From NCBI GenBank assembly GCA_025594325.1, contig JANHCV010000015.1, positions 186,001-250,000 on the forward strand: a DNA stretch of 64,000 bases, in the 5' to 3' direction. This DNA is from Blastocladiella emersonii ATCC 22665. Lineage: Eukaryota > Fungi > Blastocladiomycota. The notes below the pieces were generated by a model. It had not been told where the DNA came from. It saw nothing but the letters and a program-made list of their open reading frames with translations, and ran no database searches. A program made the translations under genes and the position numbers. This document shows, one piece after another, positions 1-64,000 of this stretch (its first letter is position 1; each line of letters starts with the position of its first letter).

Positions 1-3000
1 ATGGTCGCGCCCTCGCCGCCGGTCCACAGGCCGCCGAGCGCGTTGGCGCCCGCCTGCGCGAACGTGTCGATGACGAGCGGCGCGGTGCAGGTGCCCGGAG
101 TGCCCGTCGCCGTCGGCGTGGCGGTCGTCGGGCCGGCCGTCGCGGTCGTGGTGGGGGTGGTACCGGCGCCGCACATGAACTGCATCTGGCTGAGGCGGAA
201 CGGGGTGTTGACCTGCCAGTTGACGAGCGCGAGGGCGTGGCCGAGCTTGATGTTGGCGCCCGCGAACGCCGTCAGCGGGACCGTCGCGACGCCGTCCTTG
301 ACGTACGGGCCGAGGGCGACCTTGAACGAGGCCGCGGGGTCGCGCGCGGTGCACGCGGCGGTGCGCTGCTGCAGCTCGAGCGTCGGGTAGGTCACCTGGG
401 CGTTGGCGGTGGTCGGCGCGATGTTGAACTGGAGCGCCGAGTAGGCCGACAGGTCGCGGCACGACGCGCCGGCAATGTTGGACGCGAAATACGCGCCGGC
501 GGCGGTCGCGGTCACCGTCATGGCGTTGCCCGCGTACGCGGCGTTCGCGAGCTCCGAGCCCGCCCACAGCTGGAGCGAGTTCTGCCCGGCCTGCGCGAAC
601 GTGTCGACGACGAGCGGCGGGCACGTCGCGCCGCCGGTCTGTGTCGGCGCGGGCGTGGTGGTGGCGGTGCCCGTCGGGGTAGCGCCGGCGGCGCACGCGA
701 GGCGGATCTCGCCGACGGCGAACTCGACGTTGAGCGGCCAGTCGCCGATGACGAGGGCGTGGCCGCGCTTGAGGTCGACGTTGGCGGCGAAGGCGGAGAG
801 CGGGACCGTGGCGACGCCGTCCTTGACGTACTGCGCGATGGCGACCGTCGCCGACTGCGCCGGGTCGCGCGCCGTGCACGCGGCGTTGCGGCCCTGCAGC
901 TGCAGGGTCGGGAAGGCCGCGGCGGTGCCCGTGGTGATCTGGCGGATCGAGAAGGTCACGGCCGAGTACACGGTCAGGTCGCGGCACGCCTGGCCGCCGA
1001 GGAGCGTCGCGAAATACGCGCCCGCGGCGGTCGCCTTGGCCGTCATGACGTTGTTGGCGTAGTTGCGGACCAGGCCTTCGGTGCCCGACCACACGCCGAG
1101 AGCGTTGCTAGATTGCGGGGGAAAAGGGCGAGAGAAGTGTCAGCAGAGTGGTCTCGGGCCACAAACGAGCGGTCTGAGCGCCAGCGACGCGTACCTGTCG
1201 GGGTTGGTGAAGGCATCGACGGGGAGCGGCGGGGCGGTGCACTGGCCGGGGGTGCCGGTGGGGTTGACGGGGCCGGTAGTCGTCGTAGTCGTCGGCGGCA
1301 GGTTGTTGCAGCGGTTGACGATGGCGAGGTCGTCCATGACGACCTGGTCGGTGAACGACGAGTACCCGTTGAAGAAGATGGAGAAGGCGCTGGCGGGGTT
1401 GTTGGAGATATCGGCGAGCGGGATGAGCACGTCCTGCTCGGCCCCCGTAAACACCTTCTCGGGCGTGTAGAGGTGGACCTTGACCGTCTTCTTGGGAACG
1501 TAGGCGGCGCAGTTGGCGTCCTTGGAGTCCATGCCGACCGAGTACTCGAACCCGCGCGGCGCCGTGACCTTGAACGACAGGTGCGTGAACTGCGACGCGT
1601 CGAAGCACTGCACCGTGTTGCCGAGCAGCGAGTACCAGTACGTATTGGCCGACTGCGCCTGCGACACGAGCTTGTTGTTGACGATCTCGAACCGCGTCAG
1701 GAACTCGCCCTCCTGCAGCAGGCCGAGCAGCGACTTGGGCGACGTGGCGTGGTTGAAGTCGTCGACGACGAGCGCCTTGTACCGGCACGTCGTGTCGGGG
1801 CACGTATCGCTGCCGATGGCCGGGACCGCGAGCGAGTACGCGGCGACGGGCGCCGCCTTGAACGACGACTCGCCGACGCTGGTGACGGCCGAAACGTAGA
1901 ACTCGCACTGCGACCCGACGTCGACGTTGATCGAGTAGGTCGTCGACGTCACGGGCACCATGCCCGACGAGAACGGCGGGACCGTTGCGCCGAACTTGAT
2001 CTCGCGGTGGTACACGATGTACGACTTGACGGCGGCCGCGGGGTCCTGCATCGCGGGCGCGGCCCAGTTGAGCGTGCACTTCTGGTACTCGGGCGTGATG
2101 ACGAGCCCGGTCGGTGCCGACGGGCCCTGGCCGGCGGCGTAGTTGCCGATGGTGAAGGGTGTGAACTTGGCCGTGTACACGGTGCCGTTGACGGGGCGCA
2201 GCGCCTGGCGCGCGGCGCCGCCCTGCGACCACGACGCGAACCGGTACGCCTGGCGGTCGATGAGCTGCTCCGTGTACAGGTCGACCGAGATCTCGCCGCC
2301 GCTGAGCGTCGGGAACACGGTCGGGGTCTTGAAGGGGGCGAGGTTGAGCAGGACCGAGAGCCCCGGCGGGTCCGTGGTGACCTGGGCGTTGACGACGTTA
2401 GGCGTGACGCGCGTCGTGTACGGGATCACGAGCCCGGGCGTCGTCGGGTGCTTGACGTTGAGGTTGATGGTGAGCTGCGACGGGTACTCGTGGTCGGGCG
2501 CGACGAACGTGATGGCCTTGGCGCCAGCGTACGTGTTGACGAGGTGCTGGTGGCACGAAATGTCGTTGGGACGGCACGGCGGGCCCGGGTAGCAGTGCGA
2601 GATGAGCACTTCCCACGAGTAGTTGGCCTCGGGGATCGCGACGCCGTCCTGCGACGTGACGGTCGCGGTCGCGGTCAGCGAGTCGCCGACGTTGAACTCG
2701 TAGTCCTTCTTGCTCACGGCAATGCCCGACGCGCTGCCGCCGTTGTCGAGCGTCGAGCCCGTGTTGACAGCGCCGCTGGTCGAGGTCACGCGCAGCGACA
2801 CGGTGACGGGCTTGGCCGTCGCGTACGTGTACGTGGCCGTGGCCGTGTTCGGGCCGGCGAACTTGCCCGACCCATCGAGGTCCCACGCGAACGTGAGGGC
2901 GCCGCCGCCGAGCGTGTCGTAGGACCCCGCCGAGTCGAACTTGACGGTGAGCGGGACGGTGCCCGAGGTCTTGTCGGCGGCGACCTTGACGACGGGCAGC

Positions 3001-4508
3001 TCCTTGCTGGCGGCCTGGAACCGCCACACGGTGCCGGCCCAGATCTGGGAGATGTAGAGTGCGCCGTCGGGGCCCTTGGTGATGTCGACGATCTGGGTCG
3101 TGTCGCCGATCATCATGCGGGCCTTGTCGAAGTCGAGCCCGGTCGCGTTGCGGCGCACGCCCCAGAACCCGCCGCGCGTGTAGTCGGCGAAGAAGAGCGC
3201 GTCCTTGTAGTCGGCGGGGAACGACGACGCGCCCGAGTACACGGCGATGCCCGTGATGGCCGACTGCCCGCCGGCCTTGGTCACGACGTTGCCGAACTGG
3301 CCAAAGTGCGAGTACTTGAAGAGCGCCTGCTTGGACTTGGACGGGTTGGTGTACAGCTCGTTGCACGTCGGGAAGTTCTGGGCCTCGACCGTGGCCGAGT
3401 GCATGACGCCCTCGAGGCACGGCCACCCGTAGTTGTTGTTGGCGCCGTTGCCGCCCGTCGCGCGCACGCTCGGGATCAGGTTGATCTCCTCCCAGTCGGC
3501 GAACCCGACGTCGCCGAGGTACAGGTTGTCGGTGGCGGGGTCGACGACGAACCGGTACGGGTTGCGGAACCCGCGCGCGAGGACCTGCAGCTTCGGGGTC
3601 GGCATGCCGGGCTTGAAGGCGTCGAGCGTCGCGACGGGCGCGTACAGGACCTTGCCCAAGTACGAGTCCATGGCCTGCGACATCATGACGCCGCCGAACT
3701 CGGGGTTGGCCGCGCCGCCGTTCGCGTACGGGCACTTGTTGGGTGCCGCGCCCAGGTTCATCGAGTCGCCGGGCAGGAAGCTGTTGTCGCCGACCGACAT
3801 AATCAGGTTCTTGGCGCTGTCGAACCGCAGGTCGCCCTGCGCGTGTGTCGTCGAGCCCGAGCACCAGTCGACGATGATCTCCTCGAGGTTCTCGAGCTTC
3901 TCGAGGTCCGCGTTCCACGCCATGCGCGACAGGGCACCCGACGTGAAGCAGATGCCGGACGGGCACAGGTCCGAGTACACGGGCGTGGGACCACCGACCT
4001 CGCCATCACGCGAGTACAGCAAGTAGACGACCTTCTTGCCAGCGTTCCAGTCCGGGTGCGGAGCGAGCCCGACGAGTCCCTTATCGAAATTATTGAAGGT
4101 GATACCCGAGATATCGGCGGCGACGACGGGGTTGCGGTCCTCGACGGACTTGGCCGTGTAAATCACGCCTAGAAGGGTGCATCAGAGTCGGGATCAGTCT
4201 TGCGTCGGTCGGCGCGGTCGGCGCGGTCGCCGGATCAGCTGAAACACGATGCAAGGCGTGCGTCGTCGGCCCGCCTCGCTTGTGATCCCCGCTGATCCCG
4301 TCGATAGCAGCAGAATCATCAACGTACCGCCCTTGCCGATGATGAAGACGCGGCCGTCGGGGGCGAACCGGACGCCCGTCGGGTTGGCGAGCTTCTCCCA
4401 GGCGGGGACCATGACGAACCCGGGCTCGAGCACCTTCTGCGCGAGGCACCCGGCCACGAACGCGAGCAGCGCGGCGGCCAGGAGGACCGCGGAGCGTGCG
4501 AGGCGCAT
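1..4508 (-). CDS. Secreted glucose/sorbosone dehydrogenase-family (PQQ-dependent, beta-propeller) protein with PKD, FN3-like and at least 4 CBM-like repeats; runs off the window start. Exons 4508-4328, 4168-1195, 1107-<1
   Basis: Signal peptide MRLARSAVLLAAALLAFVAGCLA. GSDH motifs GLVGLAPHPDW, ARGFRNPYRF, YLGDVGFADWEEINLI, NYGWPCLEG, FPADYKDALFFADY. PKD-like GTVPLTVKFDSAGSYD...FAWDLDG...TYTY. FN3-like PSAPTGLVITP...LNWAAP. GT-AG introns 4327-4169 (phase 1) and 1194-1108 (phase 2) join the frames without stops. Confidence 0.85.
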
Positions 4509-4981
4509 GTTGGGCGGTTGGTAGTGGTGGTAGTGGTGCTTCTTGTTCTAGTTGTGGTGCCGGTGCAGGTGCGCAGAGCGTCGTCTAGGTGTAGTGTGCG
4601 ACTCGGTCCGCTCGACCAGCAGCGCCGTAATAGAGTGGAGGGCAGCGGGAGGGAGAGAGATAGTGCTCGACGAGGGAAAACGCCTCGCTCGAGGAGCACA
4701 AGGTTCTCTAGGTTCCGAGATTGGGCAGGGCAGGGCAGGGCAAGCAGCCGTCGGGCCGGACCGACCCTTGATTGGATCCTCGCCAGTTCGACTGCGGTGC
4801 GCGTCCTTTCCGCAACGAGAACCGCAAGGGGGCGCGCCGTCGCAGGTCGCGCGACTTCTGACGCGCGCCGGGTGGCGCAGTTGCCCGCGCGCGACCCTCG
4901 TCGAGCGTCGAGCCCGGGATGCTCACATTTCTCACGCACTGGACAGCTCGTAACGCGGGTGTGTGTGATAAGGGTCCATTT

Positions 4982-7198
4982 TCACCAGTCGTCCTCATCG
5001 TCGTCGACACGCAACAGCTCCGGCTGGTGCCTCCGCAGACTCGGCGCCGGCGGCGGCTGCGACGACGACGACGGCGTCGATCCGTATGCTGGCCGGAAGG
5101 GCGAGAACCGGTCGAGGATCGACGTCGACGCCGACTTGCGCAGGCCCGGCCCGCCCGGCGAGCCGCCGCCGAACATGGCCGCGGCCGCGCGCGCGCCGCT
5201 CGCTGGGCCGAACGTCGCGGCGGGTGGCCGGTACGGCGTCCGAGCGAGCGCGGGTGTCGATGCGGCAGGCGTCATCGTCGAGTTCCCCGCCGCGGGCGCG
5301 GGCTCGCCGACCGACGACGCGACCGAGCTGCGCGACCCCGGCCCGCCGCTCGGCAGCGACAGCCCCGCCATGAACGCCTCGAGGTCGCGCTGCATGGTGC
5401 TGCTGCCGGGCCCGCCGACGCCGTCGGGCCACGTCGGGTCGAGCGACGGCGACATGGCGGTTGCGGTCGTGGCCCCCGCAGCCGATAAACGCGACGGGGA
5501 CGTGCTGCGCGAGGTGCCGAGCCGGCCGAGCGAGCCCGGCTGCACCGACGCGGGCCGCCAGTCGGGGAGGGAGGGTGCCGGCGCGGGCGCGTGGCTGCTG
5601 CTGCTGTCGCGGCGCAGGGTCGCGGAGGCGGTCCCGGCGTGGTAAGCGCGGCCGAGCGCTAGACTCGAGGCGGGGCGGCGCAGGCTCGGCTGCTGGTCGC
5701 GGTACAGCGGGTATTGCTGCTGCTGCTGCTGGTAGTGCTGGTGCTGCGTGAACCGGTCCTCGTACTGCGGCGCCGCGGGCGACGAGTGCATGCGCGGCCA
5801 CGAGGCCGTCGGGTGCTGCTGCTGCCCGTGGAGACCCGATGATGGCGGCGCGGTCGCGTGGCGCGAGTGGAGGGTATGCGACGACGAAGAAGAAGAAGAC
5901 GGTAACTCCCCGCCGCGGGATGGCGGGCGATGGTTGTTGCCCTTGGGCGCCGTCGGCGTCGGCGTCTCGGGCGATCCCGCGTCGCTCGTGAGCACATCGC
6001 TGGGCGAGACCCATGCCACCCCGCCACCGCCGCTGGCGCTGCTGCTCGAGTTGGCGCGCGTGCTGCGCGGCGTGGTGACCGCGAGGTGCCGCGGCGTCGC
6101 GGAAGCCGCGCGGTCGGGCTTTACGGCCGCTTCATCGTCGTCGCTTTCAAAGAACCGTTCGGGCGGCGCGGGGACGGGGAGCCGCCACTGTCCGCCGTCC
6201 ATGCACCGAAGCCGCGAGAGCAGCGCGAGCGCGGCACTCATGACCGAGACCTGGTTCGCCGACAGGTCGAGGCTATCCTTAGCCGCCAAAACCGCGGGGC
6301 ACCGGCACGGCGCGCCGACCTCGGCCGCGTCGCACGCGCACCCGGCGGCGGTTAGCTGGCGCAGCGACGTGTTGAGCGCGACGGTGATGGTGGCGAGGTG
6401 CGCGAGGAGGTGCGCGACGGTTGGGTCGAGCTCGGCCGACGCCGCGTCGCGGTTCGCCGCCGACAGCGAGCACGCCGTCTGCAGCAGCATGTCGGCGGCC
6501 GCGTCGCGCTCCACGTCCGTCGGCGAGGACTCCGTGTACCCGTCGGAGGACGACGCGATGAACGACGGCCGCGACCCGCCCGTCGACGACGCATGCGACG
6601 CGAGCGAGCTGCGCCGCAGGTGGTGGTGCGCGGCAGCCGACTCGGGCCGGTACGGCGGCACCCCGGATGCCGTGGTTGGGCTCGCGAGCGCGTGGTGCGC
6701 GGCGCCGAGGCCGGGCGACGGCGTCGAGCGAGGCGGAAGCGCGTGGCGCGACGCCGTGCTGGTGCTCGCCGTGGACCGCGTGGGCGATGCCGGCCCGCGC
6801 CACCCGTGGTTCGAGAGCGGCGGCGACGCGAGCGCTGACGACGACGTGTGGTGCGGATGGTGGTGGTTGACGGTAATCGCGGGCGGCGCGGGCCTGCGCA
6901 CGGGCGACGGCGTCCGCGACCGAGGTGGCTGCCGCGACGAGCGGACCGTCGAGTCGGCGCTCCGTGGCGTCCCGCGCGATCCGGCAACCGCCGACGATGA
7001 GGAGGAGGAGGCGGCGAGCAGGTCCTCGACGGAGCGCGCAAGCGAGTCGAAGAGGACCGTGGTGCGCTGCTTGCGGCGGTTCCGGCGCGTCGTTGGCGGC
7101 GCCGAGGCCGAGCCCGCGCCGGGTGGCGCAGCAGCAGCAGCGGGTGCACCGGCGTGGTCAAGCAGCCGGCCGTGCTGCAGGTGGTGTTGGTAGTCCAT
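4982..7198 (-). CDS. Hypothetical Ser/Ala/Pro/His-rich low-complexity protein (738 aa)
   Basis: Long ATG-initiated ORF with coding-like GC3 bias and a short central helical/Cys segment (GCACDAAEVGAPCRCP). No recognisable domain. Confidence 0.6.
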   Translation of the reverse strand: MDYQHHLQHGRLLDHAGAPAAAAAPPGAGSASAPPTTRRNRRKQRTTVLFDSLARSVEDLLAASSSSSSAVAGSRGTPRSADSTVRSSRQPPRSRTPSPVRRPAPPAITVNHHHPHHTSSSALASPPLSNHGWRGPASPTRSTASTSTASRHALPPRSTPSPGLGAAHHALASPTTASGVPPYRPESAAAHHHLRRSSLASHASSTGGSRPSFIASSSDGYTESSPTDVERDAAADMLLQTACSLSAANRDAASAELDPTVAHLLAHLATITVALNTSLRQLTAAGCACDAAEVGAPCRCPAVLAAKDSLDLSANQVSVMSAALALLSRLRCMDGGQWRLPVPAPPERFFESDDDEAAVKPDRAASATPRHLAVTTPRSTRANSSSSASGGGGVAWVSPSDVLTSDAGSPETPTPTAPKGNNHRPPSRGGELPSSSSSSSHTLHSRHATAPPSSGLHGQQQHPTASWPRMHSSPAAPQYEDRFTQHQHYQQQQQQYPLYRDQQPSLRRPASSLALGRAYHAGTASATLRRDSSSSHAPAPAPSLPDWRPASVQPGSLGRLGTSRSTSPSRLSAAGATTATAMSPSLDPTWPDGVGGPGSSTMQRDLEAFMAGLSLPSGGPGSRSSVASSVGEPAPAAGNSTMTPAASTPALARTPYRPPAATFGPASGARAAAAMFGGGSPGGPGLRKSASTSILDRFSPFRPAYGSTPSSSSQPPPAPSLRRHQPELLRVDDDEDDW

Positions 7199-8246
7199 GG
7201 TTGTTGGTCGATGAGCGAGCGAGCGGGTCCGCGCCGAGCTAGGATGGATGCATGCGGGCGCAAGGGCCCAGGGACGCGTGCAGCGAGTTGCGGGGCGCCT
7301 TTCCGTGGAGAGTTGGCGGGCGATCTGCGTTGCCTGAAGCGATGAGGGTCGAATCCGTCACCGAGGAAGTGCGAGAACGCGAGGAAACTCTCCTAGGCCC
7401 GCCCCGCGTGGCCGCCACGTGAGAAACGCGTGCGCGATGCGAGACGCGTTTCATTCTCGAGGCGCGCGCGCGCGTGTCTCCGGCGCCTGCGAGGCACTTT
7501 GTGGGCACCGGCGGCGCGGATCGCGCGTGCCGCCCATGGCACCCACGGCGCCGTGACACAAATGCAGTCAGTCGTTCGCCGCGCGCCGTGCGGCCGTGTC
7601 GCGCCCGACGTATTGCCTCGCATCGCAATGTTTCCCGCTGGGCGCCACCATGAGTATCCGGACCGTGGGCAATGTCGGGCGCGCGCGACGGGGCCTGCAC
7701 CCAGTCGGTCTGTTTGCTGCAAGTCTCCTACTCGCCTTTTTGTCTCCACCCGCTCGCGCTCGCACTCACACGCTGGTGCCGCGCCGTCCCGCCCGCTCGA
7801 GCTATCCGCCCTATTACGATTCCTTCCCGATCCATCAATCATCGTGCAGTGCTGTGATCAGGGGCCTCCTATAAGACCTCGCCTGTCCCTGACCCCTCCC
7901 TCTCTAACACCTACCTACTCTTGTATTCGATCCATCGACCATCTGTCACTTGACTCTCTACCTGCCTCGCATCGACCCAGCCTCTCGCTCCTTCCTGCAC
8001 TGGCTGATACCGTCCCGCCCTACCCTGATCGGCTGTACTACACACGCATCGACTACATCTCGGCAACAGCTACTGCACCGGCGCTGCACCACCATCCGCG
8101 AGTCCACCACCCGCGTCGACCCGCTCAACCTGTCCGGCACCATCCCGGCCTTCACCCCCGGTCTCCGTCGCGGTCTGCTCCGCCTCGCCCACCGCCGTCG
8201 TCGACTCGCTGCCGCCGCCCCCGTCCCTCGCACCACCATTGCCACC

Positions 8247-10100
8247 ATGCCGCTCCGCCCCGAGTCGATCCAGCAGCAGCAGCAGCAGCCCGCGCGCTCG
8301 GGTGCCTCGTCGGCGACCACGGCCGCGTCCAAGCTCACGGCCACGGATCCGTGGACGGCCGCCGCCGCGGGCCAGTCGATCCCGAACCCCACGACCCCGA
8401 GCATCACCAACTCGCCCGGGTCGGCCGCGACCGCGCTGTCGGCGCTCTCGGCCAAGGGCCTTCTGGTACTTTCCTCGTCTCTCATCCTTCTCCTCGGGTC
8501 GCCGCCCGTCGTCTATGCCGAGGCCATGCCGTTCCCGCTGCCCGTCGACATGCAGCAGCAGCGCGTTCTCGCCGGCGCCGGCGGCAAGCAGATCGAGTCG
8601 GGCTCGCCGCCGCCGCCTTCGGCCCTCGAGCACATCCCGCCCCCGCCGCCTTCGGCCCTCGAGCACATCCCGCCCCCGCCGCCTTCGATCCCCGAGCACC
8701 ACCACACGCGCGAGCAGGTCGGCGGTCCGCCGCCGCCACCCGGACACGTCGACGACGGCTTGCCCGCCGTCGGTGGCACGGGCCCGACTGTCCCGCTCGC
8801 GGCCTCGGCCTCGGCGGCGACCCCCGCGTTCGCGTTCGTGTTCCTTGCGTTTGTTGCACTGCTAACTGCTCGGTGCGTGCCTCTCCTCCCTCTCGTGTAT
8901 CCATCGTGTGTTCACCCGCCTCAGACCACTCCAAGCAACGTGTCGTCGCGCATCCGCCAGAAGTTCCGCCAGGCGACCAACTCGGTGGTCGGCACCGTCG
9001 GTACGACTGCTTTCCCCCTCGACTCTCGCCTCCCACCGAAGCCTAACCCGTGTGTGATCCGTGTAGGGTACCCGATCTCCAACATCTCGGCGCGCACCAT
9101 CACCATGGCGTGGGCGTCGGCCGGCGGCGCCATCAAGCGCACGGGCCCGCCGCCGACCACGGCCGTGGCCGGTTTCACGTCTCTCTCTTCGGACAACAAC
9201 AGCGGCGAGGATGTCGTGAACCTCGAGGGGTCCGACTACGACTCGGACAACTTCGACGCCATGGACGTGGACCTCGCGGCGCCCACGGGGTTCGTGCCTA
9301 ACCTCGAGGTGACCTCCGACACGATCGACCTCAGCGTCCCCGAGATCCTCGCGTGCACGCCCATCCACGCCGCCGCCGCGCAGCAGACCCAGCAGACCAA
9401 GCCGGCGCCCGCGGTGCTCGTCAAGGCCGAGTCCGAGGAGTCGGGCGACGCGACCATTGCCAAGAAGGCCGAGTCCGAGGAGAACCTGGCGCCGCGCGTC
9501 ACGTCAGTCCCGAAGGTGCAGTTCCCGCTCGCGCTGCCGATCGTGGCGGGCCCTGGCGTCAAGCCGGTGCTGGCGCTGGACCTCGACGAGACGCTGATCC
9601 ACAGCAGCCTGGTGCCGCGCCGGCCCGCCGACTTCTGGATCGAGGTGATCCAGGGCGGCGACATGCGCACGCGCGAGGTGTTCTGGGTGTACAAGCGCCC
9701 GGGCGTCGACGCGTTCCTGGCGGCGGTCAGCCAGGCGTACACGGTGATGGTGTTCACGGCGGGGATCCGCGAGTACGCGAGCCAGATCCTCGACGTGCTC
9801 GACCCGACGGGCACCATCTTCGCGGCGCGCCTGTACCGCGACGCGTGCACCGAGATGCGCGGGCCGGCGCCGCAGTCGGCGTTTGCCAAGGACATGACGC
9901 GCGTGTGCACCGACATGCGCCGCATCATGCTCGTCGACAACACGCCCGGGTGCTTTGCCCTCCAGCCCGCGAACGGGCTCCCGATCAAGTCGTGGTACAC
10001 GGACACCACCGACACCCAGCTGTTCCGCCTCCAGGACTTTCTCCTCTCGGTCGCCAACGTCGACGACCTCCGCCTCGTGCTCCCCGAGTGGCGCATGTAA
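8247..10100 (+). CDS. NIF/SCP (FCP1-like CTD small phosphatase) HAD phosphatase with a long low-complexity N-terminus
   Basis: Catalytic LDLDETLIHSS (DxDxT) at about 9579, then VYKRPGVDAFL, VFTAG..EYA..ILD.LDP, RLYRDAC, LVDNTP and IKSW. Probable in-frame intron 9001-9066. N-terminal exon structure is uncertain. Confidence 0.85.
   Translation: MPLRPESIQQQQQQPARSGASSATTAASKLTATDPWTAAAAGQSIPNPTTPSITNSPGSAATALSALSAKGLLVLSSSLILLLGSPPVVYAEAMPFPLPVDMQQQRVLAGAGGKQIESGSPPPPSALEHIPPPPPSALEHIPPPPPSIPEHHHTREQVGGPPPPPGHVDDGLPAVGGTGPTVPLAASASAATPAFAFVFLAFVALLTARCVPLLPLVYPSCVHPPQTTPSNVSSRIRQKFRQATNSVVGTVGTTAFPLDSRLPPKPNPCVIRVGYPISNISARTITMAWASAGGAIKRTGPPPTTAVAGFTSLSSDNNSGEDVVNLEGSDYDSDNFDAMDVDLAAPTGFVPNLEVTSDTIDLSVPEILACTPIHAAAAQQTQQTKPAPAVLVKAESEESGDATIAKKAESEENLAPRVTSVPKVQFPLALPIVAGPGVKPVLALDLDETLIHSSLVPRRPADFWIEVIQGGDMRTREVFWVYKRPGVDAFLAAVSQAYTVMVFTAGIREYASQILDVLDPTGTIFAARLYRDACTEMRGPAPQSAFAKDMTRVCTDMRRIMLVDNTPGCFALQPANGLPIKSWYTDTTDTQLFRLQDFLLSVANVDDLRLVLPEWRM
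8610..8699 (+). repeat. 33-bp coding tandem repeat (about 2.7 copies, encoding PPSALEHIPPP)
   Basis: Unit ccgccgccttcggccctcgagcacatcccgccc starts at 8610 and 8643, with a partial copy at 8676. Confidence 0.9.
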
Positions 10101-10465
10101 CAGGCGCCGGTCAGCGACGGCGCACCACCACCCTCAAGAACTACACCAAGACTAGACCGGCTTCGCCTGCTCGGTTTCCCTCCCCGCTCTCGTCGCTCCA
10201 CCTGTACAACTCCCTTCTTCCCTCCCTCTCTTTGCTTCCTCTTGCGGCGTGTATACCGCCCGTCTGGCGAAACTCCATGTAAATGTATCACTACGACTGA
10301 ACGAACACCGGAGTCCGTCCGTGTCAGCCGCGAGGGAGCGAGAGCCAAGCGTGGGAGTTCACCTCGACATGACCAACGCGACTCGCAAGCAAGCCACTTC
10401 GCCGAGGGTCTTCCCACCCGCCGGCCCTCGCTCTCTTTCTCTCCCCTTTGCACCCAGTCGCAGCC

Positions 10466-11755
10466 ATGAAGCCATCCGCAGATCATCACCACCAAGCACT
10501 AGCTGTTAACGACGGCGACGAGGAGGAGTCCATCAAGTCGGCGTCCGCTTCGCCCCGCCGCCGCCGCCCGTCGTCGACCAAGCCGGGCGCCCCGGCCCCG
10601 GCCCCGACCTCGCTCGCCATCGGCATCCTCCTCCTCCTCGGCCTGCTCACGCTCGTCTTCGCGCCCGCCGTGCGCGTCCACGACCCGTCCCTCCTGCCGC
10701 AGCGGTGGACGCCCGCGCGGGTCCTGTCCGAGCGCTCGTGCGCGGGCGCGTGGGCCGCGACGCTCGCGGGTCGGCCGCCCGCGTGCGACTGTTCGGCGCA
10801 GTGCACGGCGCGGCTGCCCGTGCCCGGAAACGATACCTCGACGTGCTGCCCCGACTACCGGCGCGTGAGCGACACGGTGGTCGACCACCTGGTCGCGACA
10901 GGCGTGGTGCGCGAGCGGTGGCGCGACCTCGGCCGCAACACGACCAGCGAGTGGCTGCTCGAGTACACGCGGCCGTCGCCGTGGCCCGTCCCCGCGCCGT
11001 GGCGGATCGGGGTGCTCGCGGTCGGCCGGCAGTGTCTCCGGCGCGGCGCGTGGGAGGATAACGGGATCTCGGCCGGCGGGTGGAAGCTCGAGTGCGCCGA
11101 CGCCGCGGACGTCGTGGTCGTGTTTGCGTCGGGCGTGACCAAGGGCACCGGCGAGGCCGAGGAGGACGACCAGCCTGACGCCGCGTACGCCGTGACCCCG
11201 TTCCCCGGCCCGACGGGCCCGCCCGTCCCGCGCACGCTGGCGGTAGCGGTCGGCAGCCTCGCGCGGCGCGCGGGCGCGCCACCCGGGCTCCCGGACTCGT
11301 TTTACTACGCGCAGCTGGCTGATCCGGCGTCGGCGCTCAAGGCGATCCTCGCGCGCCTCGAGTACTGCGGGTTCGCGTGCCACCTGCCCGCGGCGCTGCC
11401 GCCCGGCGGGCGCGCGCCGTTCGACCCGACGCCCGGCCGCCGGTGGCGCGTGAGCGAGCCGAAATACTCGCTGCAGCGCGGAGCCATCTCGCCCATCGAC
11501 TACGACGTGGCGCCCGAGCAGGTCGACGACGACTACGACCACGTCGTCCGCGAGTCCCACGGGAACATTGTGCCGTGGTCCGCGTGCATGCTCCGCCGCG
11601 TGCTCCTGCGCAACGCGACGGGAGACGGGATGGAGGCTGCGTGGGTCGACGTCTACAACTCGAGCTCGGGCGAGTGGCTCGATGCGGTGGAGCCCGACGC
11701 GTGGTTCAATGCGTGGCAGCCCGGCGAATCGTTGCCGTTCACCGCCACTTTGTAA
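10466..11755 (+). CDS. Type II membrane protein with a somatomedin-B-like Cys domain, otherwise unknown
   Basis: Hydrophobic anchor LAIGILLLLGLLTLVFAPAV followed by CDCSAQC...CCPDY, matching the SMB pattern CxCxxxC...CCxDY. Single ORF. Confidence 0.65.
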   Translation: MKPSADHHHQALAVNDGDEEESIKSASASPRRRRPSSTKPGAPAPAPTSLAIGILLLLGLLTLVFAPAVRVHDPSLLPQRWTPARVLSERSCAGAWAATLAGRPPACDCSAQCTARLPVPGNDTSTCCPDYRRVSDTVVDHLVATGVVRERWRDLGRNTTSEWLLEYTRPSPWPVPAPWRIGVLAVGRQCLRRGAWEDNGISAGGWKLECADAADVVVVFASGVTKGTGEAEEDDQPDAAYAVTPFPGPTGPPVPRTLAVAVGSLARRAGAPPGLPDSFYYAQLADPASALKAILARLEYCGFACHLPAALPPGGRAPFDPTPGRRWRVSEPKYSLQRGAISPIDYDVAPEQVDDDYDHVVRESHGNIVPWSACMLRRVLLRNATGDGMEAAWVDVYNSSSGEWLDAVEPDAWFNAWQPGESLPFTATL

Positions 11756-12304
11756 AGACATTGTCGTCGTGTTCATTCAACAATGTATTGTTCACTCCCA
11801 CTATCCCGCTTGCGCTGCTGTCGGTGGTGAGCTTGCTGGTGAGCTTGCCGGATCGTCGGATGCGAGCCCAGCCGAGAAAGGCAAGCGTGGCGGCGCCACG
11901 GCCCGGACGCGATGCGCCACACGTCACGTGGGCCGTGTCTCCTGCTTTCTCACGCGCGCACGCTCGCGAGACGCGTCGCGATCGCGCCGCCCTGCTTCTT
12001 GCTTTCCTCTCCCTCCCCGCCCGCCCATCGTGTCACGACTGACTCAAAATCTGCGGAGCCACAGCTCGGGAGACACGGAGCGTGACCTCAGCCCACGCAC
12101 GCGTCGCGTCTCGCGCTGGACCGACCTCCCTCCTGAGCCTCGCGCACGGACGCGTCGCGCCTCGCCCCGCCCTAGCTCAACCCTCTCCTCGTGCACCTGT
12201 ACCTCAGCAATCTCATCTCATTCCATCCGTCGCGACCTTGCGCATTCGCCACCCGCAGGTCATTGCACTCCATCTACCACCATCTCGCGCGCGCGCAGGC
12301 CGCG

Positions 12305-12330
12305 TCGCATCGCATCGCATCGCATCGCAT
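12305..12330 (+). repeat. (TCGCA)5 pentanucleotide microsatellite upstream of the dynein start
   Basis: tcgcatcgcatcgcatcgcatcgcat read directly from the sequence. Confidence 0.9.
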
Positions 12331-12411
12331 TCGATACCCCTCCATCCCTGCACACCACCCGCACACACCCGACCGCGACCGCGTGACCGACCGACGCTCA
12401 GCACCACCACC

Positions 12412-15400
12412 ATGGCGGACTCGGTGCAACCCACGACGGGCCTCGGCGGCGGCGGCGGGCTCGCTGCGGCGCCCGCGCGGGCCGAGCGCGGGTCGTCCAA
12501 CAACCTCAACCTGGGCGGCGGCGGCGAGGACCAGGCCAAGAAGAAGGCGGCGGCGGCCGCCGCGCAGGCCAACGCGCTCGAGAAGCGGCGCGCGAGCCTC
12601 GACCAGCGGCACCGCGCCCTGCTCGACAAGTTTGCCGAGTTCATCGGCGAGAAGGCGGCCGCGCTCGAGAACAGCCTGCTCGTCGGGACCAAGCTCGATA
12701 CCATGAACGACTTTTTCCGCGAGGGCGGGATTCGCCGGCTCATGCTGTTCTGGAGACGAGTACGTTTCGCGTCGACTCTCTGTGTGTTCTCCAGCGCCGA
12801 CTGACATCCCGCGCGCGCGCGTGTGTGTGTGTAGGACGACTCGCCAAAGGCAGTCCAAAAGTTCCAGCTGGTCGTCACGGACGGCGTCAAGGAGCAGGTC
12901 GGCGGGTCCGGCTGCTTCTTCGTGCGCCCCAACACCAAGGCCATCACGGTCGCCAACATCGGGTCCGACGTGTCGTTTGGCGTCATCAACCCGACCATCC
13001 TGCCGTCGCTCGCCGTCATGGTCAAGCACGTCATCATGCCCGCGCTCCGCGCCCAGGTACGCTGCTGCTTCGCGGCACCACCCGTCGGACCTCGGCCACT
13101 GACCAGGCTTCCGCGCGCGCCCGTGCGTATAGGAGAGCTGGGGCGAGCTGAGCAAGCAGACCAAGGGCGAGTCGTCCAAGGACTTCATCGAGTCGCTGCA
13201 GCGGTTCGTGTCCGAGGTGGAGGTGGCCATGCTCAACCTCAAGGACAGCGTGCAGCTGACGCCCGTGAGCGTGCCGCTCGACGCGTACGCGTCGCCGTCC
13301 GACTACATCAACGCGATCCACGACCCGGCCCTCATCAACGCGCTCGAGTCGGTCGTCTCCGAGTGGTGCAAGCAGATCGAGCAGGTGCTCGCCGAGTCGG
13401 AGCAGATGCGCAAGGAGGCCGACGATATCGGGCCCAACGCCGAGCTCGCCCACTGGAAGGCCCGCATGGTCAAGTTCAACTCCATCACGGACCAGCTCAA
13501 GACCCCCATGTGCAAGAAGGTCATCGGTATCCTCAACGCCGTCAAGTCCCGCGCCCTCCTGCGCACCTGGAAGGAGCTCGACAACCGCGTCACGGACGCG
13601 GCCAACGAGTCCAAGGTGCGCTCGCTCGCTGGTCACCGCGACGCCAACGGTCGACGACTGACTCTCCCTCGTACGCCCGTTCCCCCGAAATCTAGGACAA
13701 CGTCAAGTACCTGTACGCGCTCGAGCGGTTCTGCGAGCCGCTGTACCGGTCGGACCCCGTGGGCATGATCCCGGCGATCCCGGGGCTCATCAACGCCATC
13801 AAGATGATCTACTCGATCTCGCGGTACTACAACACGTCGGAGCGCATGACGTCGCTGTTCGTCAAGATCACCAACCAGATGATCACCGGGTGCAAGGAGT
13901 ACATCTACAAGGACGGCGGCGCCAAGCTGTGGGAGCAGGACCGGTCGGTGCTCATGCGCAAGCTGAGCGAGGCCATCAAGCTCAACGAGGCGTACCAGAT
14001 GTACTTCCACGAGACCAAGCGCAAGCTGCAGGAGACGCCCGCCGAGAAGCAGTTCGACTTCTCGGAAATGTACATCTTCGGCAAGTTCGACGCCTTCTGC
14101 AAGCGCATCCAGAAGGTCGTCGACATGTTCAGCGTCATCGAAAAGTTCTCCAAGCTCGAGACGCTCGGCGTCGAGGGCATGGACACGATCCTCAAGCGGT
14201 TCAACAACATTGTGACGCAGATGCAACGCAAGCCGTACGACATTCTCGACCACCGCAAGATGGAGTACGACTCGGACTACAGCTCGTTCAAGAAGCAGAT
14301 CGGCGACCTCGAGGGCGACCTGCAGCAGTTCATCGACAACTCGTTCGACCGCCTCTCCAACACGGAGCAGGCGCTGCTGCTGCTCGAGAAGTTTGCCGAG
14401 ATCAAGGACCTGCAGCTCGACCTCGAGTCCAAGCACATGTCCGTGTTCCAGCAGTACACGCGGCGCGACCTCGAGGGGATCCGCAAGCTGTACCAGAAGC
14501 ACAAGGACGCGCCGCCGATCCCGCGCAACATGCCGCCCGTCGCGGGCGCCATTGCGTGGGCGCGCCAGCTGTACCGGCGCATCGAGCGGCCCATGGCCTT
14601 CTTCGAGCAGCACACGCAGGTGCTCGCCTCGGCCGAGGCCAAGAAGCACGTCAAGAACTACAACCGCATCGCCCGCGCCCTCATCGAGTTCGAGATCCTG
14701 TACCACCAGGCCTGGCTCGGCACCGTCGACCAGTGCAAGGTCGGCCTGCAGGCGACGCTGCTCGTCGCCGACCACGCCGGCGCCCTGTTCGTCAACTTCG
14801 ACCCGCAGATCCTGCAGCTCATCAAGGAGACGCGCCACATGCAGCGCATGGGGCTCGAGGTGCCCGCCTCGCTCGCGGCCGTCGCCGAGAAGGAGCTCTA
14901 CTACAAGGGCGTGTACATGGACCTGTGCGCGGTGCTGCAGTCGAAGCGCGCGATCCTCGAGCGCGTGCCCAACATCCTCAAGGACGCGATCGCCCCGCAC
15001 GTCCAGACCCTCGACAAGGCGCTGTCGCCCGGGCTCCTGGCCCTGACGTGGTCGTCGCTCAACCTCGAGGGCTACATTGCCAACTGCACGGCGCAGATTG
15101 CCCGGCTCGAGGAGCTCGTCGACAAGGTGCTCGACATCGCGACGTGCCGCATCTCGGTCGGCCTGCACAAGCTCGCCGAGATGATGCTGTGCGACGTGCC
15201 CGGCGACACGGAGCAGCGGTCGCTCGAGCAGTTCCTCGACAAGACCGAGAAGCGGTGCGCGGCCGTGGTCCAGGCCATCAACAACCGCAGCAACCTCGTC
15301 GAGAGCGCGACGCGCGACCTGATCGCCGAGCTGCAGCGCGGCGTGCCCGAGGCCGCCATCAAGGGCGACCTGCGGTTCTCGTTCGAGAAGGTCTACTTCC

Positions 15401-18400
15401 ACTACAACATGCAGAACCTCGAGGCGCTCGTCCAGAGCACCAAGGGCTCGCTCGACCTACTCAAGTCGCGCCTCGGCAACTACACGTCCAACCAGTACGG
15501 CAAGTCCGGCACGCAGAAGCCCTTCTTCCGCGCCGAGCTGGTGCTGCTCATCCCGAACGTGGTGCTGCAGCCCAAGCTTGAGGACATCCAGGCGGCCATC
15601 TCTAAGGCGTCGACCATGATCATCGACATCTCCCGCCGCCTGTCCACGTCGTGGCGCAAGTACCTCGACGACCCCGCCGACGCGCACCTCGCCAAGAACC
15701 CCGAGGACACGTCGCAGGTGTCCAACAACAAGGACGTGTCCAAGATCGCGGTGGTGCTGTCGTCGACGGTCAACTCGATGAAGAAGGACCTCGAGGCGCA
15801 CCGCGAGCAGTTCTCGCGGTTTGACTTTTTGTGGAAGGAGGACAAGACCGAGACGATCCAGAAGTTCCTGTCGTCGAACCCGACCATCGCCGACTTCGAG
15901 GCCGAGATCAACCGGTACGAGATCATCGAGCGCGACATTGGCGAGATCCCGACGTCGACGCAGATCGGGCTCCTGTCCGTGTCGTCGGACCCGCTCAAGC
16001 TCGCGCTCATGACCGAGACCAAGGAGTGGAAGCACGTCTACGGGCTCAACCTCAACCTCAAGGTCAAGCAGGACATGGAGGGCCTCATCGACTACATGGA
16101 GAAGCAGACGCTCAAGCTGTCGCGCAAGATCTCCGACATTGACGACCTGCGCCTCGCCGTCACGACGCTGTCCGAGATCCGCGAGACCGAGGTCGACATC
16201 GACATGAAGGTGCAGCCCATCGAGGAGGCGTACCAGCTGCTCAACAAGCACGGGATCACGGTGAGCAAGGAGGAGACCGAGATGGTCGACTCGCTGCGGT
16301 ACTCGTGGAAGAAGCTCAAGTCGCTCGTCATCGAGGTGCAGACCAACCTGTCGCTGATCCAGCCCAAGTTCAAGGCCGACCTCATCTCGTCGGTGCAAAA
16401 GTTCTCGCAGGACGTGGACGGGTTCACGGCCGAGTACACGGAGAACGGGCCCATGGCCGGCAACATCCCGCCCAAGACGGCCAGCGAGCGGCTCAACGTG
16501 TTCCAGCGCGCCTTCGACGAGCTCAACCGCAAGTGGGAGACGTACTCGGCCGGCGAGGACCTTTTCTGTCTCCCCGTGACGCCGTTCCCGACGCTGGTCC
16601 GCATCAAGAAGGAGCTCAAGCTGCTGCAGAACCTATACTCGCTGTACACGGACGTGCTCGAGAAGCGCACCACCTACTACGAGATGCTGTGGTCCGAGGT
16701 CGATTTCGCCCGCATCACCAACGAGGTGGCCGACTTCCAGAACAAGATCAAGAAGCTGCCCAAGGCCATCAAGGACTGGGACGCGTTCATGGAGCTCAAG
16801 AAGATCGTCGACGACCTGACGGACGTGGTCCCGCTGCTCGAGATGATGTCGCACAAGGCGATCCAGAAGCGGCACTGGGACACGATCATGAAGATCACCA
16901 AGTCGACCTTCAACCTCGACCCCGAGATGTTCTACCTGCGCAACCTGCTCGAGGCGCCGCTGCTCAAGTTCCGCGAGGACATCGAGGACACGTGCACGGC
17001 CGCCGTCAAGGAGGCCGACATCGAGGTCAAGCTCAAGCAGGTGATCGCCGACTGGGAGGACCGCTCGTTCGTGTTCGCCGGGTTCAAGACGCGCGGCAAC
17101 CTAATCCTCAAGCCCGCGGCCACGTCCGAGATCATCTCGGCCATGGAGGACTCGCTCATGACGCTGGCCTCGCTCATGTCGAACCGGTTCAACGGGCCCT
17201 TCAAGGCCGACATCCAGCAGTGGGTCTACAACCTGAGTACCGCGTCCGAGGTGATCGAGAGCTGGCTCGCGGTGCAGAACCTGTGGATCTACCTCGAGGC
17301 CGTATTCGTGGGCGGCGACATCGCCAAGCAGATGCCCAAGGAGGCCAAGCGGTTCCAGAACATCGACAAGTCGTGGTGCAAGATCATGGGCTCGGCCAAC
17401 GAGAACCCGAACGTGATCAAGTGCTGCGTCACCGACGAGTCGATCCGCAACCTGCTCCCGCACATGACCGAGCAGCTCGAGCTGTGCCAAAAGTCGCTGT
17501 CGGGCTACCTCGAGTCCAAACGCGCCGTGTTCCCGCGGTTCTACTTCGTGTCGGACCCGGCGCTGCTCGAGATCCTCGGCCAGGCCTCGGACTCGCACAC
17601 GATCCAGGCGCACCTCAAGTCCGTGTTCGACAACGTCAACGCCGTGACGTTCCACGAGAAGGAGTACGACAAGATCATCGGGCTCGAGTCGTCCGAGGGC
17701 GAGAAGATCCCGCTCAGCAAGCCGATGCTCGCGTCGGGCAACGTCGAGATGTGGCTCGGGCTCCTGCTCAAGTCGATGCAGACGGCCATCAACGACATTA
17801 TCCGCGAGGCGGCGATCCGCATGAACGACATGCCGCTGACCAAGTTCCTCGACGACTACCCGGCGCAGATCGGCCTGCTGTGCCTGCAGATCGGGTGGAC
17901 GGCCATGTCCGAGGAGGCGCTCGCCAACTGCAAGTCGGACAAGAAGAAGATGGCCAACACGAACCAGCGCGTCACGGACATCCTCAACACGCTCATCGAG
18001 GTGACGACCAAGGACCTGAGCAAGATGGACCGCGTCAAGTACGAGACGTTCATCACGATCCAGGTCCACCACCGCGACGTGTTCGAGAAGCTGCTCAAGA
18101 TGCACATCCGGTCGCCCGACGACTTCGAGTGGCTCAAGCAGTGCCGCTTCTACTGGCGCGAGACCAAGGACGCGTGCATCTGCTCCATCACCAACTTCGA
18201 CTTCCGGTACCAGTGCGAGTACCTCGGGTGCACGGACCGGCTCGTCATCACGCCGCTCACGGACCGGTGCTACATCACGCTCGCGCAGGCGCTCGGCATG
18301 TCGCTCGGCGGCTCGCCCGCGGGCCCCGCCGGCACGGGCAAGACCGAGACGACCAAGGATCTCGGCAAGGCGCTCGGCAAGTGGGTCGTCGTGTTCAACT

Positions 18401-21400
18401 GCTCGGACCAGATGGACTACCGCGGCCTCGGCCGTATCTACAAGGGGCTCGCGCAGTCCGGGTGCTGGGGCTGCTTCGACGAGTTCAACCGCATCGAGCT
18501 GCCCGTGCTCAGTGTCGCGGCGCAGCAGATTGGCTGCGTGTTCGCCGCGCGCAAGGAGCGCAAGGCCTCGTTCATCTTCACGGACGGCGACGTGGTCGAG
18601 CTCAACCCCGAGGTCGGCATGTTCATCACCATGAACCCGGGTTACGCCGGCCGCGTCGAGCTGCCCGAGAACCTCAAGGTGCACTTCCGCTACGTGGCCA
18701 TGATGGTGCCCGACCGCCAGATCATCATCCGCGTCAAGCTCGCCGGGTGCGGTTTCATCCAGAACATCATCCTGGCCAAGAAGTTCTTCGTGCTGTACCG
18801 GCTCTGCGAGGAGCAGCTTTCCAAGCAGGTGCACTACGACTTCGGCCTGCGCAACATCCTCTCGGTGCTGCGCACGTGCGGGTCCGTCAAGCGCGCCAAC
18901 CCCGAGGACTCGGAGCAGATGATCATCATGCGCGTGCTGCGCGACATGAACCTGTCCAAGCTCGTCGACGAGGACGAGGCCCTGTTCATGTCGCTCATCA
19001 ACGACCTGTTCCCGGGGCTCACCGCCAACAAGGGCAGCTACCCGAACGTCGAGGCGGCCATCGACCAGCAGCTCGCCGAGTCCGGGCTCATCTCGCACCC
19101 GCCGTGGGTGCTCAAGGTGATCCAGCTGTACGAGACGGCCAAGGTGCGCCACGGCATCATGGTGCTCGGGCCGACGGGCACGGGCAAGACGCGGTGCATC
19201 CACACGCTGCTCAAGGCCATGACGGCGTGTGGTGAGCCGCACAAGGAGGTGCGCATGAACCCCAAGGCCATCACCGACTACCAGATGTTCGGGCGGCTCG
19301 ACGTTGCCACCAACGACTGGACGGACGGTATCTTCTCGTCGCTGTGGCGCAAGACGCTCAAGAAGAAGGGCGAGGTGATCTGGATCGTGCTCGACGGCCC
19401 CGTCGACGCCGTGTGGATCGAGAACCTCAACTCGGTGCTCGACGACAACAAATGCCTCACGCTCGCCAACGGCGACCGCCTGCCCATGTCGCCCGCGTGC
19501 AAGCTCGTGTTCGAGGTGCACTCGCTGCGCAACGCGTCGCCCGCCACCGTCTCGCGGTGCGGTATGATCTACATCGGCATCACGGCGCTGACGTGGGACA
19601 TCTACGTGCAAGGCTGGTACAAGACGCGCGCGCCGCAGGAGGTGGGCGTGCTCGAGCCGCTGTTCAACATGTCGTTTGGCCCCGCACTCAACTACATCTA
19701 CCACGAGCTGCACCCGAAGATGACGGTGCCCAAGAACTCGTTCATCACCAACACGACGCTGCTGCTCAACGGGCTCATCCCCAAGGCCGACTCGGGCAAG
19801 GCCGTGACCTCGGACTACCTCGGCAAGCTCTACGTCTTCTCCATGTTCTGGTCGCTCGGGTCGCTGCTCGAGCTGGACGAGCGCAAGAAGCTGCAGGTGT
19901 TCCTGCTCGAAAAGTACCCGAACCTCGACTACCCGCCGCTCGACGCGTCGACGCAGGACACGTTCTACGAGTACTACGTCAACGACCAGGGCCACTGGCA
20001 GCACTGGCGCGACCGCGTCACCGAGTGGAACTACCCGCAGGACCACACGCCCGAGTTCTCGTCCATCATCATCCCGACGGTCGACAACGTGCGCACCGAG
20101 TTCCTCGTCGACACGATCGCGCGCCAGGGCAAGTCGGTGCTGCTCATCGGCGAGCCCGGTACCGCCAAGACGGTGACCATCATGCGGTACCTCGCCAAGC
20201 TGCCCGCCGAGACGTCGCTGTTCAAGGGCGTCAACTTCTCGTCGGCGACCACGCCCAACATCTACCAGCGCACCGTCGAGTCGTTTGTCGACAAGCGCAT
20301 GGGCACGACGTACGGCCCGCCCGCCGGCAAGAAGATGACCATCTTCATCGACGACATCAACATGCCCGAGATCAACGAGTGGGGCGACCAGGTCACGGCC
20401 GAGATCCTGCGCCAGCTCGTCGAGTACCAGGGCTTCTACTCGCTCGACCGTCCCGGCGAGTGGACGACCATCGTCGACCTGCAGTTCCTCGGCGCCATGA
20501 TGCACCCCGGTGGTGGCCGTAACGACATTCCGTCGCGGCTCAAGCGCCAGTTCTCGGTGTTCAACTGCACGATCCCGTCGGACGTGTCGGTCGACAAGAT
20601 CTTCGGGACCATGCTCGAGGGCCACTTCTCGGCGGCGCGCAAGTTCCCCGAGGACGTGATCCAGCTCGCGACCAAGGTGGCGTCGCTGACGCGGCGGCTG
20701 TGGCAGCTCACCAAGTCCAAGATGCTGCCGACGCCGGCCAAGTTCCACTACATCTTCAACCTGCGCGACCTGTCGCGCATCATGCAGGGCATGCTCAACA
20801 CCAACTCGGAGGTGATCTGCAACGCCAAGATGCTCATGTCGCTGTGGGAGCACGAGTGCTCGCGCGTGCTGCCCGACCGGTTCACCAACGGCGAGGACAT
20901 TGACTGGTTCAACCGGACCATGACCAACTTTATCACCAAGGAGCTCGGCGACGAGTTTGGCCAGGTCGTCGGCAGCCGCAGCTACTTTGTCGACTTCATG
21001 CGCGACCCGCCCGAGCCCGACGACCCGGAGATCGAGATCAACCCCGAGGACTTCAAGATCTACGAGAAGATCCCGTCGTTCGAGGTGCTGCGCGCGCGGC
21101 TCATGGAGTTCATGAAGCAGTACAACGAGGCGATCCGCGGGTCCAAGATGGACCTCGTGCTGTTCGAGGACGCCATGAAGCACATCATCCGCATCTCGCG
21201 CATCATCCGCACGCCGCGCGGGTCGGCCCTGCTCGTCGGTGTTGGCGGCTCGGGCAAGCAGTCGCTCACGCGCCTCGCCTCGTTCATCGCCAAGGCCCAG
21301 GTGTTCCAGATCGCCATCTCCAAGAACTACTCGGTCACCAACCTCATGGAGGACTTCAAGGCCATGTACAAGGTCGCGGGCCTGCTCGGCAAACCCGCCA

Positions 21401-24400
21401 CCTTCATCTTCACTGACAACGAGGTCAAGGAGGAGAGCTTCCTCGGGTACATCAACAACATCCTGACGTCGGGCGAGGTCGCCAACCTGTTCCCCAAGGA
21501 CGAGGTGATCGCCATCTCGTCGGACATGCGGCCGATCATGAAGAAGCAGCGGCCGACGACGACCGACACCATGGAGAACCTGTGGCAGTTCTTCATCGAC
21601 CGCGTCAAGGCGAACCTGCACATTGTGCTGTGTTTCTCGCCCGTCGGCGAAAAGTTCCGCAACCGCGCGCTCAAGTTCCCCGGGCTCATCTCGGGCTGCA
21701 CCATGGACTGGTTCACCAAGTGGCCCAACGAGGCGCTGCGCGCCGTGTCCGAGAAGTTTGTCAGCGAGATGGAGCTCGTGTGCTCGGACACGGTGCGGCG
21801 CGAGGTCATCAACCACATGGCCTTCACGCACGACCTCGTCACGGACGTGTGCGACCAGTACTTCCAGCAGTTCCGCCGCCGCACCCACGTCACGCCCAAA
21901 TCGTACCTGTCGTTCATCAACGCGTACAAGGTCCTGTACAAGCAGAAGCGCGCTGAGGTCGGCGAGCTCGCGGACCGCATGAACATGGGCCTCAGCAAGC
22001 TGCTCGAGGCCGCGCAGTCGGTGGCCGTGCTGCAGCAGGAGCTCGTGGTCAAGGAGAAGGACCTGGCCGTCGCGTCCAAGGCCGCCGACGAGGTGCTGGC
22101 CGACGTGACGGTGAGTACCGCGGCCGCCGAGAAGGTCAAGGACGAGGTGCTCAAGGTCAAGACCAAGGCCGAGGCCATGGCCAACAACATCAAGGCCGAC
22201 AAGATGGTGGCCGAGGGCGAGCTCGAGGCGGCGAAGCCCGCGCTCGAAGAAGCCGCGAGCGCGCTCAACTCGATCCAGCCGTCGCACATCTCGTCGGTGC
22301 GCAAGCTCGCCAAGCCGCCGCACCTCATCATGCGCATCATGGACGGCGTGATCCTGCTGCAGAAGCGCAAGATCGACGCGGTCACGCAGGATGCGGACCG
22401 GCCGTGCTGCCGGCCGTCGTGGTCCGAGTCGCTCAAGCTCATGTCGACGCCCGACTTCCTGAGTTCGCTGCTCAACTTCCCCAAGGACGAGATCAACGAG
22501 GAGACGGTTGAGCTGCTGCAGCCGTACCTCGAGATGCCCGACTTCACGCTCGAGGGCGCCAAGAAGGTGTCGTCGGATGTCGCCGGTCTCGCGTCGTGGG
22601 TCCGCGCCATGTGCTCGTACTACTCGATCAACAAGAAGGTGATCCCGCTCAAGGCCAACCTGATCGTGCAGGAGCACAAGCTGTCGCTCGCCATGGACGA
22701 GCTCAACTCGGCGCAGGCCGTGCTCGACGAGAAGCAGGCCGTGCTCGACGTGCTGCGCGAGCGGTACAACCAGGCCATCGCGACCAAGCAGGCGCTGCAG
22801 GCCGACGCCGACAGCTGCAAGCGCAAGATGTCGGCGGCCACGGCGCTCATTTCCGGACTCAAGGGCGAAAAGGACCGCTGGACGCAGCAGTCCAAGGAGT
22901 TTGCCGAGCGCATCGGCCGGCTCGTCGGCGACATCATGCTGTGCTGCGCGTTCCTGTCGTACTCGGGCCCGTTCAACTACCTGTTCCGCAACCAGCTCAT
23001 GGCCGACTGGAAGAAGGAGCTCCTCGCGCGCAAGATCCCGTTCACGCAGGACCTCGACATCATCGGCATGCTCGTCGACAACACGACCATTGGCGAGTGG
23101 AACATCCAGGGCCTGCCGACGGACGAGCTGTCGATCCAGAACGGTATCATCGTCAGCCGCGGCTCGCGGTTCCCGCTGCTCATCGACCCGCAGGGCCAGG
23201 CCAAGTCGTGGATCCGCAACCGCGAGGAGCAGAACAAGCTGCAGATCACGAACCTCAACTCCAAGTACTTCCGGCAGCACGTCGAAGACTGCGTCGGCGG
23301 TGGGCGCCCGCTGCTCATCGAGGACGTGGAGGAGACGCTCGACCCGACGCTCGACAACATCCTCGAGAAGAACCTGATCAAGTCGGGCAAGTCGTTCAAG
23401 GTCGTGTTCGGCGACAAGGAGCTCGACTTCACCGAGGGCTTCTGCCTGTACATCACGACCAAGCTGCCCAACCCGTCCTACACGCCCGAAATCTCGGCCA
23501 AGACGTCCATCATCGACTTCACCGTCACCCAGAAGGGGCTCGAGGACCAGCTGCTCGGCCGCGTCATTTTGCGCGAGAAGCAGGAGCTCGAGACGGAGCG
23601 GACCAAGCTCCTCGAGGAGGTACGGAGACTGACGTGGCGCTGCACTCGCGCGACGGTCGACTAACGATTCTCGTGCGACACCGTAGGTCAACTCGAACAA
23701 GAAGAAGATGAAGCAGCTCGAGGACAACCTGCTGCAGCGCCTGACGTCGACGCAGGGCTCGCTGGTCGACGACGAGTCGCTCATCGAGGTGCTGGCCACG
23801 ACCAAGGTGACGGCCGAGGAGGTCAACGAGAAGCTCACGATCGCGGCCGAGACGCAGAAGAAGATTGGAGTGGCGCGCGAGGAGTACCGCCCCGTGGCGA
23901 CGCGCGGCAGTATCATCTACTTCCTGATCGCCGAGCTGTCCATGGTCAGCGTCATGTACCAGACGTCGCTGCGGCAGTTCCTGCAGCTGTTCGACGAGTC
24001 CATGGAGAAGTCGGCGCCGTCGCCGATCCCGAGCAAGCGCATCCAGAACATCATCGAGTACTGCACGTTCCGCGCGTTCGTGTACATTTCGCGCGGCCTG
24101 TACGAGGTGCACAAGGTCATGTTTGTGCTGCTGCTCGCGCTCAAGATCGACATCCCCGCGGGCAAGGTGACGCACGACGAGTTCCGCACCTTCATTCGTG
24201 GTGGTGCTGCGCTCGACATCAACGCGGTGCCCAAGAAGCCGTTCGGGTGGATCCCGGACATCACCTGGCTCAACATCGTGGCCATCTCGCGCATGTCGGC
24301 GTTCAGCGACCTGCTTAGCCAGATCAGCAAGAACGAGAAGGCGTGGCGCACGTGGTACGAGAAGGACGCGCCCGAAAACGACGTGCTCCCCTCGGGGTAC

Positions 24401-26317
24401 CAGAACACGCTCGACGCGTTCCGCAAGCTGCTCCTAGTCCGCGCGTGGTGCCTCGACCGCACCGTCATGGCGTGCAAGCAGTACATTGCCGAGTCGCTCG
24501 GCGTCAAGTTTGCCGAGTCGCAGGTGCTCGACCTCGACGCGCTGCTGTGCGAGTCGGACAACCGCACGCCCATGGTGTGTCTGCTGTCGACGGGGTCGGA
24601 CCCGTCGTCGGACATCGAGGCGCTGTCGAAAAAGTACAAGGTCGACATCAAGGCCATCTCCATGGGCCAGGGCCAGGAGATCCACGCGCGCAAGTGGCTG
24701 CAGCAGTTTCTGACCAACGGCGGGTGGCTGCTACTGCAGAACTGCCATCTCGGGATCCCGTTCCTCGACGAGCTGCTCAACACGATCCTCGACACGGAGA
24801 CGATCAGCGAAAAGTTCCGCATCTGGATCACGACCGACGTGAACCCCAAGTTCCCCATCAACCTGCTGCAGATCTCCATCAAGTTCACCAACGAGCCGCC
24901 GCAGGGCGTCAAGGCCGGGCTCAAGCGCACCTACAACTGGCTGACCCAGGACATGCTCGAGATGAGCAACCGCCCGCAGTACAAGCCGCTGCTGTACGGA
25001 CTCGCGTTCCTGCACTCGGTGGTCCAGGAGCGGCGCAAGTTCGGCCCCATCGGGTGGAACATTCCGTACGAGTTCAACCAGTCGGATCTCGCGGCGTCGG
25101 TGCAGTTTGTGCAGAACCACGTCGACGAGCTGCAGCCCAAGCAGTCCATTTCGTGGATCACGGCGCGGTACATGTTCTGCGAGGTGCACTACGGCGGGCG
25201 CGTGACGGACGACTACGACCGGCGGCTGCTCAACACGTACGGCAAGGTGTGGTTCGGCGACCACATGTTCCTGCCCGAGTTCATGTTCTACAAGGGGTAC
25301 ACGATCCCGGCGCTCAAGACGATCGAGGAGTACCGGGCGGCGATCGAGACGCTGCCGCTGGTCGACTCGCCCGAGGTGTTTGGGCTGCACCCGAACGCGG
25401 ACATCTCGTCGCAGACCAAGCAGTCGCAGTCGATGCTCGAGACGATCCTGTCGATCCAGCCCAAGGACTCTGGCGGCGGCTCGGGCGAGACGCGCGAGGA
25501 CGCGGTCAAGCGGATCGCCAACGACCTGCTGTCGAAGCTGCCCGACGACTTTGACAAGAACCGGGTCAAGGAGTGCCTCAAGAAGCAGGGCGGGCCGAAA
25601 CCGCTCAACATCTTCCTGGGGCAGGAGGTGGACCGCATGCAGACGGTGCTGACGGTGGCGCGCAACGACCTGCAGGACCTCAAGCTGGCCATCGACGGGA
25701 CCATCATCTGCTCGGCGCAGCTGCAGCAGGCGCTCGACGCGCTGTACGACGCGCGCGTGCCCGCGACGTGGGCCAAGGTGTCGTGGCAGGGCGCGACGCT
25801 CGGGCTGTGGTTCACGGAGCTGGTGCTGCGGTTCCAGCAGTACCACACGTGGGTGTTTGACGGGCGCCCGCTCGTCTTCTGGCTGACGGGCCTGTTCAAC
25901 CCGCAGGGCTTCCTGACGGCGATCCGGCAGGAGATCACGCGCGTGCACGCCGGGTGGGCGCTCGACAACGTGCGGCTCGCACCCGAGGTGGTCAAGCAGA
26001 TGAAGGAGGACATCACGGCGCCGCCCAGCGAGGGCCTGTACATCCACGGCCTGTTCATCGAGGGCGCCGGGTGGGACCGCAAGAACCTGCGGCTCGTCGA
26101 CTCGCAGCCCAAGATCATCTACCAGGCAATGCCCGTGGTGCACGTCTCGGCGGTCAACGGCAACGACGAGCCCGACCCGAAGCTGTACCGGTCGCCCGTG
26201 TACAAGCGGCCGCGGCGCACGGACCAGAACTACATCTTCGACATTGACGTCAAGACGCAGCAGCCGCCCGAGTACTGGATCCTGCGCGGCGTGGCTATGA
26301 TGGCGGCCACGTCGTGA
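12412..26317 (+). CDS. DNAH5: Axonemal outer-arm dynein heavy chain, gamma/DNAH5-8 type (about 4535 aa). Exons 12412-12759, 12835-13056, 13133-13615, 13696-23619, 23687-26317
   Basis: DHC_N1 tail (ANESK|DNVKYL). AAA1 GPAGTGKTETTKDLG and [22 protein letters not shown]; AAA2 GPTGTGKT; AAA3 GEPGTAKT; AAA4 GVGGSGKQ. C-terminal YGGRVTDDYDRRLLNTYGKVWF as in DNAH5/8. Four phase-0 GT-AG introns restore one frame. Confidence 0.93.
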
Positions 26318-26595
26318 GGTGTTGTTGTGTATTGTTTACTATTTTGTGCTGTTATCAATCTATCGACTTGTTTCTCGCTGGAAAACGCGTCCCTCGCGGG
26401 TGAGAGGCAACTTGACGCGCGTGGCAGGCGCCTTGAAGCAGCGCTCAGGTGACGCACTGTTCCGATCGTCGCGGCCTGGGAACTCGCGCGTCGCCCTTCG
26501 CTTCGCCTCATCTCATCTTCCCTTCAAACCGTCCATTGCGACGAGGCAACCCCCGCCCCGCACTCGCTGCAACCCGCCCGCCGCGCCCACCTGCC

Positions 26596-29500
26596 ATGCC
26601 GCGGGACTCGCGCCCGCCGACCAAGCCCAAGAAGAACCCGAGTGTCCGCGTCACCCCGGCCGCGCAGGCCCGCCTCGCCCAGCTCGCGCAGCAGCACAGC
26701 GCCTCTGCCAGCAGCAGTTCCGCATCATCGTCCACGTCGGCCCCGTCGCCGTCGAGCCCCAACAAACGCGTCCGGATCAGCGCACCATCATCCTCGTCTG
26801 CATCCGCCTCGTCGTCGAGCATGATGTCCCGACCCGCAGGGGGTGGCGGTAACGCCAGTAACGGGCCCGCCTCGCGCGGTGGCACCGGTAACAGCAACAA
26901 CAGCACCGGCAACGGGCCCGAGTTTGCGTTCAAGTCCACGACCACGTTCATGCTCGGCGCCGCGGGCAAGTCGTCAGCGCTGCGCTCCGGCCCGCGTCTC
27001 TCGCTCGCCGAGTCGGGCGGCGGGCTCGGCAGCAAGCACTTTGCCAAGAAGCTCGTCGTGCGCGACCTCAAGGGTGCGTCCTGCGCTCGTCCCGTGTGTT
27101 GCACGTCCACTGACGCTGATTGCGCCCTCCGCGTGTCTAGTCAAACCGGTCCTCCCGCCCGACTTCCGCGACACGACGTGGTCCAAGCTGCGCACCGCGA
27201 TCCGCGCCATCTTCGCGCGCGAGCCGGTGCCGTACGGCCTCGAGGACCTGTACCGCGCGTGCGAGGCGCTGTGCCACCACAACTTTGGTGCGTGGCTGCA
27301 CGCGCAGGTCGCGGATGCCGTGGCCGAGCACGCGCGCGCCATCTACACGGCGTCCTTCACGGGCGTCCACGCCGACGACGCAGCGCGCGACCCGCTCGCC
27401 CTCCTGCGCCCGCTCGTCGCCGCGTGGGACCAGTACACGGACGCCCTGCGCATGGCGCGCGCCGTCCTCCTGTACCTCGACCGCACCTACGCGCTGCCCG
27501 GCGGCCACACGCCGCTGTGGGACTTCGGCCTGCGCGCCTTCGCCGACCACGTCTACCTCGCGCGCGGCGGTGCGGTGCGCGACGCCGCGTGTAACGCCGT
27601 CGTGTTCGCCGTCCGCCGTCTGCGCGGGCACACGTGGATGATGCAGGACGCCATGGTTGCCGACGGCGAGGACGCGGCGCTCCGGGCCGCGGTCGCGGCC
27701 GTCGCCAAGCAGCTCGACGCGCTTGGCATGTACACGGACAAGCTCGAGTCCGTGCTCGTCGCGACCTCCGAGCGCGATTTCGCGCACCACGCCGCGGCGG
27801 TCATCCGCGACGCCGCCAACCTGGACGCCGGTTCGGGCTCGGGCGACGACGCGGCGGTTGAGGCGCCCGGCGCCACGCACTACCTGCACTACGTGCGGTC
27901 GACGCTGGCCGCCGAGACGGCCCTGCACGCGCTGCTCCCGGCGTCGTCGGGCCCGCTGCTCACGCAGGTCCTGCAGGCGCAGCTCGTGTCGGCGCACCTC
28001 GCGACGCTGCTCGCGGGCGTCGACGCGTGGCTCAGCCGCGCCCGCGACGCCGACCTGCGCACGCTGTTCGGGCTGCTGCGCGCCGTCGGCCGCGTCGTGC
28101 CCGACCTCCGCGACAAGGTGTACGGCTGGACCGTGCAGCGCGGGTCGGCGATCGTGCTCGGCGCGACTGGTGGGGCGGGAAAGCAGCGCGACCCGCACGG
28201 CGCCGTGGTGCTCGCCGAGTCGCGCAAGCGCGCTGTGGATGCCGGCGTGGTCCTGCTCAGCGACTCGCCGCAGCAGCAGCAGCAGCAGGCGGGGGAGACG
28301 GCCGAGCTGCCGCGCGTCGACGCGCTGCTGATCCTCAAGGTGCACCTCGAGCACCTGGTCGCGAGCGCGTTCGCGTCGGCGGAGCCCCTGGTGGCGGCGG
28401 CCGAGGAGGCGTTCGCCAAGGTGATGAACGCGGTCAAGAACAAGCCGGCCGAGGACGTGGCCAAGTACCTCGACTCGGTGCTCCGGTCCCGCCGTATCGT
28501 CGACGACGCGACGCTCGCGCGCACGCTCGACCACGTTATGCAGCTGTTCCGCCACATCCACGGCAAGGACACGTTCCACGCCTTCTACCAGCGCGCGCTC
28601 GCGCGGCGCCTGCTCACGGGGAAGGTGACCTCCGACGACGCCGAGAAGGCCATGCTCACGCGGCTCGAGTTCGAGTGCGGGCGCGAGTACGCGAAGCCCC
28701 TCGAGGAAATGTTCCACGACGTGACCCGCAGCAAGGAGCTGCGCGCGCAGTTCGCCGATTCCGATTTCGGCAAGCAGACGCGCGGTGTCGACCTCGATGT
28801 GATCGTGTGCCAGGGCAGCGTGTGGCCCGCGGGCGCCGCCGCGCTCACGTCGTCTTCGGGCGGTGGGAAAGACGGCGATAAGAACGCGAGCGCGGCGGCG
28901 TCGCCGCTCGGCGCGCGTGTCCAGCTGCCCGCGGAACTCGCGGCCGCGTCGCACGCGTTCACGCAGTTCTACAAGTCGCAGCACGAGGGCCGCGCGCTGA
29001 CGTGGCAGCTCGACCAGGGGTCGGTGATCCTGCGCGCGTGGTACAACAAGGAGCTCGTGGTGTCGCTCGCGCAGGCGCTCGTGCTGATGGCGTTCAACGA
29101 CGACGGCCACGGCGCCGCGGACGTGCCGCCGACGCTCGGGTTCAAGGACCTGGCCGAGCGCACGGGGCTCGACGTCGCGGTGCTCCGCCACACGCTGCAG
29201 GGGCTCGCGTGCGGGAAGCTGCGGCTGCTCAAGAAGTCGCCGCCGCCGGCCAAGGGCGGCGAGGTCCACGACACGGACCAGTTCCGCGTGGTCGAGGCGC
29301 TGCCCGCGTCGCTCGCAAAGTACCGGATCCGCGTGCCGCAGCTGATCCCGCGCGAGGTCGAGGACGCCGACACGGCCAAGACGCACGAGCAGGTCAAGCA
29401 GGACCGCAGTATGGCCATCGAGGCGGCCATCGTGCGCGTGCTCAAGACGCGCAAGCGGCTGCCCCACGCGATGCTGTTCAAGGAGGTGTGCGACCAGTGC

Positions 29501-29611
29501 AAGTTCCCGATCGAGTCGCCCGACTTCAAGAAGTGCGTCGAGGGGCTCCTCCAGCGCGAGTTTATCGAGCGCGACGCGGCGGACAAGAATGTATATAACT
29601 ACGTCGCGTAA
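26596..29611 (+). CDS. CUL4: Cullin, CUL4-like (982 aa). Exons 26596-27073, 27141-29611
   Basis: N-terminal KKLVVRDLK|VKPVLPPDF..TWSKLR as in CUL4. Cullin homology region GKDTFHAFYQRALARRLL...EKAML..L..ECG. Neddylation domain DRSMAIEAAIVRVLKTRK and C-terminal LLQREFIERD...YNYVA. Confidence 0.85.
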
Positions 29612-29693
29612 GCTGATCGGGTTGCGCGCGGAATACACACACACGAGTTTGTTCAATCGAAATCAATCAAGCTAGACTAGTGTATTTACTTGC

Positions 29694-30335
29694 TCAGGCG
29701 CGCTTGCCCATCATGGCGCGATACCGCGCCTCGACCTCGTCCATGAGCGCCTGCAGCGTGTTGACGGCCTCGCGGCGCTTGGCGCGGGCGACCTCGAACC
29801 CGGGCGGGACCGCGACGCCGTCGACCTTGAGCAGCGCCTGCATCAGGCGCTCGCCGATCTCGCCCTTGAGCTTGGTCACGTCGGGCGACGGCGGGCCCGC
29901 GGCCGGCGCGCGCGCAAACCGGTCCAGCAGCGGGTTCAGCGGCGCCATGGCGCCCGCCAGCAGGTCCGACACGGTCGCGATCACGGCCTGCTCGCGCGGG
30001 TCGGCCGACGCGAGGTTGGCCGTTGGTGCTGATGCGGGGGAAGGGGCCGCGGGGGTGTAGGCTGGCTGGAGCGGGGCAATGGACGGCTCGGGGGCGCGCG
30101 GTGGGCCCTGCGAGGCGAGGGCGAGGACGCGCGAGTCGGCGTGCAGGCCGTACTGGGCGAGCGTCGCGGACGTGTCCTTGAGGATGCCGCCGTTGTAGAC
30201 GAGGCGCAGGCCGGCTTGTGGCACGCCCAGCGTCGCGGCGGCCGTCGCCACCAGCTCGGCCAGCGTCACCATCGACAGCGGGCGGTCGAACGCCACGGCG
30301 TGCGCGTGCTTGTTGTGCAGCAGCGTGATGGGCAT
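29694..30335 (-). CDS. Ubiquitin-like + BAG domain Hsp70 co-chaperone (BAG1/Bag101 type)
   Basis: UBL-like LGVPQAGLRLVYNGGILKD..TLAQYGL and C-terminal BAG EIGERLMQALLKVDGV...ARAKRREAVNTLQALMDEVE. Confidence 0.85.
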   Translation of the reverse strand: MPITLLHNKHAHAVAFDRPLSMVTLAELVATAAATLGVPQAGLRLVYNGGILKDTSATLAQYGLHADSRVLALASQGPPRAPEPSIAPLQPAYTPAAPSPASAPTANLASADPREQAVIATVSDLLAGAMAPLNPLLDRFARAPAAGPPSPDVTKLKGEIGERLMQALLKVDGVAVPPGFEVARAKRREAVNTLQALMDEVEARYRAMMGKRA

Positions 30336-30610
30336 TTGGGTTCGTGTGCTTCGTAGTTGTTCTTGGGGGAGGAGAAGAGGCGGTCGCGCTGACTCGTTTC
30401 GCGGCGAGAAGAAAGGGCGATCGGCGCGGCGTGACGCGCGCGTGACGGTCGAGTCGCGTCCAAAATTTCGGTGCCGTGTGGCTCACGTCGGCTGATGGAT
30501 GGCGCGATTCGACCTCCCCTCCCTCTCTCCCGCTCCCCAACCACGAACCGGGCCTCCACATCCGCTGGACGCCAACGTATCTCTTTCTCAAGAACGCCAG
30601 GAAACCAGCC

Positions 30611-31995
30611 ATGGCCGCCCGCCTCCCGCGCTGCTCAGACCGCGTCGCCCACTTTGTCCAGGATGTCTGGTGCGTCACGCTCGCGGCGGGTTTCTGCCTC
30701 GGACGCCGTGGTTAACTGCTGTTCCGACTCGCTAGGTCCGTCTTCTCGCCGCTGGCCATCAAGACGGGCGCCGGTACGTCCTCGCGAGCACCGCGGCCAC
30801 CCTGCTCGCTGCTCACGCTTCCGCCGTCACCACAGTGAACCTCGGCCAGGGCTTCCCCAACTTCCCGCCGCCCGCCTTCATCAAGGAGGCCGCCGCCAAG
30901 GCCATCGGGCCCGACCTCAACAACCAGTACGCGCACCCCAAGGGCCAGCTGGCCCTGCGCAAGGAGCTCGCCACCACCTTCTCGCCGCTGTTCGGCCGCG
31001 CCCTGGACGTCGAGGAGAACATGGTGGTGACGGCGGGCGCCAACGAGGCCATCTACGCAACGCTCGCCGCGTACCTGAACCCGGGCGACGAGTGCATCAT
31101 GATGGAGCCCTTCTTCGACCAGTACGAGCCCAACGTGACGCTCAACGGCGGCGTGCCCGTCTACGTGCCGCTGCGCCAGCAGCCGGGCTCGGGTGACTGG
31201 ACGCTCGATATCGCCGAGCTGCAGGCCAAGATCACCCCGCGGTCCCGCGTCATCATCGTCAACACCCCGCACAACCCGACGGGGAAGGTGTTCACCCGCG
31301 CCGAGCTGCTCGCCATCGGCGCCGTCGCCGCGGAGCACAACCTGCTCGTCATCGCCGACGAGGTGTACGAGCGCCTCGTCTACGCCCCGCACGCGCACGT
31401 CCGCATGGCGTCACTCTCCGAGGACCTGTGGAACCGCACCGTGACCATCGGGTCCGCCGGCAAGACCTTTGCCGTGACGGGGTGGCGGCTCGGGTGGGCG
31501 ATCGGCGCGCCCGACGTGATCCGCAACGTGCTCAACGCACACACCCGCATCGTCTTCTGCGCCAACGCGCCGCTGCAGCTCGCCGTCGCCGACGCGCTGC
31601 GCGAGGCCCGCGAGACCGGGTTCTACGCGACCCAGGTCGACGAGTACGCCGCGCGCCGCGACGTGCTCCTCGCCGCCTTCAACGACCTTGGCCTCACCGC
31701 GACCGTCCCGCACGGCAGCTACTTTGTCGTCGTCGATACCGCGCGCATCGCGATCCCGGACGACGAGTGGGCCGAGGTGTGCAGCGTGCCGATGCCCAGT
31801 GCGAACCGCGACTGGCGCGTCTGCTTCTGGCTCACGACCAAGATCGGCGTCGCCGCGATCCCGCCCTCCAGCTTCTACTCGCCTGAGAACGCGCATCTCG
31901 CCGAGAACCTCGCTCGGTTCTGCTTCTGCAAGACGGACGAGACCCTGCGGCAGGCGGTCGCCGCGCTGTCCAAGCTCAAGGCGTACATTCGCTGA
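30611..31995 (+). CDS. BNA3: Kynurenine aminotransferase-like class I/II PLP aminotransferase (418 aa). Exons 30611-30669, 30736-30773, 30836-31995
   Basis: VNLGQGFPNF, VTAGANEA, MEPFFDQY, NTPHNPTGKVF, DEVYE and the PLP-lysine motif SAGKTFAVTGWRLGW. Two short introns with consistent phases. Confidence 0.9.
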
Positions 31996-33080
31996 GCAGA
32001 CCTAGCTGAGAATACACTTGTACATTACAAGCTGCTTGCAGAAGGGCGAGAAGGAGAAGCGGTGTCATGGGCTTCGAGCTGCAGCGATGAACCGGGTGAC
32101 GATGGAAGGAGCGACCAACTTGACTTGGCCAGCTCGAGCTCCCGCTCCCCCCACACAAGATGTAGCCCATGGAATCACAGTAACTTATGTTAATCACTTT
32201 ATGCAACATCGGACAGAGCCCTCGGCACATCTCTTGCTGCATTATTGAGAGTCGTTGAGCGGTTACCGCCTGCGTGGCCGACCCCACCAACACAGCTGCC
32301 ATCCTTCGGCCCCTGCTTGTGCTTCCTCGTGCACGCGCTTGGGCCGTACCTCTTGCTGCTATGTCCCGCTCGACTGAACGGCCGGCCGAGTCGCCGTTAC
32401 TGCGCGAATCAGCGCGCAGTGGGTTGCCACTGGATGCTTGCGGCCTTGTCCCGTCGCCAGGTCCGTGTTCCTGAACGGTGGGGTAAGGCAGGCTTGGACT
32501 TTCATGTTCCAGATCCTGCACGCCGACTCCTCCATGATGTTCATCCCGTTCGCCTGCGCGGTGTGCGCGGTGTTTGAGAGTAAGCACGCGGGTGTCCGCA
32601 ACACTTTCGCGTTGTCGAATCGGGTCGCGCTGAGACACGATGCAGCTCTGTGCAAGTCGGTGCGCGTAGGCGCCGGGGGTCTGTCCTGCGGTGCTTGGTG
32701 GTCGCTTCCAACGGGTCGCCGCAGTACCCAAGCGTGGAGCTCGTAGGCCTCGCTCATGGTGGAAGACAGCTGATGCCTTGCCCCAAGTCCACCCTAGTGA
32801 ACTTCAATCAAATATATGCTCACTCCTCCTTATCCTCTGGAAGTCCAACCGCTCGTTGATGACGAGCTTGCTTTCGGTTCGCTCATGGGCACTCGCAAGA
32901 CACGCCACACTTCAGATCAGGCAGTTCTCAGGCGCGTTGAAAACACGGCGCGATTTGACTCCATGCCGCGCGTGCCGGGACGATCTTGGGCCCGGAGCGT
33001 GACGCTAAACTTACACCAACTCACGTGCTCCTGTTTGGGTCGCGTTGCTAAGGAGCCCAGGCGGCCGAGATGCCGGCGGG

Positions 33081-33087
33081 TATAAAA
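33081..33087 (+). promoter_or_regulatory. Candidate TATA box (TATAAAA) upstream of the degenerate coiled-coil gene copy
   Basis: tataaaa in a GC-rich context about 60 nt before the region of homology. Confidence 0.35.
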
Positions 33088-33139
33088 CCTGGTTGATCCG
33101 CTCTCCCTTCCTAGCTCTTAGCCACACACTACTCAGCAA

Positions 33140-34282
33140 GTGAGTCGCCCTCAAAACAACCAGTGGGAACTCCCACCCCAGCTGCCGGCGCCCTTGCCAT
33201 TTCTGCTTGCTGATCAGCAGCATCAGCACGCGGCAGTGGGTAGCAACCAGTTGATCCTGCAGGTACATGATCGCAAGCTTCTGTGTGCAGCGCCCGCCAA
33301 GACTCTAACGCTGCCCCGCTTAGCCAAATCCAATCTGTGCACCCATGATCGCAATCCAGCACCCACAACCTCCGCTCGCCTACCCCACTCCCCCTCCAAC
33401 TCTACCCATCCAAACTCAACTCAACCACCCTGCTCTGGCCGAGATCACGCTGCTCCGCGCACACAACACTGCGCTTGAGCAACACCTCGCCACGCTCCAG
33501 GCGAGCTACGACACGCTCAAGTTTGACTGCGCCCAGCAGCAGCAGCAACAGCAACGTGTTCAGCAGCCCAAGGACTCGCACGCGGCCAAGTACAACTACC
33601 TGCTGGATCGACACAAAGAAGTGTTGAACAAAAGCAACGAGGCCACAGCTCTGATCCAGAACCTCAATACGCAGCTGGACGCGGCCAAGGTCAGCGTCGC
33701 TCAGACCAGCCATCAGCTCCTTTGTGCCGACCAGCGCGCCTCGCGGCCCCAGCTCGAGCTGGATCGTGGGCAAAAGGACCTGGTGGCTGCTCGTCTTGAG
33801 CGCGACGAGGTAGGGGACGCGCTTGGATCGATCAATCAGCTGTATGGGGTTGTTGAACGGCACAACAACGAGCTCATGGCAAAGCTCATTGAGGCCCAGG
33901 CTGCGCTGGAACAGACGCACTTGCAGAACGCTGCACTCGCGCAAGAGCGCGACAATTTGGTACGGTTTTCCACTCTGCTCAACTCATGGTTCCCATCACT
34001 TGAAAGTGATGGTGGACACGGCGCGCTTGGAGCATGCTGAAGTTGCTCAAACCCCTTGGATTAGCTTAACACGGTTTCTCTGTTTAAACCCAACTCCCTT
34101 GCTATTGTTGAGACGGTGCCCACCATGTTCGCTCCAACTGGTTCAGCGACTGCAGTTGGTTCCCCTGTTCATCCTGGACCTGATCCGCGTTGCCGCTCCA
34201 TCCAGCGCTCAAACGCAAGGCGCTTAAGTCCATGGACAGTGCTGCTGCAGGCAAAATCCCTCATCGCCGCCCAAGAAATTGA
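33140..34282 (+). pseudogene. Frameshifted paralog of the coiled-coil/chromodomain gene at 34769-35938, lacking the chromodomain
   Basis: Colinear similarity with the neighbour (LLRAHNTALE..YDTLK vs LLRSQNVVLK..YDTLK; ERDEVGDALGSINQLY vs ERDDVGNALGSVNQLY; aaacgcaaggcgc shared) is split over several frames. In-frame TAG at 33321 just before the 33345 ORF, TGA at 34038, an apparent 1-nt deletion near 34186, and TGA at 34280 where the paralog enters its chromodomain. Confidence 0.7.
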
Positions 34283-34768
34283 GTATTTTGCGTCTCTCTG
34301 GAGCTTTTTTGAGCTGAATATCGCTCAAGGTTCAAACACAGCGTCTTGCAGCAAGACAAGTGATCACACCACCCATCAAACGTTGCGAGTGACATGCTGA
34401 TTTTTGTTGTCCCGCGTGCTTCACCAAACATGACGTTTTCCCACGATCGAATTTGGATGCTAGTGTCACTCCATCACTTGAGCGATCACTGCCACGCAAG
34501 CACGCCCGCCGCTCCGCCCTTCATACCCTTGTGTTCGCTCCTTGATATGTTTTCCGCTGTGACTGTGCCCTATGAACTCGCGGATAACGTGGAGCCAAAC
34601 GTGATCAAGGCGTGACACGACAATCACGAGGTACATCACGTGCTGAAGCTTGCGAGGAGTTCAGGGGGGTTGGTCAGGGGTTCACCGGCCTTCGTGGCGG
34701 TACAAAAGGCAAGCCGGCCCGCTCTCGCTCTCCCGCTCGAGCCCTCTTGGCCGTCAACGTCGAAACAA

Positions 34769-35938
34769 ATGAAACTTCCCGAAAGCAACCCAAACGAGCT
34801 GCCGCCGCTGCATCGTCTGATTGCTGAGGCGGCTGGCATGGAACAAAAAGACCAACCGATCCCGCAGATTTGGCGCCAACCTCCGCCTGCAGACCTCGAC
34901 AAGCCCATTGCGGCGCCGCACACCGTCATCCCCTCGCACAAGTTGGACTGCGCGCCAACGACCCGCTCCCAGCATCCACAACATCCGCTCTCGTACCTTC
35001 CTCCGCCTCCTACTCGTCCTGCGCAAATCCAACCCGATCATCCGCTCCTGGGCAAGATTGCGCTCCTCCGCTCTCAAAACGTCGTGCTCAAGAAGAACTT
35101 CGAGGCGCTTCAGGCCAAATACGACACCCTCAAATCCAACTGCATCAAATTGCAGCAACGTGGTTCGGCGCTCATCAACTCGACCACAGCCAAGCACAAC
35201 GATTTGGTGGATCATCATACGGTGGTGGTTGATCAGTGCGCCAAGGCCACCACTTTGATTCAAAACCTCAACGAGCAGGTGGCCGTGGCCAAGGCCGAGA
35301 TTTTACGCACTCGCCTTGAGCGCGACGATGTGGGGAACGCGCTCGGATCGGTGAACCAGCTCTACGAGGACGTGGAGCAGCACAACAACAAGCTCACAGA
35401 GAAGCTCAACGAAGCCCAGTCTGCGCTTGAGCAGGCCCGCTTGAGCAACGCGCTGCTCGCGCAGGAACGCGATGCCGCGGTGCAGCGTTGCACTCAACTC
35501 AAATCGCGGCTCGCGGAATCTGCTGTAACACTTGAGACGGACCACGCTGATGCTGTTCAACCGCGCAATACTCTTGCTATTATCAAATCGGCCCACATCG
35601 CCGCCGCTTCGACTGGTTCGGACCTTGCACCCCCTGTTCTTTCTGGACCCATTCCTGCGCCAACGCTTCAGCCGTCGCGTAAACGCAAGGCGCCTGCGTC
35701 CAACAATGGCATCAAAGCGGATGCAAAGGCCATTCGCCGCAAGCCAGGCAACTACCTCGTTGAGCAAATCCTTGCCGTTTGTCAAAATGGCGAAACCGCC
35801 GAGTACTTGGTCCAGCGGCAAGGATATTTCAGAACTGCGTGGAAGTCGCACGACGAGCTCGCGCGCGTGAACATCAAGCACCTCGACCTTATCGCCGAGT
35901 TCCATGCCAAGCTCCCAAGCAAGCCTGACCCTCGTTGA
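34769..35938 (+). CDS. Coiled-coil protein with basic NLS-like RKRK and a C-terminal chromodomain-like module
   Basis: Heptad-rich central region. C-terminal NYLVEQILAV...EYLVQRQGY..TAWKSHDEL...DLIAEFH resembles the chromo consensus Y.VE.IL...EYLVKWKGY...TWEP..NL...I..F. Confidence 0.7.
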   Translation: MKLPESNPNELPPLHRLIAEAAGMEQKDQPIPQIWRQPPPADLDKPIAAPHTVIPSHKLDCAPTTRSQHPQHPLSYLPPPPTRPAQIQPDHPLLGKIALLRSQNVVLKKNFEALQAKYDTLKSNCIKLQQRGSALINSTTAKHNDLVDHHTVVVDQCAKATTLIQNLNEQVAVAKAEILRTRLERDDVGNALGSVNQLYEDVEQHNNKLTEKLNEAQSALEQARLSNALLAQERDAAVQRCTQLKSRLAESAVTLETDHADAVQPRNTLAIIKSAHIAAASTGSDLAPPVLSGPIPAPTLQPSRKRKAPASNNGIKADAKAIRRKPGNYLVEQILAVCQNGETAEYLVQRQGYFRTAWKSHDELARVNIKHLDLIAEFHAKLPSKPDPR

Positions 35939-36298
35939 TGGCTGTATTGCTGCTGATAGATCGACCATAGAATGCTTCTATCTTAGTAATCCGGTCGGCC
36001 TATCGCATGATTTGAGTACCGCGTAATGCTCCTATAACAAAGGGGTCATCAACGACCCTCAGACTTGAGGCCTTGCAGCAAGGCGAGAGATCACAACACC
36101 CATCAAAACTAGAGTAGTAGGCACGTTGTTGGTTCACGTCTGCCTCAGCGAACCTAACGTCTCCTCGCGGTCGAAGTATTTAAATTCATGGGTGAAGGGT
36201 GATGAGGCTTGACAGCACTCAGCAAGTGCAGGAAGCCTGCAAGCAACGTTGCGTTGCGACCAAGTCCTAATGCTTTTCCCTTGAGTCTCCTCAGCAAC

Positions 36299-37852
36299 AT
36301 GCATCCCTCTGAAACTCAACCAATCACTATATGCAACGTTAAGCGAGATGCTCGCTCAACGCTTTACGCCGTTGTTGAGCGAGTTCTTGAGTACGCCGTC
36401 CACGCGGCCAAACCCAATGACACGATGGCCCTCCGCCAGTACTTGAGCGTCCTTCCTCACACGCACAGCGGAGCCGTCATTCGTGCAGTTTTGCGTCGTT
36501 CCACGTTGTTCACCAACATGGACAGCGTGAGCCTTAGCGGACACGTTCACGTACTTGACGAGTGGGTGCGTGCTGGCTTGCCGCTGGACTTCACGCCAAA
36601 AGCGCTCGAGTATGCACTGTTTCGCCGCGATTACGCCGTCCTGGAGTGGTGGCGAAAGTCGGGCTTGCGGCTTAAGCTTCCCTTTGGTGCCTCGCCTGCA
36701 GAGCGACGCCTTATGGACTTGCCGCCCGCGGACCCGCTTCCGTTCAGTCTGCGCCAGGAAGTACGTCTGCTCGTTTCCAACTGGTGCCGCCGCGATGCTC
36801 ACCTCGTGCCCTAGGTTTATGGCTGCATTCTGTCAACTCGCGGCGACCTGTGGGTACGGGACACCTATAGCGGACTTTCCACTGGCCGGGCGGACTGCCT
36901 TGCCGCTTACCGCATTTATCTCAGCGAAGGTGGTGCGAGGCTCATTGCGCACATGCTTTCCCAGCCCGGGTGTATTGTATCGACTGTCAACTTTTCGGGT
37001 TGCGCGATCACCATGCCGCTAATCCAAAGGATGCAGCTTCCTAGGTCGATTCGGTCTCTCACCCTGCACGACGTTCCCGTCCACGTTGAGTCCGTGAACG
37101 GACCCTGGCTCCCCGCGGGACTCGAGACGCTTCGTCTTTCGTCCATCTACGTTGCTCAAGGCCAAGGGTTTGATCACCTTCCCTCGTCGTTGGCGACACT
37201 CAACATCAGCAACTGTCACGCGCCATTGGACTCACTGATTCCGCTTGTTCGGGGTCTGCCTTCTCATCTGAAATCGCTCTCAATCACCGATACTCAAGTC
37301 GACGTTCCCACCATCGTTGCCATTGGCGATCGCCTTCCGTCGACGCTCGAGGTCCTCTCACTTTCGCGTGTTGGACTAACAGCAAACGGTGTGCGTGCAA
37401 TCGTACGGGTTCTCCCTCGCGACCTCAAGAAACTCAGTCTGGCCGCAGCTCCGCTCAACGCTCGGGACGACTGCCGCGTAGTTGCTAGCGTCACACTCAC
37501 CAAGGGGATGCCTCCCAACCTTGAATTTCTCGAGCTGATAAGCTGCGGCCTGCTTCCAAACGACACGTTTACTGACTTGGTCCAAGCTCTGCCACCTACA
37601 ATTCATAGCCTGACTCTTTCAGAGAATGCCATGGGCAGCGATGGTGCTGAGATTCTCGCGAACGGCCTTCCTCCGTATCTCTCGACGCTACGCGTGGAAA
37701 AGTGTTTGCTCACTGAAAAGGCGCTGAAGAACCTCTTCCCAGGACTTCCAAAGGACTTGAGCGTGCTCGTGCTGGAGTACGGCCCCCCGCTCAGCGCAAA
37801 GGTGCAGGCAGTCTTTTCGAAGCACTGTCGCGATGGCGTAATCATTCGCTGA
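36299..37852 (+). CDS. Ankyrin-like repeat + RNI-like leucine-rich repeat protein (499 aa). Exons 36299-36760, 36815-37852
   Basis: N-terminal MDSVSLSGHVHVLDEWVRAGLPLDF..ALEYA...YAVLEWWRKSGLRL repeat. A phase-0 intron 36761-36814 (gtacgt...gctcac...ctag) joins it without stops to LRRs (LPSSLATLNISNC, LPSHLKSLSITDT, LPSTLEVLSLSRV, LPPTIHSLTLSEN, LPPYLSTLRVEKC). Confidence 0.75.
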
Positions 37853-38393
37853 TGTGTTCTTTGTTTCTATTTCGTGTCTCTCCATAAATGTCTTGTTCTG
37901 TTGCGTTCTTGATGTACAACGGGCTGATCGCGATCATGCGCGCGCGAGCGCAAGGTTGACGTGAACCCGCCTTTTTCGAATTCGAGTGCCACATTGACCG
38001 TATTTCTGGGGAAACCGAGCGACAGAACCGGCCAGCCAACACGGGCTTCAGAGGCGCGTCGCGACGCGTCGCGGCGGATCACGCGGCCCATCAGACGCCG
38101 CGTGAGTGGCGCCGCCGCTGAGTGGCTTGAGCTGCGAGACTCGCGCTCCCGTCTCCCTCCTCCCAAAGAACGAAGCGAATGAATGTGAGATCGTACAAAC
38201 GATCGATGTAACTTGATGCATTAATCTCTAGGGCGACAATTACTGCAACTTATTAGATCGACTGCCCGGCCCCTTGACGTCGACAGTCCCGCGGCGATCG
38301 CCGCACCTCCCACCTCCCACCTCCCACCTCCATCGGATCTTGCTTCACATCGGCTTCCCTGTTTCATTTCTTGCTATTGAGCTTCTTATCAAT

Positions 38394-39773
38394 ATGGAAG
38401 AAGAGGTGGCTCTGCTTCGTGCTCGGTGCTCCGCACAGGAGCGCAAACTGGAGACGATTCGCGCTGAGCGGGACCAGCTGGCCGCCGAGCTTACCGACGA
38501 AAGATGGCGACTCAAAGAGCTCGAACGGACGCATGCCGCCGAACCTACGGCATCATCGTCGCAGCACCCAAGTGCTTTGCCTGCGCGCGTCGTGCACGAC
38601 GAGGGCACCGAATCTTCCGAGAGCCGTGCTGCGCGGCTGGGCGAGGAGCTCGCCAAGTGTCAAGCCCAGCTTGCTGCAGCGTATGCCGATTGCAGTTCGA
38701 TCGCTGACGCGCTCGCCGTCGCCAAAGGAGAACTTGCCGAGACGACCCAGAAGCTCGCTACCGCCACCGCCAGCAACACGAAGCTTGCGACCGAGCTTGA
38801 CGCTGTGCGGATCGGCCTTGACCAGTCTCGCGCCAGCGATATCAAGGTTACTCGACCGTTGTCCGTTGCCGAAGACTGCAACGCCAAGCTCAATGCCCAG
38901 GTCGCCTTGTCCGTGTGCCCCGACCACGACGACATGACCGCCCAGCTTTCTGCGACCAAGGCCGAGATCGCGGCGCTCTCCGCCAAACTAGCTTCTTTCG
39001 AGCAGGCGCGCCTGCTCGCCGCCGAGCAGTCGAAAGCCGACCCGGCGAAGCAACTCGAGGCCGCGAACTTGCGCTTGGCCGAGCAAACTGCGCGTATTGA
39101 GACCTTGGAGGGCGAGCTTGCCGAGGCGCACAAGCAGTGCGACTTGCGCACCGAGCAGCTTTCGAATCTCCGTGCCGATTTCGACGGCGTCATCGCTGAC
39201 CACGGTCACACCGTCGGGATGCTCGCGCGTTCGGAGGCCAACGCCGAGTGCCTCACGCAAGCAAATGCCAAACTCAACGCTCAACGAGCCAACTGCATTT
39301 GCGATCCGACGTACTCCGACTTGGCGGCCGCGCAGTGGGCCCGTGTGGATCCGGGTACCGCGATCCCTCGCCTCCCGCTTTCCTGTGCACTCAAGGAGCT
39401 TTTACCCAAGGTCCGCGCCACCGCTGGGCGAATGCTCCACCTGATCGAGCAGGCCAAGGTGCCCAGCGCGGCTGCCGTTCGCGGGGAATGGTCGTCGGTG
39501 CGCGTCAAGCTTGACGCTGATTTTCTCAAGCGCGAGAAGTTCCTGCTTCAGTCGTGCCTGTCGTTCCTCACGCGGGCGGAGGGTGAATGCGTTGCGCTCT
39601 GGCGGTGCGCTAGCGATCGCTTGGCACATAACCTCGCGTTAAAGGCCGGCGCAACGCCTTCAGCAGCCGCGGAGAAGTCGGGTTCCAACCCGCAATCCGC
39701 CGATATTCAGCAGCAAGGCCCTGCACCGACGCCTTACGACCCGCCCAAGTCTCGAAAGCGTCGTCGGACGTGA
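38394..39773 (+). CDS. Hypothetical long coiled-coil protein with a C-terminal NLS-like KSRKRRRT
   Basis: Intact 459-aa ORF from ATG 38394, with E/L/A/K heptads over about 300 aa. Confidence 0.65.
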   Translation: MEEEVALLRARCSAQERKLETIRAERDQLAAELTDERWRLKELERTHAAEPTASSSQHPSALPARVVHDEGTESSESRAARLGEELAKCQAQLAAAYADCSSIADALAVAKGELAETTQKLATATASNTKLATELDAVRIGLDQSRASDIKVTRPLSVAEDCNAKLNAQVALSVCPDHDDMTAQLSATKAEIAALSAKLASFEQARLLAAEQSKADPAKQLEAANLRLAEQTARIETLEGELAEAHKQCDLRTEQLSNLRADFDGVIADHGHTVGMLARSEANAECLTQANAKLNAQRANCICDPTYSDLAAAQWARVDPGTAIPRLPLSCALKELLPKVRATAGRMLHLIEQAKVPSAAAVRGEWSSVRVKLDADFLKREKFLLQSCLSFLTRAEGECVALWRCASDRLAHNLALKAGATPSAAAEKSGSNPQSADIQQQGPAPTPYDPPKSRKRRRT

Positions 39774-41495
39774 CTTTCCATCGTGTACCTCGGAGAAAAC
39801 TGCTGCCGTATGTAATATAGCTCGTACTACAAACCGTTGAGCGTCATGCGCGTTCTCAAGGCGCGACATGACACGGTCCGGATCACCCGGTCCATCAAGC
39901 CTGCACCGCTACACGAAACTGCGAGGGATATGAAGCAGAACACTGTCCGTTTGCTTCGACCCATACTCAGCGACCTAAGTTTGATGGCTCGCCAAACTGT
40001 GCGGCACTTGTTAGCGCTGCATGGATGTCTCCCAGCTCATCGCGAGCCGCGTGACCGAGCCGTCTTGATGCGGTAGATGACGTGCTCGGAGAGCCGCATC
40101 ATGGTAGATCCCGTTATTCGGTTACTGACCGGGGTAAACAAGTAGTAGTCGACGCGCTGGGCCACGTACACGGCGGGTGGCGGCCGGGCCCGTCGCCTCA
40201 ATCACGCTTAGTGACGCGAGCTCTATCCCAAACACGGTGCCGCCACCGTCCTGGTGCGCTAGGCGCGACGCCCTCGAGAGGTTGCGGTGCTTGGTCTGGT
40301 CCCGATCGACGAGCTGCTCAGGCCGTCCAGGGAGGGAGAGTTCCCACCTAGATGGCCTGCATCATGGCATTTGGTGCTCAGCTACATTGCAGTTAGTTCC
40401 TCACAGGAGATACATGACACGCGACCATTATGATGGAGAGCCAGGCGGCAATTAACGAAACGACGGGCGAGCGGCACCGCGCGTCGCGTTTGAGATCGAC
40501 CTCGCGACACGTCCGCGGGCTGGCGGCCGATTTAGAAGGCTAAGTCGCTGACCCCTCCCACACCCCGCAGATTAAATCTAATAATTGTGAGGACACCGCT
40601 AAAATTGCTCCTTTGACATGTCAGAGTCGCATATGCAATTTCAGCCGGGTCGAACATGTCACTGAATTCAAGAAGCTAAGTCTTAAGTGCGTTTTTCGTC
40701 CGAGCGACCAAACCGAAAGTTTTTTTCAACTTTGCACGGTCGGACGAGTTCTCGGTACCCCGACACCTCGACTCGGAGATTTTCGCACATTCCGGGCCTC
40801 TGAAGGTCGCTGATCACGAATCTGCCCTCAGAAAAATGTTTCCGATGCATCTTGAAACCATACAGCTAAGTCGTGTCACGTGGACCGGGGCTTCGAGTCA
40901 TAGTTAGCGACGCGACGCGCGACGTTCACGTCCGCGTGACCGGCAAGTACGCGTCGGATGACGGTGCGCGTCGGCTCGCTCTCGCTCGCCTGCAGCAATT
41001 GTTTTGGGTGCTGCTGATTCGTGATCGTGAGGCTCTAAGGCCGACTCGGCCCGGCCTACAGCCGGTTGTGCGATCAGCCGCGTGTTGGGGGCTACCATTG
41101 GCCCTTCAGTTCTGAACGGACGCCCACTTGCACCTCGACTCAGCCCGCACGCGGAGACGGCGCAGCACGCTTGATTCAGCACACGCTACGGTGCGTGGGC
41201 ATCACGGTTCGGATCAAGAGCACCGCCAGCCACGTCGGCGCGCCCGGCTTGCGCTCCGTGCTGAGCTTTTGCTCGTCGAATCGTTTCCGCTGGACGGACT
41301 GGGACGGCTTTGCCGCCCCCAAGTCCGGCAGGAAAGTCGTCGTCCGCGTCTCAGAGCGGGTCGCGGCGATGGCAGAAGCCTTACGAAGTGACCGCGGCGC
41401 CCAGGTCACTCACAACGTGGCCCCAGTCAGATCGTTGCTGAACCGATGCATGTAATGAACAATATATACACTCTCTCCGTCTCACCTACTCTGTC

Positions 41496-43292
41496 TCAAA
41501 CCGCGCGCCCCTCCTCGCGCTCAGCCGCGGCCATGGCGGCCTTGATCGCGGCGACAGGGTTCTCCGGCTTGGCCTCCTCTTGCTGCCCCGCCATCTCCTC
41601 TTCGGCCTCGGGCTGCTCGCTAAACGCGCTCTCGGTATCCTCGTCCATGCGCAGGATCTCGCGCTCTGCGGCGTCGGCGGCCCTGGCCTCCTCCTCAAGC
41701 GTGGTGATGACGGCGTCGAGCCCGTCGGGGAGGCGGACGATGGCCGCCGCGTACGACACGGACGAGTCGCGCGGGGTGCGGCACGCCGACGACTGCGCGT
41801 ACGCGACGAAGCGGAGTTCGGGGAGGACCGCGGGCGGCGCGTGGCCGCGAACCCCCACAGCGCCGGGCGTGGACAGGATGCGGGCCTGGTTGGCGAGCAT
41901 GGTGCGCTGGTCGGCGACCGAGGGCCGGAGCGACGAGGGCTGGAGGGCGAGCGACGACGGGTCGGCGGGCGCCGTGGCGGCGTGCTCGGCGGCGGGCGTC
42001 GGCGCGAGCAGCGGCATGGCGGCCATGTCGAGGCTCGCCTCGTACAGGTAGTTGAGGGCGGCCGTCAGCACGAGCAGCGGGTTGCGGCCGCAGATCGTGT
42101 TCTTGGTCTCGGCGAGGTACTCGTGGAACCGCGCGAGGTCGAGCCGCTCGAGCAGGTGCATGGCGCGGCGGTCGAGGGCCTCGATCGACGCGTGCAGCGG
42201 GACGCCCGTCCCGCCAATCGCCTCGGCCGCGGTACGCGTGCTGAGGTGCTCGACGGGCGACGCGGTGGTCGGGATGACGGCGGTCGGGCGGGCCGACCAG
42301 CCCGCGTCCTCGACCACGTCGGCGGGCGGCGCATGCGGGTGGGCGGGCGGGACCGACCACGGCATGGCGGGCGCGGGGGCGTGGTGCTCGGCGTCGTGAT
42401 GCGGGTGCACGTGGTGGGTGCGCGGGTGGTCGCACGCACACGGCGGGGCCGGGTGCGGCGTGTAGGCCGTGAAGCGGAACCGCGAGCCCCAGTGGCAAAA
42501 GTCGGTCGAGATCACGGCCGCCGTGTGCGGGTCAGCCAGCTCGCGCGCGAGGAGCTCGCCGTAGATGCGCGCCTGCTCGGGCGACAGGTTGCCGACGAGG
42601 ATCGGGACGAGGGTCGGCAGCGGCTCGGGCTCCATGGCGGCGCGCGCCTCGTCCTCGCCCTCACCCTCCTCATCGGCCGCGAGGTCGGCGCACGCGAGAC
42701 TCGCGGCGGCGCGGTCGTTGAAGACCTTGGCGATCCAGGGGAGGTGCAGCTCGATCGAGTGCTCGGCCTCGTCGACGTCGCGCGCCATGAAGGTGAAGTG
42801 GCCCGTGTCGGCGAGGCGCTGGGTGGCGGCCGTGTCGACGGCGAGGGCGCCGAGCGGCGTGTCGTAGGCGGTGCACCGGGTCAGGGCGCACCCGGCGAGG
42901 TAGACGTGGTGCGACGGGCCGAGCACGAGCACGCGCCGGATCCCCGCCGTGTCCCAGGCGCCGTACGCCCACGCGGCCGTGGCGCCCGAGTACGTGAAGC
43001 CGGCGTGCGGCGCCACCAGGACGCGGGTGCCGGACATGGGCAGCGCGGGCGGGTTGGTGGCGGGCGTCGCGGGCGCGCATGACGGGTGCGGGAAGGTGCT
43101 CGCCGAACGCACGTCGGTGAGCCACGCCGTCAGCTGCGCGTCGAGCTGGTCCTCTACGTATTCATCGGGAGTTGAGTGGTCGCTCAGCGAAGGGAGTCGG
43201 CGGAAGAAGGGCAGCGTACCATCGTTGAGGTACCACGAGCCGGCGTGGGTGGCGGTGCGCACGACGGGCACGCTGGGGTTGCCTGCGAGCAT
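41496..43292 (-). CDS. MEMO1: MEMO1-family protein (576 aa, expanded). Exons 43292-43220, 43153-41496
   Basis: RTATHAGSWY, VAPHAGFTYSG, LGPSHH, EHSIELHLP, ISTDFCHWG.RF, NTICGRNP, YAQSS...DSSVSYA. Phase-1 intron 43219-43154. Confidence 0.9.
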   Translation of the reverse strand: MLAGNPSVPVVRTATHAGSWYLNDGTLPFFRRLPSLSDHSTPDEYVEDQLDAQLTAWLTDVRSASTFPHPSCAPATPATNPPALPMSGTRVLVAPHAGFTYSGATAAWAYGAWDTAGIRRVLVLGPSHHVYLAGCALTRCTAYDTPLGALAVDTAATQRLADTGHFTFMARDVDEAEHSIELHLPWIAKVFNDRAAASLACADLAADEEGEGEDEARAAMEPEPLPTLVPILVGNLSPEQARIYGELLARELADPHTAAVISTDFCHWGSRFRFTAYTPHPAPPCACDHPRTHHVHPHHDAEHHAPAPAMPWSVPPAHPHAPPADVVEDAGWSARPTAVIPTTASPVEHLSTRTAAEAIGGTGVPLHASIEALDRRAMHLLERLDLARFHEYLAETKNTICGRNPLLVLTAALNYLYEASLDMAAMPLLAPTPAAEHAATAPADPSSLALQPSSLRPSVADQRTMLANQARILSTPGAVGVRGHAPPAVLPELRFVAYAQSSACRTPRDSSVSYAAAIVRLPDGLDAVITTLEEEARAADAAEREILRMDEDTESAFSEQPEAEEEMAGQQEEAKPENPVAAIKAAMAAAEREEGRAV

Positions 43293-43649
43293 GGTTGGTT
43301 GGATGCTAAAGTGTTGATACGTTGCGTTGCTGTGATGGTGCGAGCGAGGGGAGCGTTGGCGGGCGGCGGGGTCCCTGGTCGCCTTTTGTAGCCGCGCTTG
43401 GCGAAGGGCCAAACGCTAAAACGCGACCGGCGAACGGCCAGCAGCGGAAGACGCGGACAAGCGGACCCGGGAAGCGGAAGCGGCGCAACGCGTGCGCACG
43501 TGTGCGTGCCCAACGCGCAACCGTTGCATCATTCTGCGTCAGCGCGCGCCACTCACCTGATGATTTCACCGGCCGCAGATCGATCCCTCCCGCTCGCGCT
43601 TTCGCAATCCTTCCCCTCTCCCCCTTCAACGAAACCATCAACCGACTCC

Positions 43650-44534
43650 ATGAAGCTGCTGCCGCTGCGGACCCTCTGCCGCGGCCTGTCCACGACCCGC
43701 CCGCTCGCCCTGCCCAAACCCGCCCGCCTCACCATGGCCGACCTGTCCGTCCCCGCGACGCCCGAGCGCACCGCCGACCTGGCCGCCAACTGGTCGCTCG
43801 TCTCGGGCAACCTGCGCGCTGCCGCGCTTGCGGCGTCGCGCCCAGCCGACGCGGTGCGGCTGGTCGCCGTGTCCAAGACCAAGCCCGCGACGGACGTGCT
43901 GGCGATGCACTCCGCGACGGGGCAGTTGCACTTCGGCGAGAACTACGTGCAGGAGCTCGTCGACAAGGCCGCGGTCCTGCCGCGCGACCTGCGCTGGCAC
44001 TTTATCGGGCACCTGCAGAGCAACAAGGCCAAGGCGGTCGCGTCGATCCCGAACCTGCACGTCGTCGAGACGGTCGACTCGCTCAAGCTCGCCGCCGAGC
44101 TCGACAAGCACGCCGGCCGCGCGACGCGGGATGCTCCGCTGCGCGTGTTCATCCAGGCCAACACGTCCGGCGAGGAGTCCAAGGCGGGCGTCGCGTCGCG
44201 CGATGCGATCGTCGAGCTCGCGCGCGCCATCGTGGAGAAGTGCCCGCACCTCGTCGTCGCTGGGCTCATGACCATCGGCGAGCCGGGTATGGGCGACCGC
44301 GATTTCGCCACGCTCGCCGACTGGCGCTCGGCCGTTGCGGGCGCGCTCGAGGAAGCCGTCAAGGCGAACGCCGACCTCGCCCCGCGCGTCGCCAGCCCGC
44401 TCGAGCTCAGCATGGGCATGTCCGACGACTACGCCCTCGCGATCATGCACGGGTCGACCAACGTGCGCGTCGGCAGCAGCCTGTTCGGCGCGCGCGCGTA
44501 CCCGCCGGGCAAGGGGCCCAACGCCGCCAAGTAG
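43650..44534 (+). CDS. PLPBP: PLP homeostasis protein (YggS/PROSC/PLPBP family)
   Basis: LVAVSKTKP (PLP lysine), HFGENYVQEL, WHFIGHLQSNK, QANTSGEESKAG, GLMTIG, LSMGMSDDY, VRVGSSLFGAR. Confidence 0.93.
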   Translation: MKLLPLRTLCRGLSTTRPLALPKPARLTMADLSVPATPERTADLAANWSLVSGNLRAAALAASRPADAVRLVAVSKTKPATDVLAMHSATGQLHFGENYVQELVDKAAVLPRDLRWHFIGHLQSNKAKAVASIPNLHVVETVDSLKLAAELDKHAGRATRDAPLRVFIQANTSGEESKAGVASRDAIVELARAIVEKCPHLVVAGLMTIGEPGMGDRDFATLADWRSAVAGALEEAVKANADLAPRVASPLELSMGMSDDYALAIMHGSTNVRVGSSLFGARAYPPGKGPNAAK

Positions 44535-44574
44535 ATCTCGCTCTTCGCTCAATATACATGCAAACGTTAAACCA

Positions 44575-45431
44575 ATGAACCGCACATCGACACTTGGTGC
44601 ACGCGCCGCCACGGGCCCCGCCGCGCTTGCTGCCGCGGCGAGCACGCCCCAGCTCGGAATCGCTTCGGCGGCGGGTGCTTCGCCTCTGCGCCGCCAGGCG
44701 TCCCACCCGCTCGCCGCGTCGCCACCCACTGCGGGCGGACTCGCTGCCTCGGCCTCGCCGCTCTCGGGTGTTGTCATGGGTGCGGGAAGTGTGGGCGGCG
44801 GAAGCACGGCCGCGGGAAGCACCACGCTCGCGGGAACCGGGACCGCGAGCGGGGCAGGCGGCGCGGGAGGGCGGCGCGCATCGGGGCCCGCCGCGGGCGG
44901 GGTTGAGCCGGCGCTACTCGGTACGCTCGCGCTCTGAGGTATTGAGGGTCACGAAGCTGACGCGAAGGAGGGTGTAGGCGCGTCAACGCCTGACGAGCTG
45001 CGTCTCTTCCGCCAGCTCGACCAGCTGCGCGCCGTCCAGGTCGCGCTGGCCGCCGAGCACGCGTCGGCTGCACCCGCTTCCGGGACTACGCCGCCGTTGA
45101 ATCCGGAGTACGCGCGCGACTGTCGATGGGCGAGGCTCTGCGACTGACGCGCCAACACGTAGAGACCCGACGGCCGGGGACGAGTCGAACGGCGGCGCTA
45201 CGGGGCAGTCCAACAACGCGACGTATTCGCGCACGCAGGACCGGTTCGCGGCGAAGCGCGACCAGGCGGCGGTGCTCACGGCCAAGGTACGCTGCGCGCT
45301 TCGCGGGATGGAGGCTGGGAAGCTCACTTTGGGCGTGTTCGTTGTAGCTGGGTGACCTGCGCGGGATCATGTACGCTCGGCTCACCCCGCCACGCTCGGT
45401 CGAGGCACAGCTCATGCGCACTCGTGTGTAG
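44575..45431 (+). CDS. Small 4-exon hypothetical protein (about 227 aa) with two short helical segments. Exons 44575-44920, 44978-45107, 45163-45286, 45348-45431
   Basis: Three consecutive introns (gtacgc donors, ctgac/ctcac branch sites, tag acceptors; phases 1, 2, 0) give a stop-free frame totalling 684 nt. The start codon is uncertain (alternative ATG near 44777). Confidence 0.65.
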
Positions 45432-45613
45432 GCGCGACATTACCGCGACAGCGCGGACCATCCACCAGGCGGCCGCCACGTCGACCTCGGCCGCGAGCGA
45501 CACCCAGCGCGCGGGGACACCGGCCACGGCGATCGCGCCGCCGCCGTCCGGGTCACAGTGAGCGGGATGCATAAACGGATGAAGTAGTTTGTACATGGAC
45601 GCCCCTCCACAAC

Positions 45614-46495
45614 TCACGCGCTAGCCCCCGCGCCGGCGTCGTGGTGGTGTCCGCCGGCCGCGGTGCCGAGGCGCATGACGATGCGGTGGAACACGAGGTA
45701 GACCCAGAGCGCGAACCCGAGGAGCAGCCACTTGTACCGCGCGAAGATGCCCGCCTGCTGCACTGGTGGCACTGGCTGCGCAGCGGTCGCAGCGGTCGTT
45801 GGTGGTGGTGGCGCGACAACAGCGACCGAGGGCACGCGGCGGCGGACGGCCGCGACGGTTGGTGGCGCGGGAGGTTCAGCGGCCGCCGTCGTGGACGTTG
45901 GCGTCGGTGCGTCGGCGGTCCCGTCGTAGCTGCCGCCAAACGCCATCTCGCCCTCGAGAAACTCGGGCCACACGTCCGCGAACGCCTTCTGCTTGCGGTT
46001 CCACGCGACGCTGACGCGCGCGAGCGCCTGTCGCTCCGCGGCGCTGGCCTTGACGGTGCCCGCGGCCATCTCGTCGACGACCATGAACGACAGCAGGCCC
46101 GACAGAATCGTGGCGACGGACCATCCCGGGTTCCACGTGTCGGGGTGGTAGTCGCTCATGGACATGCAGATGCGCTCGCCGGGCTTGAACCGCCCGTTGG
46201 GGGTGGTCACGCGGATCGAGGGCGGAGCGAACGGGTACTCGGGCGGGAAGTTGAGCTGCCCCCAGTACACGCCGCCCGCGAACGGCGTGTCCGGCGGGCC
46301 GTGCATCAGGAAGTGCCAGCACAGGATGTTCGAGTCGAGCGGGCGCGCCGTGATCAGCTACGAGGTGGATGGGGGAGAGTGAGCGGGCGGTGGGGGTCGG
46401 GGCGGCTGCAGGGAGGGCGAGCGTACGGGCGGCGGCGAAGCCACAATGGCCTTGTACTCCTTGGTCAGGCGCTTGTACGCGGCCTGGGTCGCCAT
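45614..46495 (-). CDS. UBC6: Tail-anchored ER ubiquitin-conjugating enzyme UBC6/UBE2J (270 aa). Exons 46495-46427, 46357-45614
   Basis: AYKRLTKEY, GPPDTPFAGGVYWG.L.FP.EYPF.PPSIRVTTPNGRF, ICMSMSDYHPDTWNPGWSV.TIL.GLLSFM, C-terminal TM KWLLLGFALWVYLVF. Confidence 0.93.
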
Positions 46496-46769
46496 TGCTG
46501 GTAGTCTCGATGCGTCGCGGGGCACTCACGGGGCCAGATACATGGACGAGGAGGGGAGAGCGAGCGGTTGACGGCGCGGCTTCATCGAAGCAGGCAGGCA
46601 GCGAACACTCACGCGGCGGCGCGTGCGCCACACCCGTGTCTCCCACCTCCGCCGCCACGGCCGCGGCCGCCGCTCTCGCTCGAGGAGACCTGATCCTCTC
46701 TCTCTCTTCGCACGCCAACACACGTATCTTGCTACGCATCGACTAGACAACAGCCAACCTCTTGCAACC

Positions 46770-48071
46770 ATGATGGCTTCCGCGGCGACACCACCACCAC
46801 CACGGTCTACTTCCAACGGCGGCGCACCGGGCCCCGACGCGCGGCCGCCGTGGCAGGACCTCGACGACCAGGTCGGCGACCGCATCGACCCGCCGCTCGC
46901 GTCGATCCGGCGCGTGCTGGTGACTGGCGGGGCCGGGTTCATGTACGCGCGTCATCGCACTCGCTCTTGCAGCCGAATTTCACACTCCCCGCGGACATAG
47001 CGCGTCGTTTCTAGTGCGCAAACTCGCGCGGCTGTACCCCGAGTGGCAGCTCGTGGTGATCGACAAGCTCGACTACTGCTCGTCGCTGCGCTCGCTCGAC
47101 GGTCTGCCGTCGGACCGCGTCGTGTTCGAGCAGGGCGACATTGCGGACCCGGCCTTCGTCAACCGCGTGTTCGCCGCGCACGCGCCCATCGACACCGTGG
47201 TGCACCTGGCGGCGCAGTCGCACGTCGACAACTCGTTCGGCAGCGGCGTGTCGTCGCTCGAGTTCACGCGGGCGAACGTGCTGGGGACGCACGTCCTGCT
47301 CGAGGCCGCAAGGCAGTGCGCGCCGACGATGCCGCGGTTCGTGCACGTGTCGACGGACGAGGTGTACGGGGACATCCCCGGCGACGCGCCGAACGCGCGC
47401 GAGGACGCGCCGCTCGCGCCCAACAACCCGTACTCGGCGACGAAAGCCGCCGCCGAGTGCCTCGTGCGCGCGTACCACCGCACCTACGGGCTGCCCGCGA
47501 TCGTGACCCGGTCCAACAACGTGTACGGGCCGTGCCAGTTCCCCGAGAAGATCGTGCCCAAGTTCGTGTGTCTCCTCCTCGAGGGGCGGCGGTGCACGAT
47601 CCACGGCGACGGGAGTAACGTGCGGCGGTACCTGTACGTCAGCGACGTCGCCGACGCGCTCGACGTCGTCATCCACCGCGGCGTGCCTGGCGAGATCTAC
47701 AATATCGGGACCGACGTCGAGATGGCCAACGTCCAGCTCGCCGAAACGCTCGTGCGCGCCGTCTACCCGGACGCGAGGGACCCGATCGCCGAGCACTGCG
47801 AGTGGGTGCCCGACCGCGCGCTCAACGACCGCCGGTACGCCGTCGACTCGGCTAAGATGCGCAAGCTCGGATGGACGCCGCGCGTGTCGCTCGACGAGGG
47901 GCTCGCGAGGACCAGTACGTTTGCCTTTTACTCGTGCGAGCTCGACGGATCGCTGACACTTTGGGCGGACGTGTAGTCGAGTGGTACCGCGAGCACCGGC
48001 ACGGGTGGTGGCCGGGCGACCTCGACGCGGCGCTGCGCGCGCACCCAACACATCCCTCTCCACGCAACTAG
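46770..48071 (+). CDS. TGDS: NDP-glucose 4,6-dehydratase (TGDS/RmlB/RHM type, extended SDR; 393 aa). Exons 46770-46942, 47001-47914, 47977-48071
   Basis: VLVTGGAGF|IAS, IDKLDYC, HLAAQSHVDNSF, HVSTDEVYG, PYSATKAAAE, RSNNVYGP.QFPEK, DR..NDRRY. Confidence 0.9.
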
Positions 48072-48107
48072 CACAAACCATGACCCACTCACTATTCACT
48101 CTATATA

Positions 48108-48827
48108 TCACCCACTGCGCAAGTTACACGTCCCGTGCATCGGACAATGCAGCTCCGCCTTCCACGCCTCGGGGTCGCCGCAATCGCAGCACCCGCCGCC
48201 CATGGACGAGTGCACGTACACGTCGTGGCCCGCGTGGTCCTGCGCCTCGTAGCACGCCGCGCACAAGACACACGTCGAGTCGAGCGCGCACGTCGCGCAC
48301 CGGTACAAGATGTCGTTTTTCCGGAACACGCGGCCGCACGCTGTCGGCGGGGTGCCGTGCGGGACACGCGTGGAGGTGGTAGCCGAAGTTGGGGTGGACG
48401 CGGAGCGGGGTGGGACCAGCGACGCGTACAGGGCGTCCCACGACGGCGGCGCGGTGCCCGAACCACCCGAGTGCGTCAGGACGGCCGAGATCAGGTGCGC
48501 CGCGACCGTCGATTCGAGCGCGCGCGGCACCTCGACGGGGACGGTGGGGAGCCGGCTCACGGCACCGGTCGTGGCCGACACGACGGCGACGGGCGCGCTC
48601 GCCTCGGCGCACGGGTTGAGCGACGCGTGCTCGCGGTCGGTCCACTCGGCTTTTGTGGCGGAGTGGAATGTGGTGGGCGAGGTCGGCGATGTCGGCGCGC
48701 CGCCGCTGCCGCCGTCCGGGACCGAGGGCGCGCGCAGCGGGGTCACGGCGAGCGAGCACGGCGGGTGGATCAGCAGGCCGCGGACCGCGGCGCGCGATGC
48801 GGATTGTGTTGAGAGTTCAGGTTCCAT
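48108..48827 (-). CDS. Stand-alone UBR-box (zf-UBR) protein, 239 aa
   Basis: CGRVFRKNDILYRCATCALDSTCVLCAACYEAQDHAGHDV...GGGCCDCGDPEAWK..LHCPMH, then a stop 7 residues later. Confidence 0.85.
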   Translation of the reverse strand: MEPELSTQSASRAAVRGLLIHPPCSLAVTPLRAPSVPDGGSGGAPTSPTSPTTFHSATKAEWTDREHASLNPCAEASAPVAVVSATTGAVSRLPTVPVEVPRALESTVAAHLISAVLTHSGGSGTAPPSWDALYASLVPPRSASTPTSATTSTRVPHGTPPTACGRVFRKNDILYRCATCALDSTCVLCAACYEAQDHAGHDVYVHSSMGGGCCDCGDPEAWKAELHCPMHGTCNLRSG

Positions 48828-49215
48828 GGCGAGTGAGGGTGTTTGGGAGGAGAGAGAAGAAGGGAAACCGAGCGAAAGGAAACGCGAGGTCGCGGCAGCA
48901 GCGACGTGACCTCACGCGCGTGTGGGCGATCGGCAACGGGGCACGTGGATGGCAGGCGCCACTCTGGGCCGCGGCAACAGAGTGTCGCGTTTTCGCTGGC
49001 GGGCCGGGCAGGCGGGCGCGGCCGGGCGGCGGAGCGCCCCCCAAACACCAAAACGTTTGGTCGCCCCCCGTCGCCCGCCCTCTCTCTCCTCCTGGTCTGT
49101 ATCGCCTCGGTGTATCCATCTCCCTCCAGGTCAGTCTTCCACGCATGCACCAACGCAACGAACGGAACGCGTCGCCTAACGCGCCGCCGTCGCCACGACC
49201 GTCTAGCTACCAACC

Positions 49216-49758
49216 ATGACTTTTGACGAGAAGACGCTCAAGAAGGTGATCAAGGAGGGCGGCAAGCGCGGCGTCGAGATCGAGGGCGCTGCCACCATGG
49301 GCGGTCTGCAGTACTTCTGCACCAAGGTCGACGAGCCCGCGGGCAACGCCGAGCTGCTGGTCAAGTCGGTCGAGGCCATGAACGCCGAGGTCGACGAGGC
49401 CGAGGAGGAGCGCAAGGGCGGCTCGGGCGCCATCGGCAAGATGGTCTTCTCGTGCAACGACCAGACCCTGGCCATCGTCGCCTACGTGCCCGCCGACAAG
49501 ACCAAGGACCTGTCGGCCACCACGTGGCTCAAGTCGGTCCTCGACCAGTATGAGGGCAAGTTCGTCCGCGGCGACGACGGCATGGCCGTTGGCGAGATCT
49601 ACTCGAACCCCGACGCCGGCAAGTTCACGCTCAAGATCCGCGACGAGGCCCTCCCCAAGGCCATCGTCTACCTCCGCTCCAAGGGTCTCTTCCCCGAGGC
49701 CGACTCGGACTCGGACTCGGACTTCGTCATGGGCGACGACTACTTTGACGAGATGTAA
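49216..49758 (+). CDS. Conserved-looking small protein of unknown function with an acidic tail (180 aa)
   Basis: Single ORF with very strong codon bias, globular composition (KKVIKEGGKRGVEIEGAATMGGLQYFCT, ERKGGSGAIGKMVFS) and a DSDSDSD tail. Confidence 0.8.
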   Translation: MTFDEKTLKKVIKEGGKRGVEIEGAATMGGLQYFCTKVDEPAGNAELLVKSVEAMNAEVDEAEEERKGGSGAIGKMVFSCNDQTLAIVAYVPADKTKDLSATTWLKSVLDQYEGKFVRGDDGMAVGEIYSNPDAGKFTLKIRDEALPKAIVYLRSKGLFPEADSDSDSDFVMGDDYFDEM

Positions 49759-50086
49759 GGAGACCTTCACCGGCTCTCCCTGCTTCCCAGTCTCGGTGGT
49801 GCTGCCCGTCGGGTTGTTCGTGTCCCTCTCCCCCTGTACCCTATAACCCAACGCGCTGCCGCTGCTGTTGCTGCGAGATTCTATAAACCTGTAAGAATTT
49901 GTTGACCACCACTCGTCCTGACTTGACCTCGATGTGCGTCGCCGCCGCGGCCGTTTTCACGCGCGTCTCCCGCGTTGGCGAAGGAGACACCCGGAGGCGC
50001 GCGCACTCGCCCGCTGTGCTGCAGCCGCGATCGCGTCGCCCTCTCCCTCGCGTCGCTCACCCTCACATACGCCGCCCGCTCTGCCC

Positions 50087-51730
50087 ATGCATTCGGACCC
50101 AGCACCGACGCCCGCCATCCTACCAAGCGCGCTCACCGTCGTCGCTGCCCTCTGCGTCGCCGCCGCCCTGATCGCCACCATGGCCGTCCCCACGTCCCCG
50201 CCAGCGCGCGCCGCGTCCACATCGCGCTCGCGCTCGGCCTCGCCGCCGCGCCTGCGGCCCAATGACCAGGACACGATGCACCCGCCGCCGCGCCTGCGCA
50301 TCGCTTTCGTGCACCCAGACCTCGGTATCGGTACGCGCGTTCCCCGCGGTGCTGGATGATCCATCACCAGTCACTCACTCTCGCCCGCCTCGCGACGTGT
50401 AGGCGGCGCCGAACGCCTGATCGTCGACGCCGCGACCGGCCTACAGTCGCGCGGGCACGCCGTGCGCGTGTACACGAGCCACCACGACGCGGCGCACTGC
50501 TTCCCGGAGACGCGCGACGGGACGCTGCGCGTCGGCGTGCACGGCGACTGGCTGCCGCGGTCGACGCTGGGCCGCCTGCACCTCGTGTGGGCGGTCGTCC
50601 GCCACCTGTGGCTGTGCCTGATCCTCGCGCTGCGCCACCGGTCCGACCCCGCCGACGTGTACGTCGTCGACCAGCTGTCGACGGGCGTGCCCTTCCTCCA
50701 GCGCGCGACGGGCGCGCGCGTCCTGTTCTACTGCCACTTCCCCGACAAGCTCTTGGCCTCCAGCAAGACGCGCGGGAGTACGCTGGGCCGAGTGTACCGC
50801 GCGCCGCTCGACTGGATCGAGGAAGCGACGACGGGCGCCGCCGACGAGATCGTCGTCAACTCCAAGTTCACCCGCGCCGTGTTCAGGGCCGCGTTCCCCT
50901 CCATCAAGCGCGTCCCCGCCGTCGTGTACCCGGGCGTCCCGCCCGCGCCCGTTTCCGGGAGTGCACCGGCGTGGGAGGTGACGGCCCCCGGCCCCGTGTT
51001 CGCCAGCATCAACCGGTTCGAGCGCAAGAAAAACCTGCCGCTCGCCCTCGCCGCGTTCGCGCGCGCCCGCGCCGCCCTGCCCGCAGGCGCCACGCTCGTC
51101 CTCGCCGGCGGCTTCGACCCGCGCGTCCGCGAGAACGCGGCCGTGCTCGCCGAGCTCACCGAGCAGGCCAAGTCCCTGAACCTCACCTCGGCGACCGTCG
51201 CCGGGTCGGACCTCACGGGCCCCGCATGGCCGCTCCCCGCCGGCACCCCAGTCGTGTTCGTGACCAGCATCCCGGAACCCGCGAAATCCGCGCTCCTGGC
51301 GCGCGCGACCGCGCTCGTCTACACGCCCGCGTACGAGCACTTTGGCATCGTCCCCGTCGAGGCCATGCGCGCCGGCGTCCCCGTCGTCGCCGTCAACAAC
51401 GGCGGGCCAGCCGAGTCCGTCCGCCACCACCGCACCGGGTACCTGTGCTCGCCCGCGGGCGCCCAGGTGGGCGAGGGCGAGGTCGATCTCGAGGACTTTG
51501 TCCGCACCGTCAACGGCGGCGGCGCAAACCTGGATGAGGCGCTGGTTGCCCAGTTCGCGCTCGGGATGCAGTGGGCCGCGGGACTCGCGCCCAAGCAGCG
51601 CGCGGCGTTTGCCGAGGCGGCGAGGGAGCGCGTTGAGGAGAAGTTTTCTCGTGGCGCGTTCATTGACGCGCTCGAGGCGGCCCTCATGGCGTGTACCGCC
51701 GGCGCCGTGTGTCGCGCCAAGGCCGAGTGA
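50087..51730 (+). CDS. ALG2: Alpha-1,3/1,6-mannosyltransferase ALG2 (GT4). Exons 50087-50330, 50403-51730
   Basis: LRIAFVHPDLGIG|GAERLIVDAA, YTSHHD..HCFPET, LFYCHFPDKLL, SINRFERKKNL, YTP..EHFGIVPVEAM, NNGGP.ESV. Start codon may be 50087 or a later ATG. Confidence 0.92.
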
Positions 51731-52060
51731 TGGCGCGCGCGTGTGTGGGCGATGGAATATACCAGTTCAACTCGTTGACGGTCGTCGTAGGGCGCGGTGG
51801 GTGGAGGAGTGGACGCGGTGGTGGATCGCGTCGCGGTCTGGACCACGCGTTCTGAGGCGTGGCTGAGACGCGCGTTGGCCACGGAGCGCGTGCGGTTCCC
51901 AACCGGCGGAAAACACATGCTTGCCGGGACAACCCCAGAAAACAGGGTGAAGATGCAGCCGCGGCTATGCACCTTGCTCGCCTTCCCTTGACCCGCGCCC
52001 CAGCTCGCGCGTCGCTCGCCCTCCTTCGACTCGTCGTCCCGGATCCACGGCATCAACACC

Positions 52061-53565
52061 ATGAAGCTGCTCAACGCCCTCCTTATCGTCTCGCTGCTGA
52101 GCGCTACCGGCGCACGCGCCGCCGAGGTTGACCGCCGTGGTGCGCATCACACGCGCGCTCGAGCCTTCGCGTAGTTGTGTGCGCTAACGCGCTCCCCACG
52201 CCGCGTACTGTAGCGCCCGTGCAGCCGGGTGCGATCCCCGCGCCCGCGACGTGGGGCACCGCGACCTACTCGTCCAAGACCTTCATCCCGCCGGGCGACG
52301 AGTGGTACTCGTTCAACGCGTGCTACCCGGGCTCCGGCACGCCGTGGACGATCCTGCTCGACCACCCGCACGCGGCGACCTACGACATGGTCGTCGATGT
52401 GGTCGTATCGTATCCCGCGACGGCCGGGTACGACACGCCGCACGCGTACCTGTGGTCCGACGGCAAGTGGGTCGCGCTGACCGAGGCGGCGGAGCCCGTC
52501 AACCTCAACTGCATCGGAGGCCAGATGGTGCGGGCCGTCGCAGGCGCGCAGTGCTGGGCCAACCCCAACGTGCCCAAGCTGTCGGCCACGATCAAGGCCG
52601 GGTCCAAGGCGTTCGCCTTCGGGCCCATCACGGGCACCAAGTGCACCGCCGGCATGTTCCGGTACCGCTTCGTCGAGCCGCCGCCGTACTGCACGTCGAC
52701 GAGCGCGCCCGACTACGTGGTCCCGCGCGACACGGCCGGGGCGGTCGCGACGGCGGCGCTGCCCGTCGCCCAGCTCGCGTGCAACCAGATCGGCGCCGAC
52801 CTCGCGCCCGTCACGTCCAAGAACGCGGTCGACGTCGCCAAGGGTACGCGTGCTGCGAGCCGCTCGTCTTGCGTGATGCGCCGACAGATCGCTGACCGCT
52901 GATGGCGACATGTAGCCGGCATCGATTGCATTGGCCTCGGCAAGCAGGCGCTCGTCGCGAGCTGGGAGGGTAACTCGTACGACCAGCCCGGCCTGCTTCT
53001 CTCGCTGCCGAGCAAGGCTGGCAAGGTACGCTCTCCTCTTGTCCACGGAAAACCACTGCAGACCACCACTCACTACTGCCCTTCACCTTCACTCGCCGCG
53101 TAGTCGCCCTCGGTCAACGTCGCCGACCCCTCGACCCCGCTGCCGCCCATCTGCAAGCTGCGCAAGTCCACCGAGACCGAGTTCGGCCTGGTCGTCGGCG
53201 CCGACTCGCCGGTCCGTGTCGTGGTCCTGTCCGAGGGCGTGGACGCGGCCTCGGCCGCCGCCGTGTGCACGCGCCGCGGGTACTCGCTCGCCGACCTCAA
53301 GTCCGGCTCGGGCTCGGGATCGACGTTCGCCACGGCGTCGGGCGTCACGTACCAGGCGCTTGGCAGCGGCGGCAAGGCGTGGATTCACTCGTACGACGGG
53401 GACGCGTACGCGGGCTCCTGCATCGCCCTCACAGCCGCCGACTCGCCGACCAAGGCCGGCAGCGTCAACGTGCCCGCCGGCGGGTGCACCGGCAAGCTCG
53501 ACGCCGTCGTGTGTCAGACGGCTGCCGCTTCGACCGCCCCGATGCAGCGCCGCAGCGAGCTTTAA
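52061..53565 (+). CDS. Secreted Cys-containing protein with C-terminal C-type-lectin-like module(s), copy A (426 aa). Exons 52061-52139, 52214-52843, 52916-53025, 53104-53565
   Basis: Signal peptide MKLLNALLIVSLLSATGARA followed by a dibasic RR. Repeated pattern A...C...G..LA.L....AW(I/V).S(W/Y).G..Y...C..L...G.VNV...C...L..VVC. Three introns with consistent phases. Confidence 0.75.
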
Positions 53566-54057
53566 GGGTTCTCCGAGTGTGTTCTGGGTGATGATTGTGC
53601 ACCGGAGTTGTTTGACGGGATATTGGATGCGGTTTCTTGAGCTGCACACCGTGCAACGCACTATTCGACCACGTCACCCGTGCACAACGCCGTAGTTCGC
53701 GCCGCGCCACGCACGTGTTCAAGCCGACGCGCTTTCTTTGGTCCCTTGAGGTCTTCCTGCGGTTGCAAGCGACGGGTCTGAGAGTTTGGGCTAGATCGTG
53801 GTCGAAGGACGCTTTTCGATATATACCAGTGCATTCCGCGATGAGTATCGCATGGCTTTTCTCCTTGGCTCGAGAGGCTCGGGTTTCTCGCGAAGCGCAA
53901 GTCCAAAACTGTGGCGCAACGCGTCTCACATTTCACACGCGACGCTCGGATTTCTCCGCGTCGCGAACGCAGACCGCCAAATCCCGAAGCTCTCGCGCCG
54001 ATATAGCAAGCTATCCGTTCACATGCAACTTCATGCAGCGCGCCCGGGGCACTCTCG

Positions 54058-57000
54058 ATGAAGCTTAGAACAATCTCCGGGATCATCTCAATTATATGGC
54101 TGAACCTTGCTGTCCAAGTCGCCTTCACGGAGACTTCCGGCGAAGCAGCAGCAGCCGAAACGGCTTCCACTGTCAGCAGCCGAGCGCCGACGTCGCCTGC
54201 CATGGCGAGCCTACTCGCGCAGTGCCGTGTGTGCCACCGACGATCCGAAGTCCAGATTGGCATGGTGTCGCACGGTACGCGTCGTTTACTGTCAAGTTTC
54301 CGACGCGTAGCTTACAAGCGACGTGATGTTTAGGCGACTGGAATCTCGACTCGTTTTGGATCCGGTCCAAGAGCGGAATCGTGCGCGCCGCGGAGCTATA
54401 CAATGTCTCGGCGTACCCGCTCAACCCGACCATCTTTGACCCGGCGGACAACGCGATCGCCGTGACCAACGCGGCGGCCAATTTTTCGCTGATCGGCACG
54501 ACCATCGGTACGAGCGGGCGTCGCAGCGATGTGGTCGTACCTGCTGCTAACGCTCGGTCGTGTAGTTGAGATGGCCACCGTCGGTAACGCGGTGCTCAAC
54601 ATTACGCAGAGCAAGCGCGCGGCCGTCGTGGCGTACAACGCCGGCGACAGCCTCATCTCGTCGCTCGGAGTGTGCGTTCGTCTCTCGCAGCTGTCACCCC
54701 CACCCATGCTCACGACCTCGCGTGTAGAATGAACTTTGTGGGCCAGCCCGAGTACACGGCGGCCTTCAAGGTCGGCGTGACGCTCGCGCGCGAGGGCAAG
54801 GTCAAGGCGGCCTGCATCCAGCACGAGGCCGGCAATATTGCGCTGATCGAGCGCTGCAACGGCGTCAACGACGGGATCAAGTCCGTAACGCGTCCGTGTA
54901 CTAACGACACTTCACCACGTCGCACGATCTAACCGCCTGCTTTGTGTAGCCGGAGCTTCAAGCACGGCCATGGCGGTCGACGGCACGTCCATCTCGGCCA
55001 TCGACGCGACCATCAACAACGCGCTCGACACCATCCTCGGGCTCGACGCGATCGTGACGCTCGGCACCGACGTCGCGATGCGCGCGATCCAGGCCGTGCA
55101 GGCTCGCGGCCGTTCCTCGACTATTGGCATCGCCACGTTCGACATTTCCGTCGAGCTCTGCAGCGCCATCGCCCAAGGTAAGGCTCTCTTCGCCATCGAC
55201 CAGCAAGAGTTTATCCAAACCTTCACGACGGTGCAGCTGCTCAAGCTCTACCACATGACGGGCGGCATGCAGCTTGCCACGAAGCTGCTGCTCTCGGGCC
55301 CGTCCGTCGTACGGCTCGCTAACGTGCAGCGCAAGCTGTGCCAGCTCGACCCGACGCGGTCTGGGTGTACAAATCCGAGTCCGAGCGTACGTTACAGCAC
55401 TTCGACAACTCTCGGCCGAGCATTGACCGTGGACGTGTTTGTAGTCCATCACCATCGCGATTGCCGCGACGGGCAGCTGGACGGGCACGGACTCGTTCCA
55501 CCAGCAGGCCAAGTACGGGGCCCTCGCCGCGGCGCGCGAGCACGGCACCGCGCTGCGGTTCATCGACACGAACCTGTTCGACCTCCAGGCGCTCGCTTCG
55601 CTCATCCAGACCACCATCAACGACCGCGTCTCGGCGCTCGTCATCCCCGTCCCGTCGATCGGCGCCGGGCAGAACTTTGCGTCGCTCATCGATGCCGCCG
55701 CCGCGCACACCATCCCCGTCGTGACGTGGGCCACGGGCACGGTGCGCGGGTCCGACCGCGTTCAGAACGGCAGCGCGCTCATGCACATCGGCCAGAACGA
55801 GACAACGAGCGGGATGCTCCTCGGCGCGCGGCTCAACGCGCTCGTCCCGGCCGGGTCGCAGGTGCTGTGCTTGACGCAGGAGCTCGGGAGCGACGACATG
55901 CCGCTCAAGTGCGCGGGGATCCAGGCCGCGCTGAACATGGGCCGCACCGTGGTCGCCGCAGGACTCGGCGGCTCCGCGCTCCCGCTCGCCGTGTCCGTGC
56001 GGAACGTGGTGCAATCCGTCGTCGACATCCAGACGGCGCTTGCGGCGTTCCCGCGGGTCGCGGCCATCGTGTACCCGTCGGCCGAGGCGGCCAAGATGGT
56101 GCTGTCGGCAACGACGAGATCGCTTTCGAGCGTCGTGGTCGCTGGCTACGGCATGAGCTCCGAGGTCGCCGAGAGCATCCTCAGCGGCCGCATTGCGTTC
56201 ACGGTCGACGAGCAGCCGTACCTCCAGGCGTATATGGCCGTCGCGTCGCTGTCGCTGTACCTCACCGACGGGTACATCTTGCAGAACCCACTCCTCGAGA
56301 CGGGCCCGCGCATCATCGACCCGTCGACGCTCGCGACGGCCGTGTGCCGCGCCGACACGACGCGCGACCCGAGCGCCGAGTGCCCGGCGTGCCCGGCCAA
56401 GTGCGGTGCGGCCGGCGTCGCGGGAGGCGGGATCTGCCTCGACTCGGGCGCGTGTGCGTGCAGGCCCGGGTGGCTGCTCGGCCCAGATCACGACTGTACG
56501 GTCCGCGACCCGGGGCTCACGTACATCAGCGCGCAGTCGGGCGTCGCAGTTGCGCTCATGGGCATCACGGGGCTGGCCATGGCGTCGACGCTCGCCGTGA
56601 CCGCGTTCATCGTCGTGTACCGCACCGACCCGACCATCAAGGCGACGTCGTGGGCCATCTCGATCGTCATGCAGGCCGGCGTCCTCGCTGTCCTTACATC
56701 GGTGTTCCTGGCCGTCGGCGAGCCGACACCCGCCGTATGCGCGGCGCGGCCGTTCCTCCTCGCGGTCGGGTTCGCGACGGTTATCGGGTTCCTGGTCGCC
56801 AAGACATGGCGCGTGTACCTCTTGTTCAACACGGTCAAGCTGCGCGGGCGCAAGATCACGGACGTGCAGGTCGTCGCGTGGGGCTGCGCGGTCGCGCTCG
56901 TCAGCGTTACGATCTGGGTCGCGTGGGTGGCAACGGACCCGCCGGTGCCGACCAACATCTTCATTGCCGAGGGCCTCACCAACGTCGTTTGCAAGAGCCG

Positions 57001-58317
57001 CGGCGGGGCTGAGAGCGCGTTCGAGGCGCTGCTCATCGCATATGTGCGTGTTCGCTCGCAGCCGACCGAGATCGTTCACTGACACGCTCGATTGTAGAGC
57101 GTCGTGCTCATCCTCGTCGGCGCCGCGCTGGGTTTCGTGACGCGCACGGTTATCGCGCGGTTCAACGAGTCCCGCCCGAGTACGTTTCATCGAGTCATTT
57201 TCGCCGCGCTGTCCTGATCGCTGACCACGAACATACCCGGATCAAGTCGGCCTCATCATGTATAACCTCATCGCGCTCGCGGCCATCGGCATCCCGCTCG
57301 CCGCCTCGAGCACCTCGAACTTGATGCTGTGGTTCGTCGTGCAGACGGTGGTCACGCTCCTCGGGTGCATCAGCACGCAGCTGCTCCTGTTCGCGCCCAA
57401 GATCATGGCCATCCTGAAGCTCAAAAACCCGTCGCGCGGTGCCGGCGGCGAGAACTCGACGGCGCTCAAGACGCAAACGGCCTCGACCTTTGGCATCGGC
57501 AAGGCCCCCGCGCCTCCCGCGACCATGGGATCGTGGCGCGGCCAGCCGGGCATCCGCAAGCGGACCACCTCGCGTGGGATCTCGGACCCAGGCCTGCACG
57601 ACTCGTCGACCTTCGACACGATGTACCTTCACGCGCCCGCTCGCGTGCTGCGGAGTCGACTCGACTCGCTCACCGCGGTCTGGTTCCCGGCGCTCGTCAC
57701 GTTCATGGGCGATCCGGCGGTGCCCATGGTCGCCGTGTTCGACACGTCGGCGCAGGGCAAGCTCGGGGTCGTGGTCGACCTGTCGCAGGCGCTCGTGTCT
57801 GTGGTCGAGATGGAGCCGGGTACGATCTCCGCGGCGGCAGCGGCGGCGGCGGCGAGCAGCAGTGGCCAGGCGACGTCGGGCAAGGACACGGCCGCGGCCG
57901 CAAGCGGGAGCAGTGGCATGGCGTTCGCCCCGGTCCAAGTCGGTTCGAGTGCCGTCGGCGAGTCGACGGACACGGTCGGGTCGCTCACCACGCAGGTTGC
58001 CGGGATCATCAACTTGCGTACCATGGTACAATCATCTCGCTTTCTCTTTCGGATCGCGACTTCGCTGACGCTACTTGTAGATGGGCCAGGCTGTCTACAT
58101 CCAGTTTTCCAACCCCGCGCAGTTCAACCTGTGGACGGCGCAGCTCACCAAGGCGTGCGGCTTCTCGACGCGACCGTCGCACAGCGGCTCCAAGGACAAG
58201 GACAAGGACAAGGAAAGCGACGGGCCGCACGTCAGCGCCGCCAAGGTCGGTCGGACCCGTCAGTTCAGCGGCGGGCTGGGCGACGGCGCTCCGGGCGTTG
58301 ACAGTATCCGGGAGTGA
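54058..58317 (+). CDS. Class C-type (7tm_3) GPCR with two periplasmic sugar-binding (Peripla_BP_4-like) domains, an EGF-like module and a PH-like cytoplasmic tail (1264 aa). Exons 54058-54274, 54334-54507, 54566-54671, 54728-54891, 54950-55386, 55445-57043, 57098-57179, 57247-58025, 58081-58317
   Basis: Signal peptide. PBP-1: IGMVSHG|DWNLDSFW..G..RAAELYNV, VGQPEY, C.QHEAGNIALIERCNG, FAIDQQEFIQ. PBP-2: DSFH..AKYGA..AAREHG, IGQNETTSG, C...ELG....PLKCAG, FTVDEQPYLQAY. EGF-like CPAKC...GIC...GACAC.PGW. Seven hydrophobic helices with IKATS, AKTWRVY, FNES and LFAPK motifs. Eight introns with phases 1,1,2,1,0,0,1,0 summing to 3795 nt. Confidence 0.88.
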
Positions 58318-58580
58318 GAGATCCGCGTGAATAGCTATTCCATGGTGTACGATCAGCGGCGTGCGCGGCTGAGAAAGGTCTCTCGCATGACAACCTCGCA
58401 GGATCGATCGTTAAGCTCGCACCGCGGACGACCGACGCGTCGCGTTTCAGGTCCGCGTTGGTCCAGGTCGATCGTTCCCCCGTGAATGCGATTTTTGACG
58501 CCCGGTGTCTGGGGCGAACACGCGTGGGAGCGCGTGCGCGTCGGCCCGTCGGCCCGTCGGCTTCGCTTACGTGCGCCGCC

Positions 58581-58587
58581 TATAAAA
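58581..58587 (+). promoter_or_regulatory. Candidate TATA box of the aldo-keto reductase gene
   Basis: tataaaa 81 nt upstream of ATG 58662, followed by a C/T-rich leader. Confidence 0.5.
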
Positions 58588-58661
58588 CCCGCGCTCCTCC
58601 CACCACCCCTCTCTCTCAGACTCGCTCTAACCCCACGCAACGTATCAACCATACACCAACC

Positions 58662-59756
58662 ATGTCATCGACCACCGCTGCCGCCAGCACCGACCGCCCC
58701 GACGCACACAAGATGCAGTACATGCGCCTCGGCAACACGGGCCTGCAGGTCTCGCGCATCTGCGTCGGCATGATGTCGTACGGGTCGCCCGAGTGGCAGG
58801 CCTGGGTCCTCGACGCCGACAAGTCGCTGCCGCTCATGAAGGCCGCGTGGGACGCCGGCATCAACTTCTTCGATTCCGCCGACGTCTACTCGAACGGCGC
58901 GAGCGAGACGGTCCTGCGCGACTTCATGCGCGAGTACGGCATCAAGCGCAACGAGATCGTCATTGCAACCAAGTGCTACTTCCAGGTCGCCGACTCGCCC
59001 GGCGCCAACACGTTTGCCGGCGCGGCGCCCAAGTACACGCAGGTCAACCAGCGCGGGCTGTCGCGCAAGCACATCTTCGACGCGGTCGACGCGTCGCTTG
59101 CGCGCCTCGGCACCGACTACATTGACCTGTACCAGATCCACCGCTGGGACTACGACACGCCCATTGAGGAGACCATGGAGGCGCTGCACGACCTCGTCAA
59201 GGCCGGCAAGGTCCGCTACATTGGCGCCTCGTCCATGCACGCGTGGCAGTTCGCCAAGGCGCAGGCGGTGGCCGAGCGCAACGGGTGGACCAAGTTCGTC
59301 AGCATGCAGAACCTCGTCAACCTGCTGTACCGCGAGGAGGAGCGCGAGATGCTGCCGCTGTGCCGCGACCAGGGCGTCGGCGTCATCCCGTGGTCGCCGC
59401 TCGCCCGCGGCATCCTGTCGGGCAAGGGCAAGCAGTCCGACTCGGTGCGCGCCCAGACGGACCGCATGCGCCAGGTCATGATGGGCAACGCCTCGGCCGA
59501 GGATGTGGCCGCCGCGACCGACGACCGCGTCCTCGCTGCCCTGCGCAAGGTCGCCGAGGCCCGCGGCGTGCCCATGTCCCAGGTCGCGCTCGCCTGGGTT
59601 CTCGCCAAGCCCGGCGTCACGGCCCCGATCGTCGGCATGAACAAGATCGAGTACCTCCACGACGCGGTCGCCGCCCTCTTGCTCAAGCTCACCGACGACG
59701 AGGTCAAGGCACTCGAGGCGCCCTACTACCCCAAGGTCATCTTCGGTCATTTCTGA
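58662..59756 (+). CDS. Aldo-keto reductase (aryl-alcohol dehydrogenase/Tas-like subfamily), intronless
   Basis: YMRLGNTGLQVSRICVG.MSYG, GINFFDSADVYSNG.SE, IATK, GLSRKHI, LGTDYIDLYQIHRWD, GKVRYIGASSM, SMQN, IPWSPLARG. Confidence 0.93.
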   Translation: MSSTTAAASTDRPDAHKMQYMRLGNTGLQVSRICVGMMSYGSPEWQAWVLDADKSLPLMKAAWDAGINFFDSADVYSNGASETVLRDFMREYGIKRNEIVIATKCYFQVADSPGANTFAGAAPKYTQVNQRGLSRKHIFDAVDASLARLGTDYIDLYQIHRWDYDTPIEETMEALHDLVKAGKVRYIGASSMHAWQFAKAQAVAERNGWTKFVSMQNLVNLLYREEEREMLPLCRDQGVGVIPWSPLARGILSGKGKQSDSVRAQTDRMRQVMMGNASAEDVAAATDDRVLAALRKVAEARGVPMSQVALAWVLAKPGVTAPIVGMNKIEYLHDAVAALLLKLTDDEVKALEAPYYPKVIFGHF

Positions 59757-59969
59757 GTGACGTTTTGATACCCAATGAGCACGATGTAGCTGTGCACACG
59801 CATCTTTCCAATTCACTCGGTTGTTGCATGGAAAGTTTGACAACCCAACCCGTTCAAGCTCATCTATTCATCGTAGTTCGGGAGGAAAATGAGGGGGCTT
59901 CTTGCACGAGAAGCGAGGGGGAATCAGCAGCGCGGACCGTCCGACGTGAGGCTCGCTGAGCCGAGACGC

Positions 59970-61458
59970 TTACAGCTCGCTGCGGCGCTGCATCGGAGCC
60001 GTCGAAGCGGCCGCCGTCTGGCACACGACAGCGCTGAGCTTGGCCGTGCACCCGCCAGCGGGAACGTTGACGCTGCCAGCCTTGGAGGCCGAATCGGCGG
60101 CCGTGATGGCGACGCACGAACCCGCGTACGAGTCGCCGTCGTACGAGTGGATCCACGCCTTGCCGCCGCTGCCGAGCGCCTGGTACACGATGCCAATGGC
60201 CTTGGTGAAGGTCGCGTCCGAGCCCGAGCCCGACTTGAGGTCAGCGAGCGAGTAGCCGCGGCGCGTGCACACGGCGGCGGCCGAGGCGGCGTCGACGCTG
60301 TCGGCCACGACCACGACGCGGATTGGGGAGTCGGCGCCCACGACCAGGCCGTACTCGGTCTCGCCAGCCTTGCGCAGCTTGCAGATGGGTGGCAACGGGG
60401 TCGACGCGTCGGCAACATTGACGTTGGCCGCCTAAACGTTAAGCAAGGTGAGAGAGTGAGCGGAGGTTGGGAATGCGTCGAGGCGCGCGTACCTTGCCAG
60501 CCTTGCGCGGCAGGGTGAGAAGAAGCCCGGGCTGGCCGTGCGAGTTGCCGTCCCAGCTCGCGACGAGCGCCTGCTTGCCGAGACCAATGCAATCGATGCC
60601 AGCTACTCGCCTTTCTGGTCAGTGATCGTGCCAGGCCAGCGGCGAGGCAAATTCGCGTACCCTTGACCACATCGGCCGCGTTCTTGGACGTGACGGGGGC
60701 GAGGTCGGCGCCGATCTGGTCGCACGCGAGCTGCGCAACAAGCAGCGTGGTCGTAGTGAGTCCACCGGTCTTGTCGCGCGGGACGGCGTAGTCGGGCGCG
60801 CTGGTTGAGGTGCACGCCGACGGAGGCGGGACGATGCGGTAGCGGAACACGCCGGAGATGCAGTTGTTGTCGGGCAGCGGGTAGAGACCGATCTGCTGGG
60901 TGCCGGGCGGAACCGTCACGGAGACCTTAGGCCCCTTTGGGTCGAGCAGACACGCATCGGCAGCATCCGATGGGAGGGGCACCTTCGGATCCGTCCAGCT
61001 GCCAGGAGGGCAAAGTTCGGCGATCACGCTCTCCGTGTCAGTCCGGGCAACCCACTTGCCGGCAACCCACACGAGCGCGTGCGACGGGTCGCGGGTCTGC
61101 GATCCGTCGGAGCGGTATCCAACGGTGACAAACGCGTCAAGGGTCATACCGCGCTCCACCGCAGCAGGCGCGTCGGGTCGGATCGACCAGTATGCGCCCC
61201 CGTGGCAGCTGACAAACGGGTGCCAGATGTTCTCTACGACATGATCCGGCAGCGTGGGATCCGTCGTGAAGCCGGCCCCGATGAAGCGCTCGGGCGCAGG
61301 GATCAGGTCTGACTGCACGGCCGCTACACGCCGTCACGGAGGCGTGAGCGACAGCAGCAAAGTCAGCGTGCGCCGCACATACCGCGACGAGCGGCGTCGG
61401 CGCGTGCACCGGCGGCCCACAGCAGCGACAAGAAGGCAAGTGCGATGAGGATCTGCAT
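59970..61458 (-). CDS. Secreted C-type-lectin-like protein, copy B (436 aa), inverted paralog of 52061-53565. Exons 61458-61383, 61323-60661, 60602-60493, 60431-59970
   Basis: Signal peptide MQILIALAFLSLLWAAGARA plus RR. Same three intron positions and phases as copy A; exons 3 and 4 have identical lengths (110 and 462 nt); near-identical C-terminus ending QTAAASTAPMQRRSEL. Confidence 0.78.
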
Positions 61459-62106
61459 AGCGAATGTGGAGATGGGCTGTCTTCAATCGTAAATGAGGGG
61501 AAGACGAGGCGGGACGGACACGATGACCACCAACCAGTCCCCAAACCTGTCTGTTTGCGCTGCTGGACGGATGCGCCCGGATGGTGAGAATCGAATAACT
61601 GCAGCTCTTAGTGATGGGAGATGCACCCGTAGTCGAAAAAGGCCCAGGCGGGAGACACAACTGTGTTGCACAAAAGCATGAGACATGCGTCGCACCGCGG
61701 ACCCACGCAGTGTGGCACGCTGCGAACATCTGTGGTCAGCGCAACGGACGTCTCGCACCTTTCTGCCAATCGGAGCAAGAGTACAGTTAAATCGAAGCAA
61801 ACAGCTTGGCCGCGTGTTGGGCGTCTCAAGCCAGCCCCTAGAATCGCGCCGATAATTGCTCCTGGGGACAATGTAGCGCCTCTCGCCTCGTGCCAGCATG
61901 AAAAAACTGCGTAGCGCAACACTAACTGAGCCTTCGAGACTGTGTTGCTCTTCGAACGACGAGTAACACGAGGGAGCACAGGGAGCTCGAACCAACGATT
62001 CTTGGACATGAAGCTAGGATTAAACCACTTTGATTCATCGATCAACCCGATAATGAAACTGCAAGGGAAATCAGAGCCCGCAGCGCCACCTTGGGGTGTG
62101 CAACCA

Positions 62107-62148
62107 CGCGTTGTGCCACTCACGCGATCGGCTGTCAGCGAAATTAGT
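62107..62148 (+). repeat. 42-bp dispersed non-coding direct repeat, copy 1 (copy 2 at 63906-63947)
   Basis: cgcgttgtgccactcacgcgatcggctgtcagcgaaattagt vs cgcgttgcgccactcacgccaccgtctgtcaaacaaatcagt, 34/42 identical by manual ungapped alignment. Confidence 0.7.
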
Positions 62149-62246
62149 CACCTTTCCTCACTCTGCCGCGTCGGCTCGCTCGCGAACCTTCGTCTCGCCC
62201 GTGCATCAGGGCCCACCATGCACTTGGAGCAAACGCCAAAGACCAC

Positions 62247-63111
62247 ATGCAAGAAGCTCATGAAACTGATGGCAGTGCGCTCGAGGCCGACTTTCTCAGC
62301 TTCCCCGAGATCACTGCGGCGTCGTGGTCAAGACCAACGTTCCGCGACGGCTTCTTGTCCATACGTATAACCGGTATCGGCGAAATACTCAACGAGTATA
62401 TCGCCCTGGCCTACAGGAACGGCGAGACGGTCACTTTGTCTCACAAGCTTATCGCTGATATCAATGAATGGGTGACCGACACCAAGTACATGCCCGAGTG
62501 CTTCCCCGACTGGACCACGATCCCACCCGGAGCAGCACGCGAAGTCTTTCTCAACTACTACTCACGCAATGGCCCTGCCGGGTGTCAACCCGTGATGCCC
62601 GGGTTAGCACAGCTTGTCCATCGGCTTCGGCGGAATCTCCCACGAGTCGTCTCCTCCGCACTTGATCGGCACGTTACGGCCCAGAAGCGTCGCCTGATCG
62701 TGTCGTGTACCGCCACTACCTCGCCGAGCTCGAGCGCCTGCACGGCGACGCGCTCCGCCGCCGCCGGATCCTCGAGTCTGCCGCTGGGGAGAGCGCTCGT
62801 CAAGTGCTGACGGCGCTTGTTGGCCCTCATCACAACTCGCGTTGCCTTCAAACGTGCGCGCGTGGCTCGAATACGAGGAGCTCGTGGACGAGCCCGCCAT
62901 CCTGCAATCGAGAGCTTCCAAGGGCATTGACCAGTGCGAAAAGGATGCTACCGACCGTGCTAGTGGAAAGCACGATCCCGGATTGCGTTGCTCGATGCGC
63001 TGCGGCAGGCGGCCGCGGAACTCGTCCGTGAGGACTGGGCCGAGTCAGGCCTCGCTGTGCCTGCTTGGATCGTTCGCTTCAGAGTTCCAGATCGCGTCCA
63101 AGAGCCAGTAG
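62247..63111 (+). pseudogene. Possible degraded gene: protein-like segments in three overlapping frames
   Basis: Natural-looking helical peptides pass from frame to frame (…RRNLPRVVSSALDRHV / VYRHYLAELERLHGDALRRRRILE / VRAWLEYEELVDEPAIL) near 62703 and 62845, with no clear introns. Family not recognised. Confidence 0.35.
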
Positions 63112-63296
63112 TTCACGTCAGAGTCAGAAAGAATGTAATGCTCATTTAACATATTTTCTTGGCATCGGATCCCGCGTCGCGTGCTGAGATCGAGCTCACC
63201 TCGCTGGAAGGAGTGACGTGTCGGCCCAAGCTGGCCCGCGGGGTGAAAATCGCTGGCGCGCGCCGCGAACGGTTCGCGCTCTCACAGTGCCGCCAC

Positions 63297-63776
63297 ATGA
63301 AGCGAATGAATATCATGAATTCACCGCCGCCACCGCTCGACTTTTCTTCGCTTCCCGAGAATGCAATAGGTCTGGTCGTCTTACTTGCCACGCCCGCGGC
63401 ACGGGTTGTCAGTGCGTCCCGAGTTCTCACGGACGTTGCGACCAGTTTCCCTCTTCTCCCGCTCCCGCTCGTCTGGATCGACCGCATCGGCGACAGACTT
63501 TCGGCCTACCTTGCCTTGGCCGCGCCTTCCGACCGACTTGTCACCGATTTGGTACCCGAGTGGAAGTCCGCCATCGCTGGTTGTGCGGAAACTAGCCACT
63601 CTGAAGCCGTACGCAAGGCGGGACTTTTGGTCAGAATCCTACGCGCAGCAGCCGTTCATGCACCAGATAATCTTGCCGCGCTATTGCTCATTGTTTACGA
63701 AGGCGACGTGGCGCAGCTTCTCTCGATTTGGCGCCGCTTTTTCCCTGCAGGCTTCTTTGACACGCTCCTCAACTAA
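63297..63776 (+). CDS. Hypothetical protein with a possible F-box-like N-terminus
   Basis: PLDFSSLPENAIGLVVLL resembles the F-box start (L.SLP.E...I). The remainder is helical and unrecognised. Confidence 0.4.
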   Translation: MKRMNIMNSPPPPLDFSSLPENAIGLVVLLATPAARVVSASRVLTDVATSFPLLPLPLVWIDRIGDRLSAYLALAAPSDRLVTDLVPEWKSAIAGCAETSHSEAVRKAGLLVRILRAAAVHAPDNLAALLLIVYEGDVAQLLSIWRRFFPAGFFDTLLN

Positions 63777-63905
63777 CGAGCCGGTGCGGCTCTCAAGGCT
63801 TCCACGGAGGTCAATATAAACCAATGTTTGTGCCTTGGAGATAAGATTGTGAATGGTTGGCTAGTATGTTTGCCCTCGAGAACGCGAACATGGAGAGCGG
63901 GGTGG

Positions 63906-63947
63906 CGCGTTGCGCCACTCACGCCACCGTCTGTCAAACAAATCAGT
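63906..63947 (+). repeat. 42-bp dispersed non-coding direct repeat, copy 2
   Basis: See 62107-62148. Confidence 0.7.
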
Positions 63948-64000
63948 GGCGCTGGCGGTCTCGCTGGAGTGAAAATTGCGGCCGCAGGCCCGAACCGGTC

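Follow-up and report, generated by a model that had tools for sequence, protein, structure and literature searches.

The window analysed here, a stretch of 64,000 nt from Blastocladiella emersonii ATCC 22665, carries a class C GPCR gene at positions 54058–58317. This gene, like all features described below, lies on the plus strand, and it consists of nine exons and eight short introns (about 54–67 nt), with 1264 codons followed by a stop codon at 58315–58317. The exons are located at 54058–54274, 54334–54507, 54566–54671, 54728–54891, 54950–55386, 55445–57043, 57098–57179, 57247–58025 and 58081–58317, with GT-AG junctions throughout. When joined, they generated a single open frame of 1264 aa, reproducing the length given in a preliminary description of this DNA, while the end proposed there (57460) proved to be merely the end of TM7, the gene continuing to the stop codon.

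The splice junctions follow the deposited gene model and are consistent with a gap-free alignment of orthologues. The GenBank protein H9P43_009592 of B. emersonii was 100 % identical to residues 49–1264 of our model; as deposited, it corresponds to 54202–58317 and starts at the second ATG (54202), so that it lacks the signal peptide. We extended it in the 5′ direction, where the same frame is open from 54058. An alternative donor for intron 4 (GTACTA at 54898) was rejected, since it would add two residues present neither in any orthologue nor in the deposited protein. The possibility that the N-terminal exons belong to a separate gene was not borne out, as the orthologues were colinear over approximately 1200 aa.

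The order of the domains was signal peptide, PBP1, PBP2, Cys-rich EGF-like linker, class C 7TM domain and PH-like tail. The part of this order predicted previously, from the signal peptide to the 7TM domain, was supported by the translation, Pfam and hydropathy, with the EGF-like portion remaining below the Pfam threshold. A hydropathy scan revealed one N-terminal hydrophobic stretch in addition to seven transmembrane helices. The signal-peptide-like stretch (MKLRTISGIISIIWLNLAVQVAF..., 54058–54129), missing from the deposited protein, had its hydropathy peak at residues 5–23, and the alignment showed a hydrophobic N-terminus preceding a conserved LLAQCRxCHRRSEV motif in the paralogue and in all orthologues. 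A conserved 'lectin-GPCR-reductase' gene cluster was considered and rejected, given that no aldo-keto reductase lies at the paralogue locus, which shows only noise-level similarity to the genes flanking the receptor in the window.

The ectodomain contains two sugar-binding proteins in tandem

The membrane-distal unit, PBP1, is encoded at 54223–55353 (approximately residues 56–355) and is interrupted by four introns, while the membrane-proximal unit, PBP2, is encoded at 55445–56362 (residues 367–672). In the deposited protein, Peripla_BP_4 was matched in two stretches with 123 bits, and no Pfam match to ANF_receptor was obtained. The best solved match of both units was a CUT2 monosaccharide binder, the Acidothermus protein ACEI_1806 (4RU1; E = 8.8e-24 for PBP1 and 3.1e-24 for PBP2), followed in the case of PBP1 by the myo-inositol binder of Caulobacter (4IRX). 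4RU1 may be an inositol complex, although this was not used as evidence.

The ectodomain was modelled by AF2 with a pLDDT of 91 and a pTM of 0.91, such that the relative placement of PBP1 and PBP2 is confidently predicted. PBP1 superposed on 4RU1 with a VIA Z of 27.8 and an rmsd of 1.6 Å, and PBP2 on the ribose-binding protein 1DBP with a Z of 28.9 and an rmsd of 2.5 Å. No class C flytrap appeared among the best 50 Foldseek and VIA matches, which consisted almost entirely of bacterial proteins that bind sugars and of sensor domains sharing this fold. The tandem ectodomain as a whole superposed on the model of another class C receptor (TM 0.76). Taken together, the profile and structure matches establish that both units are CUT2/Peripla_BP_4 sugar-binding proteins and not flytraps of the ANF-receptor type, in agreement with the ABC-transporter type previously assigned to them.

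The receptor units share the fold of the bacterial CUT2 binders (4RU1, 4IRX and 1DBP/2DRI; rmsd 1.6–2.5 Å over 268–282 residues), while their identity to them is only 28–29 % and the bacterial proteins serve an ABC transporter, unlike the receptor, in which a 7TM domain is fused in one gene. Among NCBIfam models, the rhizopine (inosamine) binding protein equivalog NF052284 ranked best for both units, with scores (82.7 and 52.2 bits) far below its cutoff of 420, a ranking that provides a weak lead towards cyclitols.

The membrane domain is of class C and is followed by a predicted PH-like tail

The 7TM domain is encoded at 56513–57422 (residues 723–985), with introns at 57044–57097 and 57180–57246. 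It matched 7tm_3 at profile positions 4–251 of 251 with 153.8 bits (cutoff 33.5), and its translation contained DPTIKATSW, VAKTWRV, RFNESRP and LLFAPKIM, which include every class C motif listed in the preliminary description (IKATS, AKTWRV, FNES and LFAPK). The hallmarks of the class are the TM3 lysine (AKTxR), FNE at the start of TM6 and PK in TM7.

Class C receptors are known from textbooks as fusions of a bacterial binding protein with a 7TM signaller, and they couple to heterotrimeric G proteins and are obligate dimers. The receptor described here resembles those of animals (mGluR, CaSR, T1R and GABA-B) in its full-length 7tm_3 domain with IKATS in ICL1, AKTWR in TM3, FNE and PK, and in having a large bilobed ectodomain of periplasmic-binding-protein fold followed by a Cys-rich stalk. 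In contrast, its heads are of the CUT2 sugar type (Peripla_BP_4) instead of ANF_receptor/LIVBP and number two per chain instead of one, its stalk is EGF-like rather than the nine-cysteine NCD3G, and its tail carries a PH-like fold.

The linker (56363–56512), which occupies the place of the nine-cysteine domain of the animal receptors, contains eight cysteines and a CxCxxGWxxGxxxC motif and was modelled by AF2 with low confidence. Four EGF families, including EGF_Teneurin, EGF_2 and hEGF, scored below their Pfam thresholds on this segment, the best being EGF_Teneurin (18.4 bits, cutoff 24.3); the linker of one orthologue reached 24.2 bits against the same cutoff. No Pfam match to NCD3G was present between the head and the 7TM domain, and NCD3G is also absent from GABA-B.

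In the cytoplasmic tail, a PH-like fold is encoded at 57606–58164 (residues 1047–1214), with an intron at 58026–58080 and a disordered Ala/Ser-rich insert at 57813–57986. The AF2 model, built from an alignment of only seven sequences, showed seven strands and a C-terminal helix, with a pLDDT of about 90 in the ordered parts. The best 50 PDB matches from Foldseek were nearly all PH domains, with a probability of approximately 1.0 and a TM score by target of up to 0.74, at E values of only 0.008–0.06, while Pfam detected no PH domain in the tail. The tail was conserved among the Allomyces orthologues.

PBP1 and PBP2 differ at the columns conserved in sugar binders

PBP1 contains, in its translation, the motifs VSHG..DSFW, ACIQHEAGNIALIERCNG and FAIDQQEF, while in PBP2 these motifs occur only in changed form (ATG..DSFH, LCLTQELGSDDMPLKCAG and FTVDEQPYLQAY), so that the signature motifs previously attributed to both units hold for PBP1 and not for PBP2. 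Likewise, PBP1 shares HG, DxFW, NAG, GQxE, HExGN, RCxG, TFD and DQQ with the bacterial CUT2 binders, a set that PBP2 lacks. To compare the units we used six near-invariant columns, namely the H of HG, the W of DxFW, the N of NAG, the R of RCxG, the D of TFD and the first Q of DQQ. These residues were found in 43–51 of 52 single SBPs and in eight or nine of nine fungal PBP1 units, as compared with none of 11 fungal PBP2 units, in agreement with the earlier remark that the second unit is more diverged. Both units of the non-fungal receptors retain the six columns. The column analysis thus revealed a pattern that is new here, in which fungal PBP1 keeps the six near-invariant columns and fungal PBP2 replaces all of them.

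The replacements in PBP2 (K for R, G for D, E for Q, and G or A for N) were fixed across Blastocladiella and Allomyces. Identity to Allomyces was 64–69 % for PBP2 and 69–73 % for the short linker, as compared with 49–52 % for the 7TM domain and 47–52 % for PBP1. By this measure, and leaving the linker aside, no part of the protein is as conserved as PBP2, despite the loss of all six columns. The six columns are putative ligand contacts, judging from their conservation and from the contact residues of the Escherichia coli ribose-binding protein, which we take to be N13/F16, D89, R141, D215 and Q235, and not from coordinates.

The tandem architecture is widespread among eukaryotes

Receptors with two Peripla_BP_4 units and a 7tm_3 domain were found in Allomyces, Sorochytrium, a chytrid, the amoeba Mayorella, diatoms, among them the pennate Seminavis, and many metagenomic eukaryotes. 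The build spans at least three eukaryotic supergroups and is less unusual than it seemed at first, a wide distribution being part of what the preliminary description had named as speaking against its reading. We found neither a published description nor a functional study of the tandem build.

Class C receptors with heads other than ANF are already accepted. Allomyces has 78 class C receptors with heads that vary within the PBP superfamily (Krishnan, 2012; PMC3251606), diatoms, including Phaeodactylum, have class C receptors with ABC sugar-PBP N-termini (Port, 2013; PMC3727952), and class C receptors have been described in gut fungi (Seppala, 2016; PMC5168858). The heads named across these three papers are BMP, OpuAC, LysR_substrate, SBP_bac_1, PBP_like_2 and type II SBP; their texts, which we searched, do not name Peripla_BP_4, a tandem arrangement, a degenerate proximal unit or a PH-like tail, and contain no functional data on the non-canonical receptors. 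The receptor described here is similar to these early-diverging fungal and diatom receptors in joining 7tm_3 to bacterial-type solute-binding domains other than ANF. Because non-canonical PBP heads on class C receptors have been in print since 2012–2013, the advance made here is one of detail and testability rather than of kind.

Proposed mechanism and physiological role

The gene encodes an intact and conserved class C GPCR. We consider it likely that its tandem CUT2 head is the sensor, that PBP1 provides a carbohydrate or polyol site, that PBP2 acts in transmission or as a second site, and that the 7TM domain is the output. A small neutral carbohydrate or polyol would close the cleft of the distal PBP1, and this movement would be passed to the tightly packed PBP2, through the rigid Cys-rich stalk and on to the 7TM domain, which would in turn activate a heterotrimeric G protein. 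PBP2 would be a specialised transmission or second-site module and not a duplicate of the PBP1 sugar site, because the residues at its six columns have given way to different ones that are just as conserved, and no other domain evolves as slowly. The receptor would serve in nutrient or substrate sensing.

The conservation of PBP2 would fit a role as sensor equally well, and we considered the possible, if doubtful, alternative that PBP2 is the true agonist site, with an enlarged and remodelled pocket for a non-canonical (charged or larger) ligand, while PBP1 would be a modulatory or assembly domain. The fixation of the replacement residues across two genera, the confident ribose-binding-protein-like fold and the direct junction of PBP2 with the stalk are consistent with such an arrangement, which would have parallels in ionotropic glutamate receptors, with their distal ATD and proximal LBD, and in Bordetella BvgS (VFT1, VFT2). 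In both of these systems, two binding-protein folds stand in series before a membrane domain and have unequal distal and proximal roles; BvgS combines two type II PBPs with a histidine kinase output and the glutamate receptors have a unit of each type (I and II) together with an ion channel, and neither has a sequence relationship to the receptor described here. What speaks against PBP2 as the agonist site is that it retains none of the six residues found near-invariant in sugar binders; moreover, since both units are canonical in the non-fungal relatives, a special ligand would have to be a fungal novelty.

Under the preferred reading of PBP1 as the carbohydrate or polyol site, the receptor joins the few concrete candidates that zoosporic fungi offer for sensing carbohydrates or polyols at the cell surface; we know of no established chemoreceptors in these fungi. 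A more specific role, as a candidate chemotaxis receptor that steers zoospores or gametes to substrate or mates, seems unlikely to us. B. emersonii has chemotactic and phototactic zoospores and expanded sensory gene families (PMC9730499), and receptors with extracellular small-molecule binders are obvious candidates for such a task. However, an amoeba and diatoms, including a pennate species, have receptors of this build too, so that nothing in the architecture as such indicates swimming cells, and nutrient sensing for germination, growth or sporulation would fit equally well.

To our knowledge, the class C receptors studied so far all function as dimers whose chains each bear a single flytrap of the amino-acid type. 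Because the tandem family instead places two flytraps of the sugar type one after the other, it offers a natural experiment on the transfer of flytrap closure to a 7TM domain, and since one unit is canonical in the fungal version while the other is remodelled, each can be tested clearly and cheaply. A bolder proposal, to which we give little credence at present, is that the head in zoosporic fungi is a built-in unequal pair, in which a ligand-binding PBP1 would be coupled to a remodelled, non-sugar-binding PBP2 as obligatory transducer. Such a receptor would be a single-chain counterpart of the division of labour between GB1 and GB2 of GABA-B, and could dispense in signalling with the flytrap dimer between subunits on which every class C receptor studied depends.

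Origin of the tandem head

PBP1 and PBP2 aligned over their full length with 25 % identity (E = 6e-15) and, since they are homologous, duplication in cis, as suggested previously, is the simplest origin. In the PBP tree, 21/21 D2 and 16/19 D1 units of eukaryotic receptors clustered together, separately from the bacterial single SBPs (SH-aLRT 87). The units of bacterial tandem PBP4 proteins were sister pairs within each protein, indicating that the bacterial tandems are independent duplications. Both the fungal D1 clade and the fungal D2 clade contained a chytrid, which shows the duplication to be old; on this tree evidence, it predates the split between Blastocladiomycota and Chytridiomycota. 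The trees of the 7TM domain had a backbone without resolution, and an AU test did not reject a single clade of all PBP4-bearing receptors (p = 0.36). A word-indexed search with the 7TM region returned only the two Blastocladiella paralogues and was uninformative.

The bacterial origin proposed for the PBP module in the preliminary description is plausible, but it would have to be ancient, as the nearest bacterial proteins are 28–32 % identical and the gene has eight introns; a recent bacterial transfer is unlikely. That the tandem module was gained recently from bacteria, possibly already as a tandem, and grafted onto a fungal class C receptor is highly improbable. In its favour, Peripla_BP_4 domains are found overwhelmingly in bacteria, where tandem PBP4-PBP4 proteins also occur (a Tetrasphaera MAG encodes one), and the nearest non-orthologous 7TM relatives bear ANF or PBP_like_2 heads, suggesting head swapping. 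However, the low identity noted above, the separate grouping of most eukaryotic receptor PBPs, the independent duplications in bacteria, the age of the fungal duplication, the location of five of the eight introns within the PBP region and a host-like GC content all argue against it. The genomic surroundings of the two nearest bacterial homologues inspected gave no clue to the ligand: both are orphan genes with no ABC partners or inositol genes nearby, with a CHASE2-guanylate cyclase in the vicinity of the first and an SSF symporter adjoining the second.

Gene structure of the receptor

Within a region of high GC content (57-75%), which dips 5' of position 54058, ORF fragments lying in three frames from 54058 to 58317 (+) are linked via eight GT-AG introns, 54-59 nt long and mostly with a CTAAC/CTGAC-like branch site. 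Splicing of the predicted exons (1 to 9: 54058-54274, 54334-54507, 54566-54671, 54728-54891, 54950-55386, 55445-57043, 57098-57179, 57247-58025 and 58081-58317, all +) yielded a single open frame of 1264 codons with Peripla_BP_4 (PBP4) units and a 7tm_3 domain, confirming the receptor observed in the preliminary description; the gene end placed there at 57460 lies only just beyond TM7, and the gene runs about 860 bases further. A donor at 54898 for intron 4 was rejected, as it adds two residues found in no orthologue.

The deposited protein H9P43_009592 (P0156, Blastocladiella emersonii ATCC 22665) was 100% identical to receptor residues 49-1264 and maps to JANHCV010000015.1 at the window's own position, independently supporting the exon structure. 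Its deposited start is the second in-frame ATG, at 54202 (MASLLAQC...), and leaves it without a signal peptide. The same frame is open from an upstream ATG at 54058. Since this longer frame opens with a hydrophobic stretch, and a hydrophobic N-terminus precedes the conserved LLAQCRxCHRRSEV motif in the paralogue and all orthologues, 54058 was taken as the probable true start, which would restore the signal peptide. An antisense ORF over exon 6 (55319-57190, -; 623 aa), Arg/Asp/Gly-rich and without support, was dismissed as a by-product of high GC and not a gene.

Domain composition

Pfam analysis of H9P43_009592 gave a 7tm_3 match over the entire profile (153.8 bits) and a Peripla_BP_4 match split over two stretches (123 bits), with no match to ANF_receptor or NCD3G. 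The membrane-distal unit (PBP1, or D1) and the membrane-proximal one (PBP2, or D2) each matched over their full length the solved CUT2 monosaccharide binder 4RU1 (E ~1e-24). The second PDB match of PBP1 was 4IRX, a myo-inositol binder of Caulobacter, and the top NCBIfam model for both units was the rhizopine-binding protein, with a score far under the cutoff. Using an alignment of 34 sequences, we obtained an AlphaFold2 model of the ectodomain (mean pLDDT 91.1, pTM 0.91), whose 50 best Foldseek hits among PDB entries were bacterial sugar-binding proteins or same-fold bacterial sensor domains. In this predicted model, PBP1 superposed on 4RU1 (Z 27.8, rmsd 1.6 Å) and PBP2 on the E. coli ribose-binding protein 1DBP (Z 28.9, rmsd 2.5 Å; both by VIA-align). 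No class C flytrap was found among the top structural matches of the model, so the heads are not assigned to the ANF/VFT family, and the proposal of sugar-type PBP heads was borne out. The two units are homologous (25% identity, E = 6e-15), and the suggested duplication in cis is the simplest origin.

The linker contains eight cysteines and an EGF-type CxCxxGWxxGxxxC motif, all EGF matches being sub-threshold. The cytoplasmic tail, which is conserved across Blastocladiomycota orthologues, has a predicted fold of seven strands and a C-terminal helix with a disordered insert of 58 residues; its top 50 PDB matches were nearly all PH domains, with weak E-values.

Comparison of PBP1 and PBP2

With all units placed in a single profile alignment, we scored the near-invariant columns of the family. 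These six, namely the H of HG, W of DxFW, N of NAG, R of RCxG, D of TFD and first Q of DQQ, presumably match N13/F16, D89, R141, D215 and Q235, through which the E. coli ribose-binding protein contacts its sugar. Each column was kept in 43-51 of 52 single-domain solute-binding proteins (SBPs) and in 8-9 of the nine fungal PBP1 units, but in none of the 11 fungal PBP2 units, where T/Y, H/Y, G/A, K, G and E are found instead; in non-fungal receptors, each was kept in 11-12 of 12 D2 and 8-11 of 12 D1 units. The second PBP is thus diverged, as had been noted, and the residue pattern indicates that the two heads of the fungal receptors are not equivalent. Between Blastocladiella and Allomyces, identity was 64-69% for PBP2, above that of the 7TM domain (49-52%), PBP1 (47-52%) and the tail (29-36%), a level of conservation which indicates that PBP2 is not decaying.

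The best-supported reading is that the receptor is a carbohydrate or cyclitol sensor, in which PBP1 would bind the ligand, while PBP2, the stalk and the 7TM domain would relay the change to a G protein. In the main rival reading, by analogy with iGluR or BvgS, the agonist site would lie in PBP2 and take a new ligand, with PBP1 in a modulatory role.

Distribution of the tandem architecture

When exon 6 was used to query 1.84 billion representatives in an exhaustive HMMER search, 2190 proteins were retrieved at E <= 0.001. Among the best 150 of these and their cluster mates, about 20 representative clusters had a class C 7TM domain preceded by two PBP4 units. Named sources of this build are Allomyces macrogynus (AMAG_07598 and AMAG_00123), A. 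javanicus, A. arbusculus, the Blastocladiella paralogue H9P43_003482 (72% identical), Sorochytrium, Catenaria (gene model truncated), the chytrid Irineochytrium, the amoeba Mayorella and the diatoms Seminavis and Rhizosolenia. The build of the 'independent receptor' originally proposed is real, but it is widespread and not unique. A putative role as zoospore chemoreceptor, also proposed at that stage, is possible, although the occurrence of the same architecture in an amoeba and in diatoms speaks against it.

In AlphaFold DB, another 'GPCR family 3' model superposed on the whole tandem (TM 0.76). The two-unit PBP head of A0A1X2GAX9, named as a guanylate cyclase, also superposed on the receptor ectodomain (residues 38-586), and from the models the tandem head would appear to serve other outputs as well. 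Tandem PBP4 units without a 7TM domain were found in a green alga, a diatom, Picozoa and an actinobacterial MAG. The metagenomic class C receptor P0026 (L006, 1001-3391) has the same EGF-like stalk and 7tm_3 domain, an N-terminal part without assignment and a tail with a near-threshold Pfam PH match (23.8 bits vs 25.1). There may be an 'EGF-7TM-PH' chassis carrying varied heads.

Evolution of the PBP units and the 7TM domain

Maximum-likelihood analysis of 140 PBP units placed most of those borne by receptors (21/21 D2 and 16/19 D1) in one group, separate from the single-domain SBPs of bacterial type (SH-aLRT 87). The D1 and D2 units of fungi were separate clades with the chytrid inside each, indicating that the duplication is older than the split between Blastocladiomycota and Chytridiomycota. 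The two units of each bacterial tandem protein were a sister pair, which points to independent duplications. A bacterial origin of the PBP fold, as suggested at the outset, is plausible if ancient, while recent transfer is unlikely, given that the closest single-domain SBPs found were only 28-32% identical and that the gene has eight introns and a host-like GC content. The preliminary interpretation as a whole is supported in part, the sugar-type heads and the duplication being retained.

Trees of the 7TM domain did not resolve the branching order. The closest non-orthologous 7TM domains were those of chytrid receptors with ANF heads and of a Calcarisporiella receptor with a PBP_like_2 head, and the AU test did not reject the grouping of every PBP4 receptor in one clade (p = 0.36); the PBP4-7TM fusion may have arisen once or several times.

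Krishnan et al. (2012; PMC3251606) described 78 class C receptors in Allomyces, whose heads belong to the PBP superfamily (ANF, BMP, LysR_substrate, OpuAC, SBP_bac_1 and PBP_like_2), and reported that Dikarya are without this receptor family. Diatom class C receptors whose N-termini are ABC sugar-PBPs were described by Port et al. (2013; PMC3727952), and gut fungi were treated by Seppala et al. (2016; PMC5168858); the Blastocladiella genome paper mentions diversified GPCRs in general terms only (PMC9730499). Our literature search found no paper on Peripla_BP_4 together with 7tm_3, and no published description or characterization of the tandem arrangement. The theme is already in print, and detail is added to it by the tandem heads, the PH-like tail and a proximal unit that is highly conserved despite its remodelling.

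Gene neighbourhoods

The gene context of the bacterial relatives and of the receptor loci gave no help on mechanism. An Aldo_ket_red gene (58662-59756, +) lies directly 3' of the receptor in the same orientation, with no sign that this linkage is conserved. On either side of the receptor and the reductase are inverted paralogues (52061-53565, +; 59970-61458, -), up to 82% identical in their C-terminal part by tblastx and without a Pfam match. A reductase is absent from the paralogous receptor locus (L005), whose similarity to these flanking genes is no more than noise, so a conserved 'lectin-receptor-reductase' module is unsupported. The closest bacterial PBP relatives (L001, 8001-8999; L002, 8001-9908) are orphan genes for binding proteins that lack ABC partners. 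One bacterial relative is near CYTH/CHAD and a CHASE2-guanylate cyclase, and a tandem relative from a Tetrasphaera MAG immediately precedes the gene for an SSF sodium:solute symporter.
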